A stretch of 63,237 nucleotides of DNA, counting the filler, from Choristocarpus tenellus KU-1152 (lineage: Eukaryota > Protista > Phaeophyceae): NCBI GenBank assembly GCA_964200185.2. It is 10 parts of 10 records of this genome, joined end to end, with 100 filler letters (N's around TTAATTAATTAA, not from the genome) between each part and the next. Parts side by side here need not be neighbours in the genome. Positions count along the whole stretch, not along the records: positions 39,424 to 48,409 come from CAXNAD020004121.1; 9 more parts are not named here. The stretch is one strand, 5' to 3'. Below, one piece after another: positions 1-63,237 of this stretch. The first letter of the stretch is position 1. Every line of letters starts with the position of its first letter. The notes beneath the pieces are model-generated. The model worked only from the letters and a program-made list of their open reading frames with translations, was not told the origin of the DNA and searched no databases. The translations under genes were made by a program, and so were the position numbers.

Positions 1-2404
1 GTCCCTGTTGAAGTTGATGTTGATGGCCTTCCTGGTAAGACAAATCAAGGTGCAGTAGTGAAAAACAAAGATACAGTACTGAGTGGATGAATTGGGGGTA
101 TACATGCAACTGTGACATGGTGGGATTTCGCAACACTGAGAAGGGATGTGCTTCTGCATAAACTCGTTTCATTGCTGAAGATAATGAGAACGACTCAAAC
201 AGGATAGATGAAAATATGGCAGGGACGGTTGGGAAAATGACTGGCTACCTTTCCTCTCAACCTATCCCTCTACATCCACTCCCGAAAGAGAAAAATAGTC
301 CAGAATACATCACACTGACCTGGTACCGAGAGGCACTCAACCTAACACCATTGATCTCTGAGGCCAGCATTTCTGGAGTGTATTCCTGCTCCACTCCTGA
401 ACTCCTAGCTCCTGAACGGAGCAGCATCGACACTGCCTATATAGTAGGCATACAACGTAAAAAAATGGGGATGTATGATGCGGTAGGGGGAGGGAAGAGG
501 TGGCAACAGCAACAGCAACTGGTTGAGGCAAATGTGCAAAGTTTAGAGGGTAGGCAGGTAGTCAAGTAGACCAAGGAGGGTTAAGGTTAGGGTTAGGGTT
601 AGGGTTAGGGAGATCGATATTCAGGACAACCAACACACCCTTCACACCACTACAAACCACAAACGACATCACAAAAACCTACTTCGTACACAGCAACATC
701 TCGCCCAGCTCGACTCCAACACCTCTTTTTAAAATCACAATAATTGCGCCCTATCACACATAAACAAAATATTGGTGAGCCTTTCTCCTAACATAGTTCA
801 CCGTACTCCAAATGAAATAAAAACATCCATGAGCCCACTATAAACTCCTGCCTATGGCTCCTTCACAATCTAATCCACAGCCCAACCTACTCCCTCCTCC
901 ACCTCCTCTCCGCCATGTAGCAACATCTACCTGCACTCCTACCTGTATCACTTGGTGACCTGACTCGTCCATACCCTCTTGAGGGTGAGTGATCTTTCTG
1001 AGCAGCAGTCTCTCGACCTGGACCCTGAGATGTTTTACTAAGGCCGCAGTTCGACGTGGGGCCCTAAACCTTAGCCAGCCGTCCACCGTGATCACCTGAA
1101 TATCAAATCCAAATCCATACACAACACGATGGTCATATGGCCTCTACCTGGTTGCAAAAAAAAGAGCATTTCTTGGTCGGTCATAAAAAAGACACGACAC
1201 TCTATGTGTCGGGCAACCACCATGAAAGAGGCTACTAAGAAAATCGATCACTCTCTTGTTCTCACAGAAAGAGCTGCTTACAACGAAGGAGGGCAACGAA
1301 TTGTTTGTTTTTATTCTACAAAATACAGTGACGTCGTTCATCAGGCACGTGCCACATTCTAGCAAATACAAATATATATTTATATATATATATATATATT
1401 TATATATGTATGTATGTATATATAAAAGAAGAGTTGTTTCCATGCGGCAAAAAGTGTTCAATTAGTTGTGGTGATGGGGGGGGGGAAAGGAAGGGGGAAG
1501 NNNNNNNNNNTTAATAAGTATAGATAAAAGAATGTTTGTTGATATGGAGAATAAGGGGGGGAAGGGGGGGGGGGGGGGGGGGGGGGGAAAGGAAGGGGGA
1601 AGGTAGATGATGCCAGAGTCATGCAGGAGGTGAAAGGTGTATGTCAGAAGACCTCTCCATCTCTCCCAACCAACACAACCGATCATGATTGGATTATATA
1701 TCAATGTGTGCCGTAAGAGAAATAAAAAATAAATTAAAGGAAGAGTGAAAGATTTCGAAGTGTATGTCACACCCAAGAGACCCTTCCCAGTTAAGGCCTT
1801 TCAAGGGTGAAAATTGAGAAGATTTTTCTTTATCAAACAGAACTGAGAAACAAAATCTCCACTGGTCCCTCTCAGCCGATGCGCCCCCCCCCCCTCCAGT
1901 AAGTACTGCTCTGCAGTGAATGCATTTGCTCCCCACAGTATAAGCCATTACATTTAGGCTAATGCCATGTCATACCTCCCTTTCATGGTGGACCTGCAGA
2001 CTACCCCCAAAGAGTGCCAGCATCAGGGGAGTCACTGTTGTCATATCTCGAACGTACACCTAGTAACATTAACATTAACATTAACATTAACAGTAACAGT
2101 AACAGGTGAGCAGCCATGTGTTCGTGGGTGTTATATCTTCAGTGCATCTGCAGTTGAGAATTGCAACAGCCAAAAGGGCATATTCTAAATATTACTCAAA
2201 GTAGGCCTGTACTCATGCTTAGATTGAAGGGATCAACACACTAACAGGGCACACCCATAAATATGATGAAGATCAACATCTCCACCAATAGAATGGCTAG
2301 AAATGCTTACGTTGACCCCCCTAAAAGGATGCATTTAGACCCTACAACATCCCTTGACCACCATCAGTGATGCTACTATCATGAATCCATTGTGGTAATC
2401 TGTA

Positions 2405-2471
<67 letters not shown>

Positions 2472-4816
2472 ATGTATGCTGTGTAGGAGTGGGACCTGGT
2501 TCAAAATATAATATTAATAGTATCAGCCCCTCCTGCTCGCAATATGTATGTGACTGCACAAATCTTTTTGAAACTGCCTGCATACCTGTCCTTCCAGTTC
2601 ATGTCTCCTTAAACTATAACACTCAATCCCTTGGCGACAAGAAAAAATGGGAGCATAAAAAACCCAGAAAATTCCATCATGTCCTTAGTCCAAATCGGGA
2701 GCATCTTCACTCTATACAGGACACCAAATGCCACCTGCCCTGCCATCGATTCCAAGCATGACACAGAAAGTGCCCCCCACAGGAAATTTGGCAATTTTGA
2801 AGGCAGCCGGGAGCAGGCCCGCAAGCCAGAACACACTAGTCCTTGAACAGTACACTACAAATAGTTCAGGAAAAACGCCAGCAAACTCTGGATGAGAACA
2901 AGAAAAATCTAATGTACACTAATGGATGAAACGAGGCCATCGACCACCTCAAGATTAAGTGTCAGGTCTATGTATGCGTATACCTCCAATGATTTCACCA
3001 TTGAGTGAAAGTATCTTAGGGTTAGGGTACGAGTTTTGTCCTGCTTGTCCATTTGGGGCTTGACTCCCCAAACGGATTTTTTTTCATCCCGTTTTCCTAC
3101 TCCAAAATGTTTTGGATTAGGAAAATTGTGTTTTGCTATAAAAAAAGTGTGTCCGGAACAAGTATTTTGACACTTCCTGACAAACACCATGGACAAAATT
3201 ACATCAAAACTGTAACATTGGATTTTGACCCCCAAACGGATGCGGCTCTACCCTCTGGGATATTTTGACTTATTTCCCTTTCCCCAGACCCTAACCATAT
3301 TTGAAAACAGTTGCCCTGTCTTAGTAGGGGGTCATTTTAGGCCCTTCTGAATATTGAGGGTGTGTTGAACCTCCTGCCCAACACCCCATTCCCATTCCCA
3401 AAGTGCAGCTATCCCATCCATGGAGACTTTGACAGCAAAGGAGAAGACAACCGTTTTGTTCACACAAGTAAAAAGTCACCCTTCGGGGTAGTTAGAAAAA
3501 AAACGGGTACCAGAAGGGAGTGACACGGTCCCCAAGCACTATATCAATGACACCCTAACCCCAAGATAGGATAGCTCAATAAGGACAACACCTAAGAACA
3601 ATACAATATTACTCACTCAGATGTACTTAAAAATAATCTGAAAATTGCCCAATCGGCAGTGCATTGCGGCCCTCTTCAAAAAATTTAGTCACAATAAATA
3701 ATAAAAAAATAGTACACATGAAGAGAAACGTTTAGACAATACACTCACCTATTTAACTCCTCTGTCTCTGTTAAAAACAAAAAAATCATGCCCATTCTGC
3801 ACTAGCTGATGCAAGGTAATAATGCATCCCACTTGGTTGGTACATTCTATGTAGCACTTGCAGACCTTTATACCTGGTCCATAATCGTAACCGACTTTCC
3901 TTCTCAGTATGCACTTCAACATCAATCGATAGACTGCAAACCTGACAATGTCCAAGTATGTCAACCATACTACATACTACTATTGCAACTTAAAGAGTTA
4001 TTGTAGAAGTGCGTGTATTAAAGCACATTTCCTAGGTTCGAATTTCATAATCATAAATCTTTACCCCGTAGCAGATCCTTAATAATTTCAATGATAGTGG
4101 TCATTCTACCTCTATCTGCTGCACCAGGCAAATGGGTACTGCATTCCATTTCAAAACCTCCAAACGTTTAGGGAGGGCGCCATCCAACCTTACGCCACCT
4201 TTGCTTCCTCAGAAAGCACCCTCCTAGGCGGAGAAGAAGGAACTCTTACATCATTTCCCTCCCAACTCATGTCATTCTCAGTAGAGCCTCCCAACTCATT
4301 TAATTCTCAGTAGAAGCCTCAAACCTCCAATCTCAAAAGCAAGAACACCTTAATCAACCTGCGCACCTCCACACTTCTTCGTCCCCTTCAATAAAGCATG
4401 TAGACACACTTCACCATGTAAGTGCTACCAAGATGCATCCAACCTAACCCACCTAACACTTCAAGGACCAAACCACAAAGACAACAGACTCAACACCACC
4501 CTCATCGCATTACAAACACACACACACACACACACTCAATACAAACCTTGGAGGTCTTGACCACCTCATGGTACACGCCATATCGACTGTCCAACTCCTT
4601 CTTGTCGAAGTTCACCGTCATTGGGTGCAAGAACATGCCTCCCTTCCTACCATCAAATGCCATTTCACCTGCAGTTTTCGGAGTGCCCCCACTATTCCCA
4701 CACCCCCCACCTCCACCCTTCTTTGCATTTGCCTTTGCAGATCCCAACTTTTCAGGGGGGGGGCAGAGGGACTGCGGGCTCACAAGAACATTGGGGTACA
4801 GACCAGCACAGACTAC
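1..4816 (-). CDS. DExH-box ATP-dependent RNA helicase (DHX57/DHX29/DHX36-like), C-terminal OB-fold region; partial, spliced
   Basis: Exons 4547-4816, 1976-2059, 943-1095, 320-436 and <1-31 all have GT-AG boundaries and are phase 0. They join in frame: VVCAGLYPNV...MFLHPMTVNFDKKELDSRYGVYHEVVKTSK|VYVRDMTTVTPLMLALFGGSLQVHHERE|VITVDGWLRFRAPRRTAALVKHLRVQVERLLLRKITHP...VIQ|AVSMLL. AGLYPNV, HPxxVN, VKTSKVYxRD, LLFGG-like and DGWxxF are typical of the DEAH/RHA helicase C-terminus. Upstream exons were not found. Confidence 0.9.
578..610 (+). repeat. Interstitial telomeric repeat (TTAGGG)n in helicase intron
   Basis: gggttaaggttagggttagggttagggttaggg read directly. Confidence 0.9.
2406..2469. repeat. 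(CA)n microsatellite
   Basis: Perfect AC dinucleotide run of ~64 bp. Confidence 0.97.
3003..3271. mobile_element. MITE family 1 (~260 bp)
   Basis: Ends GAGTGAAAGTATCTTAG... and ...TACCCTCTGGGATATTTTGACTT are terminal inverted repeats. Flanked by ATT/ATT TSD. Internal hairpin TTTTCCTACTCC..GGA(G/T)TAGGAAAA. Homologous to copies at 5086, 6753, 26034, 26230, 29803 and 57221. Confidence 0.85.
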
Positions 4817-4949
4817 CTATAGAGAGTTAAATTGGATAAGGAAGAGGGGTTGAGGGCTGGGGTCAGTAAATTAATTAGGGACTCTCTTTGTGGGCCAGAG
4901 ATCAATCTGTGAATTTCTGCCCACCAATAAATGGGGGTCTATGGGACGG

Positions 4950-5071
4950 TGTATCTGGATGAACTTAGGTAAACCCCTAACCCTATAATGTATCTGGATG
5001 AACTTAGGTAAACCCCTAACCCTATAATGTATCTGGATGAACTTAGGTAAACCCCTAACCCTATAATGTAT
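4950..5071. repeat. 39-bp tandem repeat x3 with telomere-like core
   Basis: Unit TGTATCTGGATGAACTTAGGTAAACCCCTAACCCTATAA, three perfect copies plus 5 bp. Confidence 0.95.
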
Positions 5072-5085
5072 ACCCAAAACTACTT

Positions 5086-5345
5086 GAGCCAAAATATCTT
5101 AGAGGGTAAAGCTTCGTCCAATTGGGGGCCAAAATCCAATGTTGCGATTTTGATGTAATTTTGGCTATCGTGTTTGTTAGGAAGTGTCAATAGCCATGTT
5201 CTGGACATACCCTTTCATTAACGTATACATTTTACCTACTCCGAAACACTTTGGAGTAGGAAAATGTAATAAAAAAACTCGTGGGAAGCCAAGCCCCAAA
5301 TGGACAAACAGGGCAAAACTCGTACCCTCTAAGATAATTTCACTT
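5086..5345. mobile_element. MITE family 1
   Basis: GAGCCAAAATATCTTAGAGGGTA ... TACCCTCTAAGATAATTTCACTT. Opposite orientation to the 3003 copy; TSD not recognisable. Confidence 0.85.
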
Positions 5346-6365
5346 ATAAAAAGGCTCTCTGCACAGTTTCAGTTTCAATCCGTACTGTTGACTAAAAATG
5401 ACCCCTTGTGCTCATCTGAGCTTTGGCTCACGGCGACACGGGAAGAGAGTGGTAAGCCTTCGAGGCGCTCTGGAGCAGTTGAGTTACACCTCAGTTCAAC
5501 AGTCAAGTGCAGGGCCGGATTTTGTTCTTTGATGAGGACAGAGGTGAAGCGTGGTGCTTGCACTCCATTCGAACAATTTATCAAAAAAGCACTTGGACAG
5601 CCTAGGGCTCAACCAGGGGATACACCTCTGAAGAGCAAAGTGTTCGGGTTATTAACACTATCCCTTCTTCTTTACAAACTCCCAAGTCAACACTATTTGT
5701 GCGCACAAAAGGGTAATAATAAAAAATATATATACATAATTAAACGACACCCACTCTTCATAGGGTTAGGGTTAGTACCGATACATCCATGTGGGAGCAA
5801 AAGGAAACACTTGTTGATAATAAAAAACACATGAAAATAGTTAATATAACCCATACTCTGAAGAATCCCTGGTTCTGTCCTACACATAGGTGCACAAGGA
5901 GTGCAGTACAAGCACCCTGGAAGTTGATGTAAACTAAGATACCAGGGCACTCTCTGGATTTAGCATCAATAGCAGAGGACACAAAAGAATACCCTAAACC
6001 TAACAAAAACACACTTAAACAACAGAAAATACAACTGTTGCCACCCCCGCCCCTGCCCCCTTTGTAGTATTACAAGACTTCAACGTATCATCCATCTAAT
6101 GTTCAAATTGAGCCCTTCTAGTGTGTACGATATTTTCATTTCAGGAGGCGTTCTGTTAACGGGAGTTTGTTATTGTCAAGAGGCAACAAGAGGCAACGTA
6201 CCCTCAACATGTTTGACCTTCTTGACTGCTAGTGAAGCACAGGATAGGGCACCAGGGTATAGGTGCACCAGATTGTTCCAGACTTGACACCAAATCCGAC
6301 CTACTTGTACTTCAACAAGAGATGAGACGAGAAACCTCTCCCTTCTTAACAAAGACAGTTACACC

Positions 6366-6418
<53 letters not shown>

Positions 6419-6752
6419 ACCGCAAACAGCCCGGACGCGGGTCGGCGAGACGGAGAAGCGAGGCGCAGGACCGCAGCGCGCCNNNNNNNNNNCAAAAACC
6501 CCCCCCTTGTTCCTCAAAAAAAAGAAAGACAAAAAACCCCCCCCCCCTTAACAAAACACATTCCCCCCCCCCCCCCCCCCCCCCCCCCCCATCCCTCCGA
6601 TGTATATGTGACTGAAGGAGAACAAGGAGGCGTGTTTTTCGGCACATGAGAAGAGGACCGCCTGCAGTGCACACTGCCCAAAACATGACAAACCACTAGT
6701 TCAAAATAATTTGATCCTCACCAAAAATGAGCATCAACGAAGTGAAAGGGAT

Positions 6753-7017
6753 GAGCCAAAGTAAAAGTCTTAGAGGGTAGAGCCGTGTCCATTTGGGGGC
6801 CAAAATCCAATGTTGCAATTTTGATGTAATTTTGGCTATCATATTTGTAAAGGAGATGTCAATATCCCTGTTCCGGACACACATTTCATAACGTATACAT
6901 TTTACCTACTCCGAAACATTTTGGAGTAGGTAAAATGTCATAAAAAAAACTCATGGGAAACCAAGCGCCAAATGGACAAACAGGGAGAAAACTCGTACCC
7001 TCTAAATACACTTTGCC
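6753..7017. mobile_element. MITE family 1 (ends degenerate)
   Basis: GAGCCAAAG...CTTAGAGGGTAGAGCCG...CGTACCCTCTAA. Body clearly matches the 5086 copy. Confidence 0.8.
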
Positions 7018-7963
7018 CAAACACAGAGGGCCGAGGGCCAGCTCACCCAACTCAGTCGACACCTCGGGAAGTAACATTGGTTGCAGACAAATGCACCAAG
7101 ATTGACGCTAAACAGTACCTCCTACAACACTCATTCTACCCGGAGCGGGTTAAACCGAATCAAGATCAAAAGGTTAATCAAGACCAAAAGTTAAGAGCCA
7201 CAAACAGATACCCCCAGCCAGCAAGAACCATGCACCAAAATCTTGATAGCACTACAGAAGGAAGTGTACTTCTGAACAAAGACACGCAGATCAGGGTTTC
7301 GAGGAGTTTGAGCAGTGTACCTGTTTCCTACAGAGGCGTCCATGGAGCAGTACAGGACATACTACTTGTTTTAAGTATATATATATATGTACTATCATCT
7401 CCTTACAGCTGTGCTTAGCGTTAGGGTTAGGGTTAGATGTGTGATACTCACCGCGTTCGATATGCGAAGAATTATTTTTTTTTTTTAGCACAATCCTTCG
7501 TGATCCGGGGTGTACCTTATCTCTACTAAAAAGTAAACAAGACACTTGGTGGGGTGTACCTTATCTGTACCTTGCCAAAAAGTACGACACTAACCCCCTG
7601 ACGTACAGGGCCGAAACTGTAGACCCTCAAAGTTCAAGGGAATATAGAGAAGTTGGAAGGCGGTTGTTAGCCTCCAGGCCGATCCACTGACAAAATGGGA
7701 AAATTGGACCTTTCCCCATTTCGACCAGACTACATAACACTTTTTCTTGTTAAAGGCTAGTTCAACAACAATCCCATCACTATACATCACTAAACCCTAA
7801 CCCTCATAAGGTCACATCCAACCCCAGAAAACGATCGTCCAACCCAGGCAAAACACTTCTAGACCCCCCCCCCCAAAAAAAAAAACCCCACTGAGAGTCA
7901 AACCCCTCTCACCCAGCCCCCGGGAATGTGAACATCATTATCGTACCAAGTTCATCCCCATCC

Positions 7964-8063
7964 NNNNNNNNNNNNNNNNNNNNNNNNNNNNNNNNNNNNN
8001 NNNNNNNTTAATTAATTAANNNNNNNNNNNNNNNNNNNNNNNNNNNNNNNNNNNNNNNNNNNN
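7964..8063. other. Artificial contig linker
   Basis: 44 N + TTAATTAATTAA (stops in all six frames) + 44 N. Confidence 0.98.
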
Positions 8064-8320
8064 GGGGGGGGGGAGGCGGTATGATACTCAGCGGCCTGGC
8101 CTACCTAAGAAAAAACTGTTCACTTCGTCTGTGATTTTGCACACACATATACTCATGGTCACCCGAAAATCAAGAATTTGGTTGACAGGGTTGCTAAATG
8201 CGGGATAACTATCTCAACTTAGGTTGAATAGGAGGACACAGAGAGATTTCACAACAGCTGTAACCCAACAAGAGGAGGAGTAGAGCGCCACCATCCCACC
8301 AACATTGACAACTCTCTTAC

Positions 8321-9158
8321 TTTTTTGTACATTTTGCGGATCTCTGCTAGTGACACTTCATTTTTCTTCGTCTGTCGCTTGATAGCTTCTTCGAGCTCAT
8401 GTTGAAAATATACCTTATCGTACAGCGTGCGCTCAGCCACACTCTCGGTCGCGTCATTGAACCCAATAAGCGTGGCGGTGCAGTGGACGAACGGGGCAAG
8501 GGGTAGGTGGGAAGCGGCCGCGGGACACACACGGCAGGCAGTAGTGAGCAACATGTTGCTGCCGACAGAAATACCACGAGGGATAAAAAAGATCAACAAC
8601 GAAAATATCAACAACGGGCTGACTGACGATGAACCAAACAAAGGAACCATGGCAACAACCTGGTAGATCAGAAGAGTCATCAGGCGATCATGGAACAACG
8701 ACAACACTCCATCACCAACTCTTGACAATTAGCCTCTCTTCTGCTTGGTTGAACTCCATGTAGACCCGCATCATGAAAGCGCGTTTGTGATCAAACTCTC
8801 TCTTCAACACCATTATTCTATGGTTTCCGTCCAGTGTTCGTCCTTGAACGGCAAGCGCAGTGTCGGCGGTGAGCTGGTCCCCGTTGCCCGAGCAGTCTCG
8901 TTGGATGACGACGGACGGAGCAAACTGCTCCAGCCAGCCTTTTTCACGGATGGACTTGCTGACGCGCGCAAGGCCACGTTTGCTCAGGGGACGCACCATC
9001 TCCATGCATGTGATGTTGCCGAGTTTCGTCTTGTACATGCCGAGGTAGTGATGTTCAAGGAGCGAGGACATGCCCTTGGCATTGCTGTGCGATGCTCTCG
9101 ATCCGTGGGCAGCGCCATTGGCAGGCCAGGGGATCGTTGTTGAGCGAATGTTGGACAC
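8321..9158 (-). CDS. ParB/Sulfiredoxin-like N-terminal domain protein, spliced, possibly decaying
   Basis: Exon 1 (8720-9158, starts at ATG) reads VRPLSKRGLARVSKSIREKGW...PSVVI...TLDGNHRIMVLK, matching the ParB/Srx pattern R...l..SI...G...P.vv...DGxHR. Probable exon 2 is 8321-8463 (FNDATESVAERTLYDKVYFQHELEEAIKRQ..., GTAAG donor), but its acceptor reads TG instead of AG. A possible exon 3 starts at 8104. Confidence 0.65.
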
Positions 9159-9329
9159 GGCGAAGATTGGGAGGGTGTGACGGGGATAGATAAGTAAGAG
9201 CTGCTGGTGGTATGTGCGGAAGGGAAGGAATGGAAATGAGGAGTGAGGGCTGGGAGGTGCTGCTTTTTTTCATCCGTTCGGTCAGTCCCCAAAGAAATCA
9301 GATTTCTCTTTCCGTTGATAATTGTGTTA

Positions 9330-10065
9330 CAAAAAAATACGAATATCGAACAGTATACGATTTCATATTTAAAACAGATAGAGAGTATCAGTTTTTTGTG
9401 ACCTTCTCGTTTCGGAACGTTTCGAACGTATTAGACAAATGAAGTATGTGGTTTGTATTTTTATTTGTTGATATTAAGAATACAATATTTTTGTTATTTC
9501 ATAAAAACCCTAACGCACGTGTTTTGGCGGTTCAAGGGTTTCAGATGGTCCGACGGATCACCCGAAACTCAAAAACCGCTTTTTGTCGACTGTTGTATTT
9601 AAAAAAATACAAATGTTGACAAAAGGCGGTTTTAGTATTTAAAAAAATTTTAGGATACCAATTGAAAGTGACCTTTTAGTTTCGGAACATTGGAACGTAT
9701 AAGACCAATAAAGTACGTACTTTGTATTTTTAAAAATTGTAAGAACGGATATAATCGGATTTACTATTTCTAAAAACTCTAATGCACGTGTTTTGGCGGT
9801 TCAAGGGTTTCGGGTGGTCCGACGGATCGCCCAAAACTCAAAAACCGTTTTTTGTCGACTTTTGTATTTTTTTAAATACAAATGTCGAACAACAGAAGAT
9901 TTTGTACTTCAAACAATTAGAGGGTGTCAGTTTTTTTTTATCTTTTGGTTTCGGAACATCGGAAATGTACAAGATCAATTAAGTATGTGCTTTGTATTTT
10001 TTGAAATTGAAATTACGAATATAATCGAATTTCTATTTCTAAAAACCATTATGCATGTGTTTTCC
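9330..10065. repeat. ~270-bp diverged tandem repeat, ~2.7 copies, AT-rich
   Basis: The landmark (A)ANGCAYGTGTTTT recurs near 9512, 9781 and 10050. TTTCGGAAC recurs near 9410, 9680 and 9949. CCGACGGATC recurs near 9550 and 9819. Confidence 0.9.
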
Positions 10066-10189
10066 GGATCATGGATCTCTTTCAATTTTTCAAATTTACA
10101 TTCATTCATGTCTTTAATTCCCCCCAATGCAGGACTCCTTGACCATTGGCGCAAACTAACAAGATAGAGCATCTTCACAGGAACAACCA

Positions 10190-10944
10190 TTGGGCAGGGA
10201 CAAGCCCACGGATCGCCCGAAGCTCAAACATCATTCATATGCCCGGCTTCGAATTCAATTCTATCGTGCCCAAGACCGACTGTTGCCTGAGACTAGATTA
10301 GAATCTAGTTTTTATTTCATCACAGGGAGAATAAACACGTTTTCCAGAACACGGATTTTACTTGGTCCGATGGGTCTCTTCAAACTCAAACATTGTACGC
10401 CCGGCTTTGAATTCAATTCACTCCTAGATCTTCTCACTGCCCAAGACCGCCTGTTGCCCGAAAACACCCTGGCAGTTGCTCCCACAGCAAGGGGGTGGCT
10501 TTTGTCGCCTGCGCTGCCCCCTGTCTTGCCCCCTCATGAGCCTGCCAACAATGATGCACTGGAGCTTTCTACCAGTGACGCTTCAGCGACCGGCGCCAAG
10601 CTTCGCCGAGAATGGGCTCAACCCATCCCAGTCAACGAACAGGGTGACTGCTGCAAGCGCTTAGCCTGTGTGAAGAAGTTTACGGCAGATAGCGAGTCCT
10701 TCCTTGTCCGCATGTTGGCCAAAGAGCAGGACATCATCCGGGCGTGTGAGAATCGCCGCGATCGCAAGCAATTCGTTGGTGACCGTTTACCTGTCATTAA
10801 GTTTGGGCCTGGAGGCGGATCTATGCTTGCAGCCGGCATTCCTGTTTGTACACAGTTTTTGAAGGCATCGTTCGGAATATCCAATCATATCATCGACGCT
10901 TGCAAAGGTACACCTAATGCAAGAGCATCCTACGGCATGGAGAG
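10190..10944 (+). mobile_element. Probable N-terminal exon of a Sola-like (DUF7869-type) transposase
   Basis: The 3' half of the ORF has CCKRLAC...IPVCTQFLKASFGISNHII, resembling the CC..C / VCxxFxxxxGIS motif found upstream of Sola-type catalytic domains. It ends at donor AG|GTGGGT (10944). The true start is uncertain because the 5' part of the ORF contains a local duplication. Confidence 0.5.
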
Positions 10945-11132
10945 GTGGGTTTGATGTATGTACACAGTGTTATTTGTACCCGGTATTGTTTCGACATGCG
11001 ACAAACTTGTTGGGAACGGCAAAAATATTCCAAGGTCTTTACAGTTCTACGGTTTGCTATTGAGGCGAGGGAAAGGGGGGGGGAGAATGGGGACAAAAAG
11101 GAGGACAGCACCGACGACGACAAGGAGGAGGA

Positions 11133-11232
11133 NNNNNNNNNNNNNNNNNNNNNNNNNNNNNNNNNNNNNNNNNNNNTTAATTAATTAANNNNNNNNNNNN
11201 NNNNNNNNNNNNNNNNNNNNNNNNNNNNNNNN
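11133..11232. other. Artificial contig linker
   Basis: 44 N + TTAATTAATTAA + 44 N. Confidence 0.98.
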
Positions 11233-12780
11233 TTTTTTGCTTTTGAGCTGTGTCTTTTGTTTTAGGCAGGGTGGGGGGGGGGGGGGGGTTATATAGCTTG
11301 GAATGCGTGTTTTCATTTGGCTTTGTTCACTGTCAGTGACTTGCAGTGTTGTACCAGTACCAAATAATATTATTGAATTGCCATTTGAGGAACGGTATGA
11401 CAAACTACTGTGAAAGAAAACAATGGTGATGTGAAGTACATGGTATATATATATATGTATGTATGCATGTGTGTGTCTATTATGTTGGCAGTATACCTTA
11501 TTTTGTCATATACGGATCACTGACCCCCCCCCGGATATCTGTTTGGCAAGAATCTTTGAATTGCCCTCAAAATCACAGACCCGATCATCTCTTTGGCTAT
11601 TTTTGGTGCTATGACTTACAACATTTACAATGCTTTATCGTGGGTGGGGGGAGGGGGGTGATTTTTTTGTTCTTGTCCTTGTCCTCTCTATTGTCGTGGA
11701 AGGGCTTTGAGGAAGTGTTTTTGAGTAGCAGTGTAATCTCTCTGCTGTGGAATGCCTGCAATAACGCCTGTCTTGGTAATGGTTTTTGACACAGAGAGTA
11801 GGCGTTCCAACCATCATATATTCAGCTGTTGAGCTGGGAACAATTTTTTGTTTGTTTGTGGTGTGTGATGGGTGCAAACCTGAGTGCCAGCTGGAATTAT
11901 ACATGTGTGGGGCGGATTGGGCAGACTGCTGCTGCTCAATTCAACAATTTTCTGGCATCACCTGAAGGTTTATCTGTGTTGGTGGCAAAGGGGTGGTGGG
12001 AGTTGATGGCATTGAAGGCGGTAGGTATGTTGTGAAAGGTGTCACTCAAGGTGCCTGCACACATGTAATTTTTTTTGTAAGAGGCAAGGAGACTGCCATG
12101 CTCGGAAGAGGAGTGTGGACACTCCTGACTGAGGTGGGTATGAAGCACCAGTGAGGCTGACGTGACGGCTGCATAATGGCTTTGAAGTCCTTGTTGCTTC
12201 CCATTGTCCACAATGATAAGAGTGTCTGAGTAAATGTCATTGGAGGTATGTTGAATAGCTGCAAGGAATTGGCTGGTGTTGTGGCTAAGGTTTTTTGGGA
12301 AAACATTCAAAGTGGCCACTTACATTATCAAGGAGGGACAATGCCTGGGGTACATACTAGAAGACCTGATGCACCACACAGGTTTTCTACGCAATTTGGC
12401 AGGCTGTATCTATCATTGATGCTATTAACTTACCACTTTGCTTGTCTTTCCCAAAGATCTTATACACAGCACCAGTCAATCAATCTGAAGCAGACAATTG
12501 GTTTTGAAAACTGAACTCTCAAGGGCAAGTGACAACAACCTATCACCCATGGCGTAACTGCCATGCTACCATCGTTGGTCCTGCATGACCAACTCAGTCG
12601 GGAGTTCCACACCCCTATCCCTAACCCTAACCCTTCAAGAAGAAGGTTATTGTTGCCTCTATTAACAACATAAAGTACAGTGTACGTGAGATAAGAGGGC
12701 TGTGGACACCATGACGCACGCCTTCGCAATATTTAGTGAGATGTTGACTGGGGTCATCAGTCAGAGTGTGGACTTTAGGA

Positions 12781-12939
12781 GGAGATGCCAGTAGGGACTG
12801 GCAATTAGAGTATTTAGAAAATTTTTGGAAAACCTAGAGTGCCTAGAAGTTGCCCTTGAGAGAACAGATTTGTTTCCCTAACTGTTTTGTAGAATGGAAG
12901 GGCAACGCCTTCCTTTGCTAGTCCTACTGGAAACCCCCC
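12781..12939. mobile_element. Candidate small TIR element (third MITE type)
   Basis: Left GGAGATGCCAGTAGGGACTGGCAA is an imperfect inverted repeat of right TTGCTAGTCCTACTGGAAACCCCC. Single copy in this window; no clear TSD. Confidence 0.4.
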
Positions 12940-13964
12940 TTTGCGGGGTCAACAGATAAATCCCTGGGGGAATTAGGCCTCAGTAGCTTTGGAGTACTAC
13001 CTCTTGAAGAAGTCAGGGTGTAGTTGATGTGTAGTTGATCTCTGGCTTTGTCCTGTTGATGATGTTCTTGTCACCTTGAACAAAGGCCTACTACTGTGAT
13101 GCTAGCTTTTGTTCTAGGTGCTACGAGGTTTTGTCTAATTTCACTAATGGTGTAGAGAGAGTGTGTAACCTTGCTTGTTCACAACCTCTTGGTGCCAGAG
13201 ACTGAAACACCTGCTTGAGTGTGCCCTGGGTGCTTTGTTCTGGTAGATGGGACGTGTTGACTCCAGTGCTCCCTTCAGTGTTTCTTTTTTGTTGTAACGG
13301 GATTTAAAAAGAAAATGTGCTCAACAGGAGCAATTTTGAATCGTTTTTTTTTTTTGTGTGTGTGTGTTTTTTGTATTATGTATTATATTTATTTAATTAT
13401 AGAGCGTTATTCTAATCAAACCACTTGTACAGAATACTATAATGATCATAATCACAATGCCTCCAAGAATTGTTCGCGAACAGCGAGCCCTCGCTCCTCT
13501 TCCCACGAATACGATTGGTCAATCAGTTGCCGCACATCACTTCGGTCAAAACAGTTTGCAGGGTTAGGGTTAGGCATTAGGCTATTAATGCACGAGATGG
13601 TATCAAATCTTCAACAACAACAACAAAATGCAGAGGCCTTGCAATAACCCACTATGATGTGAGGTGTATATATATACACTAAAGTTGCAGCGAAATCCGA
13701 CTTTTGTCTTATCTATTCTACACCGTGCACAATTAATCCGCAAGAAACGCCTTCCCAATGCAGTATTTTTTTAATCCCTGCAGACAGTTTGAACTGGTGC
13801 TGAATGTCAACAGAGGAAAGAATGTACAATTTGTTTACTTCCACTTAACCCCCCCCCCCTCCTTGTGTCCTCTTATTGTCCGTCTCCTACGCAATTTCAT
13901 GACATTTCAACTCTTAGGGTTAGGGTTACATATATCTATATATATATATATATAAATATATACA

Positions 13965-14064
13965 NNNNNNNNNNNNNNNNNNNNNNNNNNNNNNNNNNNN
14001 NNNNNNNNTTAATTAATTAANNNNNNNNNNNNNNNNNNNNNNNNNNNNNNNNNNNNNNNNNNNN
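13965..14064. other. Artificial contig linker
   Basis: 44 N + TTAATTAATTAA + 44 N. Confidence 0.98.
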
Positions 14065-15799
14065 TTATCCCAGTCAATTTTGGGTCAAGCCCATCCTCAA
14101 TGAAAAGCTCCATCCTCAATTTTTGAAATCGGCTGTTACTTGTGGCTGTTTGAAAATTTGATAAAGAATATAAACTAAATACACACCATGATTCAAGTAA
14201 TCACAAGCGGATACTGATAGCGGCATGCAAGTGACCTTTCTGGGGGCTTTTCCCTTCCTTCTACTCTGGCACCGTACACAGGTCTTCCTAGGCTCAGATA
14301 CCTATGCTCTCATTGGTTGGATTTGTGTTGCCTTTCATTTCCATCAGTGTATCTCCTCGGACATAACCTACCCTCTCCTGTGCTGTTTCACTTGTTTCCG
14401 TCCAACCCTTCACTCTCGCCTTTCTACAATCCGACCTTATCAGAAGATAAGAATGTGCCCGAATTGTTCGGAGCTTATTACAGTTAAGTGGTCAAATCTC
14501 CCGAATGACCTCATCCTTCATTGCCCAAGATATACATTCAATAAGAAGATTAATACCATCAAGCTGGCAAAGATCAGGTGTGAGAGTTCATGCGGTGCTA
14601 GACCCCATGGCATTCTCATCCTGTGATGCGCACAGCCTTCCTCTCATCAGTCCAGACAATGTGAGCCAGGTTCATAGAGCGTAGTGATTGTCATCAATAC
14701 CTAATATACATATATATATATATATACATATTTATAAATAATTGGCACTGAGAAGAAATCTTCCATAACTACTTCGTGCTCACAGACTTCTTATTCAAGG
14801 GACTTGGTGGATTCGAATACGTGAAGCACTCCACCCAACCCGACCCTTCTCCTCCACTCTCCCAAACCATTAGTGCCTGGCTCTCTTTGGGGTGAGAAGA
14901 AATGAAATTGGTCCGGAAAGGTCCCATGTCAGACGGACATCAAGACTCTGTCTGAAGCGAACGTAGTGAACACTGTTTTGACAATGGGGCAACATTCCAA
15001 AATTGCGCCAATAGAGAACACTATACTATTCTCTTATTGCTTCCTAATACTACAATATTTCTTGTTGCAAAATGTGGCCATGGAATCAACACGATTCTAT
15101 CAAGTTGAAGATGACTGGCACTGAACAAGATGGAGGAGGGATTAGATTTGATTGGATATTTTGTTTCATGTATGCGCATTGTGCCCTCTGCTCGAGGCTG
15201 TGTGATTGGCGGTGTACTTGAGTATGTGGATCCCCCTGCACAAACACACCTTTTGTGAACTCATCAAAGACTTACCTCCCCACCGCATGAACCCTTCTCA
15301 TCCCCCCTCCTTGTGCTTGGGTCACCTGTCCTTATTGAATGGGATACATGTCTGACTTGTGGTTCATAGAGGTTGATATCCTCGAGCATAGCACCGATTC
15401 AAGAGGGAGTATTCTAGGCTTGTGAGGATTCTCTCTGGATGTTGTTTGGTGTACGTGGAGAACAAGCAGTCTAAAAAAGCCGCCCCCAACCCAAGATGAC
15501 AATTGTCTCCACTGCTACTTGAGAGACCTATTGATACATGTAGCATATATGTGCATTTATAGTGTGAACGGCGGTGTGGTAATAGCAGTACACGCTGCAA
15601 GGAGAGTTTGCTGTCAGCAGCACTTGAGTTTCTCAAAGCACACATTGTTCTCCAATTTCCTTTCAGTAGCCAGTACTCCGTAATAGGTAGGTGCTCTTTT
15701 GAGTGTTGCACACAGCACTGTCGTTCCATCACGTGGATATGGGGTTTACACTCTATTTTGGAGGTGTACTTGCAGTGCAGATTCTTTCATGCTGGAGAC

Positions 15800-18400
15800 T
15801 TTGTGCAAATCCAAAATTATAGCCAAACACTGTCCATCTTCCGGATCAGTATTGTTGGGGTAAGGATCAATGAGCATTACATTTCCGAGAAAATGGCCAT
15901 AGCACACAGTGTCTCTTATTTTCTCTCTCGAATGCTTGTGCAGATGCCTTTTTTGTGCCTACTGAAGGCGGACTCCTTACCTCCCTATGCTCTCTCTCTT
16001 TTAACCAACTTGTGGGCAACTCCATGCACGCACCAAATATTTGCCTCAACTTAGCAGGTAGTCAAGAGCCTTGATGATGATTGGGTGGCATCAATCAGGA
16101 ACCTCTACTCAAAAGGCCATGGGCGGTTCAACTCCACAACACGACAAACAAGGAGCAAGGAGGTTGTCGGCAACGCCAGTACGTCACTGGAGGTAAGGGG
16201 TGCCATTTCTCGACTTCAGTATGACACACCTCAACTTGAAATATTCAATGCATTCAACTCGTTCATTGCAAAGGCTAAGCCAAGTCCTCATTTGGCTCGA
16301 AGAATCTGGGGGGCGTGGGCGGGGTCTATAGCATAGTGTCCATTCGGGCCCTGACCAGGAGAAAAGTTCTTACATTATCCATCCAACACATGCAACCAAA
16401 TCACCCAAAAATTGCGACATGGAAAAACGAACTCCCGCAACCCCCCAAAGTTACTTTAAGCCATTTGGTAGGTTAGTGGTTTGGTGTGGTTTGGACAGGT
16501 CCCACCTGCCAGTTCTTCTAACGACTGCGACCCTACAATACTATGCCCGTCCCCCTCAGCTTTGCAATGGTTCAGGTTCATGTACTGCATATCTCAAACA
16601 GGCAGATCAGGATTTGTGGGTAACCTTTTGAATTTGATGCTTTGAGCTTGAGCTCTTGCTTGGGTGGAGCTCCAAATAATACCACCAATTTCTGAGAGTG
16701 TCAGTTGCAATCTCAACACTTGCAAGGCAAAGTGAAGAACATTAAGAAAACGTGCTTAAGTTGAGGGAACTCTCATATACTCAAAGTTAGCTGATATTTC
16801 ATGCACACACGTGTGGGTGTTTTTGTGCTGGAAAGAATATACTGCCGGCTTGAACAAGGTGTCACACCTCCCACATAGAGGATGTCAAACCTGCTCTACA
16901 TAATCCCTCTCGTTGCCCTTGTTTAGCTTGATGTATTTGGGGCTGGTGGACATGATTTGCAAAGAATGTTGCGCTTGCTCTAGACGCTTTTCATTTCCTT
17001 GAGGCATTTCGAGAGAATTTGAAACGTTGTGATAGAGATCCTGGAGGATATACAGTATTTTTCGCGCCTATGATTTTCATTCTCCCCATTTCACAAGAAA
17101 TGATCTTGAATGTGAACTTTATTGCGTTACCTGCGCAAACAGACTGATGTCACATAGACCACGCCATGCCACATTTGAGGGGTACAAGATGAAATGATTC
17201 AAAAAGTGCCAATTCCAAACAATGGAATTCAAACCTCTGACTCTTTCACATACATTCGATACAATAGCTCTACTTGTCTAGTTTCATCCTCTTCTATCCC
17301 CTCAATCTCAAGCTCGTCATTGCTATGGGTGCTATTGTTGCAACACACTACCGACTACAATACCTCCACTACAGGGTGGTATAGAATCGGCCCGTTTTCT
17401 TGGTTCTCCGCCAACTAAATCCTGATTTGTTGCTGATTTTGGCAGCCCACAAAATAATTACATGTTAGTGGAACGGCTTATGATGCCATGCTCCTTACCG
17501 GTAACATTATACGCAATCTGTTTTATCTTGTCAACTGCTTCTTGGGTAGTCATACCACACCTCCGATCAAACCCTCAAACCCCATACATTGTTTAAACCA
17601 TGGCACTGGTGGGATAGATAGATGGCGTGGGGCAGCTCAACCCTAGTTGGAGGCTCAACTCATGTCCATGTAGTGGTCGATATCAAATAGAAGCCCGATA
17701 CAAGCGGCTGTGTGGGTTGTTCATTAGGGGGCAGGAGGTAGGACTTACTTACGTGGCAGAAGGGAGAAGGCAAGATACCTCCTCACTAGGTTGTGGTCAT
17801 CCACAATGGTACTATGGTATCATTCACAACATAAGAATCTCACCGGTGCCTTCCCTTTTTGCTGCCCCTCCACGTTTGTCAGACCCCTACTACTAGTACA
17901 TGCCCTGGCTCTGGGGACGAGACAGCATCTGAATGGAGATACTGCTTGCGAGTGGTTGTCAATCAGATCGACACCACCATCAGTGGTAAGCTCTATCGCC
18001 ATTACTATACAGATGCATGTCAAGCATCAGGGTCCATACCGCCACACACAGGGAGGGCAAAGCCTGTGTGTAAGCATTTTGACAACGACGGGAACTTCTC
18101 ACTCAAGGCATAAGCTGATGTCTTGAGGGAAGCAAGCAGCAAAGGCAACCTGTTATTTTATTCCCTCATGAAGGTTCCACACAATCCAGCCTAACTGGGT
18201 CGGCATCTAAAGCCCAAGGTGCAGGTAGGCAGGTTACTTATTTCCTTTCCTTCAATATTCACCATCAGCATTTACGATCCATCTCCTGCCACGAACGTCA
18301 AAACCTGCTCATTTGTGCAGTGTGTTGACTATGGAAATGTTGCAGCATGCTCTGGTGTGGTGGAGAAGACTCTTTGTCACTACTCCTTTTGTTGCTGTTA
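15800..18400 (+). mobile_element. Heavily decayed CRE-like non-LTR retrotransposon (RT + restriction-like endonuclease)
   Basis: Fragments in the expected order: RQYVTGGKG (~16175, cf. QyGvG..gG), QLEIFNAFNS (~16232, cf. RT motif D..NAFN), a Cys-containing segment TCPGSGD..RYCLRVVVNQ (~17895) and ISIYDP...EKTLCHY (~18265-18385, cf. RLE D...P...K..hY). Many stops and frameshifts; boundaries are approximate. Confidence 0.5.
16294..16462. mobile_element. MITE family 2 (~180 bp), old copy inserted in the retroelement
   Basis: GGCTCGAAGAATCTGGG...GTTACTTTAAGCC with ATTT/ATTT 4-bp TSD. Confidence 0.75.
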
Positions 18401-18681
18401 TTGTTTGTGTGCATATGTGTGTACATGTTCCTGCGATGGTTGATGTGATGTATTGAGTGGGTTTTTGTGTGTGTTTGAACGAATCTGTATGTTATACGTT
18501 GGCTGTATTGGCCCTGTATGTGATAGTGAATCCGTACCACTGTTGAGGTTGGGCACGGTTCAAGCTAGATTCGTACCAGCTTTGGGACTGATACTTTTGA
18601 AGAGTTTGGTCGTGCCATTTCGTAAACTTGAGCGGATCTAGTGGGGTGTTCCAATGGTTACTGAAGAATGCCTCAAGTTCA

Positions 18682-18720
18682 GGCTCAAATTATCTGAGGG
18701 GGGTGGCGGCTGTCCATTTG
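18682..18720. mobile_element. MITE family 2, truncated at contig end
   Basis: GGCTCAAATTATCTGAGGGGGGTGGCGGCTGTCCATTTG. Confidence 0.75.
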
Positions 18721-18820
18721 NNNNNNNNNNNNNNNNNNNNNNNNNNNNNNNNNNNNNNNNNNNNTTAATTAATTAANNNNNNNNNNNNNNNNNNNNNNNN
18801 NNNNNNNNNNNNNNNNNNNN
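18721..18820. other. Artificial contig linker
   Basis: 44 N + TTAATTAATTAA + 44 N. Confidence 0.98.
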
Positions 18821-19059
18821 CCCCCCCCTCCCAGATACTTTGGACCTGTCTAGGAAAAGCCAAACCAACATCACAAGGACCCCTGTTAAAGATATCTCTC
18901 TAAAATCTGATTATTATTTGAATACCAGTTATACTACAAACATTCTCTTGATCCTTTGAAAGTACAATGTTATGTGCACATTGCTTCTATGCCTTCAACA
19001 TAGCTTAGCCCTACACAACTGGGCGAGGAGGTAGGGGAGCATCCCGACAATCTGACAGG

Positions 19060-19215
19060 TCCCTCCTTGCTTGGAACGCATGACACGTCTTGAGAGAGCC
19101 ACTTGTGTAGTTATAGACACTGTATGTCGTAAGTAGGATTTGACAGCCTCTTTCCTGCTATAACCTCCCATTCCTCTCCTTCTTACTGCGTGTGTAGCCA
19201 ATTCATTCACATATT
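19060..19215 (-). mobile_element. 3' fragment of a CRE-like non-LTR retrotransposon ORF
   Basis: VNELATHAVRRRGMGGYSRKEAVKSYLRHTVSITTQVALSRRV resembles the C-terminal helix after the RLE domain (L...vS.t.Q.A.srr) as I recall it from algal non-LTR elements. Confidence 0.45.
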
Positions 19216-21817
19216 TATATCGGAGACAACATGGAATCAACCCCCCAAAATATAACCTTTTGTCAGTCGTACACTCACCCCTTTGAATAAATTACTTACT
19301 ACAGAAAAAAAAACAATTTGTTATATGCTACTGGCTGGTCCCCTCGGATTGGTCACTTACAAAAAAATAACAATAAAATATACAAAGAAAAAGTTAAACC
19401 CACAGCCCACCCCCATTCCCACCCCTCACAACTCGAACCCCCACAACCAACAAAAAGGCAGCTCAGGCACACCCTGCCAGTACAACACTTCTGTTCCACA
19501 AGTGGGATGACTTCCCCGCATACCCCCTACAAGATATTACCTCTGTTGAAAAGCTTAGTGCATGAAAAGGCTCATCACCCAAAGCCGCTGGTTGAGTTGC
19601 ATGGTGAACACACACCGAATATTAATTATCTACTAGGCCTTGGTCTTAGACATCAATTATATCTGACGTATGACCAAAGACTGACCCATCATGCCGCTAT
19701 GTACGTTACTACTTTGTGTTGTACCGAACTAAGTATAAACATACATTAAACTATGTTATATACTCTTGTATCAGCACAAACAAGGTAAGGATAACTCTAG
19801 GTTATTCGACAACCTCCGTAAGGAATGCGTCTGCACATCCCCCAACACTCCAGGGTTCTACACTGAAATGGTTTGTCCCTGTTGTCTTGTGGACAATATC
19901 TATATGCATATGTGTGTGTCTGTCACGAACAGGAGAGATGAAAGATGAGGAATACCTCCTAGCAATCCCTAGAGACGCACCATCTTCTAAACCCAACACC
20001 ACACTACTAAACGGTCGATTTAAGAGCTTCCTTGACATTCTGAAGCAGGATTCCAACAGGGAGCACACATGCCAGGTCTTCCGCTCCATTCTCTAGCAGC
20101 GATAACTTTGAACTTTCAACACCAAGTCAGATAAGTTGAAATCTTCTCCGGAAAACGGACCCCTTCTACCAAGGATCAGGCAGGAGAGAGAGGAACAGCC
20201 CGTTATGTCTGTTGTTACCATTTGAGCCTCTACATCTCTGTTTCGAATTCCCAAAGTAACACAAGCTCATCGCAGACAAAATGCCTATACATGCGTCCTC
20301 CTTCCAACTATACCCCGCTTGTTTACATCACATGTTCGGGTACATTCTCATCCTGTACTTGAAGGGAAATGGGGAAAAGGAAACAAGAAGATGCTCGAGA
20401 GTGCAAAAAACACATCCACTTCTGTGACTTCCAGTCCTGCCAGAATGGAAAAGTGTGCGACACGGAAGAGGTCAACCCTGCCTTGCAGAGTCCGTAAAAT
20501 ATTATGGACTTCCTTTTGTGAGTTACCACCGCCCAAAACTCGACTTCTCCTGTCCAATGTACTGGTGGTTGTATTATTGTCCTTTGCTCCATATATTCAC
20601 ACTCTCCATACCATCCACATTGGTCCTGCGTTTTCCCTTTTCCCTCTTCTTCGCTTAGAGTCCCCCCTCTCTCGGTTTGCTTCCTCTTAGTCAAGGAACA
20701 CACATTGGATTGACGAATACAACTATACTGTGGCCTTGACATGCACACGTCCCCCAACCTGTTCATCTCAATTTAACTGAAAGCTTCCGAGGTGTAAGAG
20801 GCCAAACCTTGAGCTCATTGGTACAGAAAATACGGTTACGGACAAGGGTTATGCGACCTCTTGTTTAGACAGGACCTGTGAGAGGAGCAGCTAGAAGGAG
20901 TACTCAATCTGTAAGTGCCCTTGCATGCTCAAGTCTCAGGCTCAAGTGACCTAGAATATGCTTGCCAATGCCTACTTACACATTGTGGAGGACCAGCAAC
21001 CAGAATTTAAAAACCGCCAAAGAGACAAAAGTAATGCGGATGCCATACTAATATCGCACACATTGTAGTCTATAAACACAACACCTCGGGCGCTTCTACT
21101 AAACCAAACACTTATTCAATATACCAAGATCCTCTTACTCCCAAATCAACTCGTTCTTTGTGTATACAACTCTTCACGTATATTTTCCCCAACGCACATA
21201 CACCCACATGCCATGTAAGCTCTTTCCTGTCAGCTAGGCCACCCTCCCTCAAGGGGGTCGACAAAAGACAAGCAAGAACGGGAGGTTCAAGGAGAAGGTG
21301 CTGACCACAGGTTGAGGGACAAAGCGATTATCAACTCCATCCTTACCCGAATGCATTTCCAGGGAGGACAATTCCCAACTCTGTGGAGGATGGCCAAGAG
21401 GACGATGAGGATGACTACACAGCAACTATGGACAAGCACACAACAAGAGCATGCAAAATGAACCTATAGGTAATGTATATTAAATTATTCTCTCTAAAGT
21501 TAATGAGCACTGCTACTGACTATAATCAAGTCCTCATTTCTTGTTCAACATTCCGCAAAGGAAATTGTTGTAGACATAGGTGTTACGCGTATGTTTTAAC
21601 CCACAAACAGCAAAATAAAACAGAAATTCTCCCATTAAGTACACAAAAAGAATGGGACATAGTCGAGCTTTCAGGTTGCTGTTTTCTGCCTCTTTCTCAA
21701 ATTTTGCTTACCATACGCAACAACACCGCCCTCCCACCAAAACACATCACACAACAACTATTTTTTTTTGTAGGTGTCTTTCCATACGCAGAGAGGTCCC
21801 CAAACTCATTTATGTAA

Positions 21818-22385
21818 TCTTGAAGAAATTTCGTGATACATTTTTTAAACACCACACCACTGCAACCTCGCAGTCCTGATCACAATAAGCTCCATCGCTC
21901 GCCTGCCCAACAAGTGTGTGATAATGGTCACAGACTTACACAACTGCAGTATGATCATTTTCACCAGGACCTGATTCAGCAAGAGTTCTTCGACTTGTTC
22001 TCAAGTGTGATCTAGCCATCGACTGTGTGGATGAAGGACCGAAGCAGGACAGGAAATCACAGGGCCAGATGTAGGCGCACAGCTTTATGATTGTCAGCGC
22101 TGACATTAGCCAAGAGAACCAATTTGTGCAGCTTACACTGGAGAAGCTTGTGAATGATTACATAAAGCCCATGATCCAGGAGTACGTAAAGAAACTGCAG
22201 GTGCTCCATATGTGAACAGCTGGGTGCGGCAGCAAATTCAAGAACCAGTGGGAAATTATGCGAGTTGCAGAGTCCTTCGAGAAGCTTGGATCACAATCAC
22301 AACAGGTTTACCTCCTTCCATAGGAAGGACTTGTCTGATGCACTGGGGACTGTTGTGAAGTCCTCTACTAAAAAACTTGAGTACG
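21818..22385 (+). pseudogene. Decayed DDE transposase (CMC/CACTA-Chapaev-like motif set)
   Basis: Frameshifted motifs in order: FFKHHTTATSQ; VIMVTD..HQDLIQQEFF (cf. DF.ENY..QdeiQ); FMIVSADISQENQFVQ; LHM*TAGCGSKFKN (cf. hiWSDGC.sQFKN); FTSFHRKDLSDALGTVVKS (cf. F.s.HGKg.sDg.G..vK). Additional upstream exon relics may lie at ~19930-20520. Confidence 0.65.
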
Positions 22386-24436
22386 GATCCCGAGGATCTT
22401 GTTCCCAGTCGAGACAATCACAGCTAGGCCCTTAGAATCCTAGAGGGTAGGGGGGTTAGGCTAGGTCGCCCATTTGGAGCTTGATGGGGTATTCTAAGAT
22501 ATCCCAGTTTGATACCCATTTTGCTGGAGATTTTCCTTCCGATTTGGTCCAGGCAGGGGGGTGGAGAAGGAAGCTGAATCCAGAAGAAGGAAGTGGCCCT
22601 TACATGTGACAGGTTCACTCAAATTACATTAAAATTACTACAATTCCACAAACGCCCCGAATGGACATCTGACCCCCTCACTAGGATACTATGAACCTGA
22701 TCAAGACAGAGTAATTTCTTGCGAATTGCTGAGTTTTTTCTTTCACCTATTACTCCGAATGTGCAGAAATGACCACTTATTGCAATATACTCAGATCATG
22801 AGCATCTTCGCCATACAGGACTTTCACCCGTATTTCCGTTTATGGATGTGTGAGTGATTAACCTCAATAACCATCTTCTTCTCCCGTCACTATTTCATCA
22901 TCATAAACTTTCGCCACTGATGGTCTTCACCCATATTTCCTTACTTTGCATGGTGCGCCTAAGCAACTTTATTTTTAGAGGTGTAAACCAACAACGATAA
23001 AATGAAGCATCGAGGGGTAGAAGCACAGCTTCTTCTTCCAAGCACAGCTTCTTCTTCCAAGCACAATCAGATGGTAGGTGCTAAACCATATTCTTCTCCT
23101 TACGAGGCCAACCACACCAGCCAACACAATCCGTATGTCTCGGTCTCCAAGGGCATATAATTCAAAAACAGGTTCATCATCTAACAACAAAGGAATAATA
23201 CCTTTTCTGCGGCGCCAGTGCGTGCAGTGTACGTATGGATGGGCGCACATACGCCTCACTTGAAGCAGATCAACTTTGGGATTTCATCTGCAACCCAGGT
23301 AGATAACATGTTCCTTTAGATCCACCTGTCGACGAAGGAGAGGTAGCTAAAGGTGGGCAATGCTTGCATTGTGCGACTACACAGATGATGGGCTGGGGTT
23401 CCTGTTGTTCACTACTCACAAAAAGGAGGCTGTGGAGTGGAACGTGTTTGACAATCTCTGTGTGAAGATGATGTGTTCTATGATTATGTTTCCTTTGATG
23501 ATATGTATCGATGCTTGGGCTCTGCAATAGACTGAACAGTTCAGTACCATCAACCAGTTTCGACCATTGGCCTGTCCACTACCATTGATTCCTTTCTGCG
23601 CAAGTACCTACAATACATGTATACCGATCTGCAGGGCACATAATCGCAACTTATAGTTGCACTGTTGATGCTGAATGTTAAAACTTGGGAAGAGTCTAAT
23701 CGAACAGGTCCCTCCACGAATTATTTGTGCAGTTCAGTACCATCAACTAGTCAACTAGAGTCTACCGTTGGACTGCCCAGTAGTAATGATACTTTGGTTC
23801 AGAAGTATCCACATCACATGCACACTGCCCTCCAGTGTATATGATCATACCTTCCTGGTACTCTCTGCATTGTTATAGTAAGTCAGATCCATTTTGGTAT
23901 ATCTTCTTCAAGGTACAAAATCAATACGTCACATATGACCTGGTTAAGAATTAGACTCGAGTCGTCTCTTTTACATCCTCTCTTCGGAATTAAATGTAAC
24001 AAACCTCTTGGAACCCCAATGAAGAAGGAAGATTTATTTTCATATGTTCATATTTTATGGGTATATCGTTGAAACACTAATAGGTTGGTTGCCAAAATCT
24101 CAAACAAAATGGGACACCCCACATCAATCTATAATTTTGTCCCTAAGTCCTCCGAAACTCTATTCCAGCACGATATTTTGCCGCACCCACCAAGGCATTG
24201 GGGGGAGTTTGCCCACTTTTCTCAGCCTTTTCCTTGCCAAGATGGGAAATTTGAAGGCGCTATTACCCTTGGACCCCAGCACTTCACCATAGATTTCGAA
24301 GAGGCTCTGCCAAGCGCCGTCTACTGTCTCCCAGGGGTACACATCAAACGGTAACCCTTTTGCCCCAGTCATACACATCATTCACTAATACACCACTTCC
24401 CCCCCTCCTGTGCGTATTGCTGATGACGAAACCCAC

Positions 24437-24536
24437 NNNNNNNNNNNNNNNNNNNNNNNNNNNNNNNNNNNNNNNNNNNNTTAATTAATTAANNNNNNNN
24501 NNNNNNNNNNNNNNNNNNNNNNNNNNNNNNNNNNNN
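24437..24536. other. Artificial contig linker
   Basis: 44 N + TTAATTAATTAA + 44 N. Confidence 0.98.
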
Positions 24537-24636
24537 GTATGAAACCAAATCACACAAAAATCACGTCATGAAAAAATTGACCCCAAATGGACACCCGCCA
24601 ACCCCCCTCCCCCCCCCCCCATAGATGCTTTAAGCC
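24537..24636. mobile_element. MITE family 2, truncated at contig start
   Basis: CCAAATCAC...AAATTGACCCCAAATGGACA...AGATGCTTTAAGCC. Confidence 0.75.
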
Positions 24637-25685
24637 AAACTAAATCGAATTGGACATCTGGGTGTCGCACAGTAGGGGGTGGATGGGCCTTATTGTTCGG
24701 AAAAAAACAACAAAAAAACTTGCCACTTTTTTTTTTTGTTTCCACCTTCGCGGACCAACCTCAAAATGAAGCAAAGGGTTGGATATTTGAAGCACTCATT
24801 TCAAGGATTTTTATTGCTTGCTCTGCATGTGGCGTCTAGCGTCACATTTTTCTCCATATGAGCACACAATCAACACGTGAGTGATTTAGTAGCAGCGTAA
24901 CAGCATATCCTACCGACGAACATGTGTAGAGAGAGAGAGGGTAGGAGTCGCCAGGCATAGCACAAGGAAGGATGCAGAGGGTCACACTGTGTAATATGCT
25001 CGAGTATATTGAAGTGTGAACTGTGCCGTAGGAAGGGATAAACGTGGTACACTTTATATGATGCCTAAACAGTCCTTGAAAGGGTATGATAGGTTTGCAC
25101 TGGATTGATACAGATTATTTTCAGGGATGGTGATGATTAGTATATAGATAACTACAGAACACATCGTAGTGTATGATACATATCTGTTCATAGTACATAT
25201 TCAAGTACGTTCCTAGGGGGACAGAAAACGTTGCAAAGCAAATGCGCTCTCATAAGTTTGATACGAAAATCGTGCTGTCAGTTTGCTGACAATAGTTGTT
25301 ATTTATTATACAAGTTCCCTACCAACTCAAGTGACTAGAGATGTTGTCATTGTACTAGTATTGGCATACCCAAATTGGTGCACTCAAGTGCATACAGAAC
25401 ACTCCAGAGCACACTGTATCTACAAGCAAACACAAGTAGTAGAAGCTATGTTTGCCAGTGAAGCAAGCACCCCTCGATTACATTAAAGGCACATCAAGAT
25501 CTTCATTGGTGATAGGGGGAACTGCACAACCCTTCCAACAGCAAGATGTAGATATCATGGCAGGAGCAAGGGGTTCAGAATAAGTCAAAACAAGCTAAAG
25601 AAAAAGACATCAAGTGGCAGTGACATTGCAGGGAACAATGCAACCCTTCTGAGTCTATTATGTCTGTTACAACCATCCCAAACAG

Positions 25686-28600
25686 GAAGAAAAGAGAAGG
25701 ATGTTGGCAGAATTTGCTGAGGAGGAACGGCGAAGGGAGGAGGCCCTGGCAAAGCAGGTGTTCTGTCCACCTCTCCGATCCTCCCACCCCCCCTGTCCAC
25801 ACCTCCCCCCCTAGTCCCGCCTCTTTTCTTATAATGTGTTGATTGGTATTCAAAAGGGATCAGTGCATCCACCCCCACCTCGACTTCACCTGCGTCCTTT
25901 CAAAACAAAAAGAAAATCCCCTCAGGATTGCACCTTGCATTATTCAATTTGCTGTGCTTTGCCTTCTATCTAAACGATGTGCTCATCCCCTTAGTCCCCG
26001 TCGCTCCCTTGCTTTCCCATTTAATTTCTACTTGAGTGAAAGTATCTTAGAGGGTACGAGTTTTGCCCCTTTTGTCCATTTGGGGATTGGCTTTCCACGT
26101 TTTTTTTTATGACATTTTCCTACTCCAATATGTTTAGGAGTAGGTAAAATGTATACGTTATGAAAAGGTGTGTCCGGAACAAGGATATTGACACTTCCTA
26201 ACCAACATGATGTCCAAAATTAGATCAAAGAGTCAAAGTATCTTAGAGGGTAGAGCTACGTCCATTTGGGGACCAAAATCTAATGTTGTAATTTTGATAC
26301 AATTTTGGCTATCATTTTTGTTAGGAGATGTCAATAACCTTGTTCCAAACACTCCTTTTCATAACGTATACATTTCACCTACTCTGAAAGCACTTTGGAG
26401 ATGGTAAAATGTCATAAAAAACTTGTGAGAAGCCAAGCCCCAAATGGACAAACAGGGAATAACACGTACCCTCTAAGATATTTCCACTCTAAAATCGCAA
26501 CATTCGATTTTGGCCCCAAACAGACGCGGCTCTACCCTCTAAGATACTTTGAGACCTTATTTCGTGCCATCCCAACATATCGCTTTTTCTTTTCTTGTCC
26601 CACCCTCAGGGCCGGGTCAAGAAGAAGAGCGAGAAGAAAGCCAGGCAGGCAGAAATTCCCGCCCCACCAAAATTCGACCAGGAACCATTGACCTCTAGTG
26701 GAGAGGATATACCGATGTATTTCAACCACCAATCCCAACTCCTCGACATATTTCAGGTTCATCTCTATACTACTATTGACCCGAAGTATATTGAGAGAGA
26801 TAGGCAAAGGTTGCATTTCAAGGATCCCGAGAAAGGGCAAAGATACGTCGTCACTTTGAAAACTTGCAGGAGGAGGGAGCCTTCGCTGGATTGTGGTTTC
26901 ACTCGGTGTGTGTAAAGGGGAAGTATCAATGTTGTGTACAATATTGTGCCTCATAAAAGCAACAAAATAGAGTGTATTGCACAGGGTAAGAAAGGTGGCT
27001 TACAAAGCAAAGGGTCCAAAAATGCCTACCTCTAAGTTACTTTGTCTCATTTCTTTTACAGTGGGTACAACGCATGAAGGTTGTGTAGCCAGAGGTCAGT
27101 CCCCTTTGCCTCTGCTCTTTATAGAGTGGGCAGGGAATAATCCAGGTGTGTGAATGAATGCTCACCATGAAACAGGCGCTTGAGGAGCAGAACCTGTTTT
27201 TCATACAGAACTCACAGGAGACAGAACATGCCCTTGAGGAACTGAAGCAAAACTTCAGGCAGGTTCAAAAGGCTATGGACACCAAGACACAGGTGGGGTG
27301 AAAGGGGAAACAAGTCGCTTCATATTTTGTATGAGTTTTTCTTTGTGAAGCTCAGAAATGCCAGGTCAATGAATAAATCATTCAGCAGTCCGGCCCCCCT
27401 TCACTCATTGCCTGCCCAAAGCACAAACTTCCCAGTATCCTAAAATTGTGGTACTAAGAAGCTGGGATCCTTCGTTTCTCTGTACCTCTGTTAAAAGGAA
27501 TTGGAGAGGAAAGACTGAAATGCGGTCGAAATGGAATTTTCCTTATCCTCACCACCAGGCATTTTTCTATCCTAGTCCTCTCCCCCTCTCACAATGTCAC
27601 CTAAATTTACTTCCCTCCCTCCTGTACTGACCTTGGCATGCACATCATTCTATCAAGGTGCTCAGAGTGAACATTGAGGAGCTTGTGGAAAGCATCCATA
27701 AAGAGGAGGCCAAGGCTGAACAGCTCCGGAAACGCATCGCAGCCAGCACAGGGGACACATTGGACTGCCAGGAAGAGCTACTCAAGCAACTCAATGAAGA
27801 GGTATGATTTGTGATGACTGTGGGTGAGTGGACATTTGCAAAACTACTCTTTCACACGATTGAGATAGTGAGAGTGGCAAGCAGAAGAATGATGGGAAAC
27901 AGGTTGTCAAGAAAGCTCATTGCCAGAGCCATTACTAGGACACAGTCATATACAGTCTGGCATTACTATTGTCTTGGGGGTGAGAAACGATGACTCTCTG
28001 GCTATGCCTCTCCAACCTCAACAGGTATGGCATTCTGTTTTTCCAACTTTTGCTTTTTCCCAACAGCTCGTTCATTCTTTCTTGGGTGACTCTCCTAAGG
28101 TGCATGTACTTACATCAGCACTGTATTACATAACACTACAGAGAATTAATTGCTGCGATATGTGCCTACATCTTGGCATGGCAGTATCAGTTTTGAAGTG
28201 CTCAGCATATCAACTTCACGATTATTTCTCAGGTTATTTACAATCAAAACAATCTCTGTGATCTTACACCCCAGATACATTACAGTTTATGCCTTACACC
28301 AAGATGTACTCAAAATACATACGCGACAAACAAATTCACTCTCTAACACTCCCCCATTTGTAGCATTACAGATTTAAAACAGTGAAGGTCTTCTCAATGG
28401 CATCTCCAAAGCTCTAGACTGTATAGCATTTTTTTTCTAACGGTGTTGTTATCAACGTGAGTTCCAAATGATTCCCCCTCTTCCACTGTCCTACCAGGTG
28501 AAACATGTGTATGAGAGATGTGGGTTCGATGCCATATCCAACCCAACAACCCTCTTCATGCTCAGTGACCTTGAGGCCAGACTGGAAGACCTGCTCAGTG

Positions 28601-30818
28601 CAATTGGTCAGATGCCTGAGGATTATGTGATCAAGGCAGAGAAGGTACAGGAAGAGGGTGTGACAAGAGAGAGCGTCAATCGGCCAAAATGAATTGGGGA
28701 GGGTCATTATGGGATATTTTCTACTAGTGGTTAGTAGTAACGGGTAGACTGCAGTCAACCCATAATATTACTGTTTGGATTAGGTGAAGACTTGGGACGA
28801 TGTTTGGACCAAGGTGGATACTGAGCGGGTCAGAGAGGCGGTGATGAGGTGTTGGGACCGAAACTCGGAAAATTATATATATATATATATATGCATACAT
28901 TTCAATGACAAATATCTCACAGTGAACTAAGACGTCAGCTGAATAAAACCTAGCTCAGTAATTCAGAAGATATTCGCATCAAGCTCAACCGATGGAAGCT
29001 GTAGATTTAGGTAGAACCACTGCACTGTTCTCGTCAACATCGCTCCCCTTTCTTTCATCAAAACAATTCAAATGATTCAAATGTCCCTAACCCTACACCA
29101 ACAGGAAAAAGAGAAGAAGCGCCGAGAGAAGAAGCGGGCAGAACAGCAGGCTCTCCATGAGCGTATGCAGGTTCGAGTAAATACATCGGAGCTCTTGTGC
29201 AAGTGCAAGAACCAGGATTTTACCTCTATCAAGCGCGGTAGTGACTCAAAGTATCTGGGGGAGGGTGGCGGCTGTCCATTTGGGGCCAATTTTTTTATGT
29301 CGCGATTTTTGTGTGATTTGGTTGCATATGTCTGATGGATAATGTAAGTGCACTTTTCCTGGTTATAACCCAAATGGACACCCTGGTGTAGACCCCCTCC
29401 CCACCTCCAGATACTTTGGGTCAGTAGTACATTGTGATTGAGATCACAAGTAGCCATTGTTGACCGTTTGTCTCCGACCCTGTATTTTTGATCTGAATAC
29501 TACGGCATCGTAGGGAATGGCTACCTGTAACACCTTAAGCAAACATACAGGGTGGTGAAGTCATGAAGGGAGCATAAAGGATCATTCCATTGCTTAGACG
29601 TGGAGCTCCTTCGGCTTTCTATACACTGAAGTAATATATCCATGTGTTTTCACAGGATTTCTAGAACAAAACTTGGAATCGATAGATATTGCTGTCCTCT
29701 ACTCCTGACCTGGGGGTAGTAGCACGAAAAAATGTTGCCTTTCTTGAAGCTTTTCATGTTGTGCAAAATAGGACGCTAGCAACACCAGTTCGCTGCTTTA
29801 TTGAATGAGAGTATTTTAGAGGGTACGAATTTTGCCCTTTTTGTCCATTTGGGGCTTGGCTTCCCATGTTTTTCTTAATGACATTTTCCTACTCCAGAAT
29901 GTTTCGGAGTAGGTAAGATGTATACGTTATGAAAAGGTGTGTTTGGAACAAGGATATTGACACTTCCTACCAAACACAATAGCCAAAATTGCGTCAAAAC
30001 TGCAACATTGGATTTTGGCCCCCAAATGGACGCGGCTCTACCCTCTAAGATACTTTGGCTCATTCACAGTTTGCACTACATTTAAAAATTGCCTACAGGG
30101 ATAACTACATACAACATTTGATTTTATTGTTGCAAAGAGTGATGTATCATTTTGCTACAAAACCAAGAAGAAAACACCTCCCATGCTTACTTCCCTCATA
30201 CTCTTGGGGAAACAGATGGTTCTTGACTGAACATTTTGTTATTTTGTCTTGGATTCCAAAAGTCCTCAACCACCTCTTTGAAAATGAGAGACCCAAAGTA
30301 TCTGGGAGGGGGGGGGGGGGTCTACAACAGGGTCTCCATTTGGACCAAAATCAGGAAAAGTTCATTTACGGTATCCATCCGACTTATGCAATCAAATCAC
30401 CCCAAAATCAAAAAAAAAAAAAATTGACCCCAAATGGACAGCCGCCACCCCCTCCCAGATACTTTGAGCCAGACTTGGGAGCAGTCGTACGAGTTCAACT
30501 ACATTAGATTATTCAGATAATCACCCACCCAAGCAATGCAATGGTGTAGGCTCATTTGAATTTGCGGTAAGAAATGTGCAAACCATTTGCACCTCTCTGC
30601 AGGTCTTCAACCTTTTTCTAATCCCTCCAACGTCCCTTTTGAATGTCTTTTTACAGGAGGAGCGAAATCGCAAGGCTATTGAGAGGTCTCTTCAGGCCCC
30701 TCGCAAGAAAGCTGGTAGACCTGTCATGTTCCGGAGTCGCCCTCAACTCCGCAAGGTTCACAAGGACCAAGATGACAGCAACGGAGAAGACTTGGACGAG
30801 ATTAAGCATCTCACTTAG
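25686..30818 (+). CDS. CFAP100: Cilia- and flagella-associated protein 100 (CCDC37/CCDC38 family), 3' half
   Basis: Exons 25686-25757, 26610-26756, 27176-27292, 27658-27801, 28498-28644, 29105-29170 and 30657-30818 (stop) are all GT-AG and phase 0, giving 285 codons. Signatures: PMYF...QLLDIFQ|ALEEQNLFFIQNSQETE, VYERCGFD...MLSDLEARLEDL, EKEKKRRE and GRPVMFRSRP. Confidence 0.9.
26034..26555. mobile_element. MITE family 1, outer copy interrupted by a nested copy
   Basis: GAGTGAAAGTATCTTAGAGGGTAC ... TACCCTCTAAGATACTTTGAGAC with CTT/CTT TSD. The body is split at 26229/26490. Confidence 0.85.
26230..26489. mobile_element. MITE family 1, nested inner copy in opposite orientation
   Basis: GAGTCAAAGTATCTTAGAGGGTAG...TACCCTCTAAGATATTTCCACTC, 260 bp, flanks CAAA/TAAA. 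Confidence 0.85.
29243..29422. mobile_element. MITE family 2
   Basis: GACTCAAAGTATCTGGGG...CCAGATACTTTGGGTC with AGT/AGT TSD. Confidence 0.88.
29803..30061. mobile_element. MITE family 1
   Basis: GAATGAGAGTATTTTAGAGGGTAC...TACCCTCTAAGATACTTTGGCTC with ATT/ATT TSD. Confidence 0.88.
30290..30470. mobile_element. MITE family 2
   Basis: GACCCAAAGTATCTGGGAGG...CCTCCCAGATACTTTGAGCC with AGA/AGA TSD. Confidence 0.88.
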
Positions 30819-31424
30819 ACTTGAGTCAAAACTTCCGTCTTCTCATTCTGGTAGTATGGGTCTCACCAATTAACCATTACATTCCCCAGATCACCTTTTT
30901 AGATTCCAAGAGGGGCCCAGTTGCACACCTTTTTATAATTTTCAGTGTGCTGTTCACCCCTGCACCACCTACAGTATTTGGAGATTCATCACTACTGCCT
31001 GATCGTGTTTGCTCATAGTTTTTTGGGAGGATTTTTCACACACATATGCCATGTGATGTGTGTAGTGCATATGTCGCTTCCAGCCAGACAAAGCAGGATA
31101 GTGTTCAGCAAACATTGTTGTGGGGGTTTAGGTCAACACCTACGCAAAATTATTAGTATAGGTGTCAAAAATATAATTGTCAGGCACTGCTTGATACATT
31201 CAGCTTGGAGGAGCACATGGATTCAAGTCTGAGTCCAAAGCACCGAAGGATTCTAATGGGCCCACGTGATGGAACTTGGAATTACTCGCTGACAAGATGT
31301 GGGGAGTGCAGAGTCTGGTGTGGAAGGCCACATCGTTCAGTACCTTGTTACTATGTCATATCTCGACTGGAAAAGTGTTGGTTTGAATATTATGGGACTA
31401 AAGAGTGGTTAATGAGGTGTGAAA

Positions 31425-31598
31425 GGCTCAATGTATCAAGGGGGGGGGGTCTACACCATAGTGTCCATAAGGGCCCTGACCAGGAGAGGTGCACTTACAA
31501 ATCCATCTGACGCATGCAACCAAATCACCCAAAATCGCGACATGGAAAAATTGGCCCCGCATGGACAATCGCCACCCACCCCCCAGATACTTTGAGCC
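31425..31598. mobile_element. MITE family 2
   Basis: GGCTCAATGTATC...CAGATACTTTGAGCC with AAA/AAA TSD. Confidence 0.85.
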
Positions 31599-32753
31599 AA
31601 AGCAGTAAGTACCAAGTCTGCAGCCTCCCAAGAATCCTATGAAACACCGTACACACGGAAACCTGCTGCAGGTACACCACCAGTAACGGGTGGGTGGGAG
31701 GCATTTTGAGTGGACAAACTCTCCATCATCTTTCAAAAAATCTGAGCCTCTAAGTGCATTCATTCTGTTCTCTGTTGTGAATTTCGACAATTCGACTGCG
31801 TCAATCCGAGTTGATTGAAAATAGTCAAGATCGTATTTTCAATACAGAAAATAGTTGACAGGTCAGAACATTTATACTTCTGTATTGAAAATAGTCAAAA
31901 CATTTATCGAAAACAATCTCAAGAGGTCTCACTCCACATCATCCCCATCTCTTTCCATTCCTCACCCCCCCCCCCACCCCCCACAATTCAATTCCGCATT
32001 TCCAAATACCTCCTCCTTCTTCTCTCTGCCCGGCCCTCACCCAAAGACATGGATAAAGCATCACTGGGGCGATCATATTGAAATAGTCAAAACATTTATA
32101 CTTCTGTATTCTCCGCAATTTGTTTGAAAGTTCCTCACAGCACTCGACATTTCTTGCTGACCACCTCTCACTCAGTGGTCTAAGCTCAGTTGAACATATA
32201 CTACGTTTCAGATTATCCAGATTATTTGTAGCATATAGCAACAGATACGACATAGTACAGGCGTACAAACCGTGGTGCCTGCCTTGTCAATCAACAAACC
32301 CAGATTTACCTGAAAAAACATTTCAGTTGGCAAAAATTTTCGAAACTGGGCATTCGTTGGCAGGAGCTCTGGATTTCGCTCGCTGAGCAAAAAATATTCA
32401 GCTATAATTTCATACGGATTTTAACAGGACTGAAAAATTCACTCCTTAGAAAATGGATGGCATGTTTGCCAATCACAATTATTGGGAGTCATCAACTTTC
32501 AGGCAATATCCACTCCTGTAGAGTTCTACATAAGGTCATGGATTAATTTATGGTCATACATTTATCCAGATAATATATGTAAAGAAGACCAACGACACTC
32601 CTCACTCCTTCCATTCTATGACCCTTGACTTCTTCCCTAGGTATCTCTCACACTCAAAACCTATGGGCAAAACCTGTCATAGATTGGTGAGGCACATCTT
32701 CAACCAGCAAGAATTCCGTCTCTCTACACTGAATTGAACATCTCCACTTTCTC

Positions 32754-35700
32754 TCAGCCTTCAGGACCATGACGCCACACCCGTCCTTCATGTTTGCTGC
32801 GAATAGCCAGCACACGGGGGTCAATGACCGTCCTCCACAAGGGTGGGCACAGAGCTAGCAAGACACAGGTAGGGTATCCCATGGGAAGCTGTTTCGCCAG
32901 AACATAGGTTAGGGCAAGGGCAATGGGATGAGAGGGCTTGGGAGTAAGGATTGGTAGTGGGAGAAATAGAGACACATCCTGCATTGGGTTTTTGGAAGCT
33001 GAGCAAATGAGAAGTGTGCATTCATGGATAGATCGCAATTTCATCAACAGAGCTGTAATGAAACTCTTGCATACCTACATTTCATCCCTAACACTTCAAC
33101 TAACTTGGATAGACTTAGAACTCTCTATTGTAAGTGTACTAAATCCTAAAGCACATGAAAAAAATATACCTGGGCACTAGATAACAATCTCACGGTTACC
33201 CTATGTCAAAAATGTGTCTTCACTACAACAGGAATATAAATTGCACGAATGGGCCTCCCTAGGAAACACACTCATCCATCTCAACTATTCAAGAACCATG
33301 CAGTCCAGGTCAACTCCCTTTCATCCACGCCATACTTACGCCCCGAGTACTTTTACCTCGACCCACTACATTAAAGACGTACCTGTACAAAATCTAACCC
33401 TCATCTACCCTAATCATCAAATCCGTTAAGTTCATCATGCCATTCTCTCATCTCCGCTCAACACAAACGTCTACCTAAATCCAAACCTGTGGGCTGCAGA
33501 GCTCCGCCCGTAGGGTCTGATACCGCTTGGTAGAATTCACATGGTGGTCTGCATGCCGTTGCAGCTTGAAGAGGACCATGTTTGTCAGACGGTGGGGAGA
33601 GTCCCAGCTGTGTTCATATCCCACCTGTTCATACCGCCCATCCTCCAATCGTCGTCGTTCAAGCTTGTAATGTGATGGCGGTAGAGGGGTGACACGAGAG
33701 GACAGGGGTTGTCTTGAGTTTGGGTTGAAGGTGCTCCAACAATCAGCTGTACAGAACCAGGCAAATGGGACGGCGCAGCATGATAAAACAAAAATAAATA
33801 CACCAAATATTAACTGTGGATCACACCTAATCACAACAAGTTAGAGTTGGATACTTTGGAAATTGGGTTGATATCATCATATACCATAATCTACCTGGCA
33901 CTGCAAGATATGGTTGATACGGATTGAATCAAATACACTGAGAACCTGTTCCTGGATCCCCACTCACAATACAACAAGGAACTATCTAAACTTCTAAACA
34001 GCAATAGATATCACATATCAAATGCTTCCAGTAGTCCATAAAGTTATGCTGGTATCACAGAATTCAACACATCTGCCCAAGACAGAGCAGCAGAGTGACA
34101 CAACTGTAAAACGTTGCAACAGTTCCCCTCGAAATGTTCACTAGTTGATAGCCTCATGAACATAAACGTCCAGCAATTCCACACAACCCACTCCATAGTG
34201 TTCCAGGTAGTTGACAGACTCAAACAGAAGAACACCCATGGCACTTTGGCCCAAGAAGAGAGGGACAGACCAGCGCCCGAAAGCTGCCACGAGGCCTCCA
34301 CACAGGAAGGAGGAAGCCGTCCAGTACCTGAGAGATGACGAGGCAAGGTAGGTATAAGGCATATCAATATGAAACAAAAAACGCATACGCACAAACACAT
34401 ACACACACAAATACTGTACGGTATGTCCTGAGGTGTGTAATACTGCGGATTATACATCATTAGGCAGGTGAACAGACAAGCAAGTACATCGAGCACTACC
34501 ATGGAACGATCACAAATGTCTGGATCGTCCGTTGTAAGAAAAAAGGTGTTGTTATGATAGGCCCAGACTACTGGTGAAACAGGATGAACACTGCCATACC
34601 TCACAAGTGGTACCCAAAAAGGACCCCTTACGTTTTCATTCTGCTTCATGCAACACGGATGTCTCCACTTCGGATCATGATGCAAGGCTAGTAGACCAGG
34701 CCTGATGTAAATCTTCGCAGTCCTTACGACAACAAACTCTGGACTTTGCATTCATTCCAAAGCACAACTGCAAGTGTAGAGAAGCACAGTAGCAGGAAAA
34801 GCATTTCACCACATAACACTCCCTGCTCCCCTTCCCGCAAGCGAACTCCTCTTGCTAGTGCTCTAAGACTCACCAGAGCATCTCATTGTGCCAAAAAGTG
34901 AGATCCATTTCCCGACAGCGGTCTACCTCCAGCCGCCAAGCATTGCAAAAAGAACCCACAATGCACCGAGGCAGGAAGGAATAAAAACTCTCCCCGAAAC
35001 GAGCTGTTGCAGGGTCATTGTCTGTCCCAACCTTGCCAATTTCACAAATGGGAGGGCAGGAGGGGCATGGTGGGGTGTGGGGTTAACAGGTTCGTTGGGT
35101 AGGGGAGGTTTCCATTCAGAGCTTCTTTCAACCAGGGTGTTCAGTCATCTCCCTCAAGACCATGTGCAGTGGGTTCAATTGAAACTGGACACATACAACC
35201 TCAATTGCATCATCACTGTGGCATGTAAGGGTCGCATCTAACTACCCATGCAGTATCCTCAATAATCATAAAATAGCAAGATACTGAACTTGATATTTGG
35301 TGTCTGGTAATCAGCAACAGGGACACTGAATTCAAATGCTTAGAGACCTCTTACAAGGCATGTTATAAGCAATATGTGTGATGGGAAAGCAAAAAAAACG
35401 TCCAAAATATAGCCTGTTGAGGAACTTCAACACATCCTAAATCAAAACCAAATTTTGGTTAAAGAAGAGAACACAGGGGGAGGGCGGGGAAAGATATTCC
35501 GGACTCCAAAGTTCAACAATTTTGACGAAAGAGTGAGGAAGAGGAACAGGAACAGCAGGTAAATGAGGTGGGGGCAGGATCAGTTGTAGAGGGAGGGACT
35601 CACCATTTTGTGATGCCCTCTGGTGTGCTCCACATAAAAGTGGCCATAACCCATGGCCACACACACTAGTCGCCCTTTGACAAAAAAAGACAAATTGCAA

Positions 35701-38411
35701 ATAAAGAATGTAGGGGAACAATGTCAACTTTTTCTTATGTTGTCATGGATGCAAAAACACCAAGTTCAGGATAGACAAAGAGAGCCATGCAAAGAATAGA
35801 TTTAATGCAACAGAACTAAAACATGCGATGAGTAGATGCACTACAGACGTGATATTCAAACCAATCAAACTCTGGTGCTCCGAAAAATGACCTGATAGGA
35901 TGTGTTTTCCCCCATAACTTCCCGTACGCCCCCAAGTCACAAAAAATGAATGCCATCACTCAACTGAATAAAAAAAGACTAGAGGGACAGAAGAAGCTAG
36001 GGATTGAGGTTTAAAGTATCTTGGGGTGGGGGTGTGGCAGTTGTCCACTTGGGGTCAATTTTTTTGTGTCACGATTTATGGGTGATTTGGTTGCATACAT
36101 CGGATGGATAATGTAAGTGCACTTTTCCTGGGTTTGGCCAAAAACGGACACCCTTGTGTAGGCAGCCCCCCCTCCCCCCAGATACATTGGGTCTGACATG
36201 TGACACTTTTACAGGTCATTTTATCTTCTCCTATTACACAGAAATTAGGAAGGAATGGGTATGGGCTGTAGCAGTTCATAAATCCAGTGAGCTTCACCAT
36301 GTGCAATGCAGCACATACTCTCTACTCTGAGCCCTAGGGTCCCTGTCATCTCCAAATAACACCGACTCCGTCCCCGTAATGCAGGATGGCTCGCACTGCT
36401 ACTAGTGATAAAAGAGAAAGGACCAGAAGTCAACAACAACCAATCGCTTTACTTCAAAGTACAAATTAAGGGCACATTGAGAAGGACCAAGCACATTTCT
36501 CTTGGGGCTGCCCCCACCCTTGGTGGGGGAGTGTCACCTGCCCACTGCTCCACTCTGGTGTTCTTGTGCACAAGCTCGTGGCTTACCGTGATGCCCACAC
36601 CCCCAGTGTAAATACCGACGGAGAGGGTGAAGCCTAGTATTGAACAGTTCGTACATCATCATACATGAGATTTCGAAATTCGGAAATGTCAAAAGGTCAC
36701 GACCACATGAGTAGGGGGGGTGAAGACTGAAAACAGCGATGGGGGTAACATTGCAGTGACACCAGAGATTGGATAACAGATGGCGACTTGGAACATCAAC
36801 TCCTATGCCAGGGGCAACTGTTACTCCAGCAAATAGTAATACATTGATTCACCACTCCAGAAAACAGCGTAACCATTTAGCAGCGCCCCCGAGGTCTACC
36901 TCCACGAGATTGACCCAACAGTGAACCTAGTGCAAGGAATTCTATTTCCAAGCAACTGCACAATTGCTATCAGATCAGGTGACGTCAGGGGAGCTGAAAT
37001 TGTGAGCAGGCAAGGCTGTGCCACACTCTTCTGGGAAAGGAAGAATTCAGCGCAAAGCAAATATTCCTTACGTTCATTTTGTAGTGAGGAAACACTTCAC
37101 TCACCATGTTGCAATAGATAAGGCTATAACTCCATCCATGAATGTCTCGCCTATGTAAAATGCAAACACAAAAAGGACACCATCAACCTTACAAGAGCAC
37201 CCTAGACATTGACATGCAGTAGAGATCTCCTCCTGCCCATCACCTCCTTACCTTTCACACACTAACAGCAACTCTCAGGTACAAAACAAAAATTGAGTTC
37301 GGACTTCCAAGCATTTGAGACGGAATCCTGCCCGGAAGGCACAGACAATGCAATAGTATCTTGCTGACTGTTGAAGAACAGGTGCATAAATGGAGTGTGT
37401 CAATTGTGTCAACAATAGCAACATATCCACCCACCACAACACAAATCAACCTGAACGCTATTGCACTTCCTGTCCACTATGTTCGCCTCAATGTTTCAAT
37501 GCCCAAGACCCCTCATGCTCCTTGCATCAAGATTCAAGACTCATGCACAGCTGAGCTTGTCAAAATCACTGCTTCAATGAATGGAGAACTCATGATCGAT
37601 ATACCTCATCCGAATAGCACATTACCTACCCTCTTGGCTCATTTTCAAGACCAAAAACACAAGCATCAGAGACCTTTCTGTGTTTCTTCCCCTTGAAAGT
37701 AACACAGAACACGCTGTGCCTGTGAATCCTTATTGTACATGCTTCAAAGTATATACACTACAGAGTACAAGTTGCACCTCCTGGAGAGCAGAGATGTCGT
37801 CAACTCACCTATGTACTCCAGGTTGCTAAGCTCCATTTTGTTGACGGTATAGCATGCATAGGCAAGAAGAGCCAGCTGTGATGGTACAAAGGACATGATT
37901 GCTGCATGGAATCCCAACCTGGGTTCATGGCGTTGAGAACTTAAGAGCAGGAGACATTGATGCAACTTGGAAAAAAGAGGGAGGGTGCACCACTTCAGAA
38001 ATGTGCAGCAGGCATTCCTGTTTGATTCATGCCATATTCTAGACGAACGTACTTGAAAACAGAGAACCCTTCTGGTGCATGAGGCTTTCTGTGCATAAGA
38101 AGTCTACCCATCAATATCATAACAATGGTACGTGGTCTCCCAAAATACCGCATTTGACATTCAACAATGTCAAGTTGACAACTCAGGGAGCCGAGTTTAG
38201 AAGAAATAGAGGAGATCAAATCAGCACAGACACCAATTCCTGCAAACCCCGCCCCTAGCCCATTTGTCTCCTTTTTGGCACATCGAGACCTGTTTCGGAT
38301 GGCCTTATACTCTGCCGCAGATTTGTTGAAAGTATCCACACCAACAATGTAGTCAGCCAACGGGATAAAAACAAAAGCCCAGTACACGCTACTGAAGCTC
38401 CAGGCTCCACC
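32754..38411 (-). CDS. alkB: AlkB-type alkane 1-monooxygenase (membrane non-heme di-iron hydroxylase); first exon(s) not located
   Basis: Exons 38290-38411, 37809-37918, 36538-36633, 35604-35674, 34874-35031, 34192-34327, 33487-33663 and 32754-32888 (stop) are GT-AG with compatible phases, giving 334 aa with no stop. All AlkB motifs are present: HELVHK, EHTRGHH, DPATARFGESFY, NYLEHYGL, HSWD, LQRHADHH, PQLPMGY and PPLW. Confidence 0.93.
36008..36193. mobile_element. MITE family 2 in alkB intron
   Basis: GGTTTAAAGTATCTTGGG...CCCAGATACATTGGGTC with TGA/TGA TSD. Confidence 0.85.
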
Positions 38412-39323
38412 CTGAGTTGTTGGTTAAGCGGGTGCGACAATGACAGTATCCGTCCATACTTGTGTTAATGTATGTGGTGGGGTACGTGAAAGGAAAGGAA
38501 TGGTAAGGGCAAGGCTCAAGTGGTGGGGGTAAGTCTTGTTCAAAGGACACTGCTCTGAATAATAAAATAAAGCAATTGCACAAATGTATGCAAGCGGGAA
38601 ACGTTGCAAACACATATATATTTTAAGCACTTATCAGAAAATACGTAGTTGAAGTACATTGCATATTCAGGAGCATGTGGAACGACTAACAGCAATCAAC
38701 AAAAGCAGCAGTTACTCGGCAAGGATCAGTCCTTTCTATACAGTTAGGTACTCTCTCTCCACCTCACATATCTCAACATCAGTGCATACGACGGCTGTCT
38801 GCAGATATATCTTACATAGGAAGGCACAAAACTAAGAGTCGGTTCCCACTTCACACGATGCATAGGAGGAAACGGTAGGTTATAGTCGAAAGAAGCCTAG
38901 TGCATCAACAGGAGGTGGGTTATTTGCAAAAGGATCCTATGATATTTGTAGGCAGCACGAACTAGCCTCATCCTTCTTCGTATCCTTCAAATTTGAGAGG
39001 CATTGAAACCATTGCACCCGTACCAACACAACTAGTGACTATTAATACTAATAGTGATAATAGTAGTGTTTGTCAGAGCTCTATGATACTTCTTCTAGAG
39101 CTCTACATGTTTGAAGTTCTCAGTCGTACTTGCATATAGGATATCGATAGTCCAAATCAATATTAAATCAGGATACTGTGCCATTGCACCAATGGTCAGA
39201 TGCGGAGAGATTACGTCACGACTACTCGAAGGTAAGAAACACATCGATAGGGAGAGGAATACGTCGATAGGGAGAGGGGTGATGATCGACAGGTTGAAAG
39301 AGACTCAAAGTATCTGGGGGGGG

Positions 39324-39423
39324 NNNNNNNNNNNNNNNNNNNNNNNNNNNNNNNNNNNNNNNNNNNNTTAATTAATTAANNNNNNNNNNNNNNNNNNNNN
39401 NNNNNNNNNNNNNNNNNNNNNNN
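39324..39423. other. Artificial contig linker (preceded by a truncated MITE-2 end at 39302-39323)
   Basis: 44 N + TTAATTAATTAA + 44 N. Confidence 0.98.
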
Positions 39424-39433
39424 GATTCAAGAT

Positions 39434-39611
39434 GTCCCAAAGTATCTGGGAGGGGGGGGAGGTCTACACCAGGTTGTCCATTTGGCCCCAAATGAGGAAA
39501 AGTGCATTTATATTATCCATCCGACATATGCAACTAAATCACCCAAAAATGGTGGCATGAAAAAATGGACCCCAAAAGGACAGCCGCCACCCCCCCCAGA
39601 TACTTTGGATC
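39434..39611. mobile_element. MITE family 2
   Basis: GTCCCAAAGTATCTGGG...CCCAGATACTTTGGATC with AGAT/AGAT 4-bp TSD. Confidence 0.88.
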
Positions 39612-39788
39612 AGATGTTCAAGTTGACCGCAGCACCAGTTGGGCGTCACAAAATTATGTTGGGCAGAGGGTGCCATCACAGGTGTCCCTTTCCAAGTGTT
39701 GAGAAATACTACGTACATTCGTGCTCACAATGACGATGTGGTCATCTGTCCCCCCACCTATTCAAATACTATGTTCACATGCCTTCAG

Positions 39789-42700
39789 ATCGCCAATACT
39801 GTGCATATCCCACTCACAACTTGGCCCTTCCCGTCATGGACGCTCTGGAGGGTGTCACACATGCACTGGCAAACGACAACACCAAGGTTGGACTTGTATA
39901 GAACTTGTGCATATGTTTTGTGTTCGTTCTCTTTAGCTTCTGAGGTTATTACCACCATGTTTTGTCCTTTTCATGAACCATAAAATGCGAATGTCGGTGG
40001 ACGAGGACAGACTTCTCAGATGAAGGAAATCCAAATCCAAACTGTGAAGTACAAGTGCAGTAGTGTTGACAATTTTATCCCCGTGTCATGCACAGAGTAC
40101 GTTGAATTACCCCTACAACTTTATGAAAGTATTCTCTGGAATGCCTAATGTTTCCCGGATGCCATCAAATCAGTAACTAAAAAATCACACCCCCTCCGAA
40201 TCGGTGCCCTCTTGCTCGTATGCGTATCATCTAGTTACACATGTGTACATTTGATGTTATCAGTAATGAGCCACCTCTTCCTTGTGTGCGCGCGTATGTG
40301 CTTGCATGTACGCATACAGGAGTATATGGAGCAGTACCAGTGGGTCAGGATGGTCCTTGGTAAGCCTTTTTGCACTCTGCTCGACTTGAATAATCAATAT
40401 AATATTGGTGTGTGATTGGTTGGCTTCAATTTGTGCATTCATCTACCAATTTGTTACTTGGTTTGTGTCCTACCTGCAAGGCTTGTTTGTGCTACACCCA
40501 CACCATACTCCACAGAAGGATTTTGGGTGCGTACGTTTCATGTATGTATCTTGTGCACGAACCATATATCAGACAACCTGAGCCTATCAACTGTGTCTAC
40601 TCATTTTTCTCTCAGGGTAGGGCACAAAGCAAACAATATTATGGCCCTGGGTATTCAGTCCCACACTGCAACTATTAGTAGGGCAGGCTTATTTCTGAAA
40701 TTTTTGCTATTCTCAAGATGGCGATGGTGATGATTCTTGCTGTCTCTGTCTTCTCCAGGAATATATTCACCTTAAGCAAAGGCCGCAAATATTTCTACAA
40801 TACCATTTCGTATCTCTCTGTACCTGCACCCAGGACGAGGAGGGAGATGATATTATGCTCCTGATGTGCCAACTATTGTGACTGAATCTCTCAACCTTGT
40901 AAAACAATATTCACCTCTGTCCCCACCCCTCCAACCATTGTCCTGTGTGCCCGCATTCCAATTTTCGCGAACTCAACAACTCTCGGTCGAACGTCACTCC
41001 TAGGTCTCTCACCGGTATATATACACTTTTTTGGGCACCTCTCCTTTCCTGGAACTGTACTTGGAGAGCAGAAACTGGGTCACCTGGTCAGGATTGGCCT
41101 AGTGGAGGGATGGGATGATCCCCGACTGCCAACTATAAGAGGAATCATGAGAGCGGTGAGAGGGATATCGATAAGGAATAGGGTTAAGGATATTAGGGAT
41201 ACATTTGAAAATGGTTAAGTAAAATTATGCTCGTGAGGTTGTTAAATCTCTTATTGTCTTTTCTCCTATATCTACATAGCATGCGCTATTAGTACGTTGT
41301 TTGCTGATGTTTTGTAATCCTCCCACACAAGTCGACTATTGTTCGTGACAAAATATATTTCCAAAGTACATCGTTCACGTCCAAGACAGACAAATTTTGA
41401 CAATAAATTTCCAATACTTCGCACAATCAAAGAGTTCTATTTGCCTCGGCACAGCGGATCCTCTTGGTTAGGTGATAGGTAACGTTCGCTACAAAACAAT
41501 GCTTCCACTAACACAACGTTATTTTCCCACTATTCTCATTCTAGAATGACTACATAATGCAAACAAAATGTGTGCTCTTGTCTCTTGAGGTTGATTATAT
41601 ATAATATGCCGCGTTATCTAGTATAGGTTCCAGTATTTCAAAGCAATATCCCATAGAACTCACCCTAACAATTGCAAGGAAACGTTACGGTCAGGATCTC
41701 TATTTTACTTTGAAACTCACATGGTATACTCGTTTGAAAAGTACATTTTCTGTGACCGGTCTTTTTCCAAACCTTAATCCCTCACAGACTCGTACACTCT
41801 GTGATACTTCGGAAAAATGAATTTGCCGTGTGTAGAACGAAGAGTAGAATGAGTTAATCGGATCGAAGAGAGCTGTGGGGCGAGACACCAGTAGTTACAG
41901 TTAGGAAAATTTAAATATGCAAAATATCCTGAGTACTCTGTGTATATAGTACTGGGTATAGTTATGATAATGTTGGTATTTACCTGGGGCTTGCAGGAAA
42001 CCTTGAAGTCTTATATTGTACACATCCCACAAACCTCGACTCGCTCTGCTAGTTGCTAGCGGCTGCAAGTTCTTACATCCTCTTTGTCCTTCAAGAATCA
42101 TAATTTGGGTATATATATTTTTTCGCTCACTCTTTGTCTATGATGTAGAGGACAAAATGCTTCCTTACTTCATTTATAGATCCAGTAAGCTAAGATGTGC
42201 CTCCAGTGGTAGACTGTGGTGATGTTTGATAGCCATTCCTATGTTTCATACAAAACGCTTGGAGCACATGATGCCCAAGATGTATCTATCATGCCATATA
42301 CAACCATGATCGCGTGAGAAATAAAGTATCTCTTTTGATCCCCTCATGTAAAAAAAAAATCTACAAATTACAATTTTCTGTCACTTCTGTGCTTCTCCAC
42401 CTCTCCCTCAATCTCGAGATCGTCCTCTTCTCCTTATCCCAGGGCATGTCACTCGAAACATTGAAGGAGTTCCTAGTGTCTCTAGGGGGTGGGAGTAAGA
42501 TAAATGAGGCACCATGGTCACTGGTGTGGGGAGCAAACCGCAAACACTGGGAGCAAACGGCTCCTAGATACATGGCAATCACCAGGTCTGTGCATTGCTA
42601 TATAAGCTACAGCATTCTATAAGGAGGTGCCGTTGAGCCTAAGGGGCCTCTGTGACTGCCTTCTGGTACATTTCATGTCCTTGCAGCCCTTTGGAGGGCG

Positions 42701-45700
42701 ATTTCGGGCATGCATAGATCATCTTTTCCACCTCTTCTTCAGCCGTAGGCTCCTCATTTTATAACTGCATTTCAGGCATAGGATTGTGTATCAGCCAGAA
42801 GATTTGAAAAGCCCCGCCGTATATTCGAAATGTCCACAGTCGACCCCTCTCTAGAGACCACCATGACTCTGTGTGTGTATGCTTCCCTTCTTCATGAGTG
42901 TATATTATCATTTGTGAGAATATTGTTGTGAAAACCTCAACACCAAGAACAACAGCGCATATATCGTACTTCAAGACAAATGGATTTTGGATAAACATTT
43001 AAATGTACTAGTGTCACGTGGGATACTGGAACGCATTAACCTATTAACCTGACCCTTTTTGTGGTCATAGCCAGGGGTGACACAGAAAATGTGAAATGCT
43101 TCAGAGTTAATTTTTTCTCCCAACACAAAACTGAACTACGGCATGTTCTCCGCACAACTTTCCCCTCCATGAGTATGACCATACTTGTATACACAACCAC
43201 ATATATGTGGATGACTGCCCGCCCCAGCTCCTTCTCCACCTCCAATATTTCGTCCATAGAGAGAGAACGCTCGCCTGACAACTGCTATGGCGGAAATATT
43301 CACTCACAGGGCGAGCAAGGTGGTGATGAGTGTGGCTAACATACCTCCAGGCACCAGCACGGTGGCCATATCGCTTCACCCCCGAAACCCCTCCCTAGGG
43401 GAGAGAGACCTCCACATCTCAGACAGCATAATCATAGAAGGTAGGCGGAGTAGTAGCTGATACTAGAAGCATCAAACGGGTGATATAGTTGATTGCTATG
43501 TGTAATTTTTTTAAATCTATTTGATGAGGACCATGACACCTTCTACTGCTGGTAAAATGGGGCAGGAGACATGGTATGAAAAACAACTTTTTGAGCAATA
43601 GAATTGCGGAATGATACACCAAGCCAATAGGGCAAACTTGGCCCGCAATAGCTCCTACCCCCCAACCTTACGACTTCAAATTATTATGAATTTTTGTAGG
43701 AGCTTTCTTGATACGAAAAACATATTTCAAGTAGGACTCCTGTCATATCTCCCTTGTCCACGCCTTTCTCGAATAACCTATTCTTCGCATCAATTATAAG
43801 AGAAAACCAATGACTTGACGAATACTCACGTTTAGTCCGCGAACAGTTGTGAACAACTTATCCAGCCCTAATGTCCTATCAAGGTACAGAATAGTTGGAT
43901 GATGTATATTTGCATCGACGACCAAGTGGATACTTGGAAGTCATTTGAATGTTGTTGACATACAAAGTCGCTACAGTTTATTGATACAACTACATTATGC
44001 ACTTGGTGAATACTAACGGTGTACTCTCCCAGATATCATATATGTACGATGAATTTCATTAATCAGATGTCTTTTAGGGGATGGAGGATAGTTAATGCAA
44101 GGGTCCTTGGTGTGTTCGCGGAGAAAGTGTCTGATCGTGTGTTTCAACACATACATGCGTATATATTTATATAAAACAAAAGCAGGTATGTGCCTGTGTA
44201 CAAGGGACGACTCTTGCGTACACAATACATCTTAGTTAACCGTTTGTGCTAGTCCGCTCCAACTTCGATTGGTTCTACCCCCCACCTCGTCAAGTGTTCA
44301 CGTTTTGTTTCATCAAGTGTTTCATCCCTTCTTCAAGTAAACTAATGTCACATGCGATCAAAATCTTTTGTGAACATCCTGATTAAGTAAGCGACTTCTG
44401 ACATCGTACACGATATTATCTATCGACCCAAGATGCAGTGCCATAAGATAGACTAACCCTAGTCGTAATTCTATACTGCAGTATTTCGTGATGGAAATAG
44501 GGGGATCCTGGGGGTAATGTTTCCTCTTTATCATCTACAATTCTCCGCATTTCCTTTGATATGCATTGTTTGCGCTTTTATCCCTTAGTCCTCAAGTATA
44601 AAAGTAATGTGATCAAAGCTTCGCTGTGAACGTAGATAGAACATGCACCCCTCTCTGCGTTGAGGTCATCAAAGTGCCCTCCAAGCACGATGATATACGT
44701 TGGACAGGGATTTAGCACAAATCATCTACTGCACACGACCTCAAACGACTATTCAGGGGATGACGCGGACAAGTTGCTAGAGAATGAGGAGATTACTTTG
44801 CTGAGATGGACAAGTGTCAAGATCTCAGCCATTTTAATGGAGGGAGAGGAGGACCTACAGGGTGAAAATCATGTGACCAAGGTCGAGAGGTAACTTGACA
44901 GAGAAAAACACTCTAGGTGAAACTAATGCATACTTGCAAAGCGTTTTAAATGGAAATTGTAGTGAACGGGTGGGGGGGGAGGCAGTGACAGACCGAGGAA
45001 TCAAGCATGTTTGGGAAAAAAACAATTCTCAAGGTTAAAGGTTCTGATGATGAGATGGAATTAGGAACGATGATCCTACTATTCCCATCCCCAAGCACTT
45101 GTGAAATGCAAAGTAGGATTTCAGAAGGTGCTTCACCAAGCAAACCAATGAGATCACGTGTGTCAGAGCGTGACATGAGTTGGAGGGAGCTTGGTGTCTA
45201 GGACTGTGTTCTGGAGAGGGCTATGGTGCTACGGGTTCACAGATCAACTTTCTGGTGTAGTGTGGAGAAATTACATCCACCTTCTTTGTACTTACGGTGA
45301 CAGTAATTTGAGCCTGTGTTAGAATGCTGTTTCTGCCCATTTCACTCCCTATCTATTCCTAATGGAGCACCTGTTGAGGTCTCCCCCTGGCAAGTCCCCT
45401 TCACTCCAGCGTGTTTTCACTCCCCAGGGTCTGATCTCATCTTCATATTTCCAATGACAGTCGCTTAACATTATCTCTTTCCATACTACTGCGTTTGTTG
45501 AGCCTCCTGCAAATCCATGGGATACGGTTAGGAGAGTTCAAACTGCCCACCATAACTTACAAACAATGCTTCCTTTTTCTGTGTAGTTCCTGGGAACATA
45601 CATCGTGACTAATTCTGATGTGTCTAGAAGCAAGCTGGTTCCTTTTACTTTTGGATCTGCCTTGAGCAGAAGATACAATCCACATGAATAATGTTGATTC

Positions 45701-47839
45701 ATATCAACCAATGAGAAAACATGCACTACTTTGGGGGAGATCTATACCATTCGCCCTCAGTGCCATCTTAGTGCCCCTTCAGAGCTTAACTATCAAGTTT
45801 GAGCAAGGCACTCACCTCAACCTTTCCCAATCCCCTGCCATATTGCTAACTAACATTCCACGAATGCTGTCTTCCAATGCTACTCTAGCAACTACCTTCC
45901 AGTATTTGAATTCAAAAAGAAGAAGAAAGCTGTTACTTGGTTGGCCAATCTCTCCAATCTAGTGTCCCTCAAGGTAAGATATCCACCTGGGCAGTCTTTC
46001 TTCTCATGCTTCTTTGCAGAGTGTGCTTAGTACAGCAATGCTTCAGTATGCACCATCAAGAACATTGACTTTCAAGGCATCGCCGATATTTTAACGAATT
46101 TCTGGGTCTCCTCAACATTGTTTAAATTTAAAATATTTTAGCAACTAGAGGAACCACACCAAACCACTCATCCCTAGAGACCAGTCTGACCTCAGCAGTA
46201 ACCCTTGTCAAGGTTTATCGATGCAAGGACTGGAGATATCCCCTTGACTAAAAACACCCAATCCTAATTGTGACTATCGCTTTTGGGCAGCTTGTACATT
46301 ATGGATCACTCCTAACCAAGCCCCGCCTTGAGGAGAGTGACAGTGTCAGCGCGTTTGTCAATCCACAAGTCAAGTGAGTACAAGGGACTCTTACTCTGTG
46401 AACCTCTCAGTATGGGATTGGGGAAATTGGGATCCAAAAGAGTAAGTCAATTAACCTGCTCGGATACATTAAACAAATTGCTGGTACGGATGGACTTGTC
46501 TTATCAAGGTGCAATGAGGCTTCTTGGAAGCTGATTGGACGCAATTTTTGACATGGTGGTCGTACCCGCATATTTTCGTGAAACTGTCCGCTAGATCTCT
46601 GTATGAGATGGAGATATTCGTGTATAGCTCTTTCAACATTGAACTTGCTAGGATCTGCATTGCAAATTTTAGATGCTGAAGATGATCGTGCATTGCAGAA
46701 CGTCCGTTGTAAACCCTTGACATGCCTGAAGAAATGTTCTTATTTGTGTTTCGGCTTGGGTGGTCATGGGCATAGTACAGTTCTATTTTGTCACTATATT
46801 TTTATTTTTGTAGTGATACTGGTCTTAGCAGGTGTCCCCTTTCACGTCAATCACCTGGAACAATTGACTCATCAAGCAGTCGCAAGGTGCATGCACTAGC
46901 CAAGGCCTTCAAGTAAGCTTCCTTACAGCGCCACAATTTGAGTCGCTTCCATCATGCACTCTGATATACACAATATCCCAATCTCACTATTTTTTAAAAT
47001 AATAAACTGAGTTTGACCAGGGGGGATGATTAATTTTGGCTCAGTTGCATCCTCAAAATATATCACTGTCGCCGTAAGTTGTGCTCTGCATATGTCACGA
47101 TTGCTGTGCGTACAAGCATAAACACAGGGTGACTGTTTCATGTGTTTGGCGTGTAACAAAGAGTCGAAACACGCTATTAGTAGTGTTATGATTAGTCACA
47201 TAGTGGAATTGTCGTAATACTCAGCGACAATATAAATGGCTGTGATCGTGGAGACCAAGCCCCTAACAAGATAAATATTTCCATTATTCGATGCCTATAT
47301 ATCCTGCGGGCAGCTCTTGGTGACGCTTCATATTTCGCGAGCTTTCAATATTACTTGGAATGCATGAAAAAAGAGTAGTCAATTCTTCTCCATTGAAATA
47401 TAATCTCTGAAAAGTTTGTAACTATTTTCAGCTGGCATGCCCTAGTTTGCTATGATTGTATCGTGCTGATCCTTTTGCCATGGAATAGACCTTTCCCATT
47501 TGTCGAGAAGAGAGTGCCACAGCAATACCCTGCGACATTGGTAAAGAACAATATTTTCTTGGACTGATTTTTTTGTTCATACAAGGCTCAAACTCACTCT
47601 CGATCTGGACAAGCGTTGCCAACAATTCCATGGTCAAACTAAACGGAGTCTGTGTATATAGTTTGGTACCTTATATTTCTCTTTTGTTTTTATCGCCCTA
47701 AACTCTGTCTCTTTATGTGTTTACAATTGCGTGCGAATTTTGAATATTGCCGACAATATCCTAAAATCTACAAAGGACGGAAACGGAAGCCCTTGGGGAT
47801 CCAGAAATGCGCCATCTCCATATTAACGACGTCATACAG
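39789..47839 (+). CDS. Cytosolic-type glutamyl-tRNA synthetase-like protein with degenerate active site (internal fragment)
   Basis: Exons 39789-39886, 40320-40359, 41004-41155, 42443-42585, 43310-43440, 44757-44889, 45889-45973, 46291-46373 and 47776-47839 are all GT-AG, phase-compatible and stop-free (~309 codons). Motifs AYPT..A.PVMDALEGVTHAL, GLVEGWDDPRLPTIRGIMR, APRYMAI, LHPRNPSLGER, EEITLLRW, VTWLA, LLTKPRLEE...FVNP and GDPEMR....DVIQ follow the eukaryotic GluRS catalytic and beta-barrel anticodon-binding domains in order. Confidence 0.9.
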
Positions 47840-48409
47840 GTAGGATGTGTTCTGTTTGCTGGAATATTATTGAATAGATTTCGAGACGTGTTCTTTCTGT
47901 TGGTTGACATAGTAAGAATTCGGAGTATTGAAATCAGAACTATCCACATTTCCAACAACTCAATATTAGTACAAAAAAGTTACCCTACGCTCGTAATCAT
48001 AAGAATTATAATATTTTTTGAACTAGTCGTAGAGGCGAAACCATACGACGATGTAACTGACATTTGAGAAACGTTGACCTCAACATGTTAACGTTTTGTT
48101 ATGAAAATGTTATGTCGTAGAAAAAGTGGAAAAGTTATTCGCAATAATACGTCGGACAAATCAAATCCGATTTGTGGCGTACAAATCAATTTTCCAATGA
48201 ATCAATAACCGTTAATACCATACATCTCAGCTATGCACGTTGATCGCATCCTCACAAACCAAATTTTTAAGAGTTAACTCTTTCACCTGTGAATTCGAAT
48301 CTTTGTACTCATTCCTATTTCTTTGAGTGATGTGAGACAAATCTTCCCACAACAAGAGGGTCAAAGTATCTGCGGGGGAGGGGGGTGTTGTGAGGGTGCG
48401 CCCGTTTCG

Positions 48410-48509
48410 NNNNNNNNNNNNNNNNNNNNNNNNNNNNNNNNNNNNNNNNNNNNTTAATTAATTAANNNNNNNNNNNNNNNNNNNNNNNNNNNNNNNNNNN
48501 NNNNNNNNN
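48410..48509. other. Artificial contig linker (flanked by truncated MITE-2 ends at 48359-48409 and 48510-48573)
   Basis: 44 N + TTAATTAATTAA + 44 N. Confidence 0.98.
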
Positions 48510-50860
48510 ATCGCGACATGAATAAATTGACCCCAAATGGACAGCCGCCACCCCCTCCCAGATACTTTGAGCCTAACATGCTTCTGTCATGTGTCGAGAT
48601 TGATGATCGTGTGCTCTAATGACAACTAATAGTAACGCTGCCAAGCGTAAAGCACCAGTTCGCAAAGTTTGGTGCATTCAATGTTCTTCATGTACAGCTG
48701 CATATTACGCACACACACATACATACATACATATATACATAATATATATATACTCACAGAAAGAATGGGACATGGTACACGTAAGAAATAATTAGATGAT
48801 ATTTAAGGAATTGCCCAACCTCAAAGTGATTGACGAAAACTTGAAAAAATGAATGGGAAAAGATTACTTGTCACTCACCAGACTCTACCCTCTCCTCCAT
48901 CACCACCACGGTCTGTATGTGCCATGACCCACATGCGTAGACCCTGTGATAATCACCACATTTTCTTATCAAGTACGGGGAGAGAACAAGGCACGACCCT
49001 GTTCTCCCTCTCCGAGCAAGTCATAAAAAAACATATATGCTCGAAGTGTAAGCGAGTGAGGTGAGCCTTCTTCTGAGAGGGGGTGAAGTGGGTGGTGTCC
49101 AAACAAACAAAGAACAATGTACAGGCCATGACAATGCAACGATGAAGAAGGGGCACCTCGCCACTCAGGAAGCAAGACCAACTCCGCCACGTGGTAGCCT
49201 GCAGAGCTGTATTTCTTCACTGGGAGTCAGATCTGTGTTGTTCTGTTCTCAGCCAGCACTCCCTTTTTGTTCTCTCATGAACATCTCCAACCTTACCTTT
49301 AAGTTCAGCCTAATCAATGGTAGTAGTCAGGCACAGTTTTGGTCCCTAAGAATGCGCACTGCTCCCTGTGAGGAAAGATTGCACAACGTCTTCCTGATCC
49401 ATTGCCTTGCCATCAGCATGCCCCATCTTTCATGGTAAACCAAATGAAAACGGTAAGTCTTTTGACCACGCATGAAGGGAATGGAATCAAGACAAACTGA
49501 GGGGTAGGTAGGGCTGCAATTGAAGGATCCCATGAAAGGGTAAAAAGATGCCGTTTTGTACAACTGCAGAAAGAGCCTTTTACTGAATTGTGGTGTCACT
49601 TTGTGTGTGTGGAAAGGGGGGATATCAATTTTGTTTACACCATTGTGCACATAAACCAGCGAAACAGAGTGCACTGCACAGGGCAAGAAAGATTGCTTGG
49701 AATGCAAAAGGGTCCAAACCTGCCAACCTCACCATTGGCTTGACTCTTTACCGGGGAAAAGGAAGACACTCACAAACTAAACACAGCAGCCAATCCAACC
49801 AAAGAGTTCAAATGAATAAGAACGTTTTTCTTATGAGAACAATAAATTTAAAATGGCAAACAAAGTCATACAACAGACCTAATACAGTTGTGGTGGCAAT
49901 ACCAACACCAAAAATGAAGACAGGTGATATTGACTCAGTCCCTTACTAGGATATGTGGCGGGTCATGTATCATCTCTTCAGTGGAGGCAATGCTGCCCTC
50001 TCCCCTCAAATTGTGTAACACTCAAACTCTTTCTTGTCTACAATCCTGGCTCACATTAGCCATGCTCCTTGAAATCTCACCACAACTTAAATGGCAGTAT
50101 GACACCAACCCTCTCTGAAAGTCTCTCGTTACCACTACTTTGCACTTCAGTTCCCCTGTATTGTATGTAACAATATTCCTCCCCAGCTATCTCCTATCCC
50201 TGCGTCTCCTTGTACTGAGCAGCACCAAATGGGGGTGATTCGATAGATTACAACAGACCTCAACTTTGCCACTGTTATCACACAGAAGCACATGGCCAGC
50301 CTAACCCTAACCCTAGACAATATCACGCTAATACCAACAAAACATCAACAATGAACACGCTGCAGGAGGACCTCCGTACAACTCTTTCCCTGTCCAACTG
50401 CCTTTTAATACCACATTCACCCGTGAGCAATCCTTGAGGTCATCTGGTCTATACCCAATCTCTCCTCCTTTCTCTCTGTCCTGTCTAGCACCAGGTCTTA
50501 TCATTCCCCACCCTAAACCACCTCGAAAAACATTCCAAATCTTCACTACATTCCCACATTGTCAGCGTAGAGACGTCATGTAGGTCAGAAAAGACCTGAC
50601 TTACAGAGAGAGCGAGAGAGATAGTCAAAAGAAAAGTGCAAGCCCATAGCAACCCCTCCGTAGCCACACCACCGATATTTTGCCTTGCAAGGTAATACTA
50701 TACACACAATCCCTGGGCATAATGGCTCTCTCTCCCCTCCTCCCCCCAGGCCAACATAGCCTTCAAAGATTTGTAATCCCTTTCTTTTAAAGCCCAAGCG
50801 CGCCCAACACCTCAACGTGGCTGTCTGAAAAATCGTATACAAAGGGTTTGAAGTGAACAT

Positions 50861-53800
50861 TTAGGGCCTGGAGTTCTTGTTGATGCCCACACTGCGTTTG
50901 TATGCCAGCACCTCTTGTGGGGTGATTCGATCCGGGCCCCAGTTGGCACTGCTTCCTCTCTTGGCGTACCTTTTTCTATTCGCCTGGCAGTGACAAAAAG
51001 AGGTAGTGCATTGTGTGGGGCTACAATAACACTGTACTACTACAAACACCTTTCTCATATCCAATCTTCCCAATACCCCGTACCTCATCATATTCAAGTC
51101 AGCGACACCAACCTACGTAAGGGAATGATATACTTGCTCTCAGCAAGAAAGGCAATGCGTAAGAGGCAGTGAGTGGCCTTCTGAACTTATTAGAGATATT
51201 TCAATGTACCCAACGCTCCTAACCTACCACTCTCAGTCTTACCCTTCACGGAGGATGCTCCCTATCCCCCCCTCCCCCACCTTCAACTGTGTGCATCACT
51301 AAAACCATTGAAAACAGTAATATACATGGCCTAGTGTGGCTATACTTTTGCAGACAAAAAAAAAATCCACCCTACAAGCACGTGACCCTTATCAACATAA
51401 CAAATGCAATACAGCACATGCAATAGGTTGGCAGGGAGCACTGAATGTAGAGGCGGTGCAGGGGATACAAAGCAAAGAGTATATTTTCAGGGCATCCTTT
51501 CCCATCCCCTGTCAACACAAATCTGATGCCTTCTGGAGGGGAGAACACCCTACCCCATGCCAGTAGTAGCTTACAGCAACAAAGACGTAAGTTGTGTTTC
51601 GCACAATGGAGACAAGCAACACAGATCGGGTCCCCAAAACAGCCAATGCTGAAGGGCATCTCTTTCATACACAATGGTTGCAGCAAGGGAGGGCCAACTG
51701 TTCCTCAAGGGTGGGCAAACACAAAGATCATTAGTGGTAGAAGAAAAGTGGGAGTGGGGAGGTGAGACGTGTAGGTATGCATACATGGAGCTGAACACCC
51801 TGGAAGCTGAGCAGCTTCAATTGCTGCACTATTACACTATGCATACCTGAAAGATTGCTTCCAGATCACAGCTCAACACCTCAGGGAAGATTGAGTCTGG
51901 GTCAAGTTGTATCCCCGAATATTGCCTCTCCAGTGCCCTCCTCAGTGGTGTTCCACGAGCCCAGTCTGGGACCTGGTACCCCCAAAAACAAGTTGGCAGC
52001 AGAGACAGTTATATTAAGCAGTGCAGTGTCAGGGGAGGGGGATAGGAGAATGAAGGGTGTGAAATGTAAGTGCTACTGCTACCGATGTTTTGCCTTGCTA
52101 GTAGAAAATCACCTGATACTCTTCCAGCTTATCGAAGGGCAGCATCAGCAAACAGTAGGGCCATGGAAATTTGTTGTCCCTTCTGCTAAATTCTAAATTC
52201 AAACAGTGACTGTATTCAATCAAGAGCTACCCATCTGCAACATAGCAGTACCTCTTCAGGAGAGCACAACTAATCTAATAACGGGGCCATTTCTACCGTC
52301 TCCCGGACCATATCAATACCAAACTCTGTTCAGGATAACACAGTACTATTCATTTGCAACACAACACAACCACAACCACAAGCAAGTGTTAGGGTTTCAA
52401 GGAGTGGTTTCTCTCCTCCCTCCCCCCCCTTCATGCTCACCCTCTTTTTGGGACGCTTTTGCCTGGACTCTCCCTCGCTGTCACTCTCATCAGAACTCGA
52501 GCCCTCACGGTCCGACATTTCGTAACTGTTAAACTCCGATGAAGACGGCACCACCAGCACTGAACTTCCAGGTGCCTTTGACCCCGAAACAACTGCACCA
52601 GAACTGGTGCCTGCAATTGCCCCCCCCCCAACACACCCACCACCTCCTATTCCCCCCACCCCTGCCTCGGCCCCGCCCCCCCTTGCAGCCCTCGTCTCTT
52701 CCTCATTCCCAGCTTTGACCTTAGTCGTTGCCGCTGCTGTCACAGTTGCCAATGCCTTCGTAGACGCTGCTGCTGCGAGTGGACCGACAGCTTTGCTGTG
52801 ATGCCAATTGGACGAGGAGGAAACAGATGTAGGCTTGGCAGAATGGTCATGCCCAGTGTTACCACCACCAACCTTGGCAGGGTTGACGACCTGCTGCTGC
52901 AGGGGCAAAGGGGCTTGGTTCCCGACGCCACCTGTCCTAACACTGCCATGCTCTTCTTGTGCAGCCAACTCCCCAGTAAGAGTTGACACCTGTCCATTGC
53001 TCCCTGAGTCACCCCCGCTCGCCGAGTGCTGGTTTCCAATCGACTTTGGTGGCTTGTTTGAAACCTCCTTCTTCATGAGTATGGTCAGCGATGGGGATGA
53101 GTGATGAAGGAATAGAGTTGGCAGAGGTAGGCAAGGTGACAGTGAAAGGAATAGGATACAGGCGGGGGACAGGGGGAACGAGAAGGACTACCAAAAGTAA
53201 ACACACGCCTTCCTACACTCATCTCCTCATAACCTCAACGACAAACAATCTTGCAAGCAATCACTCCTGCGCACTCCTCTTCTGCTGGAGACTAAGATAC
53301 CTATGACCACCAACAAGATAAGACAACAAATAGAATTGAAATTTAATTCACCATTGCCACCACAGCACAAAAGACAACCCCCACCCCCAAGCGACACACG
53401 ACCACTCCCAGGGCACACACCCCAACCTCCCAAACCCCAAACATACCCTCCCNNNNNNNNNNATCCCCACCAAAAAAAAAAAAAAAAAAAAAAAATTAAA
53501 ATTTAAATCACCCTCCCCCCCACACCAAAAAAACCCCCCCCCCCCCCCCCCCCCCCTCCCCCTCTGGTACACCCATAGCAAACCACAAATCACAGACAAC
53601 AGTCTCCCTATCCCCCCAGCAGAATAGTTTCCACTAAACGCATACACCCACCTCCATCGACAGCAGAGGGGGAAATACCACGGATGCCACTTTCTTCCTC
53701 TTCTCCTCCAACTCGTTTCGCTCCTTGGACTCTTCCCTCTCCTTTTCACGCTGTTCTATTTCCCCTCGCCGACGCTCCGCCTCCAAACGTCGCTGTGCAT

Positions 53801-54993
53801 TTTGCTCCTTCAACCGTGCCTCAGCCTCGTGCTTGGCACGTCGAACTGCTTCAATGCGCTCGTCATCCCGCCTCTGCTTCATCATCACCTCCTCCTGCGT
53901 GGTAGCAGCAGGGACGGAGTTTCAATTCAATATCTTACAGATTAGAGGGGGAGAGGGGGAGGGCATAGATACGGTTGAATTTATCGGGGTTTTGTCATCT
54001 CAAGGGAAATCGATTGGGATCCAGGCCTTGGGAAAGGATTGGCAGCAGGGTCATAAACGTCATAGCAGGGAACGATTGTCAGCAAGGGTATCAGAAAGAG
54101 AAGCTCAGGGGTGGAATAAAACCCCCCCAACACACACACTATCAAGAAGTCACTGTACTTCCACGCCCCCAATACTTGCCAACATCACTAGCACCACAAA
54201 CCAACACACTACAAATATGCATAGAACAAAAACTTCAAGTCACAGAGGTGAGGGGGGACGACTCAGCGACCTTCCAAAAACAAACAAAAAAATGCTACCC
54301 CTTTACCACACCTGCTTCCGTTCCTTGGCAGCCTGAATCTGTGCAACACGAGCGTTGCGCTTGCTCGCAATCGCTGCACGTTGCTCCTTAATCCTCTGCT
54401 GCATGTCAGCAGAGGAGGTCATGCTCCCCCTGCGGCCGCCAACACCAAGTGAGGTGGCACCAGACCCCATTACCACTACAGCCTTTCCACCCAAAGCCAT
54501 TACGGCCTTCACACCCGAGCCCGAAGCAGAACCACCAGAAGACACAGAGGCAGTGGTGGAGACACAAGCAGAGGTACCTACCGTTGCTGTGGCTGCCGTT
54601 CCTGCGCTGGACACAGCGTTGGCAGACGTCCCAGGAGCCAAAGCTTGGGGAGCCCCACCTGCTGCGGCTGCTACTGACCCATGCCCATACCTTGGCATGT
54701 GTGTACTCATCGTGGAGGCACCAAGAGCCTTTGACCCCCCAGCAGACTTCAACTCCCCTGCGCTGCTTCCAGTGTTCCCCGACGCCAGCACAGAGCTATT
54801 TGCGAGCCTCTCCCTTTGCACTGCTGCCCTCTCCTTCGCACGACGCTCCACTGCTAACCTTGCCTCCTCGGCCTTTCGCAGGGCCGGGATGTGCACCTTG
54901 TGCCCACCCCCTGCCACCGTTGCGGCGCCGCCACCCCGTTGCAGCTGCGACGATGATGCCCCTCCATCTTCCCCCTTCTGCTGCACTAATGAG
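50861..54993 (-). CDS. INCENP: Inner centromere protein (INCENP), 3' part with Aurora-B-binding IN-box
   Basis: Exons 54312->54986, 53691-53894, 52441-~53070, 51847-51972 and 50861-50983 (stop). Contains E/R/K-rich helical segments, SYEMSD plus an acidic tract, then VPDWARG..LRRALERQ...DPDSIFPEVLSCDLEAIF|..KRGSSANWGPDRITPQEVLAYK, the classic IN-box. The boundary at ~53070 is less certain. Confidence 0.88.
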
Positions 54994-55093
54994 NNNNNNN
55001 NNNNNNNNNNNNNNNNNNNNNNNNNNNNNNNNNNNNNTTAATTAATTAANNNNNNNNNNNNNNNNNNNNNNNNNNNNNNNNNNNNNNNNNNNN
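54994..55093. other. Artificial contig linker
   Basis: 44 N + TTAATTAATTAA + 44 N. Confidence 0.98.
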
Positions 55094-57220
55094 GGAGGGG
55101 ATGGAGGGGACGGAAGGGGATGCAATTGGTGCTTGTTGCAGATTGATTCAAGTGCCCTCCCAAAGTATTCCTTTATTGTTATCATTGTTATTATTATTCT
55201 TTATACAATTCCAAGATTGAGGGTCAGGAAATACGTTACACAAGAAAGTATTTGCTCCAATGGGACACCTTACACATCACATTCAACCAATAGGATGCGT
55301 TCACCGGTCTCTTCCGTGGAGACTTGAATGTTGAAGTGCTGTGATTGATCTCTGTTCAATGCCATGTTCACTCTGTTCAACAAAGCTATCTCCCTGGTTG
55401 CATCTGGTGGAGGAAGACTAGTCCCTAGTATGTGGATGGATGAAATAAACAACACACAATCCATTGTACCAACCATGCTTCATTACCCCCAACCCTAACC
55501 CTAACCCTAGAGTGATTGCCATTGAACGGTGTATACCTAAGCCAACCAATTTGCTTCACTTGCTATCAATTTCTCAATACTTCCTCGAAGCCTTAAGTTG
55601 ATTTCGAATTCTCCCACTTTTATGGAGCACACTTCCATGCTATGGGGGAACTGTTTCATATTTATATCAATGTACTTTGGGGGCTTATTTGAGAATCAAG
55701 AATTTTCTGTCCGTTTCTTTTTTTTTGTTAAACGAGGAACACTAAATTGTCGATTGTAAGACTAGTTTCCAACGGATTTTGTGTGCAGAGATTTGAAGCA
55801 TTTGTCTCACCACCTTCAGATACTATTATTTTTGGCGGCCGGGGAAAAAAGTTGCAGTATAAGAAAAAAGTTGCAGTATAAGAAAAAAGTTGCTCGTCGG
55901 AGCAAGGTTTGATTTTGTAGAGATTGAATGACTTTAATAAAGCGATTATATCCTATGAGCAATAATCAAACGCTGAAGACTGAGGGGGGTAAGTATTGTT
56001 TTGTTTTTTTATTTTTTCTCATGAATGTACTGTGCAGTGAAGATTTTTTGAGGGGAAGGGCACAGCGGAGGATGGGATGGTAAAGACGAGAGGTTGAAGG
56101 TTTGTGTGGAAGAAGTGGGTGTGTGAGGTGTTAAGGGTGCTGGCACAAGGGCAATATATGTTGTAATCTCCTACCTCATCTTTTGATGACGCTGCCCAAG
56201 ATCGGAAGAACCACCTGCACACCAGGAATCGTTCACTGCCTGCTTTCTGGATCATTCAATACTGAGGGATGAGCTAGGTCTGAGTTCGGTCAGTACACTG
56301 CCAAGCAGTGGCTGAGTACTATGCTCTGTGTGGACAGAGGGATTGCACCCATTGCCCTCTCTACTAACATCTATCCTTGGTTGTTCCTGCTCCTTGAGCA
56401 TTTCGCTGAGTGCCCTGGACAGGTACTCCACAGTTGTTAGTGGCTTGTGGAGTCTTCTGTCTTTAACCTCAGGAAGGACTGGTGGAACTCTTTGTCCATG
56501 TCCAGAAGCGGGTCTAAAACCTAAGTAAAATATAATGTGTTGAATGTAATGCCTGCATCTTAAAGGAGTAGGAGTAGGAGAGAAATACGATGATGGTATT
56601 ATGGTTGATGTAGTAGGATGATTCGTTTTCTCAGGATGGAGGCGTGCTTGTTGCCATGGCCCCACAGCTTATGACTAATTGTTTCCATTTCGAACAGGTA
56701 GTAACTATGCATACCCTTGCGATCATTTGCACTAGTACAGCAATGTAGTCTCAGTGAAACTGCCTCATTCCTTTTACGAATGGTGACATTATTCTACTAT
56801 GTGTATTTTAGGAAGAGGTTCTATCAACTAGACACCACAGTTGCACAGGAACGTTCAGCTAGATCATGTCCTCCACAGGCAGCCACAGGCCTCCTCAGGA
56901 ACATCCCGCCTCTGCTATCCTGGCGTAGCCCCCCCTTGGTCATTTGTTCCTTGTGGTACTGGTGGAGCTCCTCCCCATCTTCCCCCCCAGGCAGAGCCCC
57001 CCCAATACCAGTCTTCCTCATGCTGCTCTGGCACTATAGCTGATACCTGACGAATCTTCTTTTCCTCCTCTTTCCTCCCTGGTACAGCCCCTGTGGGGTT
57101 TCCCAGGCACTTTCCTTCTGATGTGTTGCTTGATGAGGGATAAAGGCATGGTAAATGAAGTATATTTCAACCATCCTAGATGATTGTCTCAACCTCTGGT
57201 GTACCACCCTATGGACTTCA

Positions 57221-57479
57221 GAGCCAAAGTATCTTAAGAGGGTAGAGCCGCATCCATTTGAGGGCCGAAATCCTATGTGGCGATTTTGATGTAATTTTTT
57301 CTATTGTGTTTGTTACGAAGTGTCAATATCTATGTTCCGGAGAAACCTTCTCATAACGAATATATTTTACCTACTCCTAAACATTTTGGAGTAGGAAAAT
57401 GTTGTGAAAAAAGTATGGGAAGTCAAGCCCCAAATGGACAAGAAGGGCAAAAGTCGTACCGTCTAAGATACTTTCACTC
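57221..57479. mobile_element. MITE family 1
   Basis: GAGCCAAAGTATCTTA...TAAGATACTTTCACTC with TTCA/TTCA 4-bp TSD. Confidence 0.88.
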
Positions 57480-58354
57480 TTCACTGTGTCTTAGGTGTCT
57501 TGAGGCACATTGTGTGTTGCAGACTGCTGCATAGTAATGGATTCGACCAATGCACAAGGTGACTTCTTACAGTGTGTTTTATTTTCGGAAGAGTGACTTA
57601 CAGGCAAGTTTTTGTTGGATACAAAATGAGCTCCTTTCAGGGATGCAATGCAAAGTAGTTGGTTGAATTTCTCTATATTCTAGTGTTGTAAAAGTCTATT
57701 GTCCGACCTGCACCAGACCAAAAAAGGACAATAAGTTCACCTGGTACTGTCAAACCTCGACCGTAAGACTCTATCAAATGTTCCTTGTTAGCGGATGGAT
57801 ACAACTGTTAGATATTTCACCATTGTTCAGTGGAGGATTGTTTTAACCATTCCCTTACATTGCGACATGCCCTGCCCTGTCGGGCATTGCCTTCTGAGTG
57901 TTCAAGACGTTACATGGAGTAACATTTTCAGCGTAAAAAATCAGGGGGGGAGATGCAGGCATGCACACAATAATTGAGCGCAATTGCAAGTTTATTTGCT
58001 GATGTGAAAAGAGTAGAATGTAGTATGCTGTAACAGGATAACTTGTATCATTGACAGTACCTCAAGGTAACACCATGATATAGTACACGAGTAGGTCTGT
58101 ATAATCAATGGTCCCTCCCCACCTTGTACTGTCCTACTGGTGCAACTGGTTGACCGTTTTCCTACATTAAGAAGGTACCCAAAGTGAACACGCTCTTTGA
58201 ATTAACCAACCTTAGTTGAACGGTCACCTTCCCCTCCTACCCCTTCCCCACTGCTATTGTCCCGGTGTGGCTTGCCACCTACCACAAATGAATGTACAAC
58301 AAATTAAACTGGTTGGACGCGAACAACACAACCAGGCTCATCGATTATGTACAG

Positions 58355-58813
58355 GAAAGTGAACCTCAGCTGTGGTCACCTCCTTCACAGTCAACAAATT
58401 CATACTGTAGTAGTCAAAGACCCTCTTATTCAAGATCATATCAGGGAGCAGGGAATACGGGCAGTGGAGAGGAAATGCCCCCCCCCACCCACTCTGATGC
58501 TCACCCCAACTATGCTATGGGTAATAGGGACTCAGGTCCACACAGAGGGTACTGGAAGGGAGAGGGTGAAGTGCTGGTGGGCACTGGGAGAGCTGGACCC
58601 GAACTGGGTTCAGGGATTCCCTCACAGCTTGGGGGAGGGGGAAGGCAGGGACCAGGTCTGGGCATGGGTGTAGGAGACAACTATGTCAGCGGGATGCTCT
58701 TAAGTGCCTCTTCAAACCCGAACTCTAATGCCTCTGTAGGGGATCATCGACAGTGGGGTCAGCAACGAGGTATGGGATGGGGAGGAGGAAGGGGTGAAGG
58801 TGGTGACCATTGA
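58355..58813 (+). CDS. Probable terminal exon of an unidentified gene (Gly/Ser-rich, disordered)
   Basis: A CAG acceptor at 58352-58354 is followed by an open, G-rich 153-codon stretch to TGA. Composition resembles the low-complexity INCENP exons. No recognisable domain and no upstream exons found. Confidence 0.4.
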   Translation, partial: ESEPQLWSPPSQSTNSYCSSQRPSYSRSYQGAGNTGSGEEMPPPTHSDAHPNYAMGNRDSGPHRGYWKGEGEVLVGTGRAGPELGSGIPSQLGGGGRQGPGLGMGVGDNYVSGMLLSASSNPNSNASVGDHRQWGQQRGMGWGGGRGEGGDH

Positions 58814-59414
58814 GGAGGGAAACCTTCTTTATGAGGGGCTGGGTGTATGAGAGGAGGGGAGTGGAACACCAGGTAGCTTGGCCTGCATTTAAAATTAGGA
58901 TTTTTGTATTTGGTGAATATTTTATGGCTGGGCTTGCTGCTATCTTTAGGATGGGTGCTGCTGCTGCTGAAGTTCCTGGATGTTGTTGCCCTGATTGATT
59001 GCTGTTGTACAACAGAACGGCCCCTTATCATTGCAAAACACTTAGAAGGAATGGCACTGAGGACGAAGTTGTGTAGACTTCAGAGGATGTCTGTATCACA
59101 TGTGGGACTGGGTGTCGCTATTTATAGGGTGATTTCTCCTGGAAATGCAACTTTTGAATAATTTTCTAGGAGGCATTGTATATTGATGACTATGTCAACA
59201 GCGAACCAAGAGAGAGGACTAGATTAGACTGTCCTTTATTTACTTTCAATATCAGATGGTAGCCACACTCAGTCTTTTTTGCCCTAAGAGGAGTGACTGC
59301 ATTAGAAAGTGACACCACTACACTATACTTCAGTACTTGGGAGTATTGTTGATGGCTCAGTTATGGTTAGCCGACTAGTGTAAGTCACTTCAGAATGAAA
59401 GCTGTTTTGTGAAT

Positions 59415-59597
59415 GGCTTAAAGTATCTGGGGGGGGGTGGCGGCTGTCCATTTGGGGTCAATTTTTCATGTCGCGGTTTTTGGATGATTTTGTTGCATAC
59501 GTTGGATTGATGATATAAGTGCACTTTTACTGATTTTGACCCAAGTGGACACCCTGATGTAGCCCCCCCCCCCCCCCCCCCACCTCTCTTTGGAGTC
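59415..59597. mobile_element. MITE family 2 (right end degenerate)
   Basis: GGCTTAAAGTATCTGGGGGGGGGTGGCGGCTGTCCATTTGGGGTC... matches the 29243 copy. Confidence 0.8.
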
Positions 59598-59619
59598 GTT
59601 TTTAATCGTGCTTGGACCC

Positions 59620-59719
59620 NNNNNNNNNNNNNNNNNNNNNNNNNNNNNNNNNNNNNNNNNNNNTTAATTAATTAANNNNNNNNNNNNNNNNNNNNNNNNN
59701 NNNNNNNNNNNNNNNNNNN
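59620..59719. other. Artificial contig linker
   Basis: 44 N + TTAATTAATTAA + 44 N. Confidence 0.98.
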
Positions 59720-62700
59720 TTATGAAATGTGATATATGTGTCACGTTAAAAGAGAAGCGGCATGGTGCGCCTGGTGTAAAACCCACGAACGACTCCACCG
59801 TCCTCGAGTCCATCGATAAGGAGCTGTCAGGCCATCGAGGGGTAGGTGTCCAGCGATAATTTTGCAACAAGGGTACAGTGACAACATGTCGCCGTCATTG
59901 CCCTCCTAACCCTAAGTAAATCTGTATCCTTTTGCGAATGAAGACTCCCACATAGGTGTTTATGGCAGCAGCAGTAGCCTCATTCACCGCAAAACTTGCT
60001 GTTATTAGCTACCCAAACACCTTGTACGATAGACTGCTTCCTGGTAGTGTACAACACGTTGTGGGAGGGACAGGTCATGTAGCAGTCTTCCGGCCCGGTA
60101 CGTGCGTACTTCCTACCATCCCGATAACCCTGTGTTTGTCTTGAACGAAGCAATAAAAAACATATCCCAATACAAACATCTATTTCTACCGAGACTACAT
60201 TTTTGTTACTAACTAACCTGATACGTGTTAACAAGCGGCAAATTTGTTTTATAACTCTGAGCTGATTTATTTGATTAATTCACGTGATATTGCTGTCCCC
60301 CATTCGCCAGATTATCCAAGCGGATGGGCTGGTCATCGCCAACAGCACCAGCAGCGCCATGCGGGCCAAAGCCGACGGCAAACCTCTCGGCTTCGTGTTC
60401 ATGTCCGTAGACGCCGCGAACAAGACAGCACACGCCCTCCCAGCACTTTACCCACCTACCCACGGCGGTGACAGGTAACCACACGCACGCATAGTCCATC
60501 CAACAACAACTTTGTAGCCACACGCGGAACAGAATAGAAGACCATGTTTTATTCTACGAATGAGTGCGAAGTCCCAAGAAATAATCGCCAAAACAAACGC
60601 ACATAATTCCACTACCTATTCCTTCATCATGATGACCTTTCTTTACAAGTTCCTTCCATTCATGTCCCCCTTATCAGGGGCTATTCCAAGTGCCAGAAGA
60701 TCATGGCCGCACACATCGAAGGCCAGTTCGCCGAGGTGTTCTTCACTCCTATCAATCTTGGAGGAGCTACGTATTGTGGGTCGTGGTGAACAATCACATG
60801 ACCGAATAGATGCTGGTTGCGCATGCACCACTTGATTTACCGTCGCGGCGAGTGGACCTGCCATAGGGTAAATCCGTAAGGATGAGTACATCCTTACACG
60901 ATGTGCCTACAGATACCGCAGGCCTAGTGAACAGTCGATTAACTGATGATGCGCTGTGCTCCCCTGCCCCCCTACGCCTCACCTTAGGTTTAGGGCGAGA
61001 GTAGCGTAAGAGCTAATCAACGGGTGGTGGAGATCGCAGACATGTACATCAGCCATATGGGTGTATGCCCTGTACATTGCATAAATAAATTACATTACCC
61101 CTCTTTTTAGCTCGAAATAAACAATGCGTAAGTGAGCAGAGTAAGTTTTGCCAACAGTTGCTGAACATCATTGTTCGCGCAGGTTGTAACCTTGTCTGCA
61201 CAGCCACCCACCTTGCCCTCACAAGGCTTATCGACAAGTACCACAACAGCCTCGATGACGCGGGGAATTGCATCATCCAGCACGCGCATTGGCAGGTGAG
61301 AAGGTTTCATCTTGACACGACCTACTCAACACATACTCGCTGAATACCAGTCACCAAGTAACTAACTGCACGGTCTTTAGTTTTGGTTTGTGTGTTAAAA
61401 CCTGCATGTATGATGGCGGTGATGTAGAGATTGCGCTCTAGCAATACTGGAAACCTACCCTGTTCCTCCACGAAACGCGGCGAAATGGGCTGACATATCG
61501 GCCTCACGCCTATCCCTCCCTCGCTTCTAACTCCCCAAACTGGCCAGGTCGACAACTGCGTCTCAGAGAACAAGAACAATTTCTTTCTCGGATACGCGGG
61601 GCTGTTGGTTGCGGCGAGTGTCATTCGTGTGGTTGAGATACATTTTATGATGGTGGGACACACGCACATCAAAATCGATCAGATCTTCTCCAGGTAATTA
61701 GGCAAGATATATATGCAAGTTCGATAGCTACGTAGTGTTTTTATACGGACAGATACTGCCTTGAGGCTTGCAGCTCACGCTTGTTGCATTCCTGGATGGT
61801 TTATGGTTGTATGCTGTAATTGATCGATTGGCTTTTGATTTCCCCACAACAACATTGAACGATAAGAGCATCTGCCAAAACTGTTTCGTAACATACTCTC
61901 GAAACAAAAAAATAGAAAAAAAATGTACGCATCACCCATTTTTATATCTATACTTCCATATAGATGCATCAGAGCATGTGCCTGCATATATATCTTGTTT
62001 CTCCACCTCGCTTTTTTCGCCCCCGCCTCGAAATTAACTTCCTTGCATTTCACCTTCAGGTTCTCACGTGGAATAAAAGGCAAAAACATATTCACAAGAA
62101 CACAGCTGGGTGAAGAGCTGCAGGCCTCTTTCACGGAGGTTCCAGTATACTACAAGACCCTGTGGAACGAGGGCAATTTCAAGGGACTTCTTCGTGGTCG
62201 CGTCAACTGTGTCCCCAACATCACGAGCTACAGGGCTTTTCGCGTTGAAAAAGGCGGTGATGGGCGGGTGAAGGTTAGCGTAAAGTGATACATGCACAGC
62301 ACCGAATGGAGTGGGATAGGCAGAGACCTTGCTATGGACCCCAACGCCCCTGCACACGACCTCTTCATCGGCCACCCGCCTCGTATCCAAGATGCACCAC
62401 CCTACCAGCTCAAAAGTGTTCCCAAAAACGTCATCCTGAAGGTGGAACAGCGGTACCAGGCGTCGCACGAGCGCCTCCCTGCTGCGTACCCACTGGATCA
62501 GTCGATTTTTTCGTGAGGGGAGTTGATAGCTAATTTTGTTATTCGGTGGCAGCCAAAAAAATCAGGTGCAACTTTTGTACGAGGCAGCCTTTACAGTCTT
62601 TAGAAAAAATCTTGAAAAATCTTGCATTCTCATGTGTAGTGATCGTCGCATGTTACAATAAAAAGTACCATAGATTACTCCCATAAATGTTTTGAGGGCC

Positions 62701-63237
62701 CCGGTCTTGTACTCAACAGAGACGATTCCGACGAAATCTACACCCTCCCTCTCACCGCATGCTCCTCGAGCGCATTCGTGAAACCTCACGCCTGGTAACA
62801 AAGTAGCATTCATGCATCCATACCATTGATGTTCTCGTGCTCATGGATTCCACTTTCGCAGACGATGAAGCCGTTCAGAGAGCGAAAAACGAGCAAAGCG
62901 AGTCTGTGCGACTTCTCAAAAAGACAGGGGAACGAGATTTCGACCTCCCAGTCCATTGGCTTCCCACCGATGACGATGGTGCTGGAACTAGCACCAGTAA
63001 TGTCGAAGACAATGACCAGGGCGAACGTTCAAGTGGGGGAGATAATCTCGTCAGCGGTTACAATGATCTCGGCAGGCTCGAGGAAACACACTCTTCCTCA
63101 TCGGACAGTGACAAGGAAAAACCTGGCTCCCGTCAACGGGGTTGGCCTCGTGCTACCTTGACATCGGGGAACCATGGAAGCCTAGTCTCAGTGCGGGAAG
63201 GCAGGTTTGCCTTTTTTGTGGCAACGGAGGCACCGCT
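59720..63237 (+). pseudogene. Intron-containing Sola-like (DUF7869-type) DDD transposase, inactivated
   Basis: Exons <59720-59841 (MKCDIC...H), 60311-60474 (FMSVDAANK...LP), 60678-~60765 (donor damaged), 61183-61295 (GCNLVCT...HWQ), 61548-61693 (VDNCVSENKN...HFMMVGHTHIKIDQIFSR) and 62060-62512 (in-frame TGA at 62286), then further probable exons from ~62719 and ~62862. DNC..ENKN and GHTHxxIDQxFS are characteristic of this transposase group. Confidence 0.8.

What the first reader, a model, noticed from the sequence alone, without database searches (positions are those of the whole stretch)
39789..47839. Intact multi-exon GluRS paralog with its active site selectively erased: candidate pseudo-synthetase
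Seen: nine exons splice at canonical sites into ~309 stop-free codons, so the gene looks maintained rather than decayed. The translation aligns without gaps to the eukaryotic GluRS consensus as I recall it: [32 protein letters not shown] becomes YPTHNLALPVMDALEGVTHALANDNTKEYMEQ, and EYSRLNL..TVLSKRKL becomes FFGHLSFPGTVLGEQKL. Established: the Tyr of PTY and the Arg of THxxR bind the glutamate side chain, and LSKR is the KMSKS-equivalent ATP-binding loop of class Ib synthetases. All three are replaced, while structural motifs (EGVTHAL, GWDDPRLPTIRG) and the whole anticodon beta-barrel are kept. Inference: a catalytically dead or re-specified GluRS fold retained for another job, such as tRNA binding/sensing, a multisynthetase-complex scaffold or a different ligand. 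It would be conceptually analogous to HisZ, the GCN2 HisRS-like domain or GluQ-RS. I do not know of a described example in algae.
Basis: partly seen in the sequence, partly recalled or inferred. Interest (0 to 1): 0.82.

Follow-up and report, generated by a model that had tools for sequence, protein, structure and literature searches.

The report
Fast-evolving GluRS-like gene lacking catalytic residues
This contig carries part of an intron-rich gene copied from the cell's glutamate-charging tRNA enzyme; it still reads as an intact protein but has lost the residues needed to do that chemistry, so it is probably a non-catalytic "pseudo-synthetase", though expression and relatives could not be shown.

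Summary
Nine exons (39789-47839), all bounded by AG/GT, join into 309 stop-free codons. These align end to end with eukaryote-type cytosolic GluRS, at best 42% identity and E 5e-89, with no gap at any exon junction.

Catalytic residues that are invariant in canonical enzymes are replaced:
- the glutamate-binding Tyr is His;
- the Arg equivalent to T. thermophilus Arg205 is Ala;
- the KMSKS-type loop LSKRK reads LGEQK.

"Selective" erasure is overstated. The whole protein sits on a branch about seven times the median length. It has replaced 30 of 72 columns that are invariant in stramenopile GluRS, at similar rates in both domains.

Neutral decay deep enough to explain this would leave the frame and all 16 splice sites intact with probability 1e-8 or less. 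Structural residues (Gly, Pro, Trp, hydrophobic) are also kept more often than polar ones (p = 0.012). I therefore favour a maintained, non-catalytic GluRS-fold paralog (about 0.6) over a decaying duplicate (about 0.27).

Open points:
- the gene is cut at both contig ends, so the HIGH motif and the C-terminus are unseen;
- no RNA data were available;
- no ortholog was found in any collection searched;
- a separate canonical GluRS in this genome could not be checked.

The parts
39789..39886 (+). Exon 1 of the part seen (phase-1 start, so an upstream exon lies off the contig); encodes (D)RQYCAYPTHNLALPVMDALEGVTHALANDNTK
   Evidence: AG/GT borders; Pfam PF00749 positions 180-205, E 2.3e-5; aligns to 7wai/7wrs GluRS and to E. 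coli GlnRS 204-229
39815..39820 (+). Codons His9-Asn10, in place of the Tyr-Asp of PTYD (E. coli GlnRS Tyr211-Asp212; T. thermophilus GluRS Tyr187)
   Evidence: Alignment. Tyr is 33/33 and Asp 31/33 in diverse canonical GluRS. Role of the Tyr: PMC2978374
39869..39883 (+). Codons Ala27-Asn-Asp-Asn-Thr31, in place of the invariant RTTEY; Ala27 stands where GluRS has the glutamate-carboxylate-binding Arg (T. thermophilus Arg205)
   Evidence: Arg205 belongs to the strictly conserved Glu-binding network (PMC2978374). The partner Asp (T. thermophilus Asp195) is kept as Asp17
40320..40359 (+). Exon 2 (EYMEQYQWVRMVLG)
   Evidence: AG/GT borders; tblastn match to canonical GluRS; present with 0 differences in X2 contigs
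41004..41155 (+). Exon 3 (LSPVYIHFFGHLSFPGTVLGEQKLGHLVRIGLVEGWDDPRLPTIRGIMRA)
   Evidence: Pfam PF00749 positions 228-274; 7wrs E 2.8e-9; an X2 contig covers 40342-41418 with 0 differences
41060..41074 (+). KMSKS-equivalent loop: Leu65-Gly66-Glu67-Gln68-Lys69, in place of L/M-S-K-R-K
   Evidence: Ser and Lys are 33/33 and Arg 32/33 in canonical GluRS. None of the 150 best matches in 1.84 billion representatives, nor of the 120 word-search hits, carries this loop
41108..41143 (+). Retained motif GWDDPRLPTIRG
   Evidence: Conserved columns kept
42443..42585 (+). Exon 4 (GMSLETLKEF...APRYMAIT), end of the catalytic or stem-contact part
   Evidence: AG/GT borders; 7wrs residues 290-335, E 3.6e-4
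43310..43440 (+). Exon 5, start of the first beta-barrel of the anticodon-binding domain (HPRNPSLGER)
   Evidence: Pfam PF03950 positions 10-50, E 8.6e-6
44757..44889 (+). Exon 6 (DDADKLLENEEITLLRW...), with a 4+2-residue in-frame insertion in a variable loop
   Evidence: AG/GT borders; tblastn; insertions at model residues 218-221 and 225-226
45889..45973 (+). Exon 7 (NYLPVFEFKKKKKAVTWLANLSNLVSLK). The acceptor is at 45887-45888; the AG at 45901-45902 would break the frame
   Evidence: tblastn to canonical DFKKTK..TWLA
46291..46373 (+). Exon 8 (LVHYGSLLTKPRLEESDSVSAFVNPQV)
47776..47839 (+). Exon 9 (KTETEALGDPEMRHLHINDVIQ), the last exon seen. The exon that should encode the LERRGYF-type C-terminus was not found in 47840-48409
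   Evidence: three-frame reading

Best explanation
The contig holds the middle and 3' part of a nuclear, intron-rich paralog of the eukaryote-type cytosolic glutamyl-tRNA synthetase. Its nearest relatives are ochrophyte/stramenopile GluRS. After duplication the copy evolved very fast and lost the polar residues that bind glutamate and ATP: the Tyr187-, Arg205- and KMSKS-Lys-equivalents. It kept an open frame, all splice signals and the fold-determining Gly, Pro, Trp and hydrophobic residues of the Rossmann-fold second half, the GWDDPR..PT.RG connector and the two beta-barrels. Shown: the gene structure, the homology, the replaced residues, the long branch and the intact frame. Inferred: the protein is made; it cannot form Glu-AMP or Glu-tRNA; and it acts through binding rather than catalysis. 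The likeliest partners are tRNA, bound through the retained anticodon-domain fold, or the canonical GluRS or synthetase complex, as a non-catalytic subunit.
For: Nine AG/GT exons give 309 stop-free codons. The model aligns end to end with canonical GluRS at E 5e-89, with no gap at any exon junction and only three in-frame indels. The catalytic replacements sit at columns that are 100% or 97% invariant in 33 diverse GluRS and have documented roles (PMC2978374). The terminal branch is 2.17 against a median of 0.31. Identity is 39% where stramenopile GluRS share 60%. A neutral simulation at the divergence needed for this many replacements (d = 0.13-0.26) gives, at d = 0.13, P(no stop) of 0.02, P(splice sites kept) of 0.02 and P(no frameshift) below 1e-4, a product of 1e-8 or less. 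Among 90 near-invariant columns, structural residues are kept 31/44 and polar ones 20/46 (Fisher p = 0.012). The exon 3 DNA is identical in a second sample.
Against: There is no RNA evidence: the only runs holding the locus are DNA. No ortholog or similar motif was found in 1.84 billion representatives, the word search, or viral and metagenome contigs, so conservation across species is unshown. Retention of canonical residues is nearly flat across conservation classes (about 0.58), which is also what a pseudogene would show. The 5' half (HIGH motif) and the last exon are off the contig and could carry defects. The structural-versus-polar split was chosen after seeing the data.
Confidence: 0.6

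Rival explanations
1. It is an unprocessed pseudogene: a duplicated GluRS gene that is decaying, or a once-functional divergent paralog that died recently. Its frame happens to be still open over the 929 nt seen.
For: Retention of canonical residues is flat across conservation classes. Invariant columns are lost equally in both domains. No ortholog was found anywhere searched. No RNA holder was found. The gene is seen only in part, on a 9-kb contig of a fragmented assembly bounded by repeats.
Against: At the divergence needed to replace 26-42% of conserved columns, an intact frame, 16 intact splice sites and no frameshifts have a joint probability of 1e-8 or less. If decay is recent (d of 0.02 or less), only about 4% of residues should have changed. 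That cannot explain seven replaced catalytic residues, which need at least 9 nucleotide changes in 21 nt. Structural residues are kept preferentially.
Confidence: 0.27
2. It is an active enzyme with changed chemistry: a re-specified GluRS fold that activates or transfers another substrate, as GluQ-RS (YadB) does. The retained Lys69, two residues downstream, or other residues would replace the KMSKS lysine.
For: The amino-acid pocket residues are replaced rather than deleted (Tyr->His, Arg->Ala, Tyr->Thr), which could make a different, less basic pocket. Lys69-Leu70 of the loop and the Asp195-equivalent (Asp17) are kept. Rapid evolution is compatible with a new function.
Against: The Lys->Glu charge reversal sits at the position invariant in 33/33 GluRS and in all 270 relatives fetched here except one frame-shifted fungal fragment. 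The ATP-side segment RTTEY is wholly replaced. The HIGH motif cannot be inspected.
Confidence: 0.08
3. It is the organism's ordinary, only cytosolic GluRS, and is merely divergent.
For: Some canonical GluRS are nearly as divergent overall: P0067 and P0040 retain only 78-80% of conserved columns.
Against: Those divergent enzymes all keep the Tyr and the loop Ser-Lys, and differ from the canonical residue at most by Arg->His at one position. This sequence is the only one of more than 270 examined that lacks all of them. Its branch is about 7 times the median in a stramenopile set.
Confidence: 0.03

Closest known systems
Eukaryote-type cytosolic glutamyl-tRNA synthetase (class Ib; Pfam PF00749 + PF03950/PF20974; solved examples 7wrs, 7wai)
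   Same: Homologous over all 309 residues seen. Same order of elements: second half of the Rossmann fold, the KMSKS-loop position, the GWDDPR..PT.RG connector and two beta-barrels. Nearest sequences are ochrophyte and oomycete GluRS at 38-42% identity.
   Different: Lacks the Tyr, the Arg and the loop Ser-Lys-Arg that are invariant in the family. 30 of 72 stramenopile-invariant columns are replaced, and the branch is about 7 times longer.
GluQ-RS / YadB (bacterial paralog of the GluRS catalytic domain)
   Same: A GluRS-derived paralog that no longer charges tRNA(Glu) for translation. It is the only GluRS-like protein listed in the review PMC9437257.
   Different: YadB is bacterial-type, lacks the anticodon-binding domain and is still catalytically active: it activates Glu and transfers it to queuosine. 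This gene is eukaryote-type, keeps the anticodon-binding domain and has lost the activation residues.
Non-catalytic synthetase paralogs: HisZ and the HisRS-like domain of GCN2
   Same: An aaRS fold kept after loss of aminoacylation residues and used for binding or regulation. This is an analogy from established knowledge, not tested here.
   Different: Those derive from a class II HisRS and have known partners (HisG; uncharged tRNA and the kinase domain). No partner, fusion or ligand is known for this gene.
ThrRS-L (TARSL2) and other duplicated eukaryotic synthetases
   Same: A lineage-restricted nuclear duplicate of a cytosolic synthetase, thought to serve the multisynthetase complex rather than bulk translation (PMC9437257).
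   Different: ThrRS-L retains aminoacylation activity and canonical motifs. This gene does not retain the motifs.

Membership tests
GluRS/GlnRS superfamily (fold and homology) | Significant sequence match to the class I E/Q catalytic domain (PF00749) | tested here: met
   Exon 1 E 2.3e-5 (23.9 bits, cutoff 23.4). Exon 3 E 5.3e-5 (22.7 bits, just under the cutoff because only a fragment was scanned). The joined model scores E 5e-89 against P0226 in a local blastp.
GluRS/GlnRS superfamily (fold and homology) | C-terminal anticodon-binding beta-barrels (PF03950 / PF20974) | tested here: met
   Exon 5 hits PF03950 at E 8.6e-6. Exons 6-9 align to the same region of canonical GluRS, but at only 36% identity.
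Catalytically competent GluRS | KMSKS-type loop with its lysine (x-L/M-S-K-R-K) | tested here: not met
   The loop reads LGEQK. Ser and Lys are 33/33 and Arg 32/33 in canonical enzymes.
Catalytically competent GluRS | Arg that hydrogen-bonds the glutamate side-chain carboxylate (T. thermophilus Arg205) | tested here: not met
   Ala27. Role taken from PMC2978374.
Catalytically competent GluRS | Tyr contacting the substrate (T. thermophilus Tyr187 / E. coli GlnRS Tyr211) | tested here: not met
   His9. The Tyr is replaced by Met or Leu in many archaeal GluRS, so this alone is not disabling.
Catalytically competent GluRS | HIGH motif and the N-terminal Arg (T. thermophilus Arg5) | not testable with these tools
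   The 5' exons lie off the contig. No upstream exon is found in 39424-39788.
Maintained pseudoenzyme (as opposed to pseudogene) | Expression and purifying selection (transcripts; orthologs with dN/dS below 1) | tested here: inconclusive
   No RNA run holds it and no ortholog was found. The only evidence is indirect: an intact frame and splice sites against a neutral simulation, and preferential retention of structural residues.
GluQ-RS (YadB) | Truncated bacterial-type catalytic domain without an anticodon-binding domain, with activation residues kept | tested here: not met
   Eukaryote-type sequence with the anticodon-binding domain present and the activation residues lost.

The most novel reading that the evidence does not exclude
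A eukaryote-type GluRS has been turned into an expressed, selectively maintained pseudo-synthetase in an ochrophyte-like alga. It would be a full-length-style GluRS fold that no longer activates glutamate but still binds tRNA(Glu) or the canonical synthetase. It could then act as a sensor, sequestering factor or non-catalytic subunit. It would be the first described non-catalytic paralog of eukaryotic GluRS.
Probability: 0.4. Interest if true: 0.65.

Novelty: new member of a known kind. Interest (0 to 1): 0.45.

Why it matters
Dead or re-purposed synthetase paralogs such as HisZ, the GCN2 HisRS-like domain and YadB have repeatedly turned out to be regulators or new enzymes. For GluRS, the one review checked here (PMC9437257) lists only the bacterial, truncated and still active YadB. 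A eukaryote-type copy with its anticodon-binding domain but no activation residues would add a new case. It would also offer a handle on tRNA(Glu) handling in algae. The case is also a useful caution. The 'surgically erased active site' impression came from comparing with a remembered consensus. Measured against real relatives, the whole protein is accelerated. The argument for function therefore rests on frame and splice integrity, not on selective residue loss.

Tried and rejected
- RNA evidence: the single run search found only DNA holders, X1 and X2, plus a DNA run of another organism in the same study, X3.
- Read laying: it confirmed the DNA in X2. X3 gave one read from 2% of the run, so there was no ortholog and no dN/dS.
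- Ortholog hunt: exon 3 against 1.84 billion representatives, a word search seeded with oomycete GluRS P0147, and viral and metagenome contig scans. These returned only canonical GluRS/GlnRS at 62% identity or less to exon 3. None carried a GEQK-type loop.
- The odd loops found were explained. P0047 and P0075 read LGKRH but are otherwise canonical. P0138 reads LSERK but is a frame-shifted fungal fragment. P0002 is a tandem-repeat artefact.
- Intron positions of the Phaeothamnion canonical gene (L001) do not coincide with those here, so they say nothing about origin.
- Exact look-ups of two window ORFs found no public contig.
- No exon 10 and no upstream exon were found on the contig. A 38-nt 'intron' giving ISRRVLSVG* and an AG at 48119-20 giving KKWKSYSQ* were considered and judged unconvincing.
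- Giant-virus origin was considered and rejected. The gene has eight long spliceosomal introns, and the viral contigs hold only ordinary GlnRS/GluRS.
- No RNA family or tRNA lies in the piece.
- Joined model: it was not handed to any remote search or folding tool. There is therefore no whole-protein Pfam scan, no structure prediction and no fold search.
Full report
**What is in the sequence.**
The piece (39424-48409) is a 9-kb contig of about 42% GC. On the + strand, nine segments are each preceded by AG and followed by GT: 39789-39886, 40320-40359, 41004-41155, 42443-42585, 43310-43440, 44757-44889, 45889-45973, 46291-46373 and 47776-47839.

Joined, they give 929 nt and 309 codons without a stop. 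The other two frames of the joined sequence are full of stops. Exon GC is 0.507 against 0.385-0.445 in the eight introns, which are 317-1402 nt long.

Exon 1 starts in phase 1, so at least one exon lies upstream, off the contig. Exon 9 ends in phase 0 at ...HINDVIQ. Canonical enzymes continue there with LERRGYF, and no convincing continuation exists in the remaining 570 nt. The gene is therefore seen only from the 'YPTY' strand of the Rossmann fold to near the end of the second beta-barrel.

**What family it belongs to.**
- Scanned exon by exon, exons 1 and 3 match Pfam PF00749 (class I Glu/Gln synthetase catalytic domain, profile positions 180-274 of 314). Exon 5 matches PF03950, the anticodon-binding domain.
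- Against solved structures, the best matches are eukaryotic GluRS 7wrs and 7wai, then GlnRS.
- The joined model was used only in local scripts against proteins fetched here. It aligns over residues 2-309 with canonical cytosolic GluRS, best 42% identity and E 5e-89 to P0226.
- No gap falls at any of the eight exon junctions. The only indels are in-frame: a 4+2-residue insertion and a one-residue deletion in the barrels. This makes the splice model credible rather than fitted.

**The catalytic residues.**
HMMER aligns exon 1 without gaps to E. coli GlnRS 204-229 and to 7wrs/7wai. It aligns exon 3 to the loop region.

| Model residue | Canonical equivalent | Invariance in 33 diverse GluRS |
|---|---|---|
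| His9 | GlnRS Tyr211 / T. thermophilus GluRS Tyr187 | Tyr 33/33 |
| Asn10 | Asp | Asp 31/33 |
| Ala27 | GluRS Arg (T. thermophilus Arg205; Cys229 in GlnRS) | Arg 32/33 |
| Thr31 | Tyr | Tyr 32/33 |
| Gly66 | loop Ser | Ser 33/33 |
| Glu67 | loop Lys | Lys 33/33 |
| Gln68 | loop Arg | Arg 32/33 |

The loop L-S-K-R-K therefore reads L-G-E-Q-K.

According to PMC2978374, Arg205 is part of the strictly conserved hydrogen-bond network that recognises the glutamate carboxylate, and Tyr187 contacts it. That paper also notes that the Tyr is replaced in many archaeal GluRS and is not critical. The partner Asp (T. thermophilus Asp195) is kept here as Asp17.

It is established knowledge for class I synthetases that the KMSKS lysine stabilises the transition state of amino-acid activation. 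A Lys-to-Glu reversal at that position is the strongest single argument against activity. Ser-to-Gly alone is not disabling, because P0047 and P0075 have LGKRH and are otherwise canonical.

**Is the erasure selective? Not really.**
- Against 21 stramenopile GluRS, which share 60% identity over this region, the model is 39% identical. In the catalytic part the figures are 42% against 70%. In the barrels they are 36% against 50%.
- Of 72 columns strictly invariant in those 21 enzymes, 30 are replaced. That is 25 of 58 in the catalytic part and 5 of 14 in the barrels (Fisher p = 0.77).
- The fraction of consensus residues retained is about 0.58 in invariant columns and about the same in less conserved classes. 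Canonical sequences tested leave-one-out keep 0.95-1.0 of invariant columns.
- In maximum-likelihood trees the model has a terminal branch of 2.17 changes per site against a median of 0.31. It attaches, without support, among ochrophyte GluRS: brown algae, Chrysoparadoxa, Phaeothamnion, Nannochloropsis and marine transcripts.
- The right description is a generally accelerated GluRS paralog whose catalytic signature is gone. It is not a canonical enzyme with three surgical substitutions.

**Gene or pseudogene?**
A flat retention profile is what neutral decay gives. Neutral decay to this depth, however, is incompatible with the state of the frame.

Mutating the coding sequence in silico gave these results:

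| Neutral divergence d | Residues changed | P(no stop) | P(32 splice bases intact) | P(no frameshift, 1 indel per 10 substitutions) | Product |
|---|---|---|---|---|---|
| 0.13 | about 25% | 0.02 | 0.02 | below 1e-4 | about 1e-8 |
| 0.20 | about 35% | 0.004 | 0.002 | — | about 1e-12 |

Conversely, if the copy died so recently that an intact frame is likely (d of 0.02 or less), only about 4% of residues should have changed. That cannot account for seven replaced catalytic residues, which need at least nine nucleotide changes in 21 nt.

A second, weaker line of evidence comes from 90 near-invariant columns. Gly, Pro, Trp and hydrophobic residues are kept 31 of 44 times, and polar or charged ones 20 of 46 times (odds ratio 3.1, p = 0.012). 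That split was chosen after seeing the data. This is the pattern of a fold that is maintained while its chemistry is abandoned.

I conclude that most of the divergence accumulated while the reading frame was under selection. Whether the gene is still alive today cannot be shown.

**What could not be shown.**
- Expression: the only public runs holding the locus are DNA, namely two samples of one organism plus a DNA run of a second organism in the same study.
- Laid on 39650-45649, the second sample's contigs match with zero differences across exon 2 and exon 3, so the odd loop is not an assembly error. The other organism gave one read from 2% of its run. There is no RNA, no ortholog and no polymorphism to test.
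- Relatives: exon 3 searched against 1.84 billion cluster representatives found 407 relatives. The best real ones are canonical GluRS at 62% identity or less, and none has a similar loop.
- A word search seeded with the oomycete GluRS P0147 returned 120 canonical enzymes, including six brown algae, Chrysoparadoxa and Nannochloropsis.
- Viral and metagenome contig scans matched only through the conserved VEGWDDPR peptide.
- The paralog therefore looks lineage-restricted, or its relatives are unsampled or unannotated. Whether the same genome holds a canonical GluRS cannot be tested with these tools.

**How it most likely works.**
- Most likely, at about 0.6 (inference): it is a non-catalytic GluRS-fold protein. 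It cannot bind the glutamate carboxylate because the Arg is missing. It cannot stabilise adenylate formation because the loop Lys is missing. It keeps the connector motif GWDDPRLPTIRG and both barrels. Any activity should therefore be binding, either of tRNA through the anticodon-domain fold or of the canonical GluRS or synthetase complex as a non-catalytic partner.
- Rival, 0.27: an unprocessed pseudogene, or a recently dead divergent paralog.
- Rival, 0.08: an enzyme with re-specified chemistry, in the manner of YadB.
- Rival, 0.03: the organism's only GluRS.

**Comparison with the known.**
It is a member of the GluRS/GlnRS superfamily by homology. It fails every testable feature of a catalytically competent GluRS, and the HIGH motif could not be tested.

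The review of duplicated synthetases read here (PMC9437257) lists only the bacterial YadB/GluQ-RS as a GluRS-like protein. YadB is truncated and active, which is the opposite of this case. Functionally the nearest analogies are HisZ and the HisRS-like domain of GCN2. Those analogies come from established knowledge and were not tested here.

There is therefore no whole-protein family scan, no predicted structure and no fold search.

**Verdict.**
The 'dead active site' reading is well supported for the part seen. 'Selectively erased' is overstated. 'Maintained' is supported only indirectly. It is a moderately interesting candidate pseudo-synthetase that needs transcripts, the missing exons and orthologs before it can be believed.

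Noticed in passing
window 39437-39459, 39584-39608 and 48362-48385: A G-rich 22-24 nt motif (CAAAGTATCTGGGAGGGGGGGG) sits at both ends of the contig. An inverted copy lies 128 nt inside the left end, forming a hairpin-like, MITE-like pair. This dispersed repeat probably explains why the assembly breaks here.
   Followed up: partly
window 42611-42706 (intron 4): A short dispersed repeat. Word depth in the two DNA samples is 3-6 times that of the flanks. Many different contigs match at 80-95% identity with small indels and run on into unrelated sequence.
   Followed up: no
window 43535-43579, minus strand (intron 5): A weak reverse-strand peptide (..YHVSCPILPAVEGVMVL..) resembles the exon-1 motif Y.F.CPIVD..EGVTHAL of canonical GluRS (tblastn E 0.05-1.5 against several queries). 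It may be a relic of an inverted exon copy, or chance.
   Followed up: no
protein P0002 (999 aa, from the representative search): A tandem-repeat 'protein' whose unit contains LPVRYHSFGQISFPGTT. It matched exon 3's PVYIHFFGHLSFPGT eleven times. It looks like a translated satellite, and the match is judged to be chance.
   Followed up: partly
locus L001 3844-3885 (Phaeothamnion confervicola GluRS gene, CAXNAC020002564.1): The deposited gene model needs a 42-nt 'intron' to reproduce its protein, which may be an annotation artefact. The model is also 5'-partial.
   Followed up: no
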